64,000 bases of DNA, taken from the IMG/VR virus record IMGVR_UViG_3300034358_000008, positions 124,001 to 188,000 of that record. The stretch is one strand, 5' to 3'. The translations under genes were made by a program, and so were the position numbers. Shown piece after piece: positions 1-64,000 of the stretch; the first letter of the stretch is position 1; each line of letters starts with the position of its first letter. Under the pieces are notes generated by a model. The model worked only from the letters and a program-made list of their open reading frames with translations. It did not search any database and was not told where the DNA came from.

Positions 1-255
1 AAGCCATGGCAAATGTGGTACACCAAGCTAAACAACATAAAAGAGGATACACCCATGCCCTTCCTCAAATACACCATACAGGTGTTTGGAGATGGCGTGG
101 ATCTAGTGCCTCAACCGCGTGCGATCGTAGGACAGTTACGTCAACTAGCCCTTAACAAGAAGTGGTCACCCGTTACCACTGAAGGCAAGTTGTACCATGA
201 CATTCAAGCCTACGGCTCAAAAGAACTTAAAGAATCATATGCTACGCTGAGATAA
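1..255 (+). CDS. 3' part of a conserved hypothetical protein (phiKZ gp66 position), truncated by the window edge
   Basis: Frame is open from base 1 to TAA at 253-255; lies directly upstream of the ChmC-like gene. Confidence 0.55.
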   Translation, partial: KPWQMWYTKLNNIKEDTPMPFLKYTIQVFGDGVDLVPQPRAIVGQLRQLALNKKWSPVTTEGKLYHDIQAYGSKELKESYATLR

Positions 256-326
256 TACTCCAGCAGCATATCTTACGTACCACACACTCTCGAGAAGTGT
301 AATTTAATCCAATTGGAGTTATACCC

Positions 327-1100
327 ATGTCGCAACAGCAAAACTTCCCAGCACCAATCCTGAACATCTTCTCTGTAATGTCCAACTGGATGTTCGCAGA
401 TCCTGTAGAAGGTTCTCAGAAGCGCCCTAACCTGCGCTTTGGTGTTTACGGTAACGTTCCACGGGTTACTGTTAAAACCAACGTTCAAGGTGATATGAAC
501 AATGGCAAGATCGATTTCAACATGGACCTTGGTACTTTCGCAGTAGCTATGGCTTACCTGCGCAAGCTGACTGAAGGTGTGCCAGATACTCCAAACGAAC
601 TCAAACTGATCTATCAAGATGACTTCGTTGCTGGTAAGAAGTTGGATCGAGTAATGACTCTGTCCACTCTGGTAATCGGTAAAGCTACTGATGGTCGTAT
701 CTACATCGCTGTGCTGAGTTCCCAACAGTCGCGTCCACGCATTCGCTTCTTCTTCGGTCCTACCAAATACCATGCTATTCAAAATGGTGATGGTTCCATG
801 CTGGGTGCTGATGCAATGTCCGTAGCTTACGCTAACGGTTTCGCTCGTACTGTTGAACCACTGATCTACAACCTGCTGACCGGTGCAAACTTCGACCCTA
901 ATGCTAAGAACGTTGCTAACCCAGCCAACATGAATGGTGGTGCTGGCCCTGGTGGTAAGCCGGGTGGTGGCGGCTTCAACGGCGGTGGTCAAGGTGGCGG
1001 TCAACAACAGCAACGCCCTCGTCCACAAGGCGGCGGTAATACCGGTACAACTGCTAACTTCGACTCCTTTGATGCCGAGCTTCCAAGCTTCGACTTCTAA
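327..1100 (+). CDS. chmC: ChmC-like phage-nucleus-associated RNA-binding protein (phiKZ gp67/Imp6 position)
   Basis: 257 aa; ~195-aa folded region plus G/N/Q-rich disordered tail ending ELPSFDF; immediately upstream of the gp68-like nvRNAP subunit as in phiKZ-like phages; SD GGAG. Assignment by synteny and architecture. Confidence 0.7.
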   Translation: MSQQQNFPAPILNIFSVMSNWMFADPVEGSQKRPNLRFGVYGNVPRVTVKTNVQGDMNNGKIDFNMDLGTFAVAMAYLRKLTEGVPDTPNELKLIYQDDFVAGKKLDRVMTLSTLVIGKATDGRIYIAVLSSQQSRPRIRFFFGPTKYHAIQNGDGSMLGADAMSVAYANGFARTVEPLIYNLLTGANFDPNAKNVANPANMNGGAGPGGKPGGGGFNGGGQGGGQQQQRPRPQGGGNTGTTANFDSFDAELPSFDF

Positions 1101-1176
1101 GTCCCTTCTTTAACATACGGCGATCTTGAGTTTAACTCAGGGTTGCCATATGCCCTCCCGCTCGGTTCAGAGCCAA

Positions 1177-1210
1177 TAGAAATTATTTCAGATTTATATC
1201 ATACAGGCGT
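1177..1210 (+). promoter_or_regulatory. Variant early-type promoter TAGAA-N13-TATATCAT-N4-GCGT
   Basis: Same spacing as the four TATATTAC promoters in the window; just upstream of the 1232 ATG. Confidence 0.6.
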
Positions 1211-1231
1211 AGTACATATTAGAGGTTCTCT

Positions 1232-2818
1232 ATGAAATTCGCTGTAACCAATGTGCAGGGCAATGGGTTTACTCAGGTAAGTGTTACACATGGCGATATT
1301 GAATTGCTATGGAGTGCACGTGCGTACAGTAAGGTTAAACTTCAAGATCCTAATCGGGTCTTCCGGGAGTTGAATGGCTATCTAGAAAACGTTGATGCAC
1401 CTACGCAAGATCGGTTGTTCCACAGCTATGAAGAAATCCACAAGCTGTTCAAGATGGGCTTCGATCCTTCGATGCTCGTTAGCAGTTTGATTCACCACAT
1501 CGGTGAGATCTATAAACAGATCCCAATGAACCGTCTGCGACGTTGGTTGTTGACTATCGGTAACTTGCACATCCCTGCTGATATCCAGGATACCATCACG
1601 GAAGACTCCCGCTATAACAAGCGTGAGCAAACTTATCTGAAGTCCGACTACATCAACATCGCAACTGTAGCCCTAGCTCTCCAAGCTATGATTCCAGTAT
1701 GGGGTGAGTACATTGATCAGTGTACCGATCAAGAGTTGTATAAAGAGAACAACGTAATCGGGTTGGTCTCTGAAACAGAACTGGCCAACTGGCCAATGGG
1801 TGAAGTGGATATGTTGGGGGAAGAGATCCCAACTGTATTCGATAAGCTCGGTGGTTATGTGAAGTATTGCGTTGACGATGAACCATTGTCGTTGGCTCGT
1901 GCTTGGGCAGGTCTGAGTTCCACAGACATTCGTGTGCTACTGCAATCTAAAGTGTTGGTACGTCGTCTGACTATCATTCCACTGAACGATCCAACCAGCC
2001 ACTCGATCGTAGCAAACATCTTCCGTTACGTGATGACTAACCTCACACCAGCAGAACGAAGCACAGCTGATCGTGTAGCGAAGAAACTCCCTGAAGGTGG
2101 CGGTGGCGGTGGTGATGACGAAGATAAAACATCGTTCATTGAATCACACAAAACCAAAGGTCGTATCAGTCCAGGTGACATCGAGGCTTACAACATCGAT
2201 GCAATGGATTATGAATTGCTAGCTGAAGAAGTAGATCCAACGATCTGCAAAACTAAACTGGCCCAGTGTATCAGTTGTATTCAAAGTGTCGGTAACGTAG
2301 AGATCCGTCCACACCAGATCCTGCTAGCACAGTGGGTAATGGCTAAAGCGTTTCCTGCACGAGCTTTCTACCATATCTCCAAACTCCCAGTGAACTACCT
2401 GTTGGCTACATCTCAGGCACTCCTGTGGCATTGGGGTTTCAACGATGCAGCTATCTTGATGCAGGTAGAACCGTTGCGTCATGGGGATCATAACTCCACG
2501 ACTCAACTCAACCAGACTCGTCAGGGTTCTCGTATCGCAAATCGGTTCCGTCCACAACTGGATGAACTGTATCCGCACATGAAACTTCAGAAGACTCCGC
2601 AAAATGGTAATGAGACTCCTAAGCCAGAAAACATGGCTGGTCTCGCGATCAACAACTGTAACCATTCTATCCGTGGCTCAAACTGGGTTTACCATGGACC
2701 AGATAAGTTGTTCAAAGAAGCTAATCAAGTAACCCATAACAAGGTTCTGATCCTTCCGCAGACCATCAAGCACACGATCACTGAAGTTGTGATTCACCTG
2801 GCTCAGATCAATCAGTAA
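1232..2818 (+). CDS. Non-virion RNA polymerase promoter-specificity (sigma-like) subunit, phiKZ gp68-like
   Basis: 528 aa; size and position between ChmC-like and PicA-like genes; SD GAGG. Confidence 0.75.
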   Translation: MKFAVTNVQGNGFTQVSVTHGDIELLWSARAYSKVKLQDPNRVFRELNGYLENVDAPTQDRLFHSYEEIHKLFKMGFDPSMLVSSLIHHIGEIYKQIPMNRLRRWLLTIGNLHIPADIQDTITEDSRYNKREQTYLKSDYINIATVALALQAMIPVWGEYIDQCTDQELYKENNVIGLVSETELANWPMGEVDMLGEEIPTVFDKLGGYVKYCVDDEPLSLARAWAGLSSTDIRVLLQSKVLVRRLTIIPLNDPTSHSIVANIFRYVMTNLTPAERSTADRVAKKLPEGGGGGGDDEDKTSFIESHKTKGRISPGDIEAYNIDAMDYELLAEEVDPTICKTKLAQCISCIQSVGNVEIRPHQILLAQWVMAKAFPARAFYHISKLPVNYLLATSQALLWHWGFNDAAILMQVEPLRHGDHNSTTQLNQTRQGSRIANRFRPQLDELYPHMKLQKTPQNGNETPKPENMAGLAINNCNHSIRGSNWVYHGPDKLFKEANQVTHNKVLILPQTIKHTITEVVIHLAQINQ

Positions 2819-2828
2819 GAGGTTACAC

Positions 2829-4517
2829 ATGCAGCATTTCAACACTGGCGCTACCGTAGGTAACTCTCCAGGCAACACTAAGATTCGTTTTGGTGAGAAT
2901 GGTTTCATTGCAGTTCAGACTGGTACCTATCAGGCTCAATATCTTCGGCCATTTAACCCGAACACTAACGAGAACGTTGTACGTCAACTTCGTGAAGCTA
3001 CTAACGAAGGTCTTAACCTCGGTGTCAGTGCAGTACAAGAGATTGCGGCAAACGTAATCACCCCAGCATCGATGGTTGAAGGCGAGGTAATGATTCCTGA
3101 AGGTTTCACTTCTCGTCGTTTCCGCATTATGTGTCGTGTCTTCGAAGAGCATCCGTTCTTCAAAGGTGCAACTACCCAACGGATCTTCTATGGTTATTCG
3201 GATCACTGCGATGCAACTTTGCAAAGCGGTCTCATGGACCCACGCATGCGGGTTTACTTCAACTCCGAAACCATCGTAGCTGAATCGATCATCAACACGC
3301 CTAACGGTCCTCAGACTCAAGCTAAGATCATCGGCTCTAACCAGATCATCTCTCCGGTGAACATGGTTGGTGGTGACAATGGAATGTTCGCGAAGCCTTC
3401 CAGCTTCCTGATCCGTCCTGAAGATAACTTCAACAAAATGCAAACTCGTGCTGTTGCAGAGAACCTGCAAAAGACTGGTTTGATCGATGTCAAGATCGAT
3501 GCTGAATACGATCACCGCACTATGGTTGGTGAAGGTGGCTCGTTCAAGTATTCGATGCGTAAGGATACTTCTCCAGTTCGTTATCTGTCGAGTTCGTTGA
3601 GTGCATATCAGCATGCTCGTAAAGAGTACAACTCGTCGACTCATGACACTGATGACATCCTGTTCAATCGCGGTACTGATTCTTCGGAAGTATTGTTTGG
3701 TGAAGCTGCGGCAATGTGTCGTAACAGTTCCATCACTAACAACACCTTCCTGCAAGTTCTGCGTGACCACACCGGTTACATGGAAAAGGGTTTTGTATTG
3801 TGGGGTGAGCTGTGTGGCTTGTTCCCAGAACTGATGCAGACCAACGTTGCTCGTTTCGCAATGGATGATGGTCGTAGCATCAAGCAAGTTTCCCATGCTG
3901 GTCAATCCCAGAACTGGAACGGCGCTGACTATACTTCTATCGGTGCATCGCTGTTGGCTCAAACCATTCCATCGATTATGATGGATACGTTCTTGCGTCA
4001 AGTATCGTTCGCTGTAACGAATGGTAATGGTCCGAATGAATATCTGTTCGAGATCCATGGTCAAGCATCTGCCAGTATCATCCGTGGGATTGACATGCGT
4101 CCATATCTGCTGGAGATGGAACGTCGAGTTAAGGTTGACGTACTGCACAACATCACCCGTGGTAACCAACTGCCATTCCGTATCTCTATGATCTCGGACT
4201 TGGCTGGTGAATCGATCATTGACATCTCGATTGGTAACGAAGCAGTAGAACGTTTCGTAGCACCGACCTTTGCTGATAGTCTGTTCTCCCCAGTTATCAC
4301 ACGTAACCATCAGCTATCTAGTAACATCGCTAACGATATTACTTGGTTGGTTAAGAAGGTTATCGATGGTGATAACGATGTTAGTAACTTCAATCAGTTT
4401 AACGCTCAACAGCAAGGCTATCAAGGGTACCAACATCCAGTAGCACAAGCTGCACAATTCAATCCTCAAATCTTTACCGGAGTGAGCAACAATGTCGCCG
4501 ATCTTGGTCTCCTATAA
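2829..4517 (+). CDS. picA: PicA/Imp1-like phage-nucleus protein import factor (phiKZ gp69-like)
   Basis: 562 aa; directly after the gp68-like gene; Q/N-rich C-terminal tail; SD GAGG. Assignment by synteny. Confidence 0.7.
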   Translation: MQHFNTGATVGNSPGNTKIRFGENGFIAVQTGTYQAQYLRPFNPNTNENVVRQLREATNEGLNLGVSAVQEIAANVITPASMVEGEVMIPEGFTSRRFRIMCRVFEEHPFFKGATTQRIFYGYSDHCDATLQSGLMDPRMRVYFNSETIVAESIINTPNGPQTQAKIIGSNQIISPVNMVGGDNGMFAKPSSFLIRPEDNFNKMQTRAVAENLQKTGLIDVKIDAEYDHRTMVGEGGSFKYSMRKDTSPVRYLSSSLSAYQHARKEYNSSTHDTDDILFNRGTDSSEVLFGEAAAMCRNSSITNNTFLQVLRDHTGYMEKGFVLWGELCGLFPELMQTNVARFAMDDGRSIKQVSHAGQSQNWNGADYTSIGASLLAQTIPSIMMDTFLRQVSFAVTNGNGPNEYLFEIHGQASASIIRGIDMRPYLLEMERRVKVDVLHNITRGNQLPFRISMISDLAGESIIDISIGNEAVERFVAPTFADSLFSPVITRNHQLSSNIANDITWLVKKVIDGDNDVSNFNQFNAQQQGYQGYQHPVAQAAQFNPQIFTGVSNNVADLGLL

Positions 4518-5841
4518 CAAATCTCTGATCGCATTCTCTCTCGTCACTGACGATGAAGATATGGTTAGTCAGAAACAACCAACCGGTACGCTGTCGCCAA
4601 TGAAGGTTGATGGTCGCCGGCTGGTATTGCCAACCAAAGCATGGCAACGCAAAGGCTATGGTGAAGACTATCAGCCGTATCACCCAGGTTGTGAAGTAAT
4701 GTCTCGTGAAGGTACTTCACCAGTCATTCAGATGATGCAACGTCAGGCTAAAGCTAGTATCGCTCACGCGGTAGTTAGCATGGGTCAAGGCTTGCTGCAA
4801 GTGGCTGTTGATAAAGACACTCACAAAGACCTGCCGCTCGAATGCACCGAGTTCCTGAAGAAGCTGTCCAATGCGGATAAGACTACTAAAGAACTATTCG
4901 AGAAGCTGATCTCTGCTGCCGTTAAGAAGAATCGTCTGTTGACGGTATATCTGAAGAATGGTGGTCAGTACGATGGTAAGAAAGTAAACCGTTCGTGTAT
5001 CATCCGTTTTCCGATCGTTGAAGATCTGAAAGCCGAATCCAAAGACAACGTTGTCTTGGGTGTTACTGTTCCGAAGAAACAACGCCCTACCTTGATCGCA
5101 CTGTTCGATCTGATCGTACCTAACGGCGAGAACCCAGAGGAATACTCCTTCGGTACTACTGCACGTGTGGCACCATACTTCATCAGTCTGCTGACAGCTT
5201 TCCACAAGATCGCTTCGGTACTGAATGAACTGATCGAAGCCTATGCGGTTAAGCTGCATATTCCAGTTAAGCCATTCGAGCTGTACGACCTGAGCATCGT
5301 TGACGACATCATCAAGCATTACGATGATATCCCACCGTACTCTGGTAACGAAGGTAAGACTGACGCTCAGCCAGAAGAAGCAAGTGAAACTGTGAGTGTG
5401 GTTAAGAAAGCTGCGGTTGCTAAAGCCCAAGCCGAGAAACCACGTGAAGCAGTTCCACAGTTGGTACGTGGTAGCGCTCAGGTACTGACATCCGCAGTGC
5501 CTGCAACGGTAGAACACGTTGGTAAGAAAGCCGCTTCCATGGCTGACTTCATGAATGCTACCCAACCTCAGGCAACTGGTGGTTTCCAACAGCATCAACA
5601 ACCACAATTGAACACTGGCTTCGTACCAGTAACGTTCAATCAACAGCAACCACAGTACGCACCACAATCGTTTAATGGTAATTTCAACGGCGGTGGTAAC
5701 AGCTTCGCTCCTGCTCCTGTAGCAGCACCAGCGTGGATGGGTGGTGGTCAACCAGCTGTGAATCAAGGTTCAGCAAACCCTTTCATGGCAGCAACAATGA
5801 CTGGGCACACCGGTAACAACGGTGGTCTTGGACTAATCTAA
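4492..5841 (+). CDS. Conserved chimallivirus protein (phiKZ gp70-like) with low-complexity C-terminal tail
   Basis: 449 aa; overlaps the end of the PicA-like gene; followed by a terminator. Confidence 0.7.
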   Translation: MSPILVSYNKSLIAFSLVTDDEDMVSQKQPTGTLSPMKVDGRRLVLPTKAWQRKGYGEDYQPYHPGCEVMSREGTSPVIQMMQRQAKASIAHAVVSMGQGLLQVAVDKDTHKDLPLECTEFLKKLSNADKTTKELFEKLISAAVKKNRLLTVYLKNGGQYDGKKVNRSCIIRFPIVEDLKAESKDNVVLGVTVPKKQRPTLIALFDLIVPNGENPEEYSFGTTARVAPYFISLLTAFHKIASVLNELIEAYAVKLHIPVKPFELYDLSIVDDIIKHYDDIPPYSGNEGKTDAQPEEASETVSVVKKAAVAKAQAEKPREAVPQLVRGSAQVLTSAVPATVEHVGKKAASMADFMNATQPQATGGFQQHQQPQLNTGFVPVTFNQQQPQYAPQSFNGNFNGGGNSFAPAPVAAPAWMGGGQPAVNQGSANPFMAATMTGHTGNNGGLGLI

Positions 5842-5853
5842 GAGACGGCATAA

Positions 5854-5891
5854 ACTGGGGTCTTCGGACCCCGGTGTATGTTTTATTTTTT
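5854..5891 (+). terminator. Intrinsic terminator (TTCG-loop hairpin plus T tract)
   Basis: ACTGGGGTC-TTCG-GACCCCGGT followed by GTATGTTTTATTTTTT. Confidence 0.75.
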
Positions 5892-5904
5892 CAAGGGGTA
5901 CCCG

Positions 5905-6159
5905 ATGTCACATCCGAACAATCTAAGTGATGAGTATCCATGTCAGGGTGATACTTGGGCTATTAGTCCGAGTGTATATAACTTCACTGTTGTATTGGTA
6001 ACCCCTAATGGAAAGATTCGTTATGTAGATAACATCCACTTAGGTAACCGACGTGTAAAAGAAACCGACCTTGATGGATTCAAAGCGTTTAATCTAGGTA
6101 AACCATTTATGGGTACCTATGAATTCATTGAACAGTTTGGCGTTACCGTTTCAGAGTAA
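5905..6159 (+). CDS. Hypothetical protein (~84 aa)
   Basis: ATG at 5905 follows AAGGGG SD; the ORF-track start at 5878 falls inside the terminator. Confidence 0.5.
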   Translation: MSHPNNLSDEYPCQGDTWAISPSVYNFTVVLVTPNGKIRYVDNIHLGNRRVKETDLDGFKAFNLGKPFMGTYEFIEQFGVTVSE

Positions 6160-6505
6160 TGAAGTATTGTTGTAGTTCCGCGATTGCTTCTGGATGCGGT
6201 TCTATATACGACGTTGGCTGCGCTCGGTTTAGCGGATCACGTAACTCACGACCAAACTGATTGGGGTTAGTCATTCCATTAACCCTTGTGAACAACCAGT
6301 GTGTTTCTAGGGTGTGACCTTTGGACAGCAAGAAGCCTGAGAAGTCACCCTCGAACTGATATAGCTCTGCTGGGGTCAGTACATGGCGAACTGCATATAA
6401 CGTCCTGAGCTGGTTCATGTGCATTTCTAGGATATGCCTGAACTCTGGGTTGTAGAACATATTCGCCCCAGGTGATTCCATAAGTAGTTTAATTGTAAAA
6501 GCCAT
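6143..6505 (-). CDS. Conserved hypothetical protein, possibly LysM/T4 gp53-like baseplate protein
   Basis: 120 aa; SD GGAG; pattern YQFEGDF...HWLFTRVNGMTNP resembles the W-x4-N-x3-[DN]P end of LysM/gp53 folds. Confidence 0.5.
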   Translation of the reverse strand: MAFTIKLLMESPGANMFYNPEFRHILEMHMNQLRTLYAVRHVLTPAELYQFEGDFSGFLLSKGHTLETHWLFTRVNGMTNPNQFGRELRDPLNRAQPTSYIEPHPEAIAELQQYFITLKR

Positions 6506-6517
6506 TGGAAAACTCCA

Positions 6518-6551
6518 TAGATTTTATTTGAGATCTATATCATTGATGGGT
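6518..6551 (+). promoter_or_regulatory. Variant early-type promoter TAGAT-N13-TATATCAT-N4-GGGT
   Basis: Near copy of the 1177 element; upstream of the nvRNAP beta/beta' operon. Confidence 0.6.
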
Positions 6552-6569
6552 CAAAGAAGGTGAACGTGT

Positions 6570-6818
6570 ATGGCGTGTCAGATCGCTGAGGCTTTAAGAG
6601 ATCCATTGGCGTACTATAGAAAGATGCCAAAATATACTGTGTACTCTTTATCTAGTATTCTTAGTGAAGAACTACCTGCGGGCAAACTATTATGTAACGA
6701 AGTTGGAAGTACAGTTGATTGGCATCGGTTCGTGTTAGCACATGATCCGGGGTCAGAGGCTTATGCCGTTTACAACTTAGCGATGTGTGAGTTTGAGGAA
6801 CGTAAATGTTTGAGATGA
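6570..6818 (+). CDS. Hypothetical protein (82 aa)
   Basis: SD AAGGTG; first ORF after the promoter; overlaps the beta gene start. Confidence 0.55.
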   Translation: MACQIAEALRDPLAYYRKMPKYTVYSLSSILSEELPAGKLLCNEVGSTVDWHRFVLAHDPGSEAYAVYNLAMCEFEERKCLR

Positions 6819-9133
6819 AACGGATAGCCCGTGAAGTAAAGTACCAATATGCCGGTAACGCGATTATCGACCCATGGTTTGGTACTACCTCCGCAGCACG
6901 GGGCGCAATGTTGTTGGGTCAGATTACACAGGCTCCGATAATCAAAGGTGCAGAACCACGCTGGTTCCAAACAGGTGGTGAACTGCGTTTCGGCGAACAC
7001 AGTTTTGACATGAGGATTCCAGAAGACTGTCAGATCCTTTCGGTAATGCGGAAGTATCCAACTGGTCATGGTGCTGACTCTATCAAGCATAACCCGGAGA
7101 CAACGATCTTCTATGAGCACTACTACGACGAATACAAAACCGTCGGTGTACTGCGCGTACCGGAGTTCATGACTTTCCACCAGACATTCGGCTTTAAGCT
7201 GGAACGTAATAAAGAAGTGTGGGAAAACATTCACCCAGGTGCAATGATCCCTAAAGATACCATTCTGTCTCAGTCTGCTGGTTTGAGTAAAGATGGTCAC
7301 ATGTGTGCGGGTTTGAACGTGCAAGCGTGTTTCCTTTCTCATTATGCCACCATTGAAGATGGATTCTTGATCTCTGATGAGATTCTTGAAGAGTTCGCTC
7401 CTCGTGCTTATGGTACTGCGATTGCAAGTTGTGGTCGTAAGAGCTTCCTGCTGAACGCTTATGGGAACAAACCATTCCCAGACATCGGTGAGAAGATTCG
7501 TCCTGATGGCGTTGTATTTGCAATGCGTGATCTGGATGACGATCTGTCTCCAGCTGAGATGACTCCACGAGCACTACGTGAAATCGATCGTACCTTCGAC
7601 AAGGTAGTAATTGGTGAACCGGGTGCAACTGTTAAAGACATCAAGATCTATCGCGATGAACGTCAGAACCCAAGCTATACTCCATCGGGGATGGAGAAGC
7701 AACTGATGAAGTATTACGATGCCCTGTGCACGTATTACCGTGATGTCCTGAAGTTCTATCATTCGTTGAAAGCTAAACGTAAAGACCGCCTACGGATCAC
7801 TGACGAATTCAACCAACTGGTAGTAGAAGCAATGATCTATCTGCCACAAGCAGAAGGTCAACGTAAACTGACTCGTATGTATCGTCTTGATCCTCTGGAC
7901 GAGTGGCGTGTAGAAATCACTTATGAATCCCTGAAAGAACCAGGTGGTGCTTACAAGATCACTGACTTCCACGGTGGTAAAGGTGTTGTCTGTAAGACGC
8001 TCCCACGAGCACAGATGCCACGAGATGAGTTTGGTAATATCGCAGACGTAGTCATCTTCGGTGGTTCGACAATGCGTCGATCTAACTATGGTCGTATCTA
8101 CGAACATGGTTTTGGTGCTACTGTTCGAGACTTGGCTCAACGCATCCGTGTTGAAGCTGGCTTTGAACGTCATGGCACACTCACCAAACAAGAACTGCGT
8201 AGCAATCCTAAAGCTAACGATCAAGCATTCATCGACTATGCATTCAACGAGTTCCAAGAACTCTGGTGGATCATTGCTCCGACGATGCATGACATCATGA
8301 AAGACCACCCTAATCGCAAAGAGTATATCCACGAGGTGATGGAGCAAGGCTTCAGTTATATCTTCACCCCGATCGATGATCCAACTCACTTGCCAACAGC
8401 AATGGACACAGTGATTAATAGTCGGTTCCGTCCGAACCATACTCCAGTCACACTCATGGGTCCTAACGGTAAGGAGATCACAACCAAAGATAAAGTTCTG
8501 ATCGGTCCGCTATACATGATGTTGCTTGAGAAGATTGGTGATGACTGGTCGGCTGTAGCATCTGTTAAGGTTCAACAATTCGGTCTGCCATCGAAGCTGA
8601 ATAACAATGATCGATCCAGTACTCCTGGTCGTGAATCAGCTATTCGTTCGTTCGGTGAATCTGAGACTCGTTCTTATAACTGTACTGTAGGTCCTGAAGC
8701 TACTATGGAACTGTTGGATCAAACCAACAACCCATTGGCTCACACGAATGTGATTAACAGTATCCTGACTGCGGAGTGCCCAACTAACATTGATCGCGCT
8801 GTAGACCGTGCGAAGGTTCCATTTGGTAATAGTCGTCCAGTAGCTCTGTTGGATCACATGCTCGAGATGCGTGGCATCGAATTCGTGTATGAACCAAGTC
8901 CAGGTTACAATGAGTACATGGCTTCCAATCCAGTTATCGATAAGGCACCAACGCCGTATGTTGGACCTAAGGTTAAGCATGAAGTAAAACGAGCAGCAAC
9001 ACGTTTGGCAAACTATAACAGTAGCTTCGAATCAATCGGAGACACTGGCTTGACGGAACGTATTACCGAAGCATTAGGTCTTCCGAGTAGTATGAGTCTG
9101 GAAGATGCTTTGGGTGTAGGGGAATATGCATGA
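6806..9133 (+). CDS. rpoB: Non-virion RNA polymerase beta subunit, C-terminal part (phiKZ gp71-73-like)
   Basis: KITDFHGGKGVVCK matches beta GDKxxGRHGNKGV; also IEDGFLIS, RRSNYGRIYE, IGPLYMMLLEK, RSFGESE. Confidence 0.92.
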   Translation: MFEMKRIAREVKYQYAGNAIIDPWFGTTSAARGAMLLGQITQAPIIKGAEPRWFQTGGELRFGEHSFDMRIPEDCQILSVMRKYPTGHGADSIKHNPETTIFYEHYYDEYKTVGVLRVPEFMTFHQTFGFKLERNKEVWENIHPGAMIPKDTILSQSAGLSKDGHMCAGLNVQACFLSHYATIEDGFLISDEILEEFAPRAYGTAIASCGRKSFLLNAYGNKPFPDIGEKIRPDGVVFAMRDLDDDLSPAEMTPRALREIDRTFDKVVIGEPGATVKDIKIYRDERQNPSYTPSGMEKQLMKYYDALCTYYRDVLKFYHSLKAKRKDRLRITDEFNQLVVEAMIYLPQAEGQRKLTRMYRLDPLDEWRVEITYESLKEPGGAYKITDFHGGKGVVCKTLPRAQMPRDEFGNIADVVIFGGSTMRRSNYGRIYEHGFGATVRDLAQRIRVEAGFERHGTLTKQELRSNPKANDQAFIDYAFNEFQELWWIIAPTMHDIMKDHPNRKEYIHEVMEQGFSYIFTPIDDPTHLPTAMDTVINSRFRPNHTPVTLMGPNGKEITTKDKVLIGPLYMMLLEKIGDDWSAVASVKVQQFGLPSKLNNNDRSSTPGRESAIRSFGESETRSYNCTVGPEATMELLDQTNNPLAHTNVINSILTAECPTNIDRAVDRAKVPFGNSRPVALLDHMLEMRGIEFVYEPSPGYNEYMASNPVIDKAPTPYVGPKVKHEVKRAATRLANYNSSFESIGDTGLTERITEALGLPSSMSLEDALGVGEYA

Positions 9134-11109
9134 GAAAGCTGAATGAGTATAGCGCGCAACAGATCGCGGCGATGTCGTATGATGATCTGTTTGCACTTCC
9201 AGCAGAATGGCACAAGGTAAAGTTCGCTGATGGTGATGTAATCACCAAAGACCGAATCACTAAACTGACAGCCATGCTCTGGGCACCTTTCAAAGCATAT
9301 CCCGAGGTACCAATCTTGAAGGAACACCACCTTCAAGAACAACGCGTTACAGCGAAGTCTCTGGTGAAGATGCTGAATAAGATTATCTGGCACATCCATG
9401 CCAAGAATCCGACTCCAGTAGATCCAGAACACTTAGCCCGATTGGCTATTGAAGCTAAGAACGTGTTCTACAATCAATCCGCCCTGAAGCTTCCTGAATA
9501 CTTCGCAACGCTCAGCATGTTTGAGATTAACGAAGTATGGCAGCACCCTAAGATCCGCGAGGCCAATACAGACATTGAGCCTACTACGCATGGTATCGAA
9601 GGGATCTCGTATAAGAAACTCAAAGATGCTTTCATGGACCCCGATCTGTTTATCGGTAACTCGATCATCGAGGGTCTTAAGTCTGGTACTCAGAAGATCG
9701 AACAGCTTTATCAAGCATTCGGTCCTCGGGGTTTCCCAACAGACATCAACTCTGACATCTTCCCAGAACCTGTGTTGCAAGGCTACATTGAAGGTATCTG
9801 GGGTTTGTACGAGAACATGGTTGAATCCCGTTCTGGTACTAAGGCTCTGCTGTATAACAAAGAACTGCTCCGGGTAACCGAGTACTTCAACCGTAAGTCT
9901 CAACTGATCGCTCAGTATGTACGGAACTTGCATCGTGGTGATTGTGGTGCCGATTACGTTACCTTCCCGGTAATGAAAGGTTATCTCCGTTCCATGAATG
10001 GTAAGTTCTATCTGAACGAAGAGACTGGACTGATGGATGTACTGACAGGTGAAGAAACTCATCTGATCGGTAAGCGTATCAAGATGCGATCCGTAATGGG
10101 TTGCATGCATAAAGATCCACAAGGTGTGTGCTCGACTTGTTATGGTCTGCTGGCGGATAACATCCCTCATGGTACCAACATCGGTCAAGTAGCCGCAGTA
10201 TCGATGGGTGACAAAATCACCTCGTCTGTATTGTCGACTAAGCACACTGATGCAACTTCTGCGGTAGAGCAATATAAGCTAGGTGGCATTGAAGCCAATT
10301 ACCTGCGTGAAGGTACTCAATCAGAAACGTTGTATCTGAAACGAGAACTGGATGGTAAAGGCTACAAGCTAATGATCTCTCGTGCAGAAGCGGCTAACCT
10401 CGCTGACGTACTGATGATCGAAAACCTACATGGCTATCCTCCGACGTCTGCGTCTGAGATGACTCGTTGTGGTTTGGTACGGAATGTAGGTGGTGAGGAC
10501 GTAGGTGACGTTCTGACGGTATCGCTGTATAACCGTAAGGCTAGTTTGTCGCTTGACATGTTGAAGCACATCAAGCAAGTACGCTGGACTCCCGATGATC
10601 GTGGTAACATTATCATCGACATGGAAGGGTTTGATTTCAATCTACCTTTCCTGACTCTGCCGTATAAGCACGTTAACATGTACGAAGTGATGAAGCGTAT
10701 CCAATCGTTCCTCCACTCGGGTTCTGACACTGAAGGTTCGAAGCTTAGTTCTGACAAGGTAGGTTTTACTAGCAAGACTTATCTAAAGAACTACTCTTCC
10801 GTGATCGAAGGTGTGGTGGCTCTAGCACAGCTGGTTAACGAAAAGATCAATCTGCCAATGGTGCACTGCGAAGTACTCGCGTATGCTATGACAGTAAAAT
10901 CGATCCAGCAGAAAGACTTCAACCTGCCTAAGCCAGGGATTAGCGGTCAGTTTGAGAAGTATAACAAGCTGATGCAATCTCGTGACTTGGCCGGTACGAT
11001 GGCTTTCGAGAAACAACATGAACCATTTGCCAACCCTGCAAGCTTCCTGTATACACAACGTAACGATCACCCTTATGTGAACGCGGTGATGGGAGGAAAG
11101 CTTAACTAA
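9130..11109 (+). CDS. rpoC: Non-virion RNA polymerase beta' subunit, C-terminal part (phiKZ gp74-like)
   Basis: Bridge-helix region ESRSGTKAL...EYFNRKSQL...DCG; zinc motif RSVMGC...VCSTCYG; trigger-loop region NIGQVAAVSMGDKITSSVLSTKH; ATGA overlap with beta. Confidence 0.92.
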   Translation: MRKLNEYSAQQIAAMSYDDLFALPAEWHKVKFADGDVITKDRITKLTAMLWAPFKAYPEVPILKEHHLQEQRVTAKSLVKMLNKIIWHIHAKNPTPVDPEHLARLAIEAKNVFYNQSALKLPEYFATLSMFEINEVWQHPKIREANTDIEPTTHGIEGISYKKLKDAFMDPDLFIGNSIIEGLKSGTQKIEQLYQAFGPRGFPTDINSDIFPEPVLQGYIEGIWGLYENMVESRSGTKALLYNKELLRVTEYFNRKSQLIAQYVRNLHRGDCGADYVTFPVMKGYLRSMNGKFYLNEETGLMDVLTGEETHLIGKRIKMRSVMGCMHKDPQGVCSTCYGLLADNIPHGTNIGQVAAVSMGDKITSSVLSTKHTDATSAVEQYKLGGIEANYLREGTQSETLYLKRELDGKGYKLMISRAEAANLADVLMIENLHGYPPTSASEMTRCGLVRNVGGEDVGDVLTVSLYNRKASLSLDMLKHIKQVRWTPDDRGNIIIDMEGFDFNLPFLTLPYKHVNMYEVMKRIQSFLHSGSDTEGSKLSSDKVGFTSKTYLKNYSSVIEGVVALAQLVNEKINLPMVHCEVLAYAMTVKSIQQKDFNLPKPGISGQFEKYNKLMQSRDLAGTMAFEKQHEPFANPASFLYTQRNDHPYVNAVMGGKLN

Positions 11110-11170
11110 GACGGAGGTCGGGGCATTCGAGAGGGGCTACGGCCTCTCTCGTCTACCTTGTTAATTTTTT

Positions 11171-12712
11171 ATGCAACCCCTATTAAAAGCTGAACGTTAT
11201 ACACACGGAGTTCGCCTATCGGGATTCACACGAGAAACATTTGAGAAGATGGCTGGGTTTCTGGAAGGTCTGTGCCTGAAAGAACCAAAGAAACTTCCGG
11301 GTGGCCGGATGATCATGGAGTTGAAGAAGAAGTATTACGGTGTTTTTGAAGACTTCAAAGAGGTCTATCTCCATCGTAACTCCTTCGAAGACCTTGTGAA
11401 CTATCTAGCCAATCGGAACATCCCAAGAGAAGCTATCGAAGTTACTGAAGTTCCTATTCCAGTAGCTGCCGGTGCTTCCTATGAAATGTACGAGAAATAC
11501 GTACTGCGGGATTATCAAGAGCTTATTGTTGAAGACATCTTGAGGCTAGGGTATCACTCAGCTCGCGTAGATCTACAAACAGGTAAGGGTAAGACCCTAA
11601 GTGCCTTGGCTGCTTTAGCCAAACGTGGTGGTCGTGCTGTAGTAATGGTTCCGCCTAAGTACTTCGGTATTTGGATTGAGGCATTGACGAACACCTATAA
11701 AGGCTACGAGAATCCAAGCAGTAAGTGGATGACCGTAAGTGGTTCCGCCGAACTCCAAAAACTCATTGACAGAGGAATCGAAAATGACCTGGAGGGTGTT
11801 GACGTTATCGTCATCTCCAACGTCACGTACCGCTCGTACATTGACAACTTCGAAAAGTATGGCCATGAAATTGTTGCTCTGGGTTATAACGCTCCGCCTC
11901 CAAGGTTCCATGAGGCAATCCGAGTGGGTATGCAGATCAATGACGAGATCCAAGAAGATCCGGGGCTTGTGTATCGCATCGATATGTATAGCAACGTTAA
12001 TCTTCAAATCTATCTGTCTGCTACTCCTTTTACAGGTAATGCCTACGTAACGAAAATGATCGAGAAGATGTTGCCGCCGAATACCATGGTGCGTTTGCCA
12101 AGTATCGATGTCTACATTAACTGTTTAGGTTTGATTTACTCTGAACCTAAGATCAAACCCAAAGACTATCTAACACCGTTCAAGAACACGTATAACCATG
12201 CGCGTTATGAAACGGTTATGATGAAAGACAAAACGCGGTTGCACAATTACCTTAAGATGGTGGGTAAGATTACATCAGCGTTGTTTGTCAAAGACCGACA
12301 ACCGGGTCAGAAGATGCTTCTGTTGTGTGCTACCGTTGCGTTCATTGAGACCGTAACCAAGTACCTAGTGGAGCTTTACCCTGATCTGGAAATCAATGGT
12401 CACGTCTCTGGATGTCCATACGAACGTTTGCTTAAGAACGATATTACGGTCTCGACGATTAAGTCATCGGGTACAGGTGTCGACATTCCTAACCTACGTG
12501 AAGTTGGTTTGCTCCAAGCTACTGACTCAAAGAAAGATAACATTCAGATCTTAGGTCGTCTACGTAAATTGCGTGACTTCCCTGACCTGACGCCAAGGCT
12601 TACGTTCTTGGCATGTGAGGCAATCCCTCAGCACTGTAAATACGCAAAGAACAAGAAAGAGCACTTCGCTGGTCGAACGCTTAACTTCAAGATGATGCGT
12701 ATAGCCATGTAA
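11171..12712 (+). CDS. SF2 DExx-box helicase (phiKZ gp75-like)
   Basis: LRDYQ Q-motif; Walker A LQTGKGKT; DEIQ; SATP; GTGVDIP; QILGRLR. Confidence 0.9.
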   Translation: MQPLLKAERYTHGVRLSGFTRETFEKMAGFLEGLCLKEPKKLPGGRMIMELKKKYYGVFEDFKEVYLHRNSFEDLVNYLANRNIPREAIEVTEVPIPVAAGASYEMYEKYVLRDYQELIVEDILRLGYHSARVDLQTGKGKTLSALAALAKRGGRAVVMVPPKYFGIWIEALTNTYKGYENPSSKWMTVSGSAELQKLIDRGIENDLEGVDVIVISNVTYRSYIDNFEKYGHEIVALGYNAPPPRFHEAIRVGMQINDEIQEDPGLVYRIDMYSNVNLQIYLSATPFTGNAYVTKMIEKMLPPNTMVRLPSIDVYINCLGLIYSEPKIKPKDYLTPFKNTYNHARYETVMMKDKTRLHNYLKMVGKITSALFVKDRQPGQKMLLLCATVAFIETVTKYLVELYPDLEINGHVSGCPYERLLKNDITVSTIKSSGTGVDIPNLREVGLLQATDSKKDNIQILGRLRKLRDFPDLTPRLTFLACEAIPQHCKYAKNKKEHFAGRTLNFKMMRIAM

Positions 12713-12716
12713 ACCA

Positions 12717-12742
12717 GTCCCTCCTTCGGGAGGGGCTTTATT
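12717..12742 (+). terminator. Intrinsic terminator
   Basis: GTCCCTCC-TTCG-GGAGGGGC-TTTATT after the helicase stop. Confidence 0.75.
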
Positions 12743-12757
12743 CCGTCTCGAGGTCAC

Positions 12758-12961
12758 ATGAGTACATTTCAATTCTGTTGGGGGATCGGTATCTTCCTTT
12801 TGGCGATGATAACCTACAGCTATATCTTTATTAAAGCTTATAAGAAAGCTAAGGGTTATACCTACTACCGTATCTTCCTTGGTCTTTTGCTGTTGGCCAT
12901 TGATCTAGCGTTTATCGGTTGTATGGTGATCATGTATAAAGTGTACGTGGGGTTAGTTTGA
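12758..12961 (+). CDS. Small membrane protein (two hydrophobic segments)
   Basis: 67 aa; SD GAGG; two hydrophobic stretches separated by a K/Y-rich loop. Confidence 0.7.
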   Translation: MSTFQFCWGIGIFLLAMITYSYIFIKAYKKAKGYTYYRIFLGLLLLAIDLAFIGCMVIMYKVYVGLV

Positions 12962-13185
12962 TGGAACTGTTTATAGTACTAAAACTATTCACTATCGTCT
13001 ACGCCTGTGGGTCGGTCATACAGGCCCTGTCGTTCCATCTGGCGATGTTTAAGCCTAGGGACCACCGTTATGCCAAGTACATGCTTGATAGCTTTGTAAT
13101 GTTCTGTCTGAGCCTTGGTGCGTGGTTTGCAGTAAATCTAATAGAAGCTACTTATCTTGAAATGCTTGCGAGGAATGCAGTATGA
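12958..13185 (+). CDS. Small membrane protein
   Basis: 75 aa; overlaps previous stop; two hydrophobic stretches. Confidence 0.65.
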   Translation: MMELFIVLKLFTIVYACGSVIQALSFHLAMFKPRDHRYAKYMLDSFVMFCLSLGAWFAVNLIEATYLEMLARNAV

Positions 13186-13406
13186 GTATAGATCTCAATA
13201 TCAAAGTTATCTACGGGTTGATCCCAGTGGTGTGTATTCTGTTAGCCTCCATGGTCTACATGTCGGTGAAGATGAACTCTGGTGTGGCTGATGTCACGGC
13301 AGCTCAATGGAATTGCTTCCGGTATACAACTTGGACTACGGTCGGTACATGTGTATTGTTAGTGATAGCATCGGTTACACTACTAATACGTCAGCAACTG
13401 CAATAG
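13182..13406 (+). CDS. Small membrane protein
   Basis: 74 aa; ATGA overlap; SD GAGG; two hydrophobic stretches. Confidence 0.7.
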   Translation: MSIDLNIKVIYGLIPVVCILLASMVYMSVKMNSGVADVTAAQWNCFRYTTWTTVGTCVLLVIASVTLLIRQQLQ

Positions 13407-13437
13407 AACCCTTTTAAAGGGTATATTACGTGGGTGA
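13404..13437 (+). promoter_or_regulatory. Early (virion RNAP) promoter TAGAA-N13-TATATTAC-N4-GTGA
   Basis: TATATTAC at 13422-13429 is the known phiKZ early promoter core. Confidence 0.8.
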
Positions 13438-13453
13438 ACTAGAGGAGGTGCAT

Positions 13454-13630
13454 ATGTACGCAATCGTTCTACTTCACACGCTAGTACTGTTGTTGTCAAT
13501 ATGGATGGTATTTATTGGACTTAAGTGTTCAACTCCAGCGCGGGTGGTTTCAATGATACTACTCAGTATCGCACTAATCGCGTTGGATGGATATTCATTC
13601 ATGATGTTCCTAGATACACTTGGAGGTTAG
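13454..13630 (+). CDS. Small membrane protein
   Basis: ATG at 13454 after GAGGAGG; two hydrophobic stretches. Confidence 0.7.
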   Translation: MYAIVLLHTLVLLLSIWMVFIGLKCSTPARVVSMILLSIALIALDGYSFMMFLDTLGG

Positions 13631-13632
13631 GC

Positions 13633-13782
13633 ATGGCTATTTTAGTTTTGTTCTATGCCGTGGTAGCAGTGTTGTCGCTGGGTATGATGGTCATGGGACG
13701 TTGGTTGACTGTGGCTGGCGTACTGCTATTCCTTCTTGATGGTTGGGCCTTCTGGGAGTTTCTGGAGGTCCTAAAGAGGTGA
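13633..13782 (+). CDS. Small membrane protein (49 aa)
   Basis: ATG at 13633 after GGAGG; MAILVLFYAVVAVLSLG...; in frame with ORF-track 13525..13782. Confidence 0.7.
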   Translation: MAILVLFYAVVAVLSLGMMVMGRWLTVAGVLLFLLDGWAFWEFLEVLKR

Positions 13783-13785
13783 TGT

Positions 13786-13998
13786 ATGGAATATCTGCTG
13801 ATGGTCGTTGCACTGGTCTACGGTTTCCTGTTCTTTAAAGCTTTAGGGAGATTGATGATCTGTAACTTTAATATCACGTTGTTTCTAAGTGAGAGCACCT
13901 ATGCCTGGATGGGATTCTTTTTCCTCTTCAATCTGGTTGCACTTATCTTCGCTGGCGGCGGCATGGTTATTAAAGCAATGGTTGATGCAACACTCTGA
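13786..13998 (+). CDS. Small membrane protein
   Basis: 70 aa; SD GAGGTG; hydrophobic. Confidence 0.7.
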   Translation: MEYLLMVVALVYGFLFFKALGRLMICNFNITLFLSESTYAWMGFFFLFNLVALIFAGGGMVIKAMVDATL

Positions 13999-14008
13999 TA
14001 CGGCATAA

Positions 14009-14050
14009 GCCCCCTCCGATTGGAGGGGGCAATATGTTCTTTTTTTTTTT
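14009..14050 (+). terminator. Terminator between convergent genes
   Basis: GCCCCCTCC-GATT-GGAGGGGGC followed by an 11-T run. Confidence 0.8.
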
Positions 14051-14053
14051 GCG

Positions 14054-14434
14054 TTATCCCAACCCTTTAAGGAGTTGGTTTGCACTGATCCCTTCTTGAA
14101 CCGATTTAGATTCAGCTATGGTTACCATGAACCGAGCGTCATCGAAAGGTAGTTCGAAGAACTCATTGATGCTGAGTCCGTTAACTAGATGGATACGGTA
14201 GTTAATAAACTTACGTTGCCATGTTCGTCTAGGGCCACCTTCAATGATGTTTTCCTTAGGATGCAATCGCACTAAGTCTAAGGGGTCATTGGTTTGGTGC
14301 GTGCAGATACCGCGATCTTGTTGATACGCTTTGCGGGTGACCATCTGTGTAACTACGGGGCGCATCGGTCCCTGAGTCATATAGAGATCTTCCAGTTTGG
14401 AGTTCTCTATTTCCTGCAAACCGAATGACAGCAT
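14054..14434 (-). CDS. Chaperone 'T'-like domain; probably also or only made as a -1 frameshift extension of the 530-aa gene
   Basis: GLSINEFFELPFDDARFMV resembles the gpT/gp51-type motif; frame stays open upstream through the TTTTTT run at 14541-14536. Confidence 0.6.
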   Translation of the reverse strand: MLSFGLQEIENSKLEDLYMTQGPMRPVVTQMVTRKAYQQDRGICTHQTNDPLDLVRLHPKENIIEGGPRRTWQRKFINYRIHLVNGLSINEFFELPFDDARFMVTIAESKSVQEGISANQLLKGLG

Positions 14435-14499
14435 CGTGACGTGTCCATCCGGGTCGGATAGGTCAATTCCTAACCGACTGGATTTAGGGTCTTTAGCTT

Positions 14500-16092
14500 C
14501 TACCCCTGGTGAGACACTTTCCGGGCCGCTAACGTAAAAAACGTTGAGAGCATGTCAATCGGTACCAAGTGCGGCAACCGTTCGTTGAATGCAATCCCTT
14601 GTGGGGACTTACACGTCGAGCACTGGTGCGATGGGATAGCGATTACACCAATGATAGATTCGTTAGCGTACGCGTTAACACGTTCAACGAATTTGTCGAA
14701 GTACTCATGTTCCGAAATAGTCGAGGAAATGAATTCCATGATAACTTCAGGATCGTCCGTAAAGAGCTGGTCTTCAAAGTCTACGGCTTCTTCATCTTTC
14801 AGGTAGATTGCAGACACCCAGTGTGCGTACTGAGTCGCTTTGGTAGCCGATTGCAGACGACGGATGTACTCGAACCGCTGATTACCGTCTGGGGACTCGT
14901 TAAAGGCTCCCTGAGACATTTCGATGAGAGTATCGTACCAAAGCTTAGCTGCGATACGACGTTCAGCTACGGACGGTGGAGACAGTTTGATACCAACGTC
15001 ATTCAGCCAGACAACCTTAGCGTTACCGATACTGAATGCCTTACGGTATTCAACGAAAGCATCTTCTGGTTGTGCGTCCAAACGCTTAGCGATGAACTTA
15101 CGTTGTTCGATGGTGTATACCGAGTCATCGTAGTTAACGATGTTCGACATGTTCATCTTAAACTCAGTTACGCCAGAGCAGTTACGTGGATCAGCGATAC
15201 ATGGTACCGAGTAGTTGAAACCATCAGGGTACATTACCGATGCCAGTGCGTGATGCAGAATGCACTCGTCAAAGATACTGATCTCAGACTCAAGGTCCGA
15301 TGGAGTTTTGTACTGACGGTTAGAGCTAGTAACACAACTCATAGCCAAATCAGTTACAGCATCCAGCATACGGAAGCTTGCGTGAGAGAATGCCAAACCT
15401 TTGGTGTCGTTACCGAGTTGTACACGGATAGACTGGAGTTCAGTTTGCATTGCTACTACTTCACCCAGCGAAGGACGACGCAGCCGGACCCAAATACCAG
15501 AGTGTGGCAAGAAGGTTTCGTATGTACCACCCATACCCGAACGATAGCTCAGGTAAGCCAGTGCGGCTTCTTTGGATTGACGCTTAGATTTGTCGTAAGT
15601 CTGTGCAGGACGACCCGGACGAACCAGCTTGGTATGGTTTGGTACAGAAGCACCGTCACGCCAGAAAGAACCTTCACGACTGAGAGCACCAGTAGGAGCT
15701 TCATCAAGAGAGATGTTCTGCAAACCAGAGATCAATGCTGCCAGCCACTTAACGTCGGTGCTAGTATTGGTGAGTTCACCATTACGCATTGCTTCTAGCA
15801 GTTCGTTGTTACGTTCGAGAACTTCGTTAAGCGTATTGAAGTTTTCACGTACGTAAGAGATGATTGGCAGTTCACCTTTAATAGGTTCGCCAGCAGCTTT
15901 ACGTTCGTGTTGGAAGTTTTGCTCAGTCTGTAGTGGAGTCCACAGTTTTTCTGGCTCAGGTTCTGGCAGGTCCAGATTAGGTGGCATACCAACAGACTCA
16001 GGAGATGCTACAAACTCATTGGTATAGTCATCTTCTGTATCGAACCGATCAGGTACTTGTACTTCAGATTCGATGTTTTCGTTATCGCCCAT
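14500..16092 (-). CDS. Tail/baseplate-hub assembly chaperone-like protein (phiKZ gp77 position)
   Basis: 530 aa; LPHSGIWVRLR, C-x6-C and CSTC zinc-type motifs, FF near the C-terminus; resembles T4 gp26/gp51-type chaperones. Confidence 0.55.
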   Translation of the reverse strand: MGDNENIESEVQVPDRFDTEDDYTNEFVASPESVGMPPNLDLPEPEPEKLWTPLQTEQNFQHERKAAGEPIKGELPIISYVRENFNTLNEVLERNNELLEAMRNGELTNTSTDVKWLAALISGLQNISLDEAPTGALSREGSFWRDGASVPNHTKLVRPGRPAQTYDKSKRQSKEAALAYLSYRSGMGGTYETFLPHSGIWVRLRRPSLGEVVAMQTELQSIRVQLGNDTKGLAFSHASFRMLDAVTDLAMSCVTSSNRQYKTPSDLESEISIFDECILHHALASVMYPDGFNYSVPCIADPRNCSGVTEFKMNMSNIVNYDDSVYTIEQRKFIAKRLDAQPEDAFVEYRKAFSIGNAKVVWLNDVGIKLSPPSVAERRIAAKLWYDTLIEMSQGAFNESPDGNQRFEYIRRLQSATKATQYAHWVSAIYLKDEEAVDFEDQLFTDDPEVIMEFISSTISEHEYFDKFVERVNAYANESIIGVIAIPSHQCSTCKSPQGIAFNERLPHLVPIDMLSTFFTLAARKVSHQG

Positions 16093-16094
16093 GT

Positions 16095-16787
16095 TTAAGC
16101 CTCAATATTCAATTCGGTGATACCAACAGCTTCCAGTTCTTCCATCAGGACTAGGATCAGCGGTTGGACAGCTTGTTCGATGTGACCTTGGATCTTGGTA
16201 TAGTCCATAGTCAGTTTGCTGATGAGTTCGATGTCAGCTGGGGTAGGCTTACCTTTCTTACCGGTAGCTTTCTCGCCCAGAGCTTTGACAGCAACCATCA
16301 AATGCGTGATGTCATTGGAGAGCGTATCGAAACGCTTTTCGAACCCTTCGGGATCAGTCAGTTTAAGTTTGTAGTCTTGAATATTAACGCCGACCGGCAG
16401 AACAAACAGGCTGGTCTGACTAATTGAATTGAGTGCAGCTTCTTGCATTTGATGAACGATGCTCCAACCATCTTGAGCGAGTAGCTCATTGGCAGCTTCA
16501 GCAGATTGTTCGATCACTTTGTTCATGTCTACGTTTGGAGTTTCTTGTTGCATGGTGGATTCCTTGTTAAAGATCTTGTCGAGCGCAGCAGAGAGTCTTG
16601 CTTCGTCTTCGGGAGTAGGTGGTGGTCGACCGGCGAACTCATGTGCATTAGCGATGGTAGAGAGATCACGACCTTCTACTTGGGCGACATGTTTCAATGC
16701 AGTCACAAGACCAGCTTTTTCTTCTTCGGTCCAAACATGGGGTGGGTGACCAGTCGGAGCTTGGAAATGACAGAGGCTAAGGTCCAT
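16095..16787 (-). CDS. Hypothetical protein (phiKZ gp78 position)
   Basis: ATG at 16787 after AAGGA; second SD-led in-frame ATG at 16553. Confidence 0.6.
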   Translation of the reverse strand: MDLSLCHFQAPTGHPPHVWTEEEKAGLVTALKHVAQVEGRDLSTIANAHEFAGRPPPTPEDEARLSAALDKIFNKESTMQQETPNVDMNKVIEQSAEAANELLAQDGWSIVHQMQEAALNSISQTSLFVLPVGVNIQDYKLKLTDPEGFEKRFDTLSNDITHLMVAVKALGEKATGKKGKPTPADIELISKLTMDYTKIQGHIEQAVQPLILVLMEELEAVGITELNIEA

Positions 16788-16909
16788 TGGATTTTCCTTA
16801 CGGCACGGTTGATAACATAGATAATACACCTTCGGTAATCTTTGTTCCTTATTAAAGAGTACGGTGCTACCTAACGGTATGTTAAACCTATCTACCTAAA
16901 GGTACTTAA

Positions 16910-17761
16910 ATGAAACTCGAAATCCAAGATGCCCTCTCGAGCTTGATTCCACCAGAGCAGATGCAGATCATTTCTGACGTCGTCGATACTCTATTGGAGA
17001 AAGACTATGGCTTGGCACTCGATGAGCTGAACCAAGTTTTGATGATGGCTGACGATATGGCCGACTCAAGCATGTTGGTTGCTCGGGTACAAGACATCCT
17101 GACGTACGCTATGAACTATTGCCTTAACGACTATGGTATCACACTCGGTGAAGATGCTTCGTTGAAACTTCGGCATGACATTTATAAGACGCTCATTTAC
17201 ATCCCGCACTACATCATCCCTGACGATCTAGCCCACATCTTTAATAGCGATTACGATAACCAAGAAACTATCGCTCAGATCGTACCTTACTTCACGGACC
17301 ATCCTGCTGATGTTGCGCTGGAACATATTGAAGAAGTTAGTGATAACATCATCGGTTACCTTCGTGAATCTATTAATGCTCGACTGAAGACTCAAGGTGA
17401 GTACGTCGGTGGTCGTGTAGATGCTGATCGAGTTAAGGTCATTAACCGTCTGCTGCACACTAATGAACCGGGTAAGTTCAGTATGATGGTAGAGCTGGCT
17501 AACGCTGGTGTACGGGTAGGTCGTCCTTATGAAGAACTAATCAATCTGAGCTTCGAACAACTCGAAGGTCGGAACCCAGTTGAAGCTGCTGCACAGATGG
17601 TAGGACTTGCATTCTTTAGTGACTTGCCTATCGGTGGTATCTGGCGACAAATCGATACTTCTCTGGATGACTACACTGATAACCCGATGGAAAGACGAAT
17701 CATGCTCGATGAGATCGGCACCATCAAACGTAACGTTGGTAACTTAGATGAAGCTACGTGA
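16910..17761 (+). CDS. Conserved protein (phiKZ gp79-like)
   Basis: 283 aa; SD AAGG; overlaps the start of the vRNAP beta' gene. Confidence 0.7.
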   Translation: MKLEIQDALSSLIPPEQMQIISDVVDTLLEKDYGLALDELNQVLMMADDMADSSMLVARVQDILTYAMNYCLNDYGITLGEDASLKLRHDIYKTLIYIPHYIIPDDLAHIFNSDYDNQETIAQIVPYFTDHPADVALEHIEEVSDNIIGYLRESINARLKTQGEYVGGRVDADRVKVINRLLHTNEPGKFSMMVELANAGVRVGRPYEELINLSFEQLEGRNPVEAAAQMVGLAFFSDLPIGGIWRQIDTSLDDYTDNPMERRIMLDEIGTIKRNVGNLDEAT

Positions 17762-19085
17762 TTATTTCCTTGAGGCTTTAACAGCCGGGATGGGTCGTAA
17801 GCGGATCTGGATGAACAGTTTGGTTAGCGTTGTTTATAACAACGAAGACGTAGCTGACTTCATGTACAAACCTCATTTAAAAGATGGGAAGATGTACTTC
17901 TACAAACCAGACAGCAACGAACCTGTTTACATTGACGATTACGTTGATGGTATTGCACCAATCCACTTCCGTGATGAGTTCATTCTCCAACCGGGTGAGA
18001 TCCTTAACTATAAAGGAACTGAGCCACTTCGTACTTGTTACGGTAACGTATTCTTTAACCATCTCTGTTTGGTTGAACCCTTTGCTGATCTGATTCCTTT
18101 CGCTGCTGGTACTATCGTGCCTTCCAAGTTTGAAGACTTTATCTTGGAGAACATGATTGATGACCGGGAAGATGGCGATGAGTCTGAAATGGCTACAGGT
18201 GGTAAGCTTTACGTTTGGCAGTATCTTAAGTTCTGTGACCACTGTCTGGCAATCCCAGGCTATGCTGACGGACTGGTAACTTCCACTACCCGTAAGTCTT
18301 TGATCTCCAACCCTAAGTGGCCAGCTATCCGTGCTGCTTGGATTGAGAAGAACAAACATCGACTGAATGATCCAGCTGCTGTAGCAGAGCTGTCAGTTAT
18401 TGCTACCAAGTGTGACGATGAACATTTGGATGGTGATGAATCTCAAGTCTTCTATAAAGCTAAGAAGAAGCTCGAAGGTGCACGTCGTAAAGTACACTAC
18501 ATGTTCGGTGGTGAATCTCCTTTCTCTGATGGTACGACTGTTGAGTTTATCTCGAAGTCTCTTGAAGAAGGTATTGATACTGACCACATGTCGGTAATGA
18601 ACAACTCCCTACGATTCGGTTCTTATAACCGTGGAGCACAGACTGCTCTGGGTGGTGAGTCTACTAAGACGATTTATCGAATGGTAGGTACTGCACGAAT
18701 CATCGAACATGACTGCAAGACATGGTTGGGTGTTCCGACTATGATCTCCGACTACAACTACGAAGACCTTTATGGTTACTCGTATATCGAAGACGGTGAA
18801 TCCATTTTGATCACTAAAGAGAATGCTCCAGGCCTACGTGGTCAACGCATTGCTATTCGTGGTCCGATGGTGTGTAAGGCTGGTCGTGATATCGAGAAAG
18901 GTACGATCGGTAAAGGTAAGAACATCTGTGCTGTGTGTGCGGGTACTGCATTGGCAGAGAACCCTAACGGTATTCCAGCTGCTACTGCTGGTGTAGGTGG
19001 TCGATTCCTGATGGTGTTCATGTCGAAGATGCACAGCTCGACACTCCGTACGGTTAAGTGGGATATGCACGCCCGCATTACCTAA
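17748..19085 (+). CDS. rpoC: Virion RNA polymerase beta' subunit fragment (phiKZ gp80-like)
   Basis: SLEEG...RFGSYNRGAQTALGGESTK...IIEHDC aligns with the beta' bridge helix; RGPMVC...ICAVCAG zinc site; trigger-loop-like FMSKMHS. Confidence 0.9.
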   Translation: MKLRDYFLEALTAGMGRKRIWMNSLVSVVYNNEDVADFMYKPHLKDGKMYFYKPDSNEPVYIDDYVDGIAPIHFRDEFILQPGEILNYKGTEPLRTCYGNVFFNHLCLVEPFADLIPFAAGTIVPSKFEDFILENMIDDREDGDESEMATGGKLYVWQYLKFCDHCLAIPGYADGLVTSTTRKSLISNPKWPAIRAAWIEKNKHRLNDPAAVAELSVIATKCDDEHLDGDESQVFYKAKKKLEGARRKVHYMFGGESPFSDGTTVEFISKSLEEGIDTDHMSVMNNSLRFGSYNRGAQTALGGESTKTIYRMVGTARIIEHDCKTWLGVPTMISDYNYEDLYGYSYIEDGESILITKENAPGLRGQRIAIRGPMVCKAGRDIEKGTIGKGKNICAVCAGTALAENPNGIPAATAGVGGRFLMVFMSKMHSSTLRTVKWDMHARIT

Positions 19086-19144
19086 CATCTTATGAAACGG
19101 GGATTGCTTGCAGTCCCCCACAATTCCAAACAAGGTTAATCACA

Positions 19145-20515
19145 ATGGCTAAGAACAAATTCTCTAACTTCGCTCAGCTGGCTTCTGTTACAACCCCAAC
19201 TAAAGCTGCCGATCTGGAAACTCCAGTCACTCCAACAGAAACCATTCAACAAATCGACAGCGTAACTACTGATGGCGATGCTATCATTGTAAATACCGTT
19301 GATACCCAAGGCGAAGACCTCGGTGATGTTAGTGTACCTGCTACCGAAGCACGTGGTGCCACCGTTCCAATCGTTCAAGTCGATGAGCTGGGTTATCTCG
19401 CTACTACTCCAAGTGAAGAACTGTCTCCTTTCGAAGAGTCGGTAGAAGACGAACGTGCACACGAAGACTCCGCTCCGGGTCTTAATGACGAAACTGAAGA
19501 AGAGCCAGACGGCACAGCTATTACGGATGAGAGTACCCTCACTCCATTTGTACCGCCACCTCTTACTCTGAATGATCGTGATGTTCAGACTTGGACTACC
19601 GATGAACTGGAAGCTTACATCACTGGTAACGTAACCGAAGATGTTTACTTCTCCACCGTTAAGTCGGCAATCAATGAGCATCGCATTCGTGTAGACCGCT
19701 TGTCCAACGCATGGACCATCGAAGAGTGCAAGGCCTTTCTGGAATCGGGTATTGTACCTGCCAAAACGTCCAAAGGTGCTTGGGTCAAAGACGAAACTCG
19801 TAAGCATCGTCGCGAGCATGAATGGTCTACTCAAGAACTGGAAAGCTGGGCACTGGGCGAGATCCAGCCTGAGGGTGTAACTCTGCCTGCTGGTCTGGCA
19901 TTGGAACTCAAGGATCGCCTTGCTCTGAACGTACCGTCCCAAGACGTACAGGCTATTCTGACTAACTACAAACATCGTACTGGTCAAGTAAATAAGCCAA
20001 CTGCAAATCCAGCTCCTACAGCTGTAGCTGCATTCGTAACTGAATCCCAAAAGGCTTCGGTTGCAAAACAAATTACCTATGAAGGTCTGACCGAAATGAA
20101 TCAATCTTACATCGAAAGTTCGCTGGCTGCTTTTGCTGCTGCAATGAAACCGGGTAAAGCTGTCTCTCCTGCCTTTGGTGGTGAAGCTCAGAAACTCCTG
20201 ATGCAAATCATCAACTATGCTATCCGTCTGGAAGACCCAGCTGCTAGCCGTAGTGCAATGAATCTGCTGCTCGACTACTTCCGTGCTAACCGTAGTCATG
20301 GTCAGTTGTTCGAAGACACCTACGCATTCCGCTTCATCGAAGACATGCGTGCTACCGCTAAAGAACAAGAGTCTCATGCTGCTCTGTTGACCCTGTTCCT
20401 CGTATACGCTGACCCACTGACTGAGCTGCGTGCACAAACTGATACTGGTTCCCTGATCAAAGGTGTACCTACTCAGTACCAATCGCGTCTGTTTGAATTC
20501 TTCAGCAAGTTGTAA
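19145..20515 (+). CDS. Conserved protein (phiKZ gp81 position) with acidic disordered N-terminus and three W[ST]xxE repeats
   Basis: ATG at 19145 after AAGG; in frame with ORF-track 19058..20515. Confidence 0.7.
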   Translation: MAKNKFSNFAQLASVTTPTKAADLETPVTPTETIQQIDSVTTDGDAIIVNTVDTQGEDLGDVSVPATEARGATVPIVQVDELGYLATTPSEELSPFEESVEDERAHEDSAPGLNDETEEEPDGTAITDESTLTPFVPPPLTLNDRDVQTWTTDELEAYITGNVTEDVYFSTVKSAINEHRIRVDRLSNAWTIEECKAFLESGIVPAKTSKGAWVKDETRKHRREHEWSTQELESWALGEIQPEGVTLPAGLALELKDRLALNVPSQDVQAILTNYKHRTGQVNKPTANPAPTAVAAFVTESQKASVAKQITYEGLTEMNQSYIESSLAAFAAAMKPGKAVSPAFGGEAQKLLMQIINYAIRLEDPAASRSAMNLLLDYFRANRSHGQLFEDTYAFRFIEDMRATAKEQESHAALLTLFLVYADPLTELRAQTDTGSLIKGVPTQYQSRLFEFFSKL

Positions 20516-20522
20516 TACCCGT

Positions 20523-20556
20523 CATAAGACCCCGGCCTAACGGCTGGGGCTTTATG
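20523..20556. repeat. CATA-hairpin-TATG intergenic element; 27-nt exact inverted copy at 63918-63944
   Basis: 20530-20556 CCCCGGCCTAACGGCTGGGGCTTTATG is the reverse complement of 63918-63944. Confidence 0.8.
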
Positions 20557-20559
20557 CTG

Positions 20560-21258
20560 TTATACACGGTCTGCAATGTTCGTACTAGGATAAGCTCGAC
20601 CATTACCCCACATAATGCGGATACATCCATCGCCACCTTTACCTGATAGGCGGTTACCACTGGAACGTAGTTGGGCACCACCACCACCACCGTAGTTAGC
20701 ACCAACGATCGTGCTACTTGTAACACGTACGCCTAATGGAGAACACCCTCCGCCTAGGATACCACTACCGGAGCCACCGAATGTACCTGAGTCGCCACCT
20801 TTCACATCCCCGGACGAACCGCCACCTGAAGCACCGTTAGCACTGTTACTACCGCCTACGACACTATCAATAGTTGTAGACTCTGCGGCCTGCACACCAG
20901 CAATGACGCCAAACGCACTTGAGGCATAATCGGTTTGGTATGTACCAGCTGTACCCATTGGTAGAGATTGTGCAACACCACCACTCCCTATCACTAATGT
21001 ATATTTATCACCTGGAGTTACCGGAATATCATTCTTCCAACGTACACATCCGCCCCTACCGGCATCTGCCGCCGCAGCGGATTGAACTCGACCCCGCAAA
21101 CCAGCTGAGATAACGGCTACACTAATAGAGGTAACACCGACGGGAACAGTCCATTCGATTGTACCGGGAGTACTGAGTACATCTTGGCCACCTTTAACCA
21201 TTGGATCTGGTGGACCACTACTGGTGAAGCCAGCCCATGCTAGATACTGTTCAATCAT
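20560..21258 (-). CDS. Glycine-rich virion/tail appendage protein
   Basis: WTVPVGVTSISVAVI...VTPGDKYTLVIGSGG...YGGGGG...GGDGCIRIMW is a typical phage Gly-rich domain. Confidence 0.7.
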   Translation of the reverse strand: MIEQYLAWAGFTSSGPPDPMVKGGQDVLSTPGTIEWTVPVGVTSISVAVISAGLRGRVQSAAAADAGRGGCVRWKNDIPVTPGDKYTLVIGSGGVAQSLPMGTAGTYQTDYASSAFGVIAGVQAAESTTIDSVVGGSNSANGASGGGSSGDVKGGDSGTFGGSGSGILGGGCSPLGVRVTSSTIVGANYGGGGGAQLRSSGNRLSGKGGDGCIRIMWGNGRAYPSTNIADRV

Positions 21259-21924
21259 TTAAACCTCCTCAATAATCGGTCGCCATCCAGCGTAGTTAGC
21301 TGTAGTGTTATTGGGCACATACCAACCAGCAGTCAGCTGGTGCGCTTTATCTTGGTCGTTATAGCACCGTACCATGTGATGTGTTGCAGGTGTGTAGCTA
21401 TCCTGAACCCAAGACATTGTACCATTGCCATTCGATACAGCTGTATAGGTAGTCTCAAGCCCTAGGTCGACATCGAGATAAGCGGCTAATCTAGGATACG
21501 CCATGACGTAAGGGTGGTCTTTAGACACGCCATTATAGATCGGATAAACCAGATCGTTAAAGGAACCACCAGTAGAGATCGTGTACTGCGATGTGACAGG
21601 TGGGATATAACCTGTAGGAAGCCTCACCGTGTGAGCTTTACCATTGATCATGAACTGTTGATTACCGAAAACCAAACCTAGCGCATTCAATGCTTCCCAT
21701 GTCATCCCATGACGGAGAACTTTCTTAGCCAGGTAAACGGTCTTACCCAAATATGTATACTTAAGCCAGTTTACCGAAGCGTTGGTAACTGTACCTGTAG
21801 ACCCCATACCTACCAGAGTCGTAAGTGCTGCGGCTGTAATGAAATCTGCCCCAGCTACTTCTCCTAGGAAAACCGTACCTGGCTTCTTAGGCGGCAGGCT
21901 CAGCATGAATTCTAACATAGTCAA
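21259..21924 (-). CDS. Virion structural protein of a phiKZ-like paralog family
   Basis: FLGEV...DFIT...WLKY...K.LR...W...GWRPIIE pattern recalled from phiKZ-like virion paralogs. Confidence 0.6.
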   Translation of the reverse strand: MTMLEFMLSLPPKKPGTVFLGEVAGADFITAAALTTLVGMGSTGTVTNASVNWLKYTYLGKTVYLAKKVLRHGMTWEALNALGLVFGNQQFMINGKAHTVRLPTGYIPPVTSQYTISTGGSFNDLVYPIYNGVSKDHPYVMAYPRLAAYLDVDLGLETTYTAVSNGNGTMSWVQDSYTPATHHMVRCYNDQDKAHQLTAGWYVPNNTTANYAGWRPIIEEV

Positions 21925-21986
21925 TACCTATTGATGTTTAATAACTATAAGATTAGCGACATAAAGCTACCCCGAAGGGTAGCCTA

Positions 21987-22511
21987 TTATGCCTTAACGA
22001 TTGTAAAGCGTGCATCGTAGGGAGGTAATACAATGACCTCTTTCTCCGATTTAGCTTCTTTACGTCTTGCAGTTGCAATCAACAGGTTGAGTTCGTCTGT
22101 AATCCAAATGTAAGCGTCTGGTGTGTTGTGTAGCTGCACTACAGTTGATCCATAAGCCTCAGCCATGGATTGATCAGTTGTGAAGCTTAGAGGGCGTTCC
22201 AGAGCGTATTCATAAGACTCACCGATGTGGTGTGGTTTTACTTTAGCTCCCAACCAATCGCGTTTCATCAGCCCCATCGTGTCTTGGTAAGCAGACGTAG
22301 GATAGAATCCACGGAATAGATTAGTTCCCTCAGGTAGTGGCTTAATAGCTTTAAGCTGTTCAGCGATGTCCTTCAACTCAGTGTACATATGCATGTCCGG
22401 TAGTTCAACCCATCGGACCAGTAACTTGATTGCATCAGGCATAGCCATGTAAGCGACTGTTACCTTATCATCCAGTTTCTTTACATCGAACGTCTTTGCT
22501 TCTTCGTTCAT
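21987..22511 (-). CDS. ADP-ribosyltransferase, R-S-E (ARTC) clade
   Basis: LFRG, SFTT...AEAYG and EKEVIVLP in the expected order; 4-nt ATGA overlap with the upstream NADAR-like ORF. Confidence 0.75.
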   Translation of the reverse strand: MNEEAKTFDVKKLDDKVTVAYMAMPDAIKLLVRWVELPDMHMYTELKDIAEQLKAIKPLPEGTNLFRGFYPTSAYQDTMGLMKRDWLGAKVKPHHIGESYEYALERPLSFTTDQSMAEAYGSTVVQLHNTPDAYIWITDELNLLIATARRKEAKSEKEVIVLPPYDARFTIVKA

Positions 22512-22882
22512 TGGTAACTCTCATTCAACAATTCACATAAAGCTCGTGCTTGGGAGATATCGGTATTAGCGAAACAATCGCTTAACCACAGATCATTAGC
22601 TTGAGCGCCTACAGCTAGTTCTCGCATGAGTTCAGGGTTTGCCTTAGCCCATACTCGCCAAAGATCTTTATAAGCTTCCCAGAGGTCTATGGACGTATCT
22701 AAAGGAGGTTTACCTTTGCCGTCACGCCAGTTACTACCACCTGGATTGTAACCTTTAACATCGCACTGATAATGACACTCAATAGTCCGCCCATCCGGCA
22801 TATAAGCAAAGAGTGCACTGTAACGTTTATCGCCAACGGAGGAACATTCGTATCCTCCGCGACGCTTCCACCGGTATGTTAC
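22508..22882 (-). CDS. NADAR-like protein (putative ADP-ribosylhydrolase); no canonical start codon for the full-length frame
   Basis: Frame extends 27 codons upstream of the 22801 ATG (VTYRWKRRGGYECSSVGDKRYSALFAY-MPDGRTIECHYQCDVK); E-x-SS...SA...[TS][IV]E-xx-[YF]Q...K resembles DarT1-associated NADAR. Confidence 0.6.
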   Translation of the reverse strand, partial: VTYRWKRRGGYECSSVGDKRYSALFAYMPDGRTIECHYQCDVKGYNPGGSNWRDGKGKPPLDTSIDLWEAYKDLWRVWAKANPELMRELAVGAQANDLWLSDCFANTDISQARALCELLNESYQ

Positions 22883-24984
22883 TTTGGGACTTCAGTTTCT
22901 TTGCTGGCCAGATAGGCTGCGAGGATTACATCCAAGCGTGGTGCCTTGAGGATCTTCTGACCAATCTCCAACACGTTAACTCTGCAACCCGTAAGGTTAA
23001 CACCCAGCTCACGTTTATGGTAATCACTAATGCCTTGGATGGCAGCAGTTTCCATAACCGTTGTTTCACGAGCAATGTTCAGAATCTGACTAACGTTAGG
23101 ATAAGTCGATACAATGTCCAAGTCAGCTACGTGTGTCCAGATCAAGCTCCGATAGTCGGGGAAGTCTTTAACACACTTAACGCCATTAGGACCCGCCATA
23201 TAGGAAGGCAGTGTAACGATCCATCCATCGTGACCTACCACGTATTGATCTAAGTCATGAACCATCTGGTCAGAACTAGATCCAATTACGCATGGTTCTG
23301 GTCGAGCCAAATACCAGAAGTGCATATCGTCAACGAGGCGCTTAGGGTTCGAGTTAAAGTTCTTAAAGTCCGAAGACTTAGAGAACAATGTAATCGATGC
23401 ACCCAAGTCACTGATCTTCTCATCAAGTTGTTCCAGTCGGATACTGTCGATGATGTTGTAGATGCCGTAACGAACCTTGTGGTTCTTCTGCATCTCGATG
23501 TGCCATTCGATCCCGAAGAGATGGTCAGTTTCTGCAAACTTCAACTTACCAAAGTTCAGCTTAAAGCTAACCTTGTAACCAGCGAATACGTTTACACCCC
23601 ACTCGAGTTTATCAACCGATTTCCATACAGGCTCACGGTGTTCTACTTGGTAGGAGTGCTCTTCGAATTCGTAGATAGCCGATACGGTATCATCATCATC
23701 GAAGTCTGGTACGGAATCATCATCCGCGTCTTCGTCCAGTTCTTCCTCATCTTCGTCTTCAACCGCAATAGTCTCGGTTACGGTTTCAGTGGTAACGACG
23801 TCTTCGGATGGATTAGATACACTCCAGTAAGGGTGACTACCCGAACGGTCAGCCATAGACTTGTCGGCATTCTTTAGGAATGCTTTCAGATCGTCTTCTG
23901 TCTTGATCTCAGATTCTTCATCAACGCTCAGTTCTTTACGAAGGATTGCATCCAATGCATAACTGGATTCTTTACCTTTAGCCAGACGAGTTACACGATA
24001 CGTCGACATCGAGTCAATGCACTGGAAGCTAGCTGGAGCTGTAATCCAATGCCATTGGTCTTCTGGACCTTTAGACTTAGTCACACCAGAAGCGGTAGTG
24101 TTCATCGCTTGGTCTTGACGATAGTGGAAGTAACGGAACTGCTTAGGTACAGAAGGATCACTGAATACTTCAGCTGGATCAATCCCATAACGCTCCAACG
24201 TAGCCAAGATTTTGGACATGTCGAAGTCGATGTTCCAGAAAGCAAAGAAGTCAGGCTTCCACTCATGCAAACGTTTCATGCACTGAATAACGATATCGGC
24301 AGGAGACTCAACTACTTCGATTTGGATATTCAGGTTACGTGCTTTACGTAAAGTCACCAACTCAGGAATACGTTCGAGTTCATCAAACGTCTCTTGTACT
24401 GGATCTTTCAGGTCTTCTACCCAATGCTTGAGATAAGCAAGGTAAACATTAGACTTGTGTGTAACAGACATACAGATGATCTGACCATCGTTCTCAGATT
24501 CATAAACGTTGGTTTCAATGTCACCGCCTGCTACGGTGTTACGAGAGATCAATCCCGGATAGGTCGTACGGTAGTCGTTCTTCAAGCAACATACAGAACT
24601 AACGTCAGAGCCATAAAGAAATGGACTGCGACTAAGCTGTCGCATTCTAGGATTAGGTCCCATGCTGTAATCTTTCAATGCTTTCGCTACAGCGTATGGC
24701 ATCTTAGACTGAGTCGTCTTGAACTTACGTAACTGACTCAGTGGCATGTAGTCTTTCTTTTCTTTGTACGGTCTTAACCGTTCTTCTTTGTATACGGCTG
24801 GATCGATATAAAAAGAACGTTCGTAGTTAGGAATCATTTTGATTCGACTAATCCTACGCTTATCCTTAAGGTGAACTACTTCCTTAACGACGTGCATGTC
24901 GTTACGACCACCTTTCTCGTTTACAAAGGTAATGTGTTTGGCTTCAATGCCTACCACATCTTCCTTACTGAATTCTTCGCTCAT
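22879..24984 (-). CDS. Split family-B DNA polymerase, 3'-5' exonuclease plus motif A part (phiKZ gp82-like)
   Basis: ExoI DIET, ExoII FWNIDFD, ExoIII YNIIDS, polymerase motif A DIVSTYPN; motifs B and C absent. Confidence 0.85.
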   Translation of the reverse strand: MSEEFSKEDVVGIEAKHITFVNEKGGRNDMHVVKEVVHLKDKRRISRIKMIPNYERSFYIDPAVYKEERLRPYKEKKDYMPLSQLRKFKTTQSKMPYAVAKALKDYSMGPNPRMRQLSRSPFLYGSDVSSVCCLKNDYRTTYPGLISRNTVAGGDIETNVYESENDGQIICMSVTHKSNVYLAYLKHWVEDLKDPVQETFDELERIPELVTLRKARNLNIQIEVVESPADIVIQCMKRLHEWKPDFFAFWNIDFDMSKILATLERYGIDPAEVFSDPSVPKQFRYFHYRQDQAMNTTASGVTKSKGPEDQWHWITAPASFQCIDSMSTYRVTRLAKGKESSYALDAILRKELSVDEESEIKTEDDLKAFLKNADKSMADRSGSHPYWSVSNPSEDVVTTETVTETIAVEDEDEEELDEDADDDSVPDFDDDDTVSAIYEFEEHSYQVEHREPVWKSVDKLEWGVNVFAGYKVSFKLNFGKLKFAETDHLFGIEWHIEMQKNHKVRYGIYNIIDSIRLEQLDEKISDLGASITLFSKSSDFKNFNSNPKRLVDDMHFWYLARPEPCVIGSSSDQMVHDLDQYVVGHDGWIVTLPSYMAGPNGVKCVKDFPDYRSLIWTHVADLDIVSTYPNVSQILNIARETTVMETAAIQGISDYHKRELGVNLTGCRVNVLEIGQKILKAPRLDVILAAYLASKETEVPK

Positions 24985-25201
24985 TGCAGTGCCCCAATGT
25001 GTGTATAGCTGTATAACTTAATACGGTCGAGTTTATTCATCCTGAGAGATGAATGATAAGAGCAATAAGGCTATTAGCTAACGCTAATATTAATTAAAAA
25101 TAAAAAGCCCCCCCTCCGATGCTCTTAGTCTAGTCTACATTAGATAAGACTTCTCAAGTATTTCTTAACACAATCTTTATGATTACAATTGAGGATCTCC
25201 C

Positions 25202-26470
25202 ATGTACAATGAAATTATCTCATTAGAGATGCTAGCCATTGGAGCAAAGACACCACTCGTTAAGTTAGTAGAGTCGTACGTGAAAGATGTTCGTTCACTC
25301 TGGACTACCTATCCTAATAACCAACCCACTACTCTGTATGACGACCTGGGTAAGATCAGCTCTAAGTTCATTAAAGATGTTAAACGTACAGTTGGTGCTA
25401 ACATTACCATTGACATGTACAATATCGATGGACCATCAGCAGGAGTCATGTCTGCAATCTGGTTCAATGGACACTCCGGTTCAAGGTATTACAGTGACCC
25501 AGCCTTAAAGATCGTCTCCGATGATAGCGTATCATTACATCAGGTACTTGAACTAGACCTGAAGAACGTAACGGTCAGAGGTACATTGGCAGATGCTCTT
25601 TCGTTTAAACTGTTCTTTACCGACTACATCTTCTTCAATACCAAATTCCTTACGGATAATGAATTTGTTGCAACACTACTGCATGAATTCGGACACATCT
25701 TCAACACGTTCATGACCCTAGGGGATTACGTTTGGTTGAACTACTATCTGACCGATGGCATAGAGATTCTAATGGGTAAGCGTCCTAACAAATTAAAGTT
25801 AGAGATCTTTAACCAACGATGGATTGATGAGAACGTCCCCGAAGATCTTCGAGAAGCGTTCACTAACGATAGAAACGAAGACAATGCTAAACGCGTTATC
25901 TTCAGTGCTCTTAAGAAAGCCCCACGTCATCACCTTACTAATAACCCTATCATGGCTGTACGTCGTGAAGAGCAGCTTGCTGATATGTTCGCTACTCGCC
26001 TAGGTTATGGTAAGTACATGGTGGATGCTAACTATAAGTACGATCGTCAATACGGTGATCCGCAACTGGTTGGTCGTCGTTGGTATGCAGAAACTGCTAA
26101 AGTTCTGGTAAGTCTGGTACTGTTACCCGTAGCGGCTATCGGGATGATTATGTACGACCCATTGATTCACGATGGACTCGTTGCACGTTATGATGACCCG
26201 ATGACTCGTAACGTCAGAATACGACGTGACCTTGTTGCCCAACTCAAAAATCCTGGACCACTTAACCGTGATGCAATCGTTGCCGATATCGATGCAATTG
26301 ATGCCATCATTAAAGAGTATTCCACAAACGCTTCTGTCATTGACAGCTTCGTAAACTTCTTCAGACCCGACATTCGTAAGCAACGACAGAATACTAAGGT
26401 TGAAGATGATTTAGAATCACTCATGCAAAACGACCTGTTCCTACAGGCTCACAAACTCAGTAAACTCTAA
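25202..26470 (+). CDS. Virion protein with zincin-like metallopeptidase motif (phiKZ gp84-like)
   Basis: LLHEFGH and downstream EEQLADMFA; N-terminal ISLE processing site; SD GAGG. Confidence 0.7.
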   Translation: MYNEIISLEMLAIGAKTPLVKLVESYVKDVRSLWTTYPNNQPTTLYDDLGKISSKFIKDVKRTVGANITIDMYNIDGPSAGVMSAIWFNGHSGSRYYSDPALKIVSDDSVSLHQVLELDLKNVTVRGTLADALSFKLFFTDYIFFNTKFLTDNEFVATLLHEFGHIFNTFMTLGDYVWLNYYLTDGIEILMGKRPNKLKLEIFNQRWIDENVPEDLREAFTNDRNEDNAKRVIFSALKKAPRHHLTNNPIMAVRREEQLADMFATRLGYGKYMVDANYKYDRQYGDPQLVGRRWYAETAKVLVSLVLLPVAAIGMIMYDPLIHDGLVARYDDPMTRNVRIRRDLVAQLKNPGPLNRDAIVADIDAIDAIIKEYSTNASVIDSFVNFFRPDIRKQRQNTKVEDDLESLMQNDLFLQAHKLSKL

Positions 26471-26481
26471 GGTACCTTACC

Positions 26482-26922
26482 ATGCGTATTGGTTATGAAA
26501 TTTCGAAATACCTCAAAGAAGTCCGCACTCCAGAAGGCAGTGATCGTGTACTTCGGGCTATGATGGTTGCTAACGCCCTTGGCTACCACTTCCCTATTGA
26601 TCCTGCGAAGTCTGCTATTGACAACGCTGCCGACTTTGCTGACGAAGCGCGTAAGGTAGTGGGCCAGATCAATGAGAACCTTTCTCTGGATTCTAAGCTT
26701 GCTCTGGAACTGTTCAAGCAAGTCATTGCAATCCGTCATGAACTGATTGTTGGGGGCTGTGACATCTCGATCATGGAAGCTGCCATGCGCTCCCATACCG
26801 CTGATCAACATCAGACTGGCGCTGAGACTGTAGCTGCTACATCCCTGCTCACTAACCTTGAGTTCATGCGTGCACAGAATGGTATTCGTTCCGTTCTGCA
26901 ATCGCTCGGCACCGAAGGCTAA
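26482..26922 (+). CDS. Virion protein (phiKZ gp85-like)
   Basis: 146 aa; SD AAGG; synteny. Confidence 0.65.
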   Translation: MRIGYEISKYLKEVRTPEGSDRVLRAMMVANALGYHFPIDPAKSAIDNAADFADEARKVVGQINENLSLDSKLALELFKQVIAIRHELIVGGCDISIMEAAMRSHTADQHQTGAETVAATSLLTNLEFMRAQNGIRSVLQSLGTEG

Positions 26923-26933
26923 GGGAGTAGGCT

Positions 26934-27236
26934 ATGGATACCAGTGATGACACAATCCGACATCCTCGTATTACTAAAGCCACCGCTAAAGCTCTTATCG
27001 CCATGGAGAAGATCATCATTGATACTGATATGTCAGTGGTGATCTGTATGGTCAGACTTACTAATGGTCAACGATTGGTTGCGGATGCAATCGTCGCTAA
27101 CTATAAAACGTTTGATCCTGAACGCGGAACACAAATCGCACGAGCCAAGATTATCGATGAGATCATCAGGCTTGAAATGTATGACCTTCGAAAGAAGCTA
27201 CATGAGCAAAAAACTAAAGGAGGTCGGCAATGCTGA
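26934..27236 (+). CDS. N4 Gp49/Sf6 gp66 family protein (Acb4-like nucleotide-sponge candidate)
   Basis: PRIT...ICMVRLTNG...FDPERGTQIARAKIIDEIIRLEMY follows the family pattern C-x3-L-x-NG...FD-x-E-x-G-x2-IAR...LE-x-Y. Confidence 0.65.
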   Translation: MDTSDDTIRHPRITKATAKALIAMEKIIIDTDMSVVICMVRLTNGQRLVADAIVANYKTFDPERGTQIARAKIIDEIIRLEMYDLRKKLHEQKTKGGRQC

Positions 27237-28477
27237 CTGAAACAGAAATTCTGGACGAACAAGTCCAAACTCTTGACGAAGCATTGGATAAGCTGGAAGA
27301 ACATTCTGCTGAACCCATCACTCCGAATGAGCTAGGTGACGTTGACGCCGGTCATGCATTGTCCGTTACCGTTGAATGCCTTAAAGCTACTCGTGATCTT
27401 TACCACACCATCTCCCAAGAAGGTGTATCTGCTGCTGACGTTCAAGCTCTACGCAGTATTCGTGATCGGATGTCGCCGTATATGACCCTGACTCCAAAGG
27501 TTGCTTTGGAAGCTTATGAAGGGATGTTTACGCCTAATCGTAGTATGATTAACCAAGTCATTTCGCAAGAAGCTACTCTGGCTGAAATCGGTACTACGCT
27601 TAAGGAATGGTTCTTCAAGTTCTTGGACTTCGTGATCAAGATCGTTGACTGGTGTCGTGTTGTATGGAACTCGGAAGAAGCAGTACGCATTCGACTGAAG
27701 GCTCTAGACTCTAACCTGCAAAGCATGTACAACGCATTCGATGATTGCTTGGTACGTAACAAGTTGGCAGGTGTGGACATGTTGCCACAACTGACTGCTA
27801 TCGCTAAGGTAGTGTTGACCGATCCTAAATTGACTCGTTCTGAAGCTATGTTGATTGCATTTGGCCTGAAAGGTCATGACTCGGTTATTGTCCATGGTGA
27901 CAAAGACATCGACTACACCTTTAACTTGCTTATGAAAGATGTGGCTTCTCTGAAGACCCACGTTGAACAGAACAAGCCAATGGCAGTTGGTATTGACTTC
28001 GCTACTGATCTCCATGTAACTGCTGAAGCAATGGAAGAACTGTTGGTTGCTACCGACGAAGTAGATTTCTTCTTTGATCATCTCGGCACTGAGTTCTGGA
28101 TGCATCCGAAGCGTTTGGTGGGTCGTCCTATCTATGCTCCATCGCACAACATCCTTCAAGTACAACGTCTGGCTAAAGAGTTCCGTACTATCAAACGTAA
28201 CGTGAACTTTGATAACCTCAAAGAAGTAGACATCTTGGTACAGACCGTAGAGAATATCTCGGGTTGTGTTCAAGGGTTGGAACGAGTGATTGCCTTTAAG
28301 CAAAAGCTGTACGGTGATTACTATAAGGCCTCCGCTACAATGGCTAACTTCTATATCCGTGGTCGTGATGTCCTGATTGACCAGATCGCTAAGAATGGTG
28401 ATGAAGACATTAACCGTGTGGTATTGACCAAGCTTAATAAAGTTTGGGATGAGATCCTCAAGAAGATGGGTATGTAA
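27230..28477 (+). CDS. Virion head protein (phiKZ gp86-like)
   Basis: 415 aa; acidic N-terminus with ALE and SQE sites, followed by LKEWFFKFLDFVIKIVDW helix. Confidence 0.7.
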   Translation: MLTETEILDEQVQTLDEALDKLEEHSAEPITPNELGDVDAGHALSVTVECLKATRDLYHTISQEGVSAADVQALRSIRDRMSPYMTLTPKVALEAYEGMFTPNRSMINQVISQEATLAEIGTTLKEWFFKFLDFVIKIVDWCRVVWNSEEAVRIRLKALDSNLQSMYNAFDDCLVRNKLAGVDMLPQLTAIAKVVLTDPKLTRSEAMLIAFGLKGHDSVIVHGDKDIDYTFNLLMKDVASLKTHVEQNKPMAVGIDFATDLHVTAEAMEELLVATDEVDFFFDHLGTEFWMHPKRLVGRPIYAPSHNILQVQRLAKEFRTIKRNVNFDNLKEVDILVQTVENISGCVQGLERVIAFKQKLYGDYYKASATMANFYIRGRDVLIDQIAKNGDEDINRVVLTKLNKVWDEILKKMGM

Positions 28478-28519
28478 CAGCATAAAGCCCCTGCGGTTAA
28501 GCAGGGGCAATATGTCGTC

Positions 28520-31444
28520 TTAGACGGGATCAAGCGTGTGACGGTACCAGTTAAACACAACGTCATCTTCAACGGTGAGTTCTTGGTTAGGCAGTACTGT
28601 CAGTTTCTTACGAATGGCCAAACGTACAGCATCATCTTCAACAGTCAAGATGGTGAAGTTGTTAGTACCACCCAGACCAGCCGCTTCGATAGCCATTACG
28701 TCATCACCCGAAGTTTCCTTCAGCTTAGAGATAATGTCAGACATGCTGATTGTGCTACGTTGCAGATACTCGTTAACGACACGCTTAGCGTTCGCAATGA
28801 GGCTAGGACGAATCGTAGGGTTGGTGTAGCCAGGCTTGCTGAGATAGAAGCTCATGCTAAACGCTTGATCTACAGGAATGGTTACCTGCTGACCTTCACG
28901 GATACTTGCTACGGTGTCACCATAGGTCGTGGTTGGGTAAAGGAACAACTCGGCCTCACTCAACAGACGTGCATCCAAAGCAGCGATGTCGTTCTGAATC
29001 CACGTTACGATTTCCATAGGGATCTCTTGTGCGTAAGCAGCGGCATCCCGTTCGTTAGCGTAGTAGAACAAACCATCAACCATGAACAGCGTGGTCTCGT
29101 ACAACAGCTTACGTGGCTCCAACAGAATCGGATTACCATCCGCATCGATGATCGGGTCACCAGCACGATGATCCATTACTGGATTACCTTGTTCATCCAA
29201 CACAGGGTCACCCACTTTGTGGAGTACCTTGTAGTCGAGCGTTCCATCTGGCTTGACTGTGATAATAACGTTACCGTTAGCATCCGTCTCGTAGATCGTA
29301 GTGGTGTAATAAGCTGGCACGTTATGGTCGTACTTCTTATAGCTCTCAGAACTCAACACAGGGCGACTACGACGCCACAACCGACTAAGGTCGTAACCGA
29401 GTGTAGTCTTCAACCGTTCACGAGTAACGGTCATGAACTGATCTGGCAACAAATGTACCTGAACCATTTCATCAAGGTCGTTAGGTTGATAGCCTGGAGT
29501 AATGGAGTTAACCACGCAGATCGTAATATCCAGATTCGTGAGCAATGGAGCGAAGTAGTTATTCTGCACTTCACTAAACATACTCATGTTGGTAGTACGA
29601 AGTTCACCAGCACTGTTAAGGTCGAAGTTAGACTCGATCTCGAATTCAAAGATTCGTTCAGCGTCTTGAATACCAACCTGTTTACCGTTTACCGATGCCC
29701 AACGTTTCTCACCCTCTGGTTGATAACCGATTTGTACCAACACTTGGTTATCTTCCAACTTACGGAACTGTTCACCCGATTCCAACTTGATACGAATACC
29801 GTAACCTTTAGGAGTGCGATAGATGTCGTACTCTTTGATTGCTACTTGAAGGTTAGCCGTATCGTTCTCACCCACAAACAGTTTCTGAGTGACAGTCGGT
29901 TTGTCCAAGTAGTAAGGGCGCATGTCGAAGTTGTTATTCGTAGCATCCAGCACGTTGTGGAATGGCGAATACACGTAACGAGAGTTGTTCATCTCACGAG
30001 CACGTTGTTCAGCTGACATTCCATCCAATCGATCGATAGCATCATCGGACAATGGAGTCACTTTACCTTGATTAAAGGCGTAAAGCATGGAAGGCAACAG
30101 AGTTTGTCGCAGACCGTTGTCAGATACATGCTGAGAGCCCGAGATACTGTCCATGTTGAACGTAATCTGTGACATGGCTACACCTGCCCCAGAAACAACA
30201 TCGAGGGCTTCTGGGGTACCTAGACGCCGTGAGGCGAGGTATTCCAAATTGGTGATGTTATCGACGTTAGTTACCAATGCATAACCACGACGATCCAACT
30301 GAGCGGAAAGCTGTACGTTAGTAATCGGAGTTTGCATCGGACCCAAGGTGTTGTTGATAACTTGTTCCCGCAGTGTTTCGAAAGCCATTGCGTTAGCACC
30401 ACCTGTTACACGTTGACGCGCCAAAGGCTGACAAGTCGTGAGGGTTTCCAGTGGAGCAGAAAACGTTTTGTCATCATCAATCGAGTTGAACTTAATAGTG
30501 AACTCGTTATCTTGGATCGTACCCATATCACGATCCAATTCCCCCAGTGTAGTATAGATGTCGATCCGAATAGAACCTTCAGCCATACCAGTAGTTACAT
30601 AAACCGTGGGGATACTTACTTTCAGGATGTTGTTCACAACCTTGAACACTACGGTTAGATCCATAGGGTCGTAAGTCAGAGCAGAGTGAGTCGTAGTGAT
30701 CTCATCCCATGACTCTTCGTTATCACGAGAGATATAAGCACGAGCGTAGTAGAACTGGTTATCGAATGTGTAATCCGTTTGGAACAGATCCTCAGGGTTA
30801 AGCACATCCGAATAGCTACGTACTTGGAACTGATAGACGGGGATAGTCATTGCCATCAAACGACGACGTTGGTTATCCACCTTCGATATCATCATGTCCC
30901 ATTCAACGATGTTAGTGGTCAACGCTTGAATTGGGGATTCTTTATCCAATACGTATTCTACTGTAACACCACCGTGACGCATTACTGTCATCTGGATCGG
31001 GTACTGCATTGTGAATGGTAGACCAGCTGCTCCGAATTGAGTCAGTCGTGGGATAACCAAACGTTTGAGTCCCTGATCCCCAAATGGTACAGCCTTAGCT
31101 ATGATCTCATCGTAGTCCAAGAACAACATCCATGGAGTGCTCGCTGGAATAGCAAAGCGACCCAAGTAGTCATCATCAGACATGTGGAGATACAGTTCAT
31201 CTTGAGTGAGTGCTTGACGTGCATACAAACGACGCATCAAGGCTTCGATCTCACTGATGTTAGCAGCAGTTTCGATACTACCGCATTCCATCAGGTACAC
31301 GAACGGGAGAGTACCATCCGGTACATCGTAAGTCGGGTTAGCTGGATCTGGGTTTAGCTGTGAATCCAATTCGTCTAGCATCAACGATTGAATCAAACTC
31401 GGGTTACGTAGAACCTCGTAAAGGTTATCTTTAAAACTGCTCAT
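28520..31444 (-). CDS. Baseplate (wedge-like) structural protein (phiKZ gp87-like)
   Basis: 974 aa; IYTTLG...TGGAN..FETLR resembles baseplate J/T4 gp6; synteny. Confidence 0.7.
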   Translation of the reverse strand: MSSFKDNLYEVLRNPSLIQSLMLDELDSQLNPDPANPTYDVPDGTLPFVYLMECGSIETAANISEIEALMRRLYARQALTQDELYLHMSDDDYLGRFAIPASTPWMLFLDYDEIIAKAVPFGDQGLKRLVIPRLTQFGAAGLPFTMQYPIQMTVMRHGGVTVEYVLDKESPIQALTTNIVEWDMMISKVDNQRRRLMAMTIPVYQFQVRSYSDVLNPEDLFQTDYTFDNQFYYARAYISRDNEESWDEITTTHSALTYDPMDLTVVFKVVNNILKVSIPTVYVTTGMAEGSIRIDIYTTLGELDRDMGTIQDNEFTIKFNSIDDDKTFSAPLETLTTCQPLARQRVTGGANAMAFETLREQVINNTLGPMQTPITNVQLSAQLDRRGYALVTNVDNITNLEYLASRRLGTPEALDVVSGAGVAMSQITFNMDSISGSQHVSDNGLRQTLLPSMLYAFNQGKVTPLSDDAIDRLDGMSAEQRAREMNNSRYVYSPFHNVLDATNNNFDMRPYYLDKPTVTQKLFVGENDTANLQVAIKEYDIYRTPKGYGIRIKLESGEQFRKLEDNQVLVQIGYQPEGEKRWASVNGKQVGIQDAERIFEFEIESNFDLNSAGELRTTNMSMFSEVQNNYFAPLLTNLDITICVVNSITPGYQPNDLDEMVQVHLLPDQFMTVTRERLKTTLGYDLSRLWRRSRPVLSSESYKKYDHNVPAYYTTTIYETDANGNVIITVKPDGTLDYKVLHKVGDPVLDEQGNPVMDHRAGDPIIDADGNPILLEPRKLLYETTLFMVDGLFYYANERDAAAYAQEIPMEIVTWIQNDIAALDARLLSEAELFLYPTTTYGDTVASIREGQQVTIPVDQAFSMSFYLSKPGYTNPTIRPSLIANAKRVVNEYLQRSTISMSDIISKLKETSGDDVMAIEAAGLGGTNNFTILTVEDDAVRLAIRKKLTVLPNQELTVEDDVVFNWYRHTLDPV

Positions 31445-31453
31445 TGAAGTTCC

Positions 31454-32503
31454 TTATTGCTGATCTTGGTAATTTAGTTTGAGGTTACCACCAAAGCGTG
31501 CTTCGTATTCACTACGTAGTACATGCCATTCCAGTTCGTTGTGAGCTTCCACATTGATGTATGGATAAGCTTCAAAGTTGAACCAGTCTTTCTCGTTAGG
31601 CTTCAATTTAACTGTGGCCTGACCACGAGCTTCATCGCGCATCGCTGGGTTGAATTCCTGAACCAATTCATTAAACTCATAAATGAGGATATAGTCGTAA
31701 ATTGTCAACCCCATGCACCGCCAACTAAAGTTCAGTTGATCACTCACAGTTTGGTAAGGAGATTCAGCACCGTCACCTGTAAAGTTAAGGCCTTGACCAG
31801 TAGGGGCGTTCATAGCAAGACAGGCTCCAGGAGCCGCCACACGTTGAACGTACGTTTTGGTGGAATCCATCACCAAGCGATAGATACGGATGTTAGCATC
31901 GTACTCATTAAGCATTACCAACTCAGGATAGGGCATAATCCGGCCTTCCCGGTTAAGGCCCATGTAGATTTCCATCATTGCCATCATCCATGTTATAGGA
32001 TCTCCGTCAATGTTACGGGTTGTCATCTGTAGGTCATAAGTACCATATTGGTACGGAACGTCGTCTACATATGCCATCACATCACGATACACACCCGGAG
32101 TCGTAGTACTCAGGTTCAGCGTGAAGTCTTCCCAACCGGTAAGACTAATTAGGTTGTTGGACAACAAAGGCATGAACGGGTTGAGTGGGTCCACTCCTGG
32201 GCACCAGTCAGTACCTTTCTCTTTGTGTTGTTCTGGATCTAGATATGCTCGGACTCGGCGTTCGATACTCCATGGGTTTGGGTTTAGCAACATTTGCAAC
32301 CGTCGATCGACCATGCAGTTTGATTCAGACAAATTTAGATACGGACGTGTAAAGAATGTGTAACCGTGGTTCTCTGTGTTTAGAGGTACGGCGTTGTTAC
32401 GGCCAGTAATATTCAACCCGCGAAAGGTATCATGTACAGCTTGATCCCGCGGAGACAAACCCGTGTTCTTAATAATCTGATTGATGAAATCACTTAAAGC
32501 CAT
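31454..32503 (-). CDS. Tail/baseplate structural protein (phiKZ gp88-like)
   Basis: 349 aa; GYTFFTRP motif; upstream of and co-oriented with gp87-like. Confidence 0.65.
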   Translation of the reverse strand: MALSDFINQIIKNTGLSPRDQAVHDTFRGLNITGRNNAVPLNTENHGYTFFTRPYLNLSESNCMVDRRLQMLLNPNPWSIERRVRAYLDPEQHKEKGTDWCPGVDPLNPFMPLLSNNLISLTGWEDFTLNLSTTTPGVYRDVMAYVDDVPYQYGTYDLQMTTRNIDGDPITWMMAMMEIYMGLNREGRIMPYPELVMLNEYDANIRIYRLVMDSTKTYVQRVAAPGACLAMNAPTGQGLNFTGDGAESPYQTVSDQLNFSWRCMGLTIYDYILIYEFNELVQEFNPAMRDEARGQATVKLKPNEKDWFNFEAYPYINVEAHNELEWHVLRSEYEARFGGNLKLNYQDQQ

Positions 32504-32540
32504 TTTCTTAATCTCTTAGTCAATTAAAGGAAGAGAGAGT

Positions 32541-33740
32541 ATGCCATTACCAATTGTTAACTCCGCAATTCGTGGAGACGCTGGTGCTATCGGTCGCGAC
32601 CTGATGGCGACAGTACTGACTGCTGCGAAATCGATGAGTAGCATTAGCTCGCTCGCTGATATTACTAAGCCGCTGCGAGTAGAACCCATCACCATTATCG
32701 ATCAGACCATCGCTGATCAGCCATACATCTTAGACCTACTCAAATTGAGTGTTAGTCTCTATGCCGGTTATTACCTGCAAGCGGTTAACATGGTATTCGG
32801 TGTTGGTAAGATTGATACCCTGAAGGTATTTGATTCGCTTAACCCTGAGCGTAGTGGTGCCAGTGCACTGGGCTTTGAGAACTTCCGCACGGCGGTGTAC
32901 TCTCATGAAACCTATGCCAATGGCCTACCGGCTCTGGAAGCGTTTTCTCGTCCAGTACGTGAAGGTTTGATTGCTGAATATTCGGAAGAGAAGTATAAAG
33001 CTGCTCTGGAAGCATTCGGCGGTAAGAACGACGACGCGTCTGATCAGACCGGCGATAAGAGTCCAATTCACAGTATGTCCTCTGGGGATTCTCAGAAAGT
33101 TTATGAGGCTGAAAACCTCGCTGTAGGCAAGCTGGTCAACGTTGAAGTTAAGTCTGGTAACGAGAAAGCTAAGCTGCCGGTTCTGATTAAACTCATTCCT
33201 GCAATCGTGCCTTCCGATACAATCACTCATATCTTTACTGCTGGTGGACGTGATACTTGGGCTCACCGCCTGTTCCTGGTGAAGTCTGGTCAGATTAAAT
33301 TCTGGCGCGACTTCGTAATGGGTCAGGATATGATCGATGCACACATGACTGCATTGATGTCCGATAAGTCGGGTGTTTACAAGACTATCCTTGATCGTCG
33401 TCGTAACAACGTAGCACAAGCTATCCAGTCTGGCCGCTTGAGTCTGGCGGATGCTTCGAACATCGCAGTTATCTCCGGTAGCACCATGAAGAAATCGGCG
33501 AACACTCTCTACGCTAAGATCGATGATGTTAACGTACGTAAGAAGTTCTTCGATAACTCCTACCTGCTGATGATGATGGTAGTTGACGAACGTTGGAACC
33601 GTGTAACCATCTATCACCGTGGTGTTGATCTGGCTTCTAGCTGGAGAATCGACGACATCAAGATCGCTGAGAAATCGAAAGGTCAGGACATCACTGAGAT
33701 CTTCAAAATGTTCAGCAAACAAATGCACACTAACATCTAA
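32541..33740 (+). CDS. Virion head/inner-body protein (phiKZ gp89-like)
   Basis: 399 aa; GFE and ALE processing sites; synteny. Confidence 0.7.
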   Translation: MPLPIVNSAIRGDAGAIGRDLMATVLTAAKSMSSISSLADITKPLRVEPITIIDQTIADQPYILDLLKLSVSLYAGYYLQAVNMVFGVGKIDTLKVFDSLNPERSGASALGFENFRTAVYSHETYANGLPALEAFSRPVREGLIAEYSEEKYKAALEAFGGKNDDASDQTGDKSPIHSMSSGDSQKVYEAENLAVGKLVNVEVKSGNEKAKLPVLIKLIPAIVPSDTITHIFTAGGRDTWAHRLFLVKSGQIKFWRDFVMGQDMIDAHMTALMSDKSGVYKTILDRRRNNVAQAIQSGRLSLADASNIAVISGSTMKKSANTLYAKIDDVNVRKKFFDNSYLLMMMVVDERWNRVTIYHRGVDLASSWRIDDIKIAEKSKGQDITEIFKMFSKQMHTNI

Positions 33741-33751
33741 AGGAACTCACG

Positions 33752-34645
33752 ATGAGCATTCTTTCTTTCATTGAATCGCTGCCCGCAGTAATGGAGCGGC
33801 GTCAAGTAATGACTGTCGTTGATCAGCTGAAGATGGAGTACGACGATACCGTTGCTCCTTTCATCGACGAAGTCCGTGAGGCCTTTGCTGGCGTACCGAT
33901 GAAGTCCATGCTGATGAAGCGGATGGATACTACCCATCGTCGTTACGTTAGCTTCCAAGGTAACTCCTTGGGTCTGATCCTCAACAACCTTTCGAACATC
34001 CGTAGTTCTTTTGACATCATCGAAAAAGATGTTAAGACTGCGTTCAGTGTTCAGTTCACCAATAACAACATGTCCTTCGAACGTGCAAACGTTTTGAAGT
34101 TCATTGAAGCTCTGGCCTTCTACATCCGGTATGCTCGTAAGTTCATGCTGTTTGCTATCGCTCAGGAATCTCTGGCTGTAGGTAAAGCTACCGCTCCTAA
34201 GTGGTCTGCTGCTGAATCGGAATGGGTTGACACCAACATGGATCAGTTCGCTGGTCTGTACGTCACCATGAGTCTGCCACCAGCTGAGTTCAAGTCCCGT
34301 ATCGCTAAAGCATCTAATGCCACTGTAGATCCGCAGACCTTCCAACTGGCTCAACAGTCTTTGGGTGCTCAGAAAACTGACCCACTGGAAATGGACGGTT
34401 TCTCTCCACGTCAAAACCCATTCATGATGATGGGCAAGTTCTTGGCTGAGATGCAAGTTAACCGTTACCACGAAGCTAAGGAAGAATTCTACGGTCTGCA
34501 ACTGCGACTGCAAGAACTCAAAGACCTTACTAATGGTGAGCCATCTAACCCAGTTATCCAGAAGCAGATCCAAGCTTACGAGAAACGTATTTCTGAATAT
34601 GAATACGAGATGCGTAAGACTGAAGAGAAAGCTGGCCTGCACTAA
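33752..34645 (+). CDS. Virion head protein (phiKZ gp90-like)
   Basis: 297 aa; C-terminal coiled coil; SD AAGGA; synteny. Confidence 0.7.
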   Translation: MSILSFIESLPAVMERRQVMTVVDQLKMEYDDTVAPFIDEVREAFAGVPMKSMLMKRMDTTHRRYVSFQGNSLGLILNNLSNIRSSFDIIEKDVKTAFSVQFTNNNMSFERANVLKFIEALAFYIRYARKFMLFAIAQESLAVGKATAPKWSAAESEWVDTNMDQFAGLYVTMSLPPAEFKSRIAKASNATVDPQTFQLAQQSLGAQKTDPLEMDGFSPRQNPFMMMGKFLAEMQVNRYHEAKEEFYGLQLRLQELKDLTNGEPSNPVIQKQIQAYEKRISEYEYEMRKTEEKAGLH

Positions 34646-34654
34646 GGAGGCACC

Positions 34655-35188
34655 ATGGCGACTAATGCTGTTAAACCCTTTGACGGTAATCGCGAATACT
34701 CCGGTGGGCAATCTAAGCCTGGCAAACGATTCGAGATGCGTCAAGGTGATCCACGGGTTCATGAACTGTTTGTAGAGTTCACCAACTTCCCTAAGATCGC
34801 TACCACTTGGAACTTCCAGAAGCGTGTAGTCGATCTGGCCCAAGAACTGTTCGCTGGTGATTACAGTTGGTTTATCCGTCAGGATTCCAATGCCATGCTT
34901 ACCGATCAGAACTACGCGTTCGTATTGGACACCATTCGCTTCATCGCAAGTGGTACACGTAAGTTCAGTATCCACACTTGGCCTGCTCTGGTTTCTTACA
35001 ATGTTCCTATTGTGACGGAATCGGTTGAAGGTCGTCGTGAGATCTACTTCATGATGGATAAGCTGGATGTCCCAACGGACTCGGCTAAGATCATTCAGAA
35101 GTGGTTGTCTCATAAAGGCGGTTTCGATGATCTGATGTATACCCTACATCTTCTGTTCGGTACTGTCCCTGAGCAAGTTAACCGCTAG
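34655..35188 (+). CDS. Virion protein (phiKZ gp91-like)
   Basis: 177 aa; SD AAGGAGG; synteny. Confidence 0.7.
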   Translation: MATNAVKPFDGNREYSGGQSKPGKRFEMRQGDPRVHELFVEFTNFPKIATTWNFQKRVVDLAQELFAGDYSWFIRQDSNAMLTDQNYAFVLDTIRFIASGTRKFSIHTWPALVSYNVPIVTESVEGRREIYFMMDKLDVPTDSAKIIQKWLSHKGGFDDLMYTLHLLFGTVPEQVNR

Positions 35189-35196
35189 GAGGGATT

Positions 35197-36507
35197 ATGG
35201 TTAATTCCATTAACCAGTCCCAACCTGATAATCTCGGCGGGGTAACACCCGCCGATTTTAACGTCTTGTCTAACGAGTACTTCGCTTCACTAGAATTTCA
35301 CAAGTTACAGTCGGATAAATTGATTGAGGAAATGGTTGCTTTAGAGCAACTCTTTATCGTTATTGAGCATGGTGAATCCCAGCTTATCGGTTATGCCCTC
35401 GAGAAATATAACCTGACTGAAGTGATCTCTACTGAAGACGCTGACCGTGCGGCTATGCAGGCTTGGGAACGAGTGAAAGTAAACATGCGTAGATTCCAGA
35501 GCGATCTGTTCGGCTATGCAAAAGTAATCCAGTCTGGGTCAGAACGTTTGGTTGAACGCCTTGAGATGTTGGCAGAGATGGCTAATAAGGCTAACTCTAA
35601 ACCTTTCAAGGAAGAAGTCGCCGTTAAGAAGAATGCTAAGTTCTCTATCAATGGTGGATTCCAACCTAAAGACATTCGTCCAGTATTGGAAGGTACTAAC
35701 AATCTCTTTGATTTCTATGACCGAGTTCTGTTACCGTTCTTGAAGCAAGCAGACAAGCTACTCAGTACAGTGCAGACCGATCAAACTTGGGCTGACGATG
35801 GCGACATGCGATTCGAGTTGTTCGAAGCCAGTAAATGGATGAAGAACTTCACCCCTCTGGAAGAACCAGATGATCGTTTCCGTGCATCAGCTTTCGTAGT
35901 TCGTGGTGTTACTGCCCAAGGCGAGAAAGCTTTGTACTACGCTGGCCCTAAACCAGATGATAGCGAACATGCTAAAGACTGGGGTTACTTCATCAACGTG
36001 GTTCGATCGTTACGCTTGCGGTATGTTAAAGTACCTGACGTAGTACCGGTCAATGGATCGGATAGTAATATCAAAGTAGATCCCCCTACGACTATCCGGC
36101 AACGGGTAAGTTATTTGTTGGGTATCGCTAAACGTATTGCTGCACGAAAAGGTTACGACCAGAAGATCTCTACTGAAATGCGTAAGCTTGAGCGATCAGC
36201 GGATAAGATCCGTAACGGTGCTCGAAACATGAAGCCTACGTTAAAAGATGGAGTGGGTGGTGATCTTGGTAATGATGACGACGATAACGAAGAACAAGGG
36301 TCTCAACCTAACACTTCCAAAATCGTACAAGACTTGACCACGATCATGAACTCCATGACTCGTCTAGTGAGTGACTACAATAACGCCGTTGCTGGACAAC
36401 TCAGACTGCTCGGAGCCATGGGCTTTATTGCGGATCTTGAGCTTAAGGCGTATGAAGCACCGATGGATAAACCTGAACCAGAAGTCCAAGCGAAACTCGA
36501 CCAATAG
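35197..36507 (+). CDS. Virion head protein (phiKZ gp92-like)
   Basis: 436 aa; SLE, ALE and STE sites in the N-terminal ~80 aa. Confidence 0.7.
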   Translation: MVNSINQSQPDNLGGVTPADFNVLSNEYFASLEFHKLQSDKLIEEMVALEQLFIVIEHGESQLIGYALEKYNLTEVISTEDADRAAMQAWERVKVNMRRFQSDLFGYAKVIQSGSERLVERLEMLAEMANKANSKPFKEEVAVKKNAKFSINGGFQPKDIRPVLEGTNNLFDFYDRVLLPFLKQADKLLSTVQTDQTWADDGDMRFELFEASKWMKNFTPLEEPDDRFRASAFVVRGVTAQGEKALYYAGPKPDDSEHAKDWGYFINVVRSLRLRYVKVPDVVPVNGSDSNIKVDPPTTIRQRVSYLLGIAKRIAARKGYDQKISTEMRKLERSADKIRNGARNMKPTLKDGVGGDLGNDDDDNEEQGSQPNTSKIVQDLTTIMNSMTRLVSDYNNAVAGQLRLLGAMGFIADLELKAYEAPMDKPEPEVQAKLDQ

Positions 36508-36572
36508 CCAAGTGGGAACCTACGTGGTTCCCATTATGCTATGTTATTCTAATTCCCAAGAGAGTCTAGAAC

Positions 36573-38519
36573 ATGTCCCTTTTTCACCTGAATAAATTCG
36601 TCACCGGCAATGAAGATTTTGCCGATGCACATGAGCCATTGAATGATGGCGTTAAAGAAGTCCCTAATGCCCAGACCGTAGCCGCCAGTACCAAAACTGG
36701 GGACGTTGGTACAGACACCAATAGTCAGGGTCCAGCGAAAGTAATTCCAGAAAAGGAAGATACTGACGATGTCACAGAGAAGCAGTTCGATACCGTTAAA
36801 GAATCCGCAGAAGGCGGATCTGAATCCACCCCAGCTAAACCTGCCGGAGAAACGTCGGAATCGAAACCTACTCCTCCTCCAGCTAAGCCAGCTGAAAGTG
36901 CCGAAGGTAGCGAAACGGATTCCAGTGATGGGACAACTAAGCCACCGCCTTTCGTAAAGAAAGATGATGCTGAAGATTCCGAGGTTGAAGCTGATGAGCC
37001 AAAACTGGAACACGATACGGCTGAAGCGACTGATTCTGAAATCAAGAAAACAGAAGCTGCAACCAACTCGCTCGAAGACTATGCCAAATTCGCTGGTCGA
37101 TACGACATCATCGGTTACCCTCGCCGAGATCAAGACCGTCTTCGCAACACAATCGGTTTTATTAACCGTCGTGCTGGCAAGTCTGGTACTGTAACTAAGT
37201 TGAGTCTCGAGTGCATCAGTGAAGCTGTTACCACTGGTAAGGCACGTCTGGAAAACCTGCGTGCCCAAGCTAGTCTTCATGCTGCTCGTAAAGTATCGTC
37301 TGAGAACTACGGGGCTGTAGTTGATCACGCTGTCTGTGGTGAACCAACTGCTCACGGTAATCCGCCATTGGAACCGATTGTTGCAGAACAGCTTACTGAA
37401 GTCGAAACCGACGCAATGGATCTTCCTGAGATTGCTGAGATCGGTCGTATTCAAGAAGCGGTACAAACACTGCAAGGTGCCGGCGTAGCTATTGAACAAC
37501 ACTTAGCTATCCTGCGTTCTAATAAACGCGTCTCTAAACAGGCTGCTGCTGTACTGCAAGCTGGCCTGGAACACATCGACCATATTTGCGGTCTGAAGGT
37601 TCGTGCTACAGGTATGGAAGGTTATCTGACCACTCCACGTGCTGCTTGCGAAGAAGCCGATATTAACGAGAAGTCTCTGACTGACCGCGCTGGTGAGATC
37701 GGTGCTAAGATCATGCATTTTGTGCGTAAGCTGATTAGCATGGCCGAAGAAATTTGGAGTAAGTATCAGACAGGTGTAGAGGCTACACGTAAACGACTGG
37801 AAGCACTCGAAGCTAAAATCAAGGATGTAACGGATGAAGGCAGCGGGCAGAAAATCGTTCTGAACAATCCAAGCGAATTCATGTTCATTCGTGATGAGTT
37901 CGTAGGTCTCGAGACACCGGTCGAAACCCTACAGGCCTTTGAGTTGATTCACAGGTCTTATATTGAAGCAGATCGCGGGATCGTGTCGACTATGCTCGCA
38001 GATTGCCGTCACGCTGATGATGTACAAGATTTGGTGGGCCATATTGAAATGCGCCTTGATCGATTTAAACGTGCTCGAGAAGTCCAGAATCTCGTGGTTC
38101 CGGGTAACTACATCGTTCGCGCAGTCGGCCCTATCCTCAGTCTCGGTAAAGCCGAAGATGCTCCTGAGACTCCAAACTCGGTTGAATTCGACGCTGATCT
38201 TAGTATCATTAAGACTAACCTCCGTGGTATCCATAAATTCCTGGATAATCTTAACCATGGTGATACGATTAACTTGCTTAAGAAGAAGAGTAACGATACC
38301 GTTAAGGTAATTGTCGATACACGTAAACGTCTGGGTGGCGAGTTTGATGAGATTGAGTTCCAGAAATTCCAAACTCGAGTGATTGAAGTTTTGAATGAAG
38401 TGTTTGATCTTAAGGTCTACTTCAAGGCAATGGGTGTATTTGCAAAGATCGCTCAGGCTCAATTGAACGTGGCCGAAGCTGTGTTAGCGGCTCATACCAA
38501 AAGTAGCTCCAAAGAGTAA
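36573..38519 (+). CDS. Internal head/inner-body protein (phiKZ gp93-95 family)
   Basis: 648 aa; long acidic/Pro-rich propeptide; SLE, SSE and GME sites. Confidence 0.7.
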   Translation: MSLFHLNKFVTGNEDFADAHEPLNDGVKEVPNAQTVAASTKTGDVGTDTNSQGPAKVIPEKEDTDDVTEKQFDTVKESAEGGSESTPAKPAGETSESKPTPPPAKPAESAEGSETDSSDGTTKPPPFVKKDDAEDSEVEADEPKLEHDTAEATDSEIKKTEAATNSLEDYAKFAGRYDIIGYPRRDQDRLRNTIGFINRRAGKSGTVTKLSLECISEAVTTGKARLENLRAQASLHAARKVSSENYGAVVDHAVCGEPTAHGNPPLEPIVAEQLTEVETDAMDLPEIAEIGRIQEAVQTLQGAGVAIEQHLAILRSNKRVSKQAAAVLQAGLEHIDHICGLKVRATGMEGYLTTPRAACEEADINEKSLTDRAGEIGAKIMHFVRKLISMAEEIWSKYQTGVEATRKRLEALEAKIKDVTDEGSGQKIVLNNPSEFMFIRDEFVGLETPVETLQAFELIHRSYIEADRGIVSTMLADCRHADDVQDLVGHIEMRLDRFKRAREVQNLVVPGNYIVRAVGPILSLGKAEDAPETPNSVEFDADLSIIKTNLRGIHKFLDNLNHGDTINLLKKKSNDTVKVIVDTRKRLGGEFDEIEFQKFQTRVIEVLNEVFDLKVYFKAMGVFAKIAQAQLNVAEAVLAAHTKSSSKE

Positions 38520-38528
38520 TCTTTCGTC

Positions 38529-38554
38529 GGGGAGGTTCGCCTCCCCTTCTTATT
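38529..38554 (+). terminator. Intrinsic terminator
   Basis: GGGGAGG-TTCG-CCTCCCC-TTCTTATT. Confidence 0.7.
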
Positions 38555-38572
38555 CAGTACAAGGTAAGTTAT

Positions 38573-39742
38573 ATGTCCGATGATACTCGCGAGAGTCACA
38601 CCCACCGCCCAGATGACGAAGCAGCTGATGACCATACAGCCGATGCTAACTTCATTCAGGATACAGTCCTAGAAGTAAATGAACTCATGGGCGTACGTAC
38701 CGCTCTTGAGCAATACCGGGACCAAGTAGCTGCTGCTGGCATTGACGGACTAGATCCAGTCGCCAAGCAGATCATGCGTGTTAACCTGCAACAACTCAAA
38801 CTTAGTCGTAATGCCATTGGTCTAGAATCTTTTGATCTGTCCAAAGACACCTTGTCAGTAGAAGACTTTGCTGAATCACTCAGTAATCTGGGTGAAAAGA
38901 TTATGGCCTTGATTAACCGTCTCATTGAGATGGCTAAACAGTTCGCTACGAAGATGATGGCAGGCCTTGAAACAGTTAAGACCCAAGCTGAAGAACTGAT
39001 GGACTCGATCCGCAATAAGAAGCGTGGTCCAGCCAAACGTGTTTCCCAAGAGTTCCATGAAGGTGATCAAACCATCACCATCGATAACCCAGGCATTCTG
39101 TTTGCTAATGGTAAGTTCTGCCTTGATGATTGTCGTGCAGAGCAAGAAGTGATCAAGTTCTTTATTCAGCAATGGCCTAAGTATGCCATCGAACAAATCA
39201 GCCGCGCTAAGAAAATGGTTGGTGAGTACGATGTTGAATCTGGTAACTCTGAGAACTTTGAATCCAACGCTGGGTTCATTGGTAACCACGAGTCCTTGGT
39301 TAAAGGTATTACTGAAGCAGTATTGCCGGGTAACAAAGAGATCGCCTTTAAATACGTTGCGCTTGGTCCTGAGTTGGTTGACTCCGAACATGCTACCAAA
39401 CCTCCTGCATCGCATACGTACGAGGTTCGTACCGAAGTTGAGATGACTGGTACGCTGCGTAAGAACGTTGCTACCATGAACGCTCTGGGTTCGATGTACA
39501 AGGAAGAAGCTGCTGTACTGCAAGAGATGTCTACGCTGGCCGAATCCCTTAACAAGCTGGAAGGTCGCCGTGGTGAAACCATCTTTAAAGGTGCACGTGA
39601 TGCTTTGGATGCTATCTCGAATATGATGATGGATCTGATCACCCGCCTCAAGCCTAACTACGATCCGATCGTCCGTCACTTGGCTCGTGTGGGTACAGCC
39701 CGTAACGCGGCAGTTCGTAAAGAATTCGACGCTGCGGTCTAA
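38573..39742 (+). CDS. Internal head protein (phiKZ gp93-95 family)
   Basis: 389 aa; GLESF and SVED sites followed by the family's amphipathic helix. Confidence 0.7.
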   Translation: MSDDTRESHTHRPDDEAADDHTADANFIQDTVLEVNELMGVRTALEQYRDQVAAAGIDGLDPVAKQIMRVNLQQLKLSRNAIGLESFDLSKDTLSVEDFAESLSNLGEKIMALINRLIEMAKQFATKMMAGLETVKTQAEELMDSIRNKKRGPAKRVSQEFHEGDQTITIDNPGILFANGKFCLDDCRAEQEVIKFFIQQWPKYAIEQISRAKKMVGEYDVESGNSENFESNAGFIGNHESLVKGITEAVLPGNKEIAFKYVALGPELVDSEHATKPPASHTYEVRTEVEMTGTLRKNVATMNALGSMYKEEAAVLQEMSTLAESLNKLEGRRGETIFKGARDALDAISNMMMDLITRLKPNYDPIVRHLARVGTARNAAVRKEFDAAV

Positions 39743-39772
39743 TCCTATAATCCCATCCTGAGGAATTTACAC

Positions 39773-41107
39773 ATGAGTTTGTTTAAAGATGCAATGGCTG
39801 AAGGTGGCGTAAGCGTGGAAGATTTCCAAGATGCCCCTCCAGCAGAACTGATGGTCGAAGAAACCATTGTTAGTCCAACCGATAATCCTTCGGTTAGTAT
39901 TCCTATTACTGCTCCAATCGATACCCCTATCGTTGAAGAACCAGTAGCTCCAATCGAAGACATCCCAGTTACTAACGCTGAAGTCATGATTGAGCAAACC
40001 GTTTGTGAGCACACCGCTCTGCAAGAGAAAGCAGACCAGTTGATCGCTATGCAGACAGCTATGGAATCGTATCGTACCATCGTCCGGGAAACTGGCTTCA
40101 ATGGTATCGATTCTACCGCAGCTAAAATGCTGCAAGTACAGCTGCGTGAAGCGGCTCGTGTTCTGGGTATCTCGTCTAAGATTGGTTCCATGGAATCCTT
40201 CTCTGCTAAGGGTCCTCGTGAACAACATGAACTGGCTACTGTATCGTTGGAAGACATCAAGTCTGCCAGTAAGCATGCCTTGCAGAAGTTCATGGAAATC
40301 GTTAACAAGATCATTGAGTTCATCAAACGTGCCGGCCAAAACTTTTTCGATGGTGTTAGCCAAGTAGAACGGGCTATTACTGAACTGGACGGTAAGCTGT
40401 CTAAGATCAAAGTTGCTGGTGGTGAAGGTACGTTCAAATGTAACGCTGGTATCCTTAAAACTGGTGATACCTTCGATCGTGAAGTATCTCCTGATATCCA
40501 TGGTCTGGCCCATTTCGCATCTTATGCTTATCCTGAAGCAATCGTTAAGTTCCTTGACGGTATGACCAAAGGCGTTCTTAAGTTTGATGCTGATGGTGCA
40601 GGTACCGCTGAGGTAGACGCCTTCTTTGAACAGTATTCCAAACCACTGCAATTCTTGTTCGACCAACAAGCAGATAAAGATGTACTGCCTGGTGGTTACA
40701 AAATGGACATCAGTGAACATGGTCTGGCAATCGGTATCAGTGTAGCTGAAGCACCGTCCGGTGAGGCAGAGGATCTTCCAGTACTACCTACCACTACCTT
40801 GCGTAAGTTGGTACGTGACATGAAAGCACTGCTCGTTCAACTGAAAGAGATTCGCCCAGAGTCTGAGAAGATTTCCCAGTCGGGTAAGAAACTGGTTGAA
40901 GCCGTTAAGCGTGCTATTGCTAAAGGTGGTGAAGGTAACGAAGCTGCCTACAATGAACTGGCTTTGAAAGTTGGTAAGATGGTACAAGAGTCTGCACCTC
41001 GTTCGGGTGAGATCATCGACTACGTTATCAAGTATGCCAAAGCACACTGCGTTGCAATTGGTCAACAGATCAAGGTTATTGAGTCTGGCTCCAAAGCTGA
41101 AGCATAA
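39773..41107 (+). CDS. Internal head protein (phiKZ gp93-95 family)
   Basis: 444 aa; SVED, SMESF and VSLED sites. Confidence 0.7.
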   Translation: MSLFKDAMAEGGVSVEDFQDAPPAELMVEETIVSPTDNPSVSIPITAPIDTPIVEEPVAPIEDIPVTNAEVMIEQTVCEHTALQEKADQLIAMQTAMESYRTIVRETGFNGIDSTAAKMLQVQLREAARVLGISSKIGSMESFSAKGPREQHELATVSLEDIKSASKHALQKFMEIVNKIIEFIKRAGQNFFDGVSQVERAITELDGKLSKIKVAGGEGTFKCNAGILKTGDTFDREVSPDIHGLAHFASYAYPEAIVKFLDGMTKGVLKFDADGAGTAEVDAFFEQYSKPLQFLFDQQADKDVLPGGYKMDISEHGLAIGISVAEAPSGEAEDLPVLPTTTLRKLVRDMKALLVQLKEIRPESEKISQSGKKLVEAVKRAIAKGGEGNEAAYNELALKVGKMVQESAPRSGEIIDYVIKYAKAHCVAIGQQIKVIESGSKAEA

Positions 41108-41112
41108 TCTCG

Positions 41113-41141
41113 ACGGGGCACTTCGGTGCTCCGTTTTATTT
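41113..41141 (+). terminator. Intrinsic terminator
   Basis: ACGGGGCAC-TTCG-GTGCTCCGT-TTTATTT. Confidence 0.7.
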
Positions 41142-41151
41142 AGGTGTCGCT

Positions 41152-42261
41152 ATGACCGAAGACATTGAATACCAAGAACATCCAACTGAGGGGGTTCAGG
41201 CTAACCCTAAGGTACTGAGTGATCTACTGGAAGCTGATGATTTACTTGCTGCTGAGATCCTTACCTTAATCGGGTCTGTTGAACACTACCGTAATGATCG
41301 CCATCGTTCCACGAAGCAGTTCACCTTGGGCTTAGAAGCCGAAGAAGAACATGGGATGTTTATGCGCTTGCTCGATAGCCTTATTACATTCCTGATCCGT
41401 ATGGTTAAAGACGTAACTGATGGCAGCATGGGCTTGAGCATTAACTTAGCCAAGATCATCAACCGTGCAGAACAGATCAACACTACGTCCCGTGCTAACC
41501 GACGTACCAACAAAGATGGTAAGTTCAAAATAGAGACCCGTGTCTCGAACTTGTCTATCAACTACAAAACGATCAATGATCCACAACGGATTCTGATGTA
41601 TCTGAAATCTGAGGATCAAATCGTCCGTAAGTATTTCCGTTACCAAGATGAAGAACTGCTTAAGATCGTTCCTGCGATTATGTCCCTTCGTCCAACCGAT
41701 GATCGTGCAGTTGAAGTATTGGCGAGTCTGTTGAGTAACGTAAGTCCATTGGGCTTTGCTAAGGTTAACGGCTTTAGTGATCGTGGTTCTCGTTTAGTGG
41801 GCCCACACATGTTGGGTAACCAACAGCTGATCGTACTGGATAAGAATCCAACGGGTGAATTCCATGAACAACTGATCGGTCAAGAGTTCCTATTGCAACC
41901 TTCGGATGCTGAGCCTAAAATTCCTCCTGCATATATCGAGTTCGATGTATTTGCGAAGACCATTGAGCAAAGCATTCTTCGTCAGGTAATTGCAACGGCA
42001 ACTGACTTATCCAGTAAGACCGGCGTAATCTCTCGTGCCCGTAGAGCTAGTCGTATCGGTGAGCTGGTTAAGTATCTGGAGAGAATCCGTAAGGACGTAG
42101 CTTCTGGTGCTTATCAAGGTGCTGACTTGCAAGCTGCTACTAATTTCATTCTACTGTTGGAAGCTTTCGACAACTGGTTGGTTAACCCATACCTCAGTCT
42201 GTTGTCATTGATGGTACGCAATATGTCTGCCGTCTTGAACGTTTGCGAAGCCAACAACTAA
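41152..42261 (+). CDS. Virion head protein (phiKZ gp96-like)
   Basis: 369 aa; GLE site at about residue 60; synteny. Confidence 0.65.
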   Translation: MTEDIEYQEHPTEGVQANPKVLSDLLEADDLLAAEILTLIGSVEHYRNDRHRSTKQFTLGLEAEEEHGMFMRLLDSLITFLIRMVKDVTDGSMGLSINLAKIINRAEQINTTSRANRRTNKDGKFKIETRVSNLSINYKTINDPQRILMYLKSEDQIVRKYFRYQDEELLKIVPAIMSLRPTDDRAVEVLASLLSNVSPLGFAKVNGFSDRGSRLVGPHMLGNQQLIVLDKNPTGEFHEQLIGQEFLLQPSDAEPKIPPAYIEFDVFAKTIEQSILRQVIATATDLSSKTGVISRARRASRIGELVKYLERIRKDVASGAYQGADLQAATNFILLLEAFDNWLVNPYLSLLSLMVRNMSAVLNVCEANN

Positions 42262-42362
42262 CCACATTGCTGACTTATTATCTGATAGTATAAATTCGTC
42301 CCGTGGTTAGGTGGAGGACGAACTTCCTAACCACATTAAGCAATACTACAAAGGTAAACAAC

Positions 42363-45188
42363 ATGTTGAAAGTGACTTCCCAAAATCTTTTCTCTGTGTC
42401 TCTTGAAGACCATACGGAAGAGACCGCTAAGGAACTTGATGAACAAGGAGCGATCTCCACAGCCGATGCTGAGGAAGTAGTTGCTCCAATCACTCCTGAT
42501 GCGGATACAGCCGAGGCAGGTGATGATATTGGCCAAGCCACTCCGAAAGAAGAAATCGGAGCAGATGACAAAGCCGACATCACCCAAACCGTAACCGAAG
42601 ATGAGGTACCGCTCGATGGTGCTCCAGACGTAACTGCTACCACTGATGATAGTGGGCAGACTGCTGAGATGACCGAGCTGTTCCAAGAAGGCGAACAAGC
42701 CGCTGCTACTAAGGACGAAATCGTTCAAGAAGCTACAGCGGAAGTAACCGGCGGTGACGCTGGTGATGCAACAGATGTAAACGGTAATCCTGTTACCCCC
42801 GAACAAGCTTCGGTCAATGCTGAAGAAGATGCGACTGAAGACGAGATCGACGACGAGGTAGAAGAAGAAGCTGCCGCTAAAGATATCCATCAAGAAGCTG
42901 CTGAAGTTGATGAGAACTCCGATGAAGAACTCGGTGAAGCTATCAATGACAACACTGACGAAGCTGGTGAAGCAGGGGCAGAAGGCGAAGGTGGTGATCT
43001 AGGCGGTGACGCCGGTGGTGATCTGGGTGATGGTGGCGACGCAGCCGCTGGTACAGACGACTTGGGAGATCTAGGTGACGATACGGCTGACGATGATACG
43101 CCTTTGGAAGGCGCTGCTGACTTGGGTGATAGTACCGATACTACTACTGACGAGTCTACTACCGATGATGTGGATGCTACTGGTGCATCAACTGGTGATA
43201 CTGATAACGTTGATGGGACTGATGGTCTGGGCGATGCTGAGTCTACTACGGAAGACCCTTTGGTCGATACGGCATCCGAAACTGGCGACGTCGCAACTGA
43301 CGGGACTACTGAAACCGCACTCGACGAAACCGGTGGTGATACTTCTGATGTTACCGAAGAAGTCGAACAACAGAATGAAGCTGCTGACGTAACCGCTGAA
43401 GCTGCTAGCTCTGACGTAGATGAAACGGCCTTCATTGCTGACGAGACTCCAGAGCAAGAAGGTAACGTTCCTGAAACAGCTGATACTACTGTTGCTGATG
43501 ATACCAACGACGGTAGTGAAATTGTTGCTGAGGCAGAAGCTCCAGCTACTTCGGGTGATGACGTTTCGACTGCTACTTCTACCACTGAGGAAGAAGACAC
43601 TGAACTCGACGACGATACTCCACTGGAAGGTGCAGAAGACCTTGGTGTTGATGCTGAAACAGATCTGACTCCAGCTGGTCAAGACAATGGTGAAGAAGAC
43701 GCTACTGCGGCTACCGTAGAAGAGTCCACCACTGATCAAACTGCTGAAGACCTGCAAGACGGGTTGGATGACGTATCTGCTGCAACTGCTGAGGTAGAAG
43801 AAGATGCCGGTGAACCTGTTGACACAACTACTGAAGAGACTGCTGATACCACTGGCGATGAAGTCACTGAAGAAACTGATGCTGTGGACGTTGAAGGTGG
43901 AGAAGTCGAAGCAACTGAAGAAGAAGCTGACTTTGATGCTGGTGAAGTTGACATCAAGGACGTAGACACTAGCACTACTGACGAAGACGTAGAAGAGGCT
44001 ATGGCCAACGCTGCTGAAGTTGGTGAGTGGGGTGATGCGGACGAGAAAGAAGCTGATATCGGTGACAAGACTATCGAAGAACTTCAGAAAGAGAAAGAAT
44101 CTCTGGAAGTGTTCCGAGTGCTGTTGGAAGACGGTATTGCTAACGAGAAATACGATCCGGGTCTGTTGGCTTATATGAACGGTACTATGGAACCACTTCG
44201 TAAGAAGCTGGCTGCATTGGACGCTCACTTCGAAGACAAGATTTCGGGTAAGGTATCGCTTGAGATGTATGGTCCTAAGGATATGGATCTGGCTTATCGT
44301 GCAACTCTGGAATCTTTCCAAGGCATGGTATCCCGCATCACTACCGTTACTACTGGCATTGCTCACAAGATCGAGAAATGGTGGTCACGTGGTTTGGTTG
44401 ACAAAGTTGTAGCTCGTGCCGACGCACTGGATAAACAGATCGACCTGTGCCTGACGCAACTGAAAGATGCTGATTACTCTACCAAAGACATCACTGGTGT
44501 TCGTGGTTACTTGTCTACTAGTGAAACCAATCTGGTTAAAGCTGTGGGTGAAGACCTTAAGCTGACCACTGATATTTCCATCAAGGGTATCAAGGCTTCT
44601 GAAGGTTTGCAGGGTACAGTCGTAAAAGCTTTGAACGACATCATCTCGGCTGGTAATGAGAAAGAAATCGATCGTGCTTTGGATGGTCTGGCTGATTTGA
44701 AAGGTACTAAGGAATCTTTCCCAAGTGCTGCATTCACTACTGGCTTGCTGGGTGGTTGGAAACTAGAGATCCGTGAGGCCTCTGGCACTGATCGTACAGA
44801 CCGAATTGAAGCACTGGGTCATACCGGTATTCCCGTAGGCGTTAAGTCTGGTAAAGCTGGTGACGGCTCCACCTACAAACTGTCTAAGGGTGATATCGCT
44901 AACCTGTTGAAGTTCGCTAAGACCTACGTTGGCGTTGCTCGTAAGTTGGCTAATACCACCGGTGATCGTGCTGTAGAGATCTCTACCAAAGTTCGTACTA
45001 CTCGTAACCGTGCTCTACCTGTAACGGCTGATACTCGTGTACGTGGCGATGAACATGGTGTTGATGCTGCGGCTACCACAATGAAGTTGTTGGCCCAAGC
45101 TCACTTGGATCTGTACAAGTTCATCACTAAGCATTGCGTTGAAGTTGCTGACGCATGCTGCATGGTTGCTAAGAAAGCAATCAAGTAA
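42363..45188 (+). CDS. Inner-body protein with very long acidic propeptide (phiKZ gp97-like)
   Basis: ATG at 42363 after AAGG; ~570-aa D/E/T/A/G-rich region; VSLED, VSLEM and TLES sites before a ~290-aa basic mature domain. Confidence 0.75.
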   Translation: MLKVTSQNLFSVSLEDHTEETAKELDEQGAISTADAEEVVAPITPDADTAEAGDDIGQATPKEEIGADDKADITQTVTEDEVPLDGAPDVTATTDDSGQTAEMTELFQEGEQAAATKDEIVQEATAEVTGGDAGDATDVNGNPVTPEQASVNAEEDATEDEIDDEVEEEAAAKDIHQEAAEVDENSDEELGEAINDNTDEAGEAGAEGEGGDLGGDAGGDLGDGGDAAAGTDDLGDLGDDTADDDTPLEGAADLGDSTDTTTDESTTDDVDATGASTGDTDNVDGTDGLGDAESTTEDPLVDTASETGDVATDGTTETALDETGGDTSDVTEEVEQQNEAADVTAEAASSDVDETAFIADETPEQEGNVPETADTTVADDTNDGSEIVAEAEAPATSGDDVSTATSTTEEEDTELDDDTPLEGAEDLGVDAETDLTPAGQDNGEEDATAATVEESTTDQTAEDLQDGLDDVSAATAEVEEDAGEPVDTTTEETADTTGDEVTEETDAVDVEGGEVEATEEEADFDAGEVDIKDVDTSTTDEDVEEAMANAAEVGEWGDADEKEADIGDKTIEELQKEKESLEVFRVLLEDGIANEKYDPGLLAYMNGTMEPLRKKLAALDAHFEDKISGKVSLEMYGPKDMDLAYRATLESFQGMVSRITTVTTGIAHKIEKWWSRGLVDKVVARADALDKQIDLCLTQLKDADYSTKDITGVRGYLSTSETNLVKAVGEDLKLTTDISIKGIKASEGLQGTVVKALNDIISAGNEKEIDRALDGLADLKGTKESFPSAAFTTGLLGGWKLEIREASGTDRTDRIEALGHTGIPVGVKSGKAGDGSTYKLSKGDIANLLKFAKTYVGVARKLANTTGDRAVEISTKVRTTRNRALPVTADTRVRGDEHGVDAAATTMKLLAQAHLDLYKFITKHCVEVADACCMVAKKAIK

Positions 45189-45258
45189 ACATAAGTCCCC
45201 TACCTTCGGGTAGGGGTTTATGCCGGATCTTATGATCTTTTTAATTGAGGGCTACACC

Positions 45259-46923
45259 ATGGCCTCCGCCGTTATTGTTCTACCAGACGTATACGAAACC
45301 ATCATGCGTTCCGTATCTGTAAGTGCTGTGAGTCAGATTGCGACCTTCATGGGTCTGCCTCCTGAGACTAACGTATATTTCCCCGGACGTACTGAAACCG
45401 TTCCAATGAACGACGGTATGTTTGGTAACTGTTGTGAAACAGCCAACGCTGTACACTTTGATCCAGAGACTCGGATTGAAGTAACCTACGAAGAAATGAC
45501 TGAAGAGAACTTCACATTATCGACATCGGTTAAAACTCAAGAGAACTACCCGATCTTTATTGATGAGACTCGTGGAATTGTAGTTCGACCAGTACGACGT
45601 TTTATTGACTTCCGTATTGATATCCGTTATCAAGCCCCTAACGTTGTAATTGCACAACGCTGGTTAGATGACATGCGTATCCGGTTGTCCCAAGGTGTAG
45701 GTGATTTGACCTTTGCTCTAGAGTACCACTACAACATCCCTCATCCGATGATGGCTCTGTTCAAAGGACTCTACGACACCATGGAGAAATCTGCATGGCC
45801 AAGCGGTAAGGAGTTCAAAGACTGGTTGAATGAACGGTTTATCCAACCAACCACTGATATGGTGACCTACACGGGCACACACCCTCAGCTGTCGGTCTAT
45901 GAGCGTCAAGTGGATGTCGTGGGTCACTTCGACTTTATCAACACCCCAGAGACACCACAGCCCGTTTCAGATAAGGCGGGTGCATACGAAGTTAACTTCA
46001 GTTACATCTGTCGTTATGATCGCCCTACACATCTGTACATCGAATATCCGATGGTTGTGCATCAATGTCCTATCCCTAAGTTGTTCCGTCCTGAAGCTCC
46101 GCTGTATCTAAACTATCAACAGGTAGATCGGAAGACGACTAACCTGAGGGGTTCGTTAGAACATGCGTTCATTCTAGCACAACGTCGAGGCTTGCCTTAT
46201 ATCCAGTATCCCGATGTAGATGAATGGGTAGCTCCTGATGAGTTCCCTGAACATCTTACATTCTTTACTGGTTTGATTGCATTGGATTGCGATGACCTCA
46301 AATACGTCATGGACTTTAAGTCCTTGGGTAGGTTTACCTTTAGCCCACACGTCTTAGAGTTCTTTGAGTCTGTCGGTTCAAAGGCATTTGTTGAAGGCGG
46401 GTTGTTCAACATCAGACTGTATCGTAATGGCGAACGTCATCGTGTACCGTTGGTAATGGAACCTGGAACACTCAAGCTTAAGACCGAGCGTGACCTTGAT
46501 CCACATTACTACTACCATGTTCAGATCTCTGTGAATGGTGATTGGTTGACTGTTCCTAATTACTACTGGCAAGGGATGCGTCGTTACCCTACCGTACTGT
46601 GGCAACTAGCTCGAATGTTCTATACCTGCTTTGGTCGTGAACCTATCGAGAAGATGAAACTGTTAGGTGTGGGTCGAACCCGTAGTGTCGATACTGACTG
46701 GCCCGGTGAAGGTACCACCAATTGGACTAAAGACGTTCCGGCTTACCGTACTGGTATTGTCAAGATGTCCGACATCCACTGTGCTCAGATTCAACGCGGT
46801 GATACCAACCCCGATGAGACAGGTCCTAACGGTCCAGGCGGTGGGATGATCGGTCGTGATAACTGGGGTCCAACCAACGTGCTTTACGCCGGCATCATTG
46901 CCGATCGTAAACCGCAACAATAG
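45259..46923 (+). CDS. Virion structural protein (phiKZ gp98-like)
   Basis: ATG at 45259 after GAGG; synteny. Confidence 0.65.
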   Translation: MASAVIVLPDVYETIMRSVSVSAVSQIATFMGLPPETNVYFPGRTETVPMNDGMFGNCCETANAVHFDPETRIEVTYEEMTEENFTLSTSVKTQENYPIFIDETRGIVVRPVRRFIDFRIDIRYQAPNVVIAQRWLDDMRIRLSQGVGDLTFALEYHYNIPHPMMALFKGLYDTMEKSAWPSGKEFKDWLNERFIQPTTDMVTYTGTHPQLSVYERQVDVVGHFDFINTPETPQPVSDKAGAYEVNFSYICRYDRPTHLYIEYPMVVHQCPIPKLFRPEAPLYLNYQQVDRKTTNLRGSLEHAFILAQRRGLPYIQYPDVDEWVAPDEFPEHLTFFTGLIALDCDDLKYVMDFKSLGRFTFSPHVLEFFESVGSKAFVEGGLFNIRLYRNGERHRVPLVMEPGTLKLKTERDLDPHYYYHVQISVNGDWLTVPNYYWQGMRRYPTVLWQLARMFYTCFGREPIEKMKLLGVGRTRSVDTDWPGEGTTNWTKDVPAYRTGIVKMSDIHCAQIQRGDTNPDETGPNGPGGGMIGRDNWGPTNVLYAGIIADRKPQQ

Positions 46924-46934
46924 AGGACAGCTAA

Positions 46935-48347
46935 ATGCCTTTGTATGAAGAAGAAGAGAGTCTAGACGTCCCCGAATCAGTTAACCCGGTTCAAGTCAAA
47001 GCTTACCCTGATGCTTATCGGGGTATTGCTATTGATACCAAGTACATGCCTAAGTCGAGCATGCTTGCGTGGATCAACGGTTCTAACTGGCGAGTGACTT
47101 ACTACTCTCAAATCCTAGACGCTACACAAGAACCAACGGCGTTGGCATTAGATCGACAGCCACCGTATCAACAGTATCAACGAATCGTTGGGGTTGACAT
47201 CAAGGTTAACCAACCTCTAGACATCACCCAAGATGAACGTATCCGTACATTTAGCGTTACCGGTAGTGGCCACACTTATCCTGCATTGACTCCTAACGTC
47301 GGTGACATGATGATCGGTAACATTGGTGATGGACGAGCAGGTATCTTCACGCTCACTAGCGCACGCCGTGAAACTTACATGCGTGATTCGACATACGCTG
47401 TTGAATGGAAGATGGTTGGGTTTGTATCACAGCAACAACTCGATAACCTCGAAGCTAAGACACAGATCACTTACTACTGGTCGGCTGATAAACTGGGTTG
47501 TGGTTGTAACCCGTTTGTTACTGAAGCTGAACAAGCGATGGCACAAGAGTTCGCAAAACTGCGTACTGAAATCATCCGTCGTTATTTGGCAGACTTCTTC
47601 TCCACACAGTTCTTTACGTTCTTGGTCCCAGATCAACTTAATACTACCTATGATCACTTTGTGACTAAGATGTTACTGAGTATTCTGGATATGAGTCGAG
47701 ACTGGAACTTGCGAAGAGCAAGAATCCTGAACGTGATGTCTGAACGAGTAATGTCTGAACCGACTGTATGGGATATGATCGTCCAGCAGAACCCAGCTAT
47801 TGGGTGCGGGTCTACAGAACGTGCTCATCTCGTGATGACCATGATCTCCCGTTGGAAACCTGAACTCCAAGCAATTGGTTATTCTGGCATTCCACGTATG
47901 GTGTATCCAATCGATGCCCCTACGAACGTAGACGCTGCTTACGATGGTTCTAACCGTTGTCGCCCAGAAGGTATTCCATACCAAGCGGGTAAACCGCGCC
48001 GTCCACCAAAGGGACCTTATCAGTCTCAAGCACAACGGAACGAGAAATGGTTCCAACGTGTACCCCCTGAAGAACAACTCGATCTCAATCGGGCTTGGAG
48101 TTTCCCTCCAGATATTAAGCCTATCGTAATCGACGACTATTACGTTTTCTCTGAAGCCTTCTATTACGAAGACGCTAAGCTTCAAAGTAAACTGGAACTA
48201 TTGATCTGGCAAATGATCAAGGGTGAACCAATCAACAAAGAACAATTGTTGGCTGTCACTAAGTGTTGCCTCTCTTGGGATAACCTTGAGCGGTTCTACT
48301 ACCACCCCGCTCTGATTCTTTTGCTAGGCTACGCATTGAGGAACTAA
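46935..48347 (+). CDS. Virion structural protein (phiKZ gp99-like)
   Basis: 470 aa; SD GAGGA; PNVGD motif; synteny. Confidence 0.65.
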   Translation: MPLYEEEESLDVPESVNPVQVKAYPDAYRGIAIDTKYMPKSSMLAWINGSNWRVTYYSQILDATQEPTALALDRQPPYQQYQRIVGVDIKVNQPLDITQDERIRTFSVTGSGHTYPALTPNVGDMMIGNIGDGRAGIFTLTSARRETYMRDSTYAVEWKMVGFVSQQQLDNLEAKTQITYYWSADKLGCGCNPFVTEAEQAMAQEFAKLRTEIIRRYLADFFSTQFFTFLVPDQLNTTYDHFVTKMLLSILDMSRDWNLRRARILNVMSERVMSEPTVWDMIVQQNPAIGCGSTERAHLVMTMISRWKPELQAIGYSGIPRMVYPIDAPTNVDAAYDGSNRCRPEGIPYQAGKPRRPPKGPYQSQAQRNEKWFQRVPPEEQLDLNRAWSFPPDIKPIVIDDYYVFSEAFYYEDAKLQSKLELLIWQMIKGEPINKEQLLAVTKCCLSWDNLERFYYHPALILLLGYALRN

Positions 48348-48348
48348 C

Positions 48349-48942
48349 ATGTCCGCCGAGCATTTCAAACTGTGTAAACGTTATACCCCTGCATGGCGTT
48401 TATTTAACCTTCGATTTAAATGCATGGCGAGTTGTTTGACCGAGGTAACTACCGAGTACCTAGCCAGTGGCAATGCTATCATGAACGTCACTGGTAACAA
48501 ACAAGTCGATACTTTGGCAATGGGGCGGATGGAGTATAAGAACTTCACCGCTGCGGCGCTAGCCATGTTGATATCCGAAGGTCACTCATTCGCTATCACG
48601 AACCTGAACGACTGTATCCAGATGTATGCTGATATTCAGGATCACTTGAACGATATGTTGCAGGCTGCTAAACAAGCGTTTCACTTAAGCGATCTGCCAC
48701 CGGTGGAAGACCTCCGTTCATTCGAATCTCTGGCTCTAGAAGTTTATCGAGTAGCTAAAAAGCTAGAGCCTAGAGCCGAAGTACGATCCAGTATCTTTGA
48801 CTCTTTCGTTGAGATGTCCCGTAGACGTAACTTGATGGCTACCAACAAATACGTTACTTCGTTGGATGCTCGTGAAAATGAACTGCGTCCGTATGTGTCC
48901 ATCGTGGATGACATTGAACGCTACATGGCGGAGCTTTACTAA
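48349..48942 (+). CDS. Conserved protein (phiKZ gp100-like)
   Basis: 197 aa; SD GAGGA; PPVEDL motif; synteny. Confidence 0.65.
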   Translation: MSAEHFKLCKRYTPAWRLFNLRFKCMASCLTEVTTEYLASGNAIMNVTGNKQVDTLAMGRMEYKNFTAAALAMLISEGHSFAITNLNDCIQMYADIQDHLNDMLQAAKQAFHLSDLPPVEDLRSFESLALEVYRVAKKLEPRAEVRSSIFDSFVEMSRRRNLMATNKYVTSLDARENELRPYVSIVDDIERYMAELY

Positions 48943-50321
48943 TGTCTTATGATTCAACGTTACTTAACAAAGCCGCTGAACGTGTGGTCAATGATGGCGA
49001 AGGTTACTACAACACCCGCATGAGTATTAACATTCGTGCTGGCGGTAAGTGGATTAAGCCTAACCGTTTTGACCACCAACATATCGCGCGAGATTACAGT
49101 ACTGGTCCTCTAGGGGATATTCGTCAGATTGAGGTATTGATGTTGTTGGGTGATTACACCTACGATATCTTGCCTTATCGTGATAACCTCATGGTGGACA
49201 TAAATGAAACCCCGCTTGTTATGGGTACTAGTGCCCGTAACTGGGAACGCTTTGCCGGTACTAAACGGTTTAAAGCTGTGTTGGACCTACAAGGGCAAGA
49301 CAACACAACCCTAACCAACAAGCAAGCCCCAATGACCAGCCGTGAGCAGATGAACCAAGTCGGTATGAAGTCAGTCGTATTCACTTTGGTAGATGAGTTG
49401 TGTTATAAACTCATGATGCTGACTGTGGGTGTTACGCTACGTCAAATGACAACACTCGATATGCTTACATGGATTCACAAGCATTACTTCGATCAGGTCT
49501 TTGATGGTTCGAACAAACGTATCGAAACCTTAAACATATGGAAGCAAGACTTTAACCCTGAGATACAACACCAGATTGCTTTCCCTGATGGGATGCTATT
49601 GAAAGACGTAACCAAGTTCCTACAGAACGACGAAGCGGGTATCTACCCAACCGGGTGTGGTCGTTATATCCAGAATGGTCAATTCTACGTTTATCCCCTG
49701 TTTGATACAACTCGATACCAGAAGCATTCCAAAGTCCTCAACATTATCAACATGCCTAACGAACGATTCAAAGGTACTGAGAAAACATTCCTTGATACCA
49801 CACGATCCCTAACGATTATTTGTACGGGTGGTAACACGAGTGAAGACTCATCCACCAGTAAGAATATTCAAGACGGCAATGGTTTTCGTTTTGGTGATGC
49901 CAAGAAGCTTTTGCAGATGGGTACTATCAAAGACAACCGAATGCTGATTGACCGAGCTACTAACCTTTTCGAGGTGGCTACTGAAGCACTCGCTGAAGGT
50001 ATCAACAACGTACGCTGGGCAGCTGATCGCTTTACTGGTAACCCATTGAAGCAGTACACGCAGATGGCTCAGAAACGTGGACAGAAGCTGGACGTGGAAT
50101 GGTTCCGCTCTAACCCCGACCTCTTAGAACCCGGCATGCCTGTTAAGTACCAGACTTTGGATGGTAATACAGTTAAGACCTACTACGGTACGCTATTGGG
50201 TGTGAACGATAACCGCATCCCAACTGATGGCGGTAACAACACATCCAAATATGACGGTATCGCTAACCTGAGTTTGTTCTTGGTTCGTGCTACTGAAAAT
50301 GAACGTGTAACGATTGCATGA
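48942..50321 (+). CDS. Baseplate hub-like virion protein (phiKZ gp101-like)
   Basis: 459 aa; TAATG coupling; C-terminal DLLEPGMPV is typical of hub proteins. Confidence 0.65.
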   Translation: MSYDSTLLNKAAERVVNDGEGYYNTRMSINIRAGGKWIKPNRFDHQHIARDYSTGPLGDIRQIEVLMLLGDYTYDILPYRDNLMVDINETPLVMGTSARNWERFAGTKRFKAVLDLQGQDNTTLTNKQAPMTSREQMNQVGMKSVVFTLVDELCYKLMMLTVGVTLRQMTTLDMLTWIHKHYFDQVFDGSNKRIETLNIWKQDFNPEIQHQIAFPDGMLLKDVTKFLQNDEAGIYPTGCGRYIQNGQFYVYPLFDTTRYQKHSKVLNIINMPNERFKGTEKTFLDTTRSLTIICTGGNTSEDSSTSKNIQDGNGFRFGDAKKLLQMGTIKDNRMLIDRATNLFEVATEALAEGINNVRWAADRFTGNPLKQYTQMAQKRGQKLDVEWFRSNPDLLEPGMPVKYQTLDGNTVKTYYGTLLGVNDNRIPTDGGNNTSKYDGIANLSLFLVRATENERVTIA

Positions 50322-50736
50322 CGTGGAGACCGCGATGAACATTTTGATACACATTGATTCGTCGTGGTCATACCACTTTTTCGAATTCAACAAACCTGCG
50401 ATTAGTACCCTAGATTTCTTTGAGTTCATAGACACGTTCTATAGCTCAGCAATGCTCTACCTGCAAACCCATGTTAACCATCGTTTCGGTTTACGTGCAC
50501 CTGAGTACAATGACGGCATAAATGGCTCCATGCAAATTTGCAATAAGTACCCAGAGTTAGCAGAAAAGATCTCTCAGGCCTTCAGAGATTTGCATCACCG
50601 ACATAGACCATCATTGGGTGCCCTGCAAGGCCCTATAACGAAGATACAGACGATTTGCGATGACACGGGTATACTGACTGCCATTGTAGTCACCATTGAT
50701 ATTAGAAGCAGTTTAACGCCTATATTACACTTGTGA
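50314..50736 (+). CDS. Hypothetical protein (140 aa)
   Basis: TTG start overlapping the previous stop; start position uncertain. Confidence 0.5.
   Translation: MHDVETAMNILIHIDSSWSYHFFEFNKPAISTLDFFEFIDTFYSSAMLYLQTHVNHRFGLRAPEYNDGINGSMQICNKYPELAEKISQAFRDLHHRHRPSLGALQGPITKIQTICDDTGILTAIVVTIDIRSSLTPILHL
50703..50736 (+). promoter_or_regulatory. Early promoter TAGAA-N13-TATATTAC-N4-GTGA
   Basis: TATATTAC at 50721-50728. Confidence 0.8.
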
Positions 50737-50756
50737 ACTTACAGGAGTAATGACCT

Positions 50757-50924
50757 ATGGATAAGGCTACAATTGCGTACGAGAAAGCTCATCAAAAAGC
50801 GATCGAGCATCATTGGAAAGAAAATGTCATGAATGACCGCACGGTCAGACTGATAACCCCAGTGCGTGTAGCTGTAACGTTTGTTGTAACGCTGTTAATA
50901 ACTTTCTACTTTAATGGTTTATGA
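50757..50924 (+). CDS. Small membrane protein (55 aa, not in ORF track)
   Basis: SD AGGAG; MDKATIAYEK...VAVTFVVTLLITFYFNGL; first ORF after the promoter. Confidence 0.55.
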   Translation: MDKATIAYEKAHQKAIEHHWKENVMNDRTVRLITPVRVAVTFVVTLLITFYFNGL

Positions 50925-50934
50925 GGTAAGCATC

Positions 50935-51108
50935 ATGTTCGGCAATTTCTACGATGAAAAGAAATCCAAAGAAGCTAACGCAGAAGAATTCGCGAAGGCA
51001 CATCACAACAAAGAAGTAACCCAGCACTACGTCATTGCAGTGGCGTTGTTCACTGGTCTGTGTGCAGCAATCGTTGCCGGTAAGAAGGTGTACGACGAAG
51101 TAAGATAA
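50935..51108 (+). CDS. Small membrane protein
   Basis: ATG at 50935 after GAGG; C-terminal hydrophobic helix. Confidence 0.6.
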   Translation: MFGNFYDEKKSKEANAEEFAKAHHNKEVTQHYVIAVALFTGLCAAIVAGKKVYDEVR

Positions 51109-51122
51109 GGATGCCCAATTAG

Positions 51123-51878
51123 ATGAGTGAATATCAAACGACTCGTCCCAATGGTAGCCAATTCGTTGCATACGTGCTAACGCATACACAAAGTGGCAAA
51201 GTGTACGTCGGTAGCACATCAAACCTTCAGAGACGGATCTGGGAGCATCAGGGTAAATTAAAACGTGGTACTCACCATAATAGCGAGCTTCAGAAACTTT
51301 ACGATGCTAGTAATGAGATAGAATTTAATTCTTTCCCAGCACTGGATAACGTAACAGTCCTGGAACTGGAAAGAGATATTATCTCAGAATACGCCGTTAT
51401 GGGTAATGTGCTTAACGTTATTAGTGATCCTGTTAATCCATCAGTTACTAATCCTCCTTTGATTCAGTATCGCGATTCTATAGCTAAACGTGTCAGCATC
51501 GACGGTATTGAATATACGAGTATAAAACAGGCTGCGAAGACACTGAGTTACAGTAAACAGAAAATACAATATTGGTTAAAGAGTGTGAGCACTGCCCACG
51601 AGAATGTTTTCTACGTGGGATCGCCAAAAGAAATCTCTGTTACTGGACGGGTAAACCTATCTGAATTGGCTCGAGCCAATGGGTTATCTGTATCGACTGT
51701 TACAGCACGGAAAAGAACGGGTGTATCGGCAGATGAGTTATTTCTACCGGTCGTCGATTCAACCGTGAAAAAGCTTTCTGACTATCTTGGTTTGAACTAT
51801 TCAAAAATTTGGTATCAACTAAATACAAAGGGACTGTCACCCAATGAAATAATACAGAAGTATTTAAGTGAGTCAAAT
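51123..51878 (+). mobile_element. Homing-endonuclease insertion (GIY-YIG, NUMOD1/HTH)
   Basis: Motifs above; appears more AT-rich than the core genes by eye. Confidence 0.6.
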
Positions 51879-52373
51879 ATGACCAAAGAAAATGTCCAAT
51901 TCGTAATAGGTACCGATATCTTCAAACAGGATGGCGACCTTTACATAATCACGGTTAACTGTGTTGGTGTAATGGGGGCCGGATTAGCCAAATCTTTCAA
52001 AGAAGCCCATCCCGACCTATATGAACGCTATCGTCATGATTGTCGGATGAAGATTATTACAATCGGTAATCCTGTAATCTACACAGCTGATAACGGCAAG
52101 CACTACATGATGTTCCCTACTAAGGATCGCTGGCAAGATCCATCACTACCTGAATACATTTCCTCTGGCTTACAGTGGATGGTGGACTCGGTTGGTGAAG
52201 AAGGTGATATCGACCCGGCGTGGAAAATAGTAATCCCTCCTTTAGGGTGCGCTAACGGCGGGCTTAGTTTCGCAGACGTAAAAGAAAACATAAAACTCTT
52301 TGCTGGGCACATGCCTAATGAAGTTGTAGTGGTCTATCCTCCGTGGATGGAAACCACGAATGCATGGGATTAA
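51123..52373 (+). CDS. GIY-YIG homing endonuclease fused in frame to a DarG-like macrodomain
   Basis: VAY...KVYVGST...RR..EH...H.N..LQ and NUMOD1-like IDGIEYTSIKQAA; from Met253 (51879) TVNCVGVMGAGLA...FPTKDRW...PPLGCANGGL. Confidence 0.85.
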   Translation: MSEYQTTRPNGSQFVAYVLTHTQSGKVYVGSTSNLQRRIWEHQGKLKRGTHHNSELQKLYDASNEIEFNSFPALDNVTVLELERDIISEYAVMGNVLNVISDPVNPSVTNPPLIQYRDSIAKRVSIDGIEYTSIKQAAKTLSYSKQKIQYWLKSVSTAHENVFYVGSPKEISVTGRVNLSELARANGLSVSTVTARKRTGVSADELFLPVVDSTVKKLSDYLGLNYSKIWYQLNTKGLSPNEIIQKYLSESNMTKENVQFVIGTDIFKQDGDLYIITVNCVGVMGAGLAKSFKEAHPDLYERYRHDCRMKIITIGNPVIYTADNGKHYMMFPTKDRWQDPSLPEYISSGLQWMVDSVGEEGDIDPAWKIVIPPLGCANGGLSFADVKENIKLFAGHMPNEVVVVYPPWMETTNAWD

Positions 52374-52425
52374 CATAACGCCCCCGGCTAACGCTGGGGG
52401 TTTATGCCGTTACGAGGAGACAGTT

Positions 52426-52839
52426 GTGCGAATAAGCATTGGTGAACAAAGCAGTATCATGCAGATGTGGAATGAACTGAGTGAAGTACTCGGGTTCAAT
52501 GAGTTCGTTGATCCTACCGCTCATGCAGTCTCTAAGACTGTTAAAGATTTTCAAGAGATCGATGATGAGCTTAAACGTCGTCGTGAGCCGGTAAAGGAAG
52601 AGCGACCTTCGTGGTATTACCAAGCAGCTACTCGACCTTATCCGAAGGGGTATCGTTACCCGCAAGGTATGGGGATTGCTCGTGCAATCAAAGAAGAACG
52701 TATCGGTACACCGTTGGAACGCTTTGAGTGTTTCTACGAAGCTGAGACTGATGTGATACAAGAAGCAGTCAAAGAGAATCTGGGTGCACCGGGGTATATG
52801 TCGTACCGCGATGCTTGTAACACAGGCAGTTGGTATTAG
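52426..52839 (+). CDS. Hypothetical protein
   Basis: GTG at 52426 after GAGGAG; the ORF-track start lies before the intergenic hairpin. Confidence 0.6.
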   Translation: MRISIGEQSSIMQMWNELSEVLGFNEFVDPTAHAVSKTVKDFQEIDDELKRRREPVKEERPSWYYQAATRPYPKGYRYPQGMGIARAIKEERIGTPLERFECFYEAETDVIQEAVKENLGAPGYMSYRDACNTGSWY

Positions 52840-52870
52840 AAGCCAACTGAAGGCTATATTACTACTGTGA
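52837..52870 (+). promoter_or_regulatory. Early promoter TAGAA-N13-TATATTAC-N4-GTGA
   Basis: TATATTAC at 52855-52862. Confidence 0.8.
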
Positions 52871-52895
52871 ATTAACTTAACTGAAGGAATCTACC

Positions 52896-53222
52896 ATGTC
52901 TCAAAAAGTGAAACAAAAGCACGTCTATCAGATCTGCGAAGGCGAACTGGTATCTGCTGAAATCCTGTGGCCTGATCGGGAAGAAACCAAAGGTAAGTTC
53001 GTAGCTACCGGCATCATGGTTTTCCCAAACGGTGATCTGGGCGGTGAAGTTCGTACTTCCCTGATCGTCTCAGGCAGCAAAGAAGAAGGCCAGGTCGAAA
53101 CATTGAACTCGATCTATAAGTTCGTGGATCGCCCTGCCGACAAAGAGCAAACTGACAATGGCCTGTGGGGTGCAGTACGTCCCATGATGAGCCAAGAAGA
53201 GAAAGGTGAACAACATGCGTGA
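52896..53222 (+). CDS. Hypothetical early protein
   Basis: 108 aa; SD AAGGA; VRTSLIV...VETLNSIY motif common in small phage proteins. Confidence 0.7.
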   Translation: MSQKVKQKHVYQICEGELVSAEILWPDREETKGKFVATGIMVFPNGDLGGEVRTSLIVSGSKEEGQVETLNSIYKFVDRPADKEQTDNGLWGAVRPMMSQEEKGEQHA

Positions 53223-53310
53223 TCTGGTTAAAGGCTTGGTCGGTATCGTGGTTGTGGTGATTGCAGTACGGATTATCTACGAAGTGGTAGATGACGCCGT
53301 TAACGCATGA
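53215..53310 (+). CDS. Membrane microprotein (31 aa, not in ORF track)
   Basis: SD AAGGTG; MRDLVKGLVGIVVVVIAVRIIYEVVDDAVNA; ATGA overlap with the next gene. Confidence 0.55.
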   Translation: MRDLVKGLVGIVVVVIAVRIIYEVVDDAVNA

Positions 53311-53654
53311 GCTTCGGTCGTGTAGTGAAAGGCATGGCTATTGGCTGTGCCGCATCAGTGGCGATGGTCGCTTCCATCGCTTTATTAGTCTCTGCCCGCC
53401 TAGGTGATGTCAGAGAACTGCAAACGTATCACTGTAACCGCACACGCGAGGCTGTGAGACGAATGCATCTTAGTCTGATGCAAGGAGATAACTATCGCCG
53501 GCTCTTTCCTCAGGAGCGAGCTGACGAGATTAGATCCATGGCTTCCCTCGTAGTACATGCAATGGTCGTTCAGGTAGATCCGCTATACCAGCAGGATGCT
53601 ATCGACTTCGCTTTAAACAACCTAACCCAAATCTGTTCTGAGGAATTAACATGA
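53307..53654 (+). CDS. N-terminally anchored membrane protein
   Basis: 115 aa; hydrophobic N-terminal helix. Confidence 0.65.
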   Translation: MSFGRVVKGMAIGCAASVAMVASIALLVSARLGDVRELQTYHCNRTREAVRRMHLSLMQGDNYRRLFPQERADEIRSMASLVVHAMVVQVDPLYQQDAIDFALNNLTQICSEELT

Positions 53655-53797
53655 AATACGTAATTGGTTCTGTTGCTGTTCTGGCTGCTATCGGTACCGC
53701 AGCTTATTTCTACATGCAAGACCAAGATGGGCAGAAGGCTGAAGCTCGCAATGCTGAACGTGCGGCAGCGGCTGAAGAAACTGCTGAAGCAATCTAA
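53651..53797 (+). CDS. Membrane microprotein (48 aa, not in ORF track)
   Basis: SD GAGGA; MKYVIGSVAVLAAIGTAAYFYMQD... Confidence 0.6.
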   Translation: MKYVIGSVAVLAAIGTAAYFYMQDQDGQKAEARNAERAAAAEETAEAI

Positions 53798-53830
53798 CTG
53801 TAACCTCAACCTTCTCTCAAGGAGAATCAA

Positions 53831-54106
53831 ATGATCGGCGCTATCTTCAAATATACACTCGCTGCTGTAGCAGGTGCTGTAATCTTCGCTACCTGTATGC
53901 ATGTGGCTGATGAAGAAGCATTGAACCATATCCGAGATATGATCGATGCGCATGCAGCACTGTCTCGTGCAAAAGGTCTGGATGGTGAAGAATTGAAGAC
54001 CGAGATGGTGAACTTCATTCACTCTCATCGCCAAGCGTGGGATAAAACCTACATCATGGCTGAAACTGGTCGTTCTGCTCAACTGCTTTACGGTCACTGG
54101 GTGTAA
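53831..54106 (+). CDS. N-terminally anchored membrane protein
   Basis: 91 aa; SD AAGGAG. Confidence 0.7.
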   Translation: MIGAIFKYTLAAVAGAVIFATCMHVADEEALNHIRDMIDAHAALSRAKGLDGEELKTEMVNFIHSHRQAWDKTYIMAETGRSAQLLYGHWV

Positions 54107-54114
54107 TGCCCAAC

Positions 54115-54144
54115 GGGGGTTCTTCGGAGCCCTCATTTATTTTT
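54115..54144 (+). terminator. Intrinsic terminator
   Basis: GGGGGTTC-TTCG-GAGCCCTC-ATTTATTTTT. Confidence 0.7.
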
Positions 54145-54208
54145 AATAACGTTTTACTTTATTTAAGCTAACCGCTGCACTTAAAAATAACTAATAGGAA
54201 ATTAAGCA

Positions 54209-54451
54209 ATGGCACGTGCTCCACTTCATGAAATCCTCACTCGTAACTTCTGGCATACTGATCACATCATCGATGACAATGAAGTTTGCATCCACGATCC
54301 CTTCAATAATGGGAACCGTGCGTTCTATCTGTTGGATACTAATGGTGTCCACGACGATCTCTCCACCGTAAGCCTTACACAAGGGCTTGCTGAAGCGCTG
54401 GAGCTTCCCTCCAACGTTTCTCTGAACGATGTACTGGCATACTGCCAATAA
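54209..54451 (+). CDS. Hypothetical protein
   Basis: 80 aa; SD AGGA. Confidence 0.65.
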   Translation: MARAPLHEILTRNFWHTDHIIDDNEVCIHDPFNNGNRAFYLLDTNGVHDDLSTVSLTQGLAEALELPSNVSLNDVLAYCQ

Positions 54452-54498
54452 CTCACCAAGGGGCTCTACGGGGCCCTAATCAAGGAGTTGTTATTTCC

Positions 54499-54657
54499 AT
54501 GAAGAATTATGAGTTGTTGTCGTTCTTCGTAGGCTCTGGATGTTTCATCGGGACCCTCTCTGGAATCATCTTTGGCCCAAGTCAATGGCAAGCTATCGGT
54601 ACTGTTATCGCAGCTGCTGTATTGACTTACGCATTCCCGCGTATCTTTAACAAATAA
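54499..54657 (+). CDS. Small two-helix membrane protein (52 aa, not in ORF track)
   Basis: SD AAGGAG; MKNYELLSFFVGSGCFIG...IAAAVLTYAFPRIFNK. Confidence 0.55.
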   Translation: MKNYELLSFFVGSGCFIGTLSGIIFGPSQWQAIGTVIAAAVLTYAFPRIFNK

Positions 54658-54682
54658 ATTCATTAATTGAAGGAATCTAAAA

Positions 54683-54838
54683 ATGAAAGCAACTCTTCTG
54701 TTGGTCGGTCTGGTACTCGGTGGTCTGTTCATCAATGAAAAGATGACTCCTGTACAGGCTGAAGAAAACAAAACTGAAATCGTTTACGGTACCCGTATCG
54801 GCCCTACCGGTGACATCCAACTCGTAACTTCCCGCTGA
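54683..54838 (+). CDS. Small signal-peptide/anchor protein (51 aa, not in ORF track)
   Basis: SD AAGGA; MKATLLLVGLVLGGLF... Confidence 0.55.
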   Translation: MKATLLLVGLVLGGLFINEKMTPVQAEENKTEIVYGTRIGPTGDIQLVTSR

Positions 54839-54845
54839 GGTCTGT

Positions 54846-55331
54846 ATGGCTAACAAAACTACCACCATTCATGTCATCCATGAAATCGAAGGTGGTTCGC
54901 TGGTACGCGCTTTCACCGCTGAAGAAGATGCAAAGAATTACTTTGTGCATGAATGTGCAGCAGGTAATTTGGAAGAGCGTTACTACAAGATCTCTCCTCT
55001 CCCGTTGGAAGACATGGGTAAGTCCATGGTTGTTCCACCGGTGGTAATTAAACCTACCCCTAGTCCACAGTTGAAAGCATTTATCGCAGATAATGCTCGT
55101 GACCATGCAACCGAGTGGGTAGACCGCACCTATGAATTGGATGCCGGTAGTCGTCAGGTTGCGATCATCCTCGTAGCTGATAAGATTGAAGAGATCGTAA
55201 ATGATCCAGCTAGTGGTGAATACGGTTTCCGTAGAGCGATGCTGTATCTTGAAGATTGCAAGTTCGACCACAGTAAGTTGGTCCACACTCCACGCGAAAT
55301 CGGGCAGGTGAACTTCGTTGGACGTCCATGA
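54846..55331 (+). CDS. Hypothetical protein
   Basis: 161 aa; SD GAGG. Confidence 0.7.
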   Translation: MANKTTTIHVIHEIEGGSLVRAFTAEEDAKNYFVHECAAGNLEERYYKISPLPLEDMGKSMVVPPVVIKPTPSPQLKAFIADNARDHATEWVDRTYELDAGSRQVAIILVADKIEEIVNDPASGEYGFRRAMLYLEDCKFDHSKLVHTPREIGQVNFVGRP

Positions 55332-55608
55332 ACTTCTGGGTCTTCCGGTTATCCCGATTTGGATTCTATTGATCGGGAGCCTACTCTCCAACTTCGGAGA
55401 GGCTTTCGTAAAGTGTTTCCAATCGCGGAACATTGCACAAGGTCGTGAGGTAGCTGCTGGATTTACATCCTGTGCGGTTACCCTCACCTTTGCTGCAAAC
55501 TTATCCTTTCTAGTATTAGCGGGCTTACCAGCATTGTTAACAGCAATGGTCGGTGGTTCACTAGGTACCGTAATTTCAATTCGTTTCCATAAGAGACTTT
55601 TCAAATGA
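55318..55608 (+). CDS. Small polytopic membrane protein
   Basis: 96 aa; three hydrophobic segments; FQSRN and GGSLGT motifs. Confidence 0.6.
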   Translation: MDVHELLGLPVIPIWILLIGSLLSNFGEAFVKCFQSRNIAQGREVAAGFTSCAVTLTFAANLSFLVLAGLPALLTAMVGGSLGTVISIRFHKRLFK

Positions 55609-56945
55609 GCATCAAACACGTCGTCTCCAACCACCCGCACTTCGAATATGCTGTTCGCACTGCTCGTACCTTTCTCGCTTCTGTAGACATGTCCCAGAAC
55701 ATCGGTAAACCATTGGAAGATGTTTTGGTACGTGAGTTGTTGGCTGTCATCGATTCGTCCCCTGTAACAATGCATGCCATCAATATGCAACGTTATCTGG
55801 AAGGCGAGTTTGATTATAAAGGTCAGATTGCCAAACGTGGTACTGAAGGTGTAATCCGACATCTGTTGGATATCGTTGCAGGCCGAAACGTGGTAGCTGC
55901 ACCACATCATGGCATGGGACAATTGAACAATATGTATCAAATATTCAACAGCCCGATGCCTAGCGCAATAACCTTGTTTAACGCGGCTGCCCATCTGATC
56001 ACACGCACCGCCACCGCCGCTGGCATTATGCTTACGCCTGGGCAAGTAGCGCAATACGCCAACCATATTCGTGGTACCGGCGCTACAACTGATGAAGAGT
56101 TCAGTGCCGCTTTCGATAACATCATGCGTCATGAACGCCCACATCCCTTCCTGAACCCAATGATTGAGATGGTTGAATTCAATCGTGTGCGTCAGGAAGT
56201 CAGCCGGCTGCTGGAGATCGCGAGTGCGTACCGCATGCCATTCCAGATCGATACCTACGCTTCTGAGATTACGTACATACATGGACCTAACTTGAGTGAG
56301 CGTGATATCTCACCCATTCTCGATTCCATCTTGTTGCGTGAGTTGCAAGGTCGAGGTGTGTTTGTAATTGATCAGCATCCCACACTGACCGGTGAAGAGT
56401 CCATTGTTGCCAAAAGCCTGCGAGCTAGCTTGGCTAGACAGGGTGAATCCTGGACTATGAAGGATATCGACAAAGCAGCTATTGCCCTCTATCAAGAGGT
56501 TAAAGAAGCTGGGGTAACGTTGACTACTGAGATGGTGTCTGACTACATCGCTCATCAAATTGTGAGCAGTGCTGCCATGAAAGCAAGATCCATCACCACC
56601 GCTTTGAAAGAAGCAGGTGTGGAGAAGTCTACGCGTAATATCGGTGACACCGAAATCTACGTAAAATCCGATTTGAAGATCGCAGCTGAAGAAATGCTTG
56701 ACCCGTGCAACGGTAAAAGTGCTGTACAGTTGGAACAAGCCATCGGTTATCGGATGGATGATCACTATCGCTTTAACCGTAACGACTGGCAATATGTAAT
56801 GGCACGCGAGTATGGCGTGTCCCCTACAGGCAATGTCTTTATGGGTGCATGGGTTATCCGTGAATACCTTACGGGTGAATACATCGACCACGACCGTAAT
56901 CGTCATGACCTCGCTGAGCGTCATGCAATCAAACTGGAGAGTTAA
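55605..56945 (+). CDS. Hypothetical protein (446 aa)
   Basis: ATGA overlap; long ORF co-oriented with the operon. Confidence 0.75.
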   Translation: MSIKHVVSNHPHFEYAVRTARTFLASVDMSQNIGKPLEDVLVRELLAVIDSSPVTMHAINMQRYLEGEFDYKGQIAKRGTEGVIRHLLDIVAGRNVVAAPHHGMGQLNNMYQIFNSPMPSAITLFNAAAHLITRTATAAGIMLTPGQVAQYANHIRGTGATTDEEFSAAFDNIMRHERPHPFLNPMIEMVEFNRVRQEVSRLLEIASAYRMPFQIDTYASEITYIHGPNLSERDISPILDSILLRELQGRGVFVIDQHPTLTGEESIVAKSLRASLARQGESWTMKDIDKAAIALYQEVKEAGVTLTTEMVSDYIAHQIVSSAAMKARSITTALKEAGVEKSTRNIGDTEIYVKSDLKIAAEEMLDPCNGKSAVQLEQAIGYRMDDHYRFNRNDWQYVMAREYGVSPTGNVFMGAWVIREYLTGEYIDHDRNRHDLAERHAIKLES

Positions 56946-56949
56946 ACAA

Positions 56950-57414
56950 ATGTTTCAAATCATCGACAAGACCGGGATGGCTTTGATCGTGGCTATGGTT
57001 CGAGAAATCGACCGTCGTGAGAAAAAGAATCTGCCCTATGGCGACCACATCCGTGCCCTCATGATTTATCTTGAAGGTGCGGTACCAGGCATTGCTCAAC
57101 GGATTCGTGAAGACATCCTCTGGGAACGTTTCCAGATGCGTTACAACGAACCTAACCGTGATCGCCGTCGCCACTATGGGATGGCTTGTCGCGATCTCTT
57201 CGAGCAGCGCATTTTACATGTGCTGTTTGAATTCGGTTATACCGAGTATCAGGAAAACGATTTCGTCATTGAAGTTAAATTCGGGGCAGATAAGAAGTAC
57301 CACGTAATGGTGATCCGCCCTGACCGGACAATGTTGACCTCTGAAGTGTTCAAGTTTCCATGGGACGCTTTCGCTGGTATCGACAATTACGACTCACTCT
57401 TTGAACGCATGTAA
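56950..57414 (+). CDS. Hypothetical protein
   Basis: ATG at 56950 after GGAG. Confidence 0.7.
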   Translation: MFQIIDKTGMALIVAMVREIDRREKKNLPYGDHIRALMIYLEGAVPGIAQRIREDILWERFQMRYNEPNRDRRRHYGMACRDLFEQRILHVLFEFGYTEYQENDFVIEVKFGADKKYHVMVIRPDRTMLTSEVFKFPWDAFAGIDNYDSLFERM

Positions 57415-57424
57415 GGAATACAAA

Positions 57425-57748
57425 ATGATATCTCAAGCCGAGAAGCTGAAAACTGCTATCGCTACTGGCAACAATGAAAAACGTGATGACGGCTTCGGTA
57501 AAGAGTACTACGCTCTTTACGTCGGCCACATGCCTGACGCTATCCTGGAATTCATTTCAGGTAAGATCGATTTGATGTACCCTGACTTGCGGAAGAACTC
57601 CTGGATTAGTATTCCGGGCGTAGCCTTTCGTCTGCTGGACTACAAGCAATCGATTTACGTAGCCAAGGGCGCGTTTCTGTACATCCACAAGGCAAGCTTC
57701 AAACGCCATCTGAAGAAAGCCATCTGCCGTAACCGTAACCCACTGTAA
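57425..57748 (+). CDS. Hypothetical protein
   Basis: ATG at 57425 after AAGGA. Confidence 0.7.
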   Translation: MISQAEKLKTAIATGNNEKRDDGFGKEYYALYVGHMPDAILEFISGKIDLMYPDLRKNSWISIPGVAFRLLDYKQSIYVAKGAFLYIHKASFKRHLKKAICRNRNPL

Positions 57749-57782
57749 TAGAAACCGCTTAAAGGCTATATTACAAAGGTGA
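57749..57782 (+). promoter_or_regulatory. Early promoter TAGAA-N13-TATATTAC-N4-GTGA
   Basis: TATATTAC at 57767-57774. Confidence 0.8.
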
Positions 57783-57830
57783 TATTCAAATGGGTATCAC
57801 CTATTCAAACATACCTAAAGGAGTTTTACC

Positions 57831-58169
57831 GTGTTCGAACTTAACCTGAAAAACCTGATGATCGCCACTGGTGTTGCTGTAGCTGTGACGGCTACTGTCG
57901 CTGGTGTGGTTATGTGGTGTACCAATAGCAAGTGGGATGAGAAGCATGCCGAGAAGGCATACGACTCCATGCTCGACGCTTACCATGCAGCTGTAGCTGA
58001 ATGTCCAGGTGACCACAACAAAGCTAGCTTCGCCTTCGAGCTGGCCGCAAGTGAAATCCGTAAGACCTTCGCCGAGGCTAACTCCAAGTTTGAAGATGAA
58101 CTGAAAGAGTTCCTCGAGCGTTATGACGAACAAGTCAAGCGTTTGAAGAAAGATATCCGCAAGGCCTAA
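57831..58169 (+). CDS. N-terminally anchored membrane protein with coiled-coil tail
   Basis: 112 aa; GTG after AAGGAG. Confidence 0.7.
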   Translation: MFELNLKNLMIATGVAVAVTATVAGVVMWCTNSKWDEKHAEKAYDSMLDAYHAAVAECPGDHNKASFAFELAASEIRKTFAEANSKFEDELKEFLERYDEQVKRLKKDIRKA

Positions 58170-58176
58170 ACCGAGA

Positions 58177-58217
58177 GCCCACTTCCGAAAGGAGGTGGGT
58201 TTCTATCTTTTCTTTTT
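58177..58217 (+). terminator. Intrinsic terminator
   Basis: GCCCACTTCC-GAAA-GGAGGTGGGT followed by a T-rich tail. Confidence 0.75.
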
Positions 58218-58231
58218 AAAGGAGTTTGAAG

Positions 58232-58522
58232 ATGTCCATCGCTAAACTGGAAGACTGGTATACCTCGAGTATGCAGAACGGTGGAGGTATTGATTTGCCT
58301 GCGCATGAAAAACTGATCGAGTTGTTGGACGATCATACCCTGGCCTCTAAGTTCAAGGCTGACGATCGTCTCCCGAATATGATGAAAGATGTTATCGATA
58401 AGGATAACAACTACGCCACCGACTACGAACTGCGTTTGCCTTATAAGCATGCTCTGCGTCGTATCCTCACCATTTGCAAAGAGAACGGTCTGGAAGTCAA
58501 AGCCGATCTGTCTTTCCGTTAA
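58232..58522 (+). CDS. Hypothetical protein
   Basis: ATG at 58232 after AAGGAG. Confidence 0.7.
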   Translation: MSIAKLEDWYTSSMQNGGGIDLPAHEKLIELLDDHTLASKFKADDRLPNMMKDVIDKDNNYATDYELRLPYKHALRRILTICKENGLEVKADLSFR

Positions 58523-58531
58523 GGGGTCATC

Positions 58532-58966
58532 ATGGCAAAGTCTAAAGCTGAGAAACAGGCGGAGGCTCTCGAACGTAAGCGTAATCATTACGTAAGCCAC
58601 CACCTACCGAACTTTATCAATCGTTCTCCGATAGGTGCTCACTGGACGGGTGATCTGGATGACATGCTCACCTTCGTGCAAGATGTCGCTAATCTGCGTC
58701 GTTACGCCGAAGAAGCAAGTATGACTTTGACGGGTAGTCGTACGGCTTGGGAATCTAACAGTCAGTGGTCAGTCAAACAACTGTTCAACGATCTGGTGTT
58801 CGCTGGTACCATCCACCAATTCTGCTACGACTGTAATGAAACCCGTAATAAGGCGCAGCTACCTCGTGTACCTGTAGACCCTATTGATGTATGGGGTCTA
58901 ACATTCCAACGTGTTATGGTACTGGTCGAACATCCGAAAGTAAAAGAATTGCTCAACGCACTTTAA
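58532..58966 (+). CDS. Hypothetical protein
   Basis: 144 aa; SD AAGGGG. Confidence 0.7.
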   Translation: MAKSKAEKQAEALERKRNHYVSHHLPNFINRSPIGAHWTGDLDDMLTFVQDVANLRRYAEEASMTLTGSRTAWESNSQWSVKQLFNDLVFAGTIHQFCYDCNETRNKAQLPRVPVDPIDVWGLTFQRVMVLVEHPKVKELLNAL

Positions 58967-58978
58967 GGAATAGGTTTC

Positions 58979-59218
58979 ATGTCGGAGTATTCGATTGTAG
59001 TAACGGCTCAACACGATGCGGTTGATTACGATTTCTTTCGTAAGGCAGCGGACCGGAACAACTTCATGTTCCAGATCGAACGTAGTGATCCAGAGCAGAA
59101 ACGCCGCACTATGGTAATCACGCCATATCAGGCTACGACTGCGCTCAACCTGTTTGATATGGTCAATGAACTTGATCGTAACGTACCTCTCCTCGTAACT
59201 TACGTTGTTTGTGAATAA
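58979..59218 (+). CDS. Hypothetical protein
   Basis: 79 aa; SD AAGGA. Confidence 0.65.
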   Translation: MSEYSIVVTAQHDAVDYDFFRKAADRNNFMFQIERSDPEQKRRTMVITPYQATTALNLFDMVNELDRNVPLLVTYVVCE

Positions 59219-59229
59219 AGGAATTTACC

Positions 59230-59643
59230 ATGCAAGCTAATTCGATCCTGTTCATCGATACCGTTAACGAACTGCTGGTTGCGATGGACAAAGCAGAACG
59301 CGTCATAAAGGGAATCATGGATTCCCCGGATTTAAGTAAGGTGGTTGCTGAGGTTTCCGACACTAATAATCGCGTTACTGTTCTGGAACCAGCTATCCTG
59401 AACCTGCGCATGAAACAAATCACTGGCATCTGTGCGAACATGGTGTTGATCGGTTACGTACAGGAGAAAGATCCGAAGCGTGAATTGGTTGACTCTGAAG
59501 GCAACAGTTGGTACGAACTGGCTAAAGCACCACAGTTGACTGTGAAAGCAGTTAAGGCTACTCGTGAAGCATTGGATTACCGTCGTATCGATATCCGAGA
59601 TGCTAAGACCATCGTTGAACTCGTACGGGATGGTCTGTTGTGA
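59230..59643 (+). CDS. Hypothetical protein
   Basis: 137 aa; SD AAGGA. Confidence 0.7.
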   Translation: MQANSILFIDTVNELLVAMDKAERVIKGIMDSPDLSKVVAEVSDTNNRVTVLEPAILNLRMKQITGICANMVLIGYVQEKDPKRELVDSEGNSWYELAKAPQLTVKAVKATREALDYRRIDIRDAKTIVELVRDGLL

Positions 59644-59795
59644 TACCTATCCCACCCTTCATGTTACCTTGGCGTCGCAAGACGAAGGGTGAGTTGGCAC
59701 TGGAGAAGAAGCAGGCTATGGCTAATACAATCATGACTGCTCTCGCTAGACACCAACCCAAGAAGAAACGTAAGAAGCGTATTAAAGGAGTTTGA
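59640..59795 (+). CDS. Highly basic microprotein (51 aa, not in ORF track)
   Basis: GTGA overlap; fills the gap between its neighbours; ends PKKKRKKRIKGV. Confidence 0.5.
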   Translation: MIPIPPFMLPWRRKTKGELALEKKQAMANTIMTALARHQPKKKRKKRIKGV

Positions 59796-59797
59796 AT

Positions 59798-60331
59798 ATG
59801 CAATTCGAAAACTTGTCGAAACATTCAGCTCATTACCGTATTGCTAGTTTTACGGCAGACGGGAAAGAGTATTGGGCTGGCGGTAACGATTGGGTTGCCG
59901 ATCCAGAGAAATACGATGTCTCCATCATGGGACATAAACGTGCACTCGAATGGGTGGCCCGTCTCAACAAGCGTGGGATTGATGTTCACCTCGTTCCAGC
60001 GGACATCGGTCTTCAATTGATTAACTGGAAAGGCATTGGTTGGGTTTTCATCAGTGCCTTAACTGGCAGGCCTCATCAGGTTAAGTTCGTTAACTCGCGG
60101 GGTACTGGTTGGTTCATCAAAGACGTTGGAACAATTGAACAAACCCTCTGCATCAACTACAGCAAAGACTACCGCATGGACATCGTCATTCGTGGTGATC
60201 AGATCGGTGAAGTTACGGCGTGGGTTGAAGGTACGGTGATGAACAACTTCGGTAGCTTTACAATCCCAAGCGATTCGAATCTGATTTATCAGTTCGAGAT
60301 TGAGGTTGAACCTATTCCAGAGTTGTCGTAA
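59798..60331 (+). CDS. Hypothetical protein
   Basis: ATG at 59798 after AAGGAG. Confidence 0.7.
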   Translation: MQFENLSKHSAHYRIASFTADGKEYWAGGNDWVADPEKYDVSIMGHKRALEWVARLNKRGIDVHLVPADIGLQLINWKGIGWVFISALTGRPHQVKFVNSRGTGWFIKDVGTIEQTLCINYSKDYRMDIVIRGDQIGEVTAWVEGTVMNNFGSFTIPSDSNLIYQFEIEVEPIPELS

Positions 60332-60333
60332 CA

Positions 60334-60360
60334 ATCCCTCCTTCGGGAGGGTTTTATTTT
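60334..60360 (+). terminator. Intrinsic terminator
   Basis: CCCTCC-TTCG-GGAGGG-TTTTATTTT. Confidence 0.75.
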
Positions 60361-60396
60361 CTGTTGGCTGTACTTTTATTTAACCAAGGAGTTGTT

Positions 60397-60699
60397 ATGA
60401 TCGCTAAGTTACTGGAAGTTCTCGATAGCGTTACACTGGTTTCACCTGTTACCATTCTGCGCCGTGAGTTGGTAACCGTGAACGAACGGGAAGTGTACGT
60501 GGTTTGCTACAACCACAATAACCATTCGTTCTACACTACCGGTCAATACTTCGTGAGTGAAGCTGCATCGAAGGCGTTCTTCGATCTGCACATTCACGTA
60601 GCTGATCTCACCAAAGAACTCGACCCAGCTCAAGCAGCTGAGTACGCTAAATTCAAACCTCTCGATTTACATGGGTTGACTAACCGTCTCCCTAGTTAA
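60397..60699 (+). CDS. Hypothetical protein
   Basis: ATG at 60397 after AAGGAG. Confidence 0.7.
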   Translation: MIAKLLEVLDSVTLVSPVTILRRELVTVNEREVYVVCYNHNNHSFYTTGQYFVSEAASKAFFDLHIHVADLTKELDPAQAAEYAKFKPLDLHGLTNRLPS

Positions 60700-60711
60700 G
60701 GAGTTCAGACC

Positions 60712-61248
60712 GTGACTGACACTGTATTGAAAAATAATAACGTGATCCTCCAGATCATCGCCCAAGTAGCTGATCGCTCCGATGTAATGTCGATGCCTCA
60801 GTTACCGGCGATTCTCAAAGCCATGGCCGATCATGACGAGTGGGTCTACATCAAAGAAGACGAGGAACTGAACCAGCTGATCGCTGAAGCTGAAACTACT
60901 CGTCTCAACTACACCGCTGTCACTGACCTGCGTTGGGCTTACGAGAAAGTGCTGTTACGTTACGTGCACTTGCTCTGTAATCAACGTGGCCTGTTGTTAA
61001 TCTACCGTTGGGATGATCGTAATTCCCTGCTGTTCGGGATGACTATCGAACAAGGTCGTACCGGTCTTAAAGAAATCTACGCTTTGCGTACGGTGAAGAA
61101 CCGGGAAGAAATCCTGAAGTACGAGTACCACGAAGACCTGACCCGTAACGTGTTCGATGCAATCAAGGTCCGCATCCGACATGTTGATGCAGGTATATCG
61201 TGTTTCGGTTGGCCTGAAGCCCATTTCATCACTTTCCCCCAGGAGTAA
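60712..61248 (+). CDS. Hypothetical protein
   Basis: 178 aa; GTG after AAGGAG. Confidence 0.7.
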   Translation: MTDTVLKNNNVILQIIAQVADRSDVMSMPQLPAILKAMADHDEWVYIKEDEELNQLIAEAETTRLNYTAVTDLRWAYEKVLLRYVHLLCNQRGLLLIYRWDDRNSLLFGMTIEQGRTGLKEIYALRTVKNREEILKYEYHEDLTRNVFDAIKVRIRHVDAGISCFGWPEAHFITFPQE

Positions 61249-61252
61249 TACC

Positions 61253-61750
61253 ATGTCTTCCCTTTATAAAGAAGTTTTCACCGACCGCATTCTGGACGTA
61301 ACTGTCTGGCCTGCCGGTATCTTCCGTGATCTGCAACGTGAAACCAATCACGAAGCAACTCGTATCATCGACGCAGCCAAAGCTCGTGGCTTGCCGATCG
61401 CCGGTATCTTGATGTACAAGCGCGAGGACCTCAGCTTTGAATGGTCAGTCAACCTGGACATCGGTATCGAAACGGTTGCAATGTACCGTAAAGGTTTCCC
61501 GATCCCTTTGCTGGTGATTGATAAGAAGCTTCCATGGGCAGGCGCGGACAACCACGCTGAAATGTCGGAGTCCACCAAGCATCACATGACTCAGAACGGG
61601 CCAGGTGCGGTATTCCGCTTTGCAGCTGAAAGCGTGCTGGAGTCGTTGCGTGACATTACTGTACGTTGGCTCAAGACCGATCTGGTTTCTGCTCAGCAGC
61701 ATAATCATGCCTGGGCAGTTAACGCAATGGATCGGAGCGACGTTCAGTGA
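61253..61750 (+). CDS. Hypothetical protein
   Basis: ATG at 61253 after AGGAG. Confidence 0.7.
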   Translation: MSSLYKEVFTDRILDVTVWPAGIFRDLQRETNHEATRIIDAAKARGLPIAGILMYKREDLSFEWSVNLDIGIETVAMYRKGFPIPLLVIDKKLPWAGADNHAEMSESTKHHMTQNGPGAVFRFAAESVLESLRDITVRWLKTDLVSAQQHNHAWAVNAMDRSDVQ

Positions 61751-62037
61751 GTGGGAAGCCGTGGTCTTACCCTGAAAACACCGAGGTGAAACTTTTTATC
61801 TCTCAAGCAGATGACAGCCGTTCATTCGGTTCTCTGTTGAGCGATATCCGGGATCACTTCGGTTCTTCTTCGACACTGGCTGAATTCGATATTGAGTTCA
61901 CTCGTTGGACGCTTGAAGATCCATGTAGCTGCTGTCGGGATTCTGGCGTATACGGTAACTACTGGGAAATCACACGCCGTGATGAACCCTGCGAGTACAC
62001 CGTAAACCATCAGCTGTCAGATCTCTATCGGGAGTAA
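61747..62037 (+). CDS. Hypothetical protein with CSCC motif
   Basis: 96 aa; GTGA overlap. Confidence 0.65.
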   Translation: MSGKPWSYPENTEVKLFISQADDSRSFGSLLSDIRDHFGSSSTLAEFDIEFTRWTLEDPCSCCRDSGVYGNYWEITRRDEPCEYTVNHQLSDLYRE

Positions 62038-62038
62038 C

Positions 62039-62260
62039 ATGGAAATCACCATTGGGGTTGACACCCTTGTTTTAATCGCGGGCTGTATCCTATTCGTAAT
62101 GCTCATCTTGCAATTGATAGGCGCGGCATACATCCACAACGAGCTTCCTAAAGAAAATAAGCCGTTGGGCATTTACTGGGAACTGTTCCTCTGGATCAGT
62201 TTCGGCACTACGACTTTGGGTATCGCGATCTGCGCAGGGCTTCGTACGTATCTGGGCTAG
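62039..62260 (+). CDS. Small two-helix membrane protein
   Basis: 73 aa; SD GGGAG. Confidence 0.65.
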   Translation: MEITIGVDTLVLIAGCILFVMLILQLIGAAYIHNELPKENKPLGIYWELFLWISFGTTTLGIAICAGLRTYLG

Positions 62261-62363
62261 CATGGAAAAACTACCTGTAGGAACTGCAACGCTCTACTGG
62301 GGATTAGCCATCGGTATCATCGGTGGCTATATCTACATTCATTTAATTTAAAGGAGTTTTACA

Positions 62364-62762
62364 ATGTCTCATTTTGGTCTCACTGCTAACCCTAACGAAA
62401 ATCCAGTATCCGCTGGTAAAGTGCGTGAAGCCTGTACAGGTGCGCTTCGCGAACTCGGAGATCGGCTGAAGAATAAAATCGATCAGATCTTGATCACAGG
62501 TGACTTCGCAAAAGATCGCCGTTACTCCTTCCTTAAAGATGATGGAAAAATCAAGCTGACCTTCGATCTGAGTGAGCTGGCTAACGGTGATCGCACTGAG
62601 GCAGAACGTGATACTGGTGAAGGTTACTACCATGTCCCAGATCTGGTTAAAGAGTATCTGGAAGGCTATTACAATGCATTGGGTTGGGGTACTGACTACA
62701 GTCGTCACGTAGGTAACCAGTTCCACTTGACGGTAGGTCCAATCAAAAAGGATCTGGTATGA
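62364..62762 (+). CDS. Hypothetical protein
   Basis: 132 aa; SD AAGGAG. Confidence 0.7.
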   Translation: MSHFGLTANPNENPVSAGKVREACTGALRELGDRLKNKIDQILITGDFAKDRRYSFLKDDGKIKLTFDLSELANGDRTEAERDTGEGYYHVPDLVKEYLEGYYNALGWGTDYSRHVGNQFHLTVGPIKKDLV

Positions 62763-63226
62763 TCAAGCGGTGGTGGAAACAGTTCATCTATAATCGCATG
62801 GCACGTATCATCGAGAAGGCTGCTGCTTCGGCAACATACGAGAAGTATCAGTATCTCTGCCCATCGATTGGCGTTAAGACATCAAATCCGTTAAAACGTA
62901 AGACTATCCGATTCGTCGAAGATAGCCTCCGTGGCTACCCTACGCTCTACAGCACGATTCGTCGAGCACTCAGAGAAGAAGGTTACGACCCCAAAGATCA
63001 CATGTGGTACGTGCATCTGGATTGGCCTGAACGCATGGTAATTCATCGTGCTTACTGGGCTAAGGTCGTAGCTGAACTCCGCAAGGGTAATCCAACGTGG
63101 GGTAAGTATTTCAACACGAAGGAAATCCAAGCCGATCCTCCACATCTGCGTGATCTGTTTGACCCATCCCAACCGGGTACAAAGTCTGATCAGATTCTGG
63201 ATCAATTACGTAAGGATGCAGCTTAA
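62759..63226 (+). CDS. Hypothetical protein
   Basis: 155 aa; ATGA overlap. Confidence 0.7.
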   Translation: MIKRWWKQFIYNRMARIIEKAAASATYEKYQYLCPSIGVKTSNPLKRKTIRFVEDSLRGYPTLYSTIRRALREEGYDPKDHMWYVHLDWPERMVIHRAYWAKVVAELRKGNPTWGKYFNTKEIQADPPHLRDLFDPSQPGTKSDQILDQLRKDAA

Positions 63227-63438
63227 TGAAAATGTTCAGTGGTCCATTTGGTAATTACGCTGCTGGTAGCTACGGCGCCGTCTTGAATGCTCTCTGTGAG
63301 CAGGAAGGTCGGTCCTGTGGTACGGTGGGTAATTATGTCTTTGGTAGCAATGGCAATATCCTTGCTGGTCACGGAAGTGATAAAGTTGTAGCTACCTACG
63401 TCTGGGAAAATGACGAGATCAAATTCACCTGGATGTAA
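63226..63438 (+). CDS. Hypothetical protein
   Basis: 70 aa; TAATG coupling. Confidence 0.65.
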   Translation: MKMFSGPFGNYAAGSYGAVLNALCEQEGRSCGTVGNYVFGSNGNILAGHGSDKVVATYVWENDEIKFTWM

Positions 63439-63650
63439 AACGCGGCATAAAAGAAGAAGCCTAAGGGGGCACTACTCCCCTTAGGCGGACCATGTCTGAC
63501 GATTAGTGGTCGTCTTCTATGGGTTGATCCAATTACCCTCATTTCCAATTGATCCCCTCGTGGGATTAACCAGTCATTCCGGTAACGGAATCAGAACGAT
63601 ACAAACATGTACAATCACTTTACATAACATTAGATCGGGAGTATTCTTTT

Positions 63651-63914
63651 ATGTCTTGCTTGGCTACTTTGGTTATTAACGCTCAGGAGAAAATGGCAGC
63701 GTCTTACAGCGTCATCGTTAAATCGATTGAGGAGGCTATGTTACAGGGCCGTGGTGAATTGATCCTCAATGCAACGTTGGACTACCAACTCGTTAGCGAA
63801 GAATCCATGCATATGCTGACAGCTAATGCCCTCGTGGATAATGGTTTCAAAGTTACCCGTGGTGGTAATAACACATTCATCGTTAGTGGTTGGGATAAAG
63901 TCAAAGTTCATTAA
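63651..63914 (+). CDS. Hypothetical protein
   Basis: 87 aa; SD GGGAG. Confidence 0.65.
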   Translation: MSCLATLVINAQEKMAASYSVIVKSIEEAMLQGRGELILNATLDYQLVSEESMHMLTANALVDNGFKVTRGGNNTFIVSGWDKVKVH

Positions 63915-63917
63915 CGT

Positions 63918-63965
63918 CATAAAGCCCCAGCCGTTAGGCCGGGGCAATATGTTCTATTTTTTTTT
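63918..63965. repeat. CATA-hairpin-TATG intergenic element and terminator
   Basis: CATAAAGCCCCAGCC-GTTA-GGCCGGGGCAATATG followed by a T tract. Confidence 0.8.
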
Positions 63966-64000
63966 GCTTAAGCCTTTTCAGCCTGTTTGAACATCTTCAT

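What the first reader, a model, noticed from the sequence alone, without database searches (positions are those of the whole stretch)
51123..52373. GIY-YIG homing endonuclease fused in frame to a DarG-like macrodomain
Seen in sequence: residues 1-252 are GIY-YIG plus NUMOD1/HTH-like modules. Residues 253-416 (ATG at 51879, weak GAG SD) are a complete macrodomain with NCVGVMGAGLA, FPTKxxW and PPLGCxxGGL. No stop codon separates them. Established: DarG macrodomains remove thymidine-linked ADP-ribose added by DarT2. Inference: a mobile endonuclease inserted at the 5' end of the macrodomain gene. The fusion might give the nuclease a route into the phage nucleus or tether the hydrolase to DNA. With the NADAR-like gene, the phage may counter both DarTG1 and DarTG2.
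Basis: partly seen in the sequence, partly recalled or inferred. Interest (0 to 1): 0.62.

Follow-up and report, generated by a model that had tools for sequence, protein, structure and literature searches.

The report
Homing endonuclease fused to phage AdfM
A selfish DNA-cutting gene has inserted in frame in front of the only anti-DarT2 macrodomain gene (AdfM) of a nucleus-forming jumbo phage, so the nuclease may ride into the phage nucleus on a protein known to be imported there.

Summary
Window 51123..52373 (+) is one open 416-codon frame: an I-TevI-like GIY-YIG homing endonuclease (residues 1-252) joined to a DarG-type macrodomain (258-410).

The genome is a 325-kb chimallivirus from a peat metagenome, related to 201phi2-1. 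It encodes ChmA and PicA. The macrodomain is its single orthologue of PhiKZ gp104, published in 2026 as AdfM, a PicA-imported enzyme that removes DarT2 ADP-ribose from DNA.

Six relatives carry the gene alone, with a strong ribosome-binding site. Here 761 nt (51133-51893, AT-richer) replace the 30 nt that held that site and the start codon.

The join is not an assembly error. A 96%-identical contig from another study spans it without indels, and two short contigs from a wastewater run and a peat RNA run also cross it. An endonuclease-free allele lies in the same run as the 96% contig.

Among the 150 best hits in 1.84 billion proteins, one other combines the two domains. It is a related endonuclease inserted in frame inside the AdfM-like gene of an Erwinia/Salmonella-type chimallivirus.

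The macrodomain is known; the fusion is a new variant. Import of the nuclease by hitchhiking is plausible and mirrors an engineered gp210-gp104 fusion, but it is untested. No NADAR gene was found.

The parts
2829..4514 (+). PicA homologue (nuclear import factor). Context showing that the phage has the import pathway that carries AdfM.
   Evidence: tblastn of 201phi2-1 gp125 (similar to phiKZ gp69) hits genome 126829-128514 at 69% identity. ChmA lies at genome 113878-115674 (66%), outside the window.
48942..50321 (+). Homologue of 201phi2-1 gp164 / phiKZ gp101 virion protein. Left synteny anchor of the adfM locus.
   Evidence: 71% identity to gp164 by tblastn. The same gene order occurs in L001, L002, L005, L006 and L018-L020.
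50935..51108 (+). gp166 homologue (57 aa), the last resident gene before the insertion. Its TAA stop is at 51106-51108.
   Evidence: DNA alignment A2 and the ORF lists.
51107..51111 (+). AAGGA Shine-Dalgarno-like element, 11 nt upstream of the fusion ORF's ATG. The closest endonuclease-free relative has AACCATTG here.
   Evidence: Predicted anti-SD duplex -6.0 kcal/mol; comparison with L018. An endonuclease-free contig in run X2 has a 3-nt insertion at 51106/51107.
51114..51132 (+). Resident conserved motif (CCCAATTAGATGAGTGAAT) that ends at the left junction of the insertion. It supplies the ATG (51123) and the first three codons of the fusion ORF.
   Evidence: Shared with L018. Its core CAATTAGATGAG is also in Viktualia and 201phi2-1, and AATTAGATGAG in Phabio and L020; L019 has AATTAGATGAA. 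It is single-copy in the genome.
51123..52373 (+). Fusion ORF of 416 aa: GIY-YIG homing endonuclease joined to AdfM macrodomain. It holds the only macrodomain in the genome.
51133..51893 (+). Inserted mobile segment (761 nt). It replaces 30 nt of the endonuclease-free allele that held the SD (GGAGA/GGAGG) and the ATG of adfM. GC is 40.5% (GC3 36%), against about 45-46% in the flanks.
   Evidence: Junctions come from the comparison with L018, L001 and L002; composition.
51168..51416 (+). GIY-YIG catalytic domain (residues 16-98). Y17, Y28, R38, H42, H51, N53, E83 and N98 are conserved.
   Evidence: Pfam PF01541; alignment to I-TevI 1mk0/1ln0; invariant columns in A6.
51471..51584 (+). I-TevI-type DNA-binding / NUMOD1 module (residues 117-154).
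   Evidence: PF20987 E 1e-6 and PF07453.
51651..51869 (+). Two tandem HTH-like modules (residues 177-210 and 217-249). The second lies beyond the end of the closest free-standing homologue.
   Evidence: Weak HTH Pfam hits; P0146 ends at about residue 218 in A6; repeat seen; helices 179-252 in the model.
51879..51881 (+). Internal in-frame ATG (M253), a possible second start for a stand-alone 164-aa AdfM with a weak SD.
51894..52352 (+). AdfM / DarG2-like macrodomain (residues 258-410). Catalytic N279 is at 51957-51959 and K334 at 52122-52124. The region matching the PhiKZ gp104 import-recognition segment is residues 333-351.
   Evidence: pLDDT 95-98. DarG macrodomains are the top matches by sequence and by fold, TM 0.87. 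Alignment with PhiKZ-type, PhiPA3, Phabio, 201phi2-1 and Viktualia orthologues. 90% aa identity to L018.

Best explanation
Shown: the window comes from a 201phi2-1-like nucleus-forming jumbo phage (chimallivirus). Its single adfM gene is the orthologue of PhiKZ gp104, a DarG2-like macrodomain that strips DarT2 ADP-ribose from phage DNA inside the phage nucleus. An I-TevI-like GIY-YIG homing endonuclease gene has invaded this gene. The 761-nt insert sits between a conserved upstream motif and codon 2 of adfM. It removes adfM's own ribosome-binding site and start codon, and it is in frame at both ends. The result is one 416-codon ORF that starts at a resident ATG and ends at adfM's stop. The endonuclease keeps every catalytic residue. 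It is present or absent among close relatives, as expected of an active mobile element.

Inferred: the main product is the 46-kDa endonuclease-AdfM protein, translated from 51123 behind a newly present AAGGA. Some 18-kDa AdfM may also be made from M253. The folded AdfM moiety is recognised by the PicA import pathway and carries the nuclease across the nuclear shell. There the nuclease can cut endonuclease-free alleles of co-infecting relatives and copy itself in. The macrodomain keeps protecting the DNA against DarT2. Because the insert replaced adfM's translation signals, clean loss of the endonuclease would also silence adfM, which should stabilise the element in hosts that carry DarTG2.
For: Architecture and intact motifs.

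AdfM/DarG identity. Function of the family: PMC13309987.

Chimallivirus identity (ChmA, PicA, nvRNAP).

Endonuclease-free alleles with a strong SD in six relatives, and exact junctions.

Foreign composition of the insert.

Only one macrodomain in the genome.

An independent 1272-nt contig at about 96% identity with 0 gaps spans 50763-52034. It lies in the same run as an endonuclease-free contig. Wastewater and peat-RNA contigs also cross the join.

AAGGA is present upstream of the fusion start but absent in the endonuclease-free L018.

Literature: gp104 is imported as a folded protein through a surface region, not a terminal signal. C-terminal tags and a gp210 homing-endonuclease fusion are tolerated, and that fusion is lethal to PhiKZ through DNA cutting (PMC11087766). 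A chimallivirus homing endonuclease must be imported to act (PMC11620839).

A second, independent in-frame GIY-YIG insertion lies in the AdfM-like macro-SLOG gene of another chimallivirus lineage: P0220 against pEa_SNUABM_37 and SA002.
Against: No protein-level or localisation data exist for this phage.

M253 with a weak SD sits exactly at the domain boundary, so separate AdfM could be the functional form.

A single in-frame join is not improbable by chance.

Free-standing GIY-YIG genes exist in chimalliviruses, including a second one in this genome, so fusion is not required for such genes to persist.

The linker between the last endonuclease helix and the first macrodomain strand is only about 5 residues. 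That could hinder folding or recognition.

The visible substitutions in the endonuclease half of the 96% relative are mostly non-synonymous (4 of 6), while those seen in the macrodomain are almost all synonymous (6 of 7). This is compatible with relaxed constraint on the nuclease.

My search for double-domain proteins was biased towards macrodomain partners, so recurrence at adfM is not an enrichment test.
Confidence: 0.6

Rival explanations
1. Incidental read-through fusion. The endonuclease landed next to adfM and lost, or never had, a stop codon. Functional AdfM is made on its own from M253. The long form is a by-product that is neutral or slightly harmful, and nuclear import of the nuclease, if any, does not depend on AdfM.
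For: An ATG with a GAG SD-like element lies exactly at the boundary. The chance of an in-frame, stop-free join is not small. Free-standing GIY-YIG genes occur in chimalliviruses. There are hints of relaxed constraint on the nuclease half.
Against: The strong native SD of adfM was replaced by a much weaker one (-4.9 against about -9 kcal/mol). An SD-like AAGGA appears upstream of the long ORF only in the endonuclease-bearing allele. The frame is kept without indels in a 4%-diverged relative. A second lineage carries an in-frame endonuclease inside its AdfM-like gene, where no simple internal restart would give the whole protein.
Confidence: 0.3
2. Domesticated DNA tether. The endonuclease's DNA-binding modules, with or without nuclease activity, now serve AdfM by holding the hydrolase on phage DNA. 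This would improve removal of ADP-ribose.
For: There is an extra duplicated HTH module next to the macrodomain, beyond the end of the closest free-standing homologue. The substrate of AdfM is DNA.
Against: All GIY-YIG catalytic residues are retained. Presence or absence varies among close relatives, as for a mobile element. AT-rich foreign composition suggests a recent arrival. Stand-alone AdfM is sufficient in PhiKZ.
Confidence: 0.07
3. Assembly or sequencing artefact. A chimeric join or a missed base hides a stop or a frameshift between two separate genes.
For: The genome is a metagenome assembly. The only full-length identical contig comes from the probable source sample.
Against: A contig from a different study spans the whole endonuclease and the join with 55 substitutions and 0 gaps. 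Contigs from a wastewater run (1 difference) and a peat RNA run (identical) also cross 51879. The other frames are closed throughout, so a frameshift would have to lie within about 15 nt of the join.
Confidence: 0.03

Closest known systems
AdfM (anti-DarT factor macro), PhiKZ gp104 / PhiPA3 gp108 / 201phi2-1 gp167 (Morgan et al., Cell Rep 2026, PMC13309987)
   Same: It lies at the orthologous locus downstream of the gp164-gp166 homologues. It is 79-80% identical to 201phi2-1 and Viktualia and about 62% to PhiKZ-type proteins. It has a DarG-like fold. The catalytic Asn (PhiKZ N23 = N279) and the FPTK Lys (K334) are conserved. The genome has PicA and ChmA.
   Different: All described AdfM proteins are stand-alone proteins of about 160 aa with their own strong RBS. 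Here the gene has lost its RBS and start and is the C-terminal domain of a 416-aa protein headed by a homing endonuclease. The paper does not mention such fusions.
Engineered PhiPA3 gp210 (HNH homing endonuclease) fused to PhiKZ gp104 or GFPmut1 (Morgan et al., PNAS 2024, PMC11087766; Birkholz et al., Science 2024, PMC11620839)
   Same: A site-specific homing endonuclease is joined to a nuclear-import cargo. In the experiments the fusion restricts PhiKZ, and only nuclease target-site escape mutants arise.
   Different: Those fusions are laboratory constructs with an HNH enzyme. This one is natural, uses a GIY-YIG enzyme, and is encoded at the cargo's own locus. Its import and cleavage are untested.
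Free-standing GIY-YIG homing endonucleases of phages (I-TevI architecture; T4 Seg proteins)
   Same: An N-terminal GIY-YIG catalytic domain is followed by NUMOD1/I-TevI DNA-binding and HTH modules. It sits at an intergenic position next to a conserved gene. Presence varies among relatives. Composition is AT-rich.
   Different: It has no stop codon or start codon of its own. It is not in an intron (no Rfam match) and not in an intein (no Hint domain). The closest homologues are only 35-40% identical.
Bacterial DarG antitoxin of DarTG2
   Same: The macrodomain is the closest relative by sequence (E 7e-26 to Mtb DarG) and by structure. It has the same catalytic lysine motif.
   Different: It has no C-terminal DarT-binding domain, and the genome has no darT partner. 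It is a phage counter-defence enzyme, not an antitoxin.
P0220, a metagenomic chimallivirus protein of the Erwinia pEa_SNUABM_37 / Salmonella SA002 group
   Same: A GIY-YIG/I-TevI-type endonuclease, 32% identical to the one here, is translationally fused to a DarG-like macrodomain in a phage with split RNAP genes. An endonuclease-free allele exists in close relatives.
   Different: There the endonuclease is inserted inside the gene, in the linker between the macrodomain and the C-terminal region that ends in a YAcAr SLOG domain. It is not at the N-terminus, and the host lineage is different.

Membership tests
AdfM (chimallivirus DarG2-like macrodomain) | Macrodomain whose nearest solved relatives are DarG macrodomains | tested here: met
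   phmmer against PDB: 5m3i E 7e-26, 5m31 E 2e-20, 7omu. Foldseek: 5m3i, 5m3e and 5m31 with TM 0.86-0.87 and rmsd 2.0-2.2 A, ahead of TARG1 and Poa1p.
AdfM (chimallivirus DarG2-like macrodomain) | Catalytic Asn (PhiKZ N23) and the FPTK lysine of DarG | tested here: met
   N279 and K334 fall in invariant columns of alignment A5 with PhiKZ-type, PhiPA3, Phabio, 201phi2-1 and Viktualia and align with DarG.
AdfM (chimallivirus DarG2-like macrodomain) | Orthologous position in a chimallivirus genome that encodes ChmA and PicA | tested here: met
   Synteny of gp164h-gp165h-gp166h-adfM with 201phi2-1, Viktualia, Phabio, PhiPA3 and L018-L020. ChmA 66% and PicA 69% identical to 201phi2-1.
AdfM (chimallivirus DarG2-like macrodomain) | Imported into the phage nucleus; removes DarT2 ADP-ribose from TNTC ssDNA; rescues DarT2 toxicity | not testable with these tools
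   Shown for PhiKZ, PhiPA3 and Asesino proteins in PMC13309987. Here it is only inferred from orthology.
DarG antitoxin (DarTG2 toxin-antitoxin system) | C-terminal DarT-binding domain and an adjacent darT gene | tested here: not met
   The protein ends 6 residues after the macrodomain. No PF14487 match in the genome at E <= 1.
GIY-YIG homing endonuclease (I-TevI-like) | GIY-YIG catalytic residues (I-TevI Y6, Y17, R27, H31, H40, E75, N90) | tested here: met
   PF01541 E 1e-8. Alignment to 1mk0 covers the Y, Y, R, H and H residues. Y17, Y28, R38, H42, H51, N53, E83 and N98 are invariant across four homologues.
GIY-YIG homing endonuclease (I-TevI-like) | C-terminal modular DNA-binding region (NUMOD1 / I-TevI DNA-binding / HTH) | tested here: met
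   PF20987 E 1e-6, PF07453 E 7e-4, HTH hits at 170-197.
GIY-YIG homing endonuclease (I-TevI-like) | Presence/absence polymorphism at one locus among related genomes | tested here: met
   Absent in L018 (90% aa AdfM), L019, L020, 201phi2-1, Viktualia and Phabio. Endonuclease-bearing and endonuclease-free contigs occur in one run.
GIY-YIG homing endonuclease (I-TevI-like) | Cleaves the endonuclease-free allele near the insertion site | not testable with these tools
   Needs an in vitro cleavage or co-infection assay.
Intein-encoded or intron-encoded homing endonuclease | Hint/splicing domain flanking the nuclease, or a group I/II intron RNA around it | tested here: not met
   No Hint or intein Pfam family at E <= 1. 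No Rfam family at E <= 1 in 50300-52900.
   Six-frame search of the 324,912-bp genome found no match at E <= 0.01 or E <= 10. The region of P0220 between its endonuclease insert and its SLOG domain also finds nothing.

The most novel reading that the evidence does not exclude
The fusion is a natural 'passport' strategy. A horizontally acquired homing endonuclease has no import surface of its own, so it enters the chimallivirus nucleus by being translated as one polypeptide with AdfM, a PicA-licensed cargo. Because AdfM recognition is phage-specific, the nuclease would be delivered only into nuclei of its own lineage and into hybrid nuclei. The same solution would then have arisen at least twice, N-terminal here and internal in the Erwinia/Salmonella-type phage. 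Replacing adfM's translation signals would also make the element hard to lose where DarTG2 is present.
Probability: 0.35. Interest if true: 0.8.

Novelty: new variant of a known kind. Interest (0 to 1): 0.58.

Why it matters
How proteins are chosen for import into the phage nucleus is an open question. So is how selfish or competitive nucleases reach DNA that the shell protects.

PhiKZ gp104 (AdfM) is the model cargo of the PicA pathway, and laboratory fusions of a homing endonuclease to it were used to probe that pathway. A natural endonuclease-AdfM fusion, with a second independent case in another chimallivirus lineage, would show that mobile elements exploit cargo hitchhiking in nature.

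It would also provide a ready-made pair of alleles, with and without the endonuclease, for testing import, homing and inter-phage competition. It would show how a counter-defence gene can be held hostage by a selfish element.

If the fusion is only incidental, the finding is still a clean example of a homing endonuclease that replaced the translation signals of an anti-DarT2 gene.

Tried and rejected
Searches that found nothing:
- Megablast of 50300-53300 against the phage records.
- The endonuclease half in IMG/VR contigs, JGI metagenome contigs and the word-indexed 5.8-billion protein set.
- A 26-nt pattern across the join in viral and metagenome contigs.
- A group I intron or any other Rfam family around the insert.
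- NADAR and DarT in the genome.

Ideas tested and dropped:
- A hidden frameshift giving an ATGA stop/start overlap at 51879. The +1 frame does hold TGA at 51880, but it is closed again 15 nt upstream and throughout the gene, and an independent contig shows no indel.
- The conserved upstream motif as a repeated promoter. It occurs once in the genome.
- The motif's ATG as the start of a conserved leader peptide. The short frames behind it differ in length and end among relatives.
- P0220's 462-aa neighbour as a gp164 homologue. There is no similarity. The contig is still chimallivirus-like by its UvsX-like and split RNAP genes and its match to SA002, pEa_SNUABM_37 and RAY.

Left unresolved:
- A one-base deletion at the old ATG (out-of-frame ATG at 51892-51894) could have created the fusion. 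The short alignment cannot decide this.
- Ten other proteins with N-terminal extensions before a DarG-like macrodomain were checked. Two carry DarT, one has a GNAT domain after the macrodomain, and seven have no other recognised domain. None has an endonuclease.
- The endonuclease half of the AlphaFold model is low-confidence because the alignment is shallow, so I used it only for domain boundaries.

Not run or not applicable:
- Complex prediction was not run. Direct PicA-AdfM binding is not claimed, and the tool's sensitivity for such pairs is low.
Full report
**1. The observation**

Window 51123..52373 (+) is one uninterrupted ORF of 416 codons. The other two forward frames carry a stop about every 30 nt across the whole span, so only this frame is coding.

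Pfam finds these domains:
- GIY-YIG at residues 16-90 (E 1e-8).
- The I-TevI DNA-binding domain and NUMOD1 at 117-154.
- Weak helix-turn-helix matches at about 170-197.
- Macro at 277-388 (E 9e-7).

PHROGs assigns the C-terminal part to phrog_335 (E 7e-39) and the N-terminal part to homing-endonuclease families. The description is correct.

**2. Which genome this is**

The window is bases 124001-188000 of a 324,912-bp IMG/VR virus record that CheckV rates complete. The record encodes homologues of three 201phi2-1 proteins:
- The nuclear shell protein ChmA (66% identity).
- The import factor PicA (69%; window 2829-4514).
- The non-virion RNA polymerase beta subunit (78%).

It is therefore a nucleus-forming jumbo phage (chimallivirus) of the 201phi2-1/Viktualia group. 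The run that holds it identically is a peat metagenome.

**3. The macrodomain half**

By sequence, the best solved relatives are DarG macrodomains:
- M. tuberculosis DarG, 5m3i, E 7e-26.
- T. aquaticus DarG, 5m31/5m3e, E 2e-20.
- The Thermosipho DarTG fusion, 7omu.

An AlphaFold model gives residues 261-410 a pLDDT of 95-98. Foldseek puts the same DarG structures first (TM 0.86-0.87, rmsd 2.0-2.2 A), ahead of TARG1 and Poa1p.

tblastn finds the domain as a stand-alone gene of about 160 aa in 261 phage records. These include Viktualia (80%), 201phi2-1 gp167 (79%, annotated as similar to phiKZ gp104), Phabio, PhiPA3 gp108 and the PhiKZ group.

This family was characterised in 2026 as AdfM. [quoted passage not shown]

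The catalytic Asn (PhiKZ N23) and the FPTK lysine correspond to N279 and K334 here and are invariant in the alignment. The genome has only this one macrodomain and no DarT. The protein has no DarG C-terminal domain. It is therefore an AdfM orthologue, not a DarG antitoxin.

**4. The endonuclease half**

Residues 17-66 align with the I-TevI catalytic domain (1mk0, 1ln0). In an alignment with three homologues, the positions matching the I-TevI catalytic residues are invariant: Y17, Y28, R38, H42, H51, N53, E83 and N98.

The closest relatives are distant:
- Best in 1.84 billion representative proteins: a free-standing 244-aa GIY-YIG protein, 37% identical (P0146).
- Best in the phage records: below 40% identity.

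P0146 ends at about residue 218 of the fusion. Residues 217-249 repeat the preceding HTH-like module (177-210), so one extra module bridges to the macrodomain. In the model, the last helix (240-252) is followed by only about five residues before the first macrodomain strand.

The segment has 40.5% GC (GC3 36%). The macrodomain part has 44.8% (GC3 46%) and the window 46.5%. This fits a foreign, mobile origin.

**5. The insertion event**

Gene order is the same in 201phi2-1, Viktualia, Phabio, PhiPA3 and three IMG/VR contigs: gp164 homologue, gp165 homologue, small ORFs, then adfM. None of them has the endonuclease.

The closest relative is L018, a 320,858-bp contig with 90% aa identity in AdfM and 82-87% nt identity in the flanks. 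It shares with the window a motif that ends at 51132 (CCCAATTAGATGAGTGAAT). Homology resumes at 51894, which is codon 2 of adfM (also alignment A2).

Between these points the window has 761 nt where L018 has 30 nt. Those 30 nt hold adfM's Shine-Dalgarno sequence (GGAGA; GGAGG in 201phi2-1) and its ATG.

The ATG and first three codons of the long ORF (ATG AGT GAA) are resident sequence. The insert is therefore in frame at both ends.

Predicted anti-SD pairing:
- Stand-alone adfM genes of four relatives: -8.4 to -9.3 kcal/mol.
- Internal M253: -4.9 kcal/mol.
- Fusion start at 51123: -6.0 kcal/mol, from an AAGGA 11 nt upstream.

That AAGGA is absent from L018, which has AACCATTG there. The endonuclease-free contig in run X2 shows a 3-nt insertion at this spot.

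No intron RNA and no intein domain surrounds the nuclease.

**6. Is the join real?**

I laid contigs of four public runs on 50700-52500 (1,801 letters).
- The peat run that is the probable source has an 89,611-nt contig identical to the window. This is not independent evidence.
- A 2025 run from another study (X2) has a 1,272-nt contig covering 50763-52034, which is the whole endonuclease and the join. It has 55 substitutions and no gaps (about 96% identity).
- None of the substitutions that the tool lists makes a stop. Six of the seven listed in the macrodomain are synonymous. Only part of the 55 are listed, so a stop is not fully excluded.
- The same run also has a lower-depth contig that joins 51132 to 51981 with about 117 nt in between. 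That is the length expected for an endonuclease-free allele. Both allele types therefore co-occur.
- A wastewater run has a 151-nt contig across 51842-51991 with one difference.
- A peat metatranscriptome has a 262-nt contig across 51836-52097 with none. Contigs from an RNA library do not prove transcription.

The 'hidden stop' refuter is thus answered as far as these data allow.

**7. How unusual is the architecture?**

An exhaustive HMMER search of 1.84 billion representatives with the full protein found no protein with the same layout. The top hit is a stand-alone AdfM. A word-indexed search of 5.8 billion proteins gave only DarG-like and other macrodomain proteins.

One hit, P0220 (683 aa), does combine the two domains. 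Its alignment shows that it is the 429-aa AdfM-like protein of Erwinia phage pEa_SNUABM_37, which has an N-terminal macrodomain and a C-terminal YAcAr SLOG domain. The flanks are about 85% identical. A GIY-YIG/I-TevI-type endonuclease of about 259 aa is inserted in frame in the linker after the macrodomain.

Its contig carries a UvsX-like gene and a split RNA polymerase beta gene. That gene is 96% identical to the one in Salmonella phage SA002 and 64% to the one in Erwinia phage RAY, so this is another chimallivirus lineage.

SA002 itself has a partial tandem duplication at exactly this place.

A GIY-YIG endonuclease has thus become translationally fused to the AdfM-type gene at least twice. 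I note the bias: my query could only find fusions that involve a macrodomain. Ten other proteins with N-terminal extensions before a DarG-like macrodomain had DarT, a GNAT domain or nothing recognisable, and no endonuclease.

**8. Mechanism**

Shown:
- An intact-looking homing endonuclease gene has replaced the translation signals of the phage's only adfM.
- It forms one ORF with adfM.
- The element is polymorphic among close relatives.

Established elsewhere:
- Import of gp104 depends on a folded protein and a surface region (PhiKZ residues 77-95, which correspond to 333-351 here), not on a terminal signal.
- Import is specific to the cognate phage.
- C-terminal fluorescent tags are tolerated.
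- A fusion of gp104 to the PhiPA3 homing endonuclease gp210 restricted PhiKZ, and the only escape mutants recovered had an altered nuclease target site (PMC11087766).
- gp210 is harmless to PhiKZ unless it is imported (PMC11620839).

Inferred:
- The long protein is the main product.
- AdfM carries the nuclease into the nucleus, where the nuclease cuts empty alleles in co-infecting relatives.
- AdfM stays active.
- Losing the element would silence adfM.

The main rival is that AdfM is made from M253 and the long form is incidental. A tethering role for the DNA-binding modules is possible but has no direct support.

**9.

The 'NADAR-like gene' is not supported. PF08719 finds nothing in the whole genome at E <= 10.

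**10. Verdict**

The macrodomain is a new member of a family that is already characterised. The in-frame homing-endonuclease fusion is a new variant that I did not find described. The AdfM paper does not mention it, and neither does a survey of viral ADP-ribose systems.

Its interest rests on the untested but well-motivated idea of cargo hitchhiking into the phage nucleus. All proposed tests are ordinary phage-bacterium experiments.

Noticed in passing
window 51114-51132: A motif (CCCAATTAGATGAGTGAAT) is conserved about 35-45 nt upstream of adfM in this clade: shared in full with L018, with its core in Viktualia, 201phi2-1, Phabio and L020 and a near-variant in L019. It is more conserved than the neighbouring coding DNA and occurs once in the genome. 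Its ATG opens short frames of varying length in relatives, and in L019 it is in frame with adfM (176-aa ORF). It may be a promoter, a 5' UTR element or the endonuclease's recognition region.
   Followed up: partly
window 50757-50924 and 50717-50740: An extra 55-aa ORF lies between the gp165 and gp166 homologues. A 55-aa ORF lies at the same place in L018 and an extra small ORF in Phabio; 201phi2-1 and Viktualia have none. Upstream is a TATATTAC-containing motif that is also conserved in the relatives. It resembles what I recall as the phiKZ-type early promoter, which I did not verify.
   Followed up: no
L012:629-2505 (Salmonella phage vB_SalM_SA002): The AdfM-like gene is split into two ORFs that share a duplicated stretch of about 190 aa, starting at macrodomain residue 102. 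This lies exactly where the related metagenomic phage (P0220, L010:2164-4215) carries its in-frame GIY-YIG insert. It looks like a scar of aberrant repair at an endonuclease target.
   Followed up: partly
G000:C1:290322-290573 (L004:1441-2229), outside the window: The same genome has a second GIY-YIG gene. It is free-standing (about 262-271 aa) and 35% identical to the fused one over the catalytic domain.
   Followed up: partly
window 51651-51869 (residues 177-249): The C-terminal HTH-like module of the endonuclease is duplicated in tandem. The second copy extends beyond the end of the closest free-standing homologue (P0146) and abuts the macrodomain.
   Followed up: partly
window 50763-52034 in run X2: One 2025 sequencing run from an unrelated study holds two alleles. 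One is an endonuclease-bearing allele about 96% identical to the window (depth about 51). The other is a more diverged endonuclease-free allele (depth about 9). Potential donor and recipient phages therefore co-occur.
   Followed up: partly
whole genome G000: There is no match to NADAR (PF08719) or DarT (PF14487) anywhere in the 325-kb genome, and only one macrodomain.
   Followed up: yes
window 51892-51894: An out-of-frame ATG sits exactly where the ancestral adfM start codon would align. A one-base deletion there could have created the fusion, but the alignment is too short to decide.
   Followed up: partly
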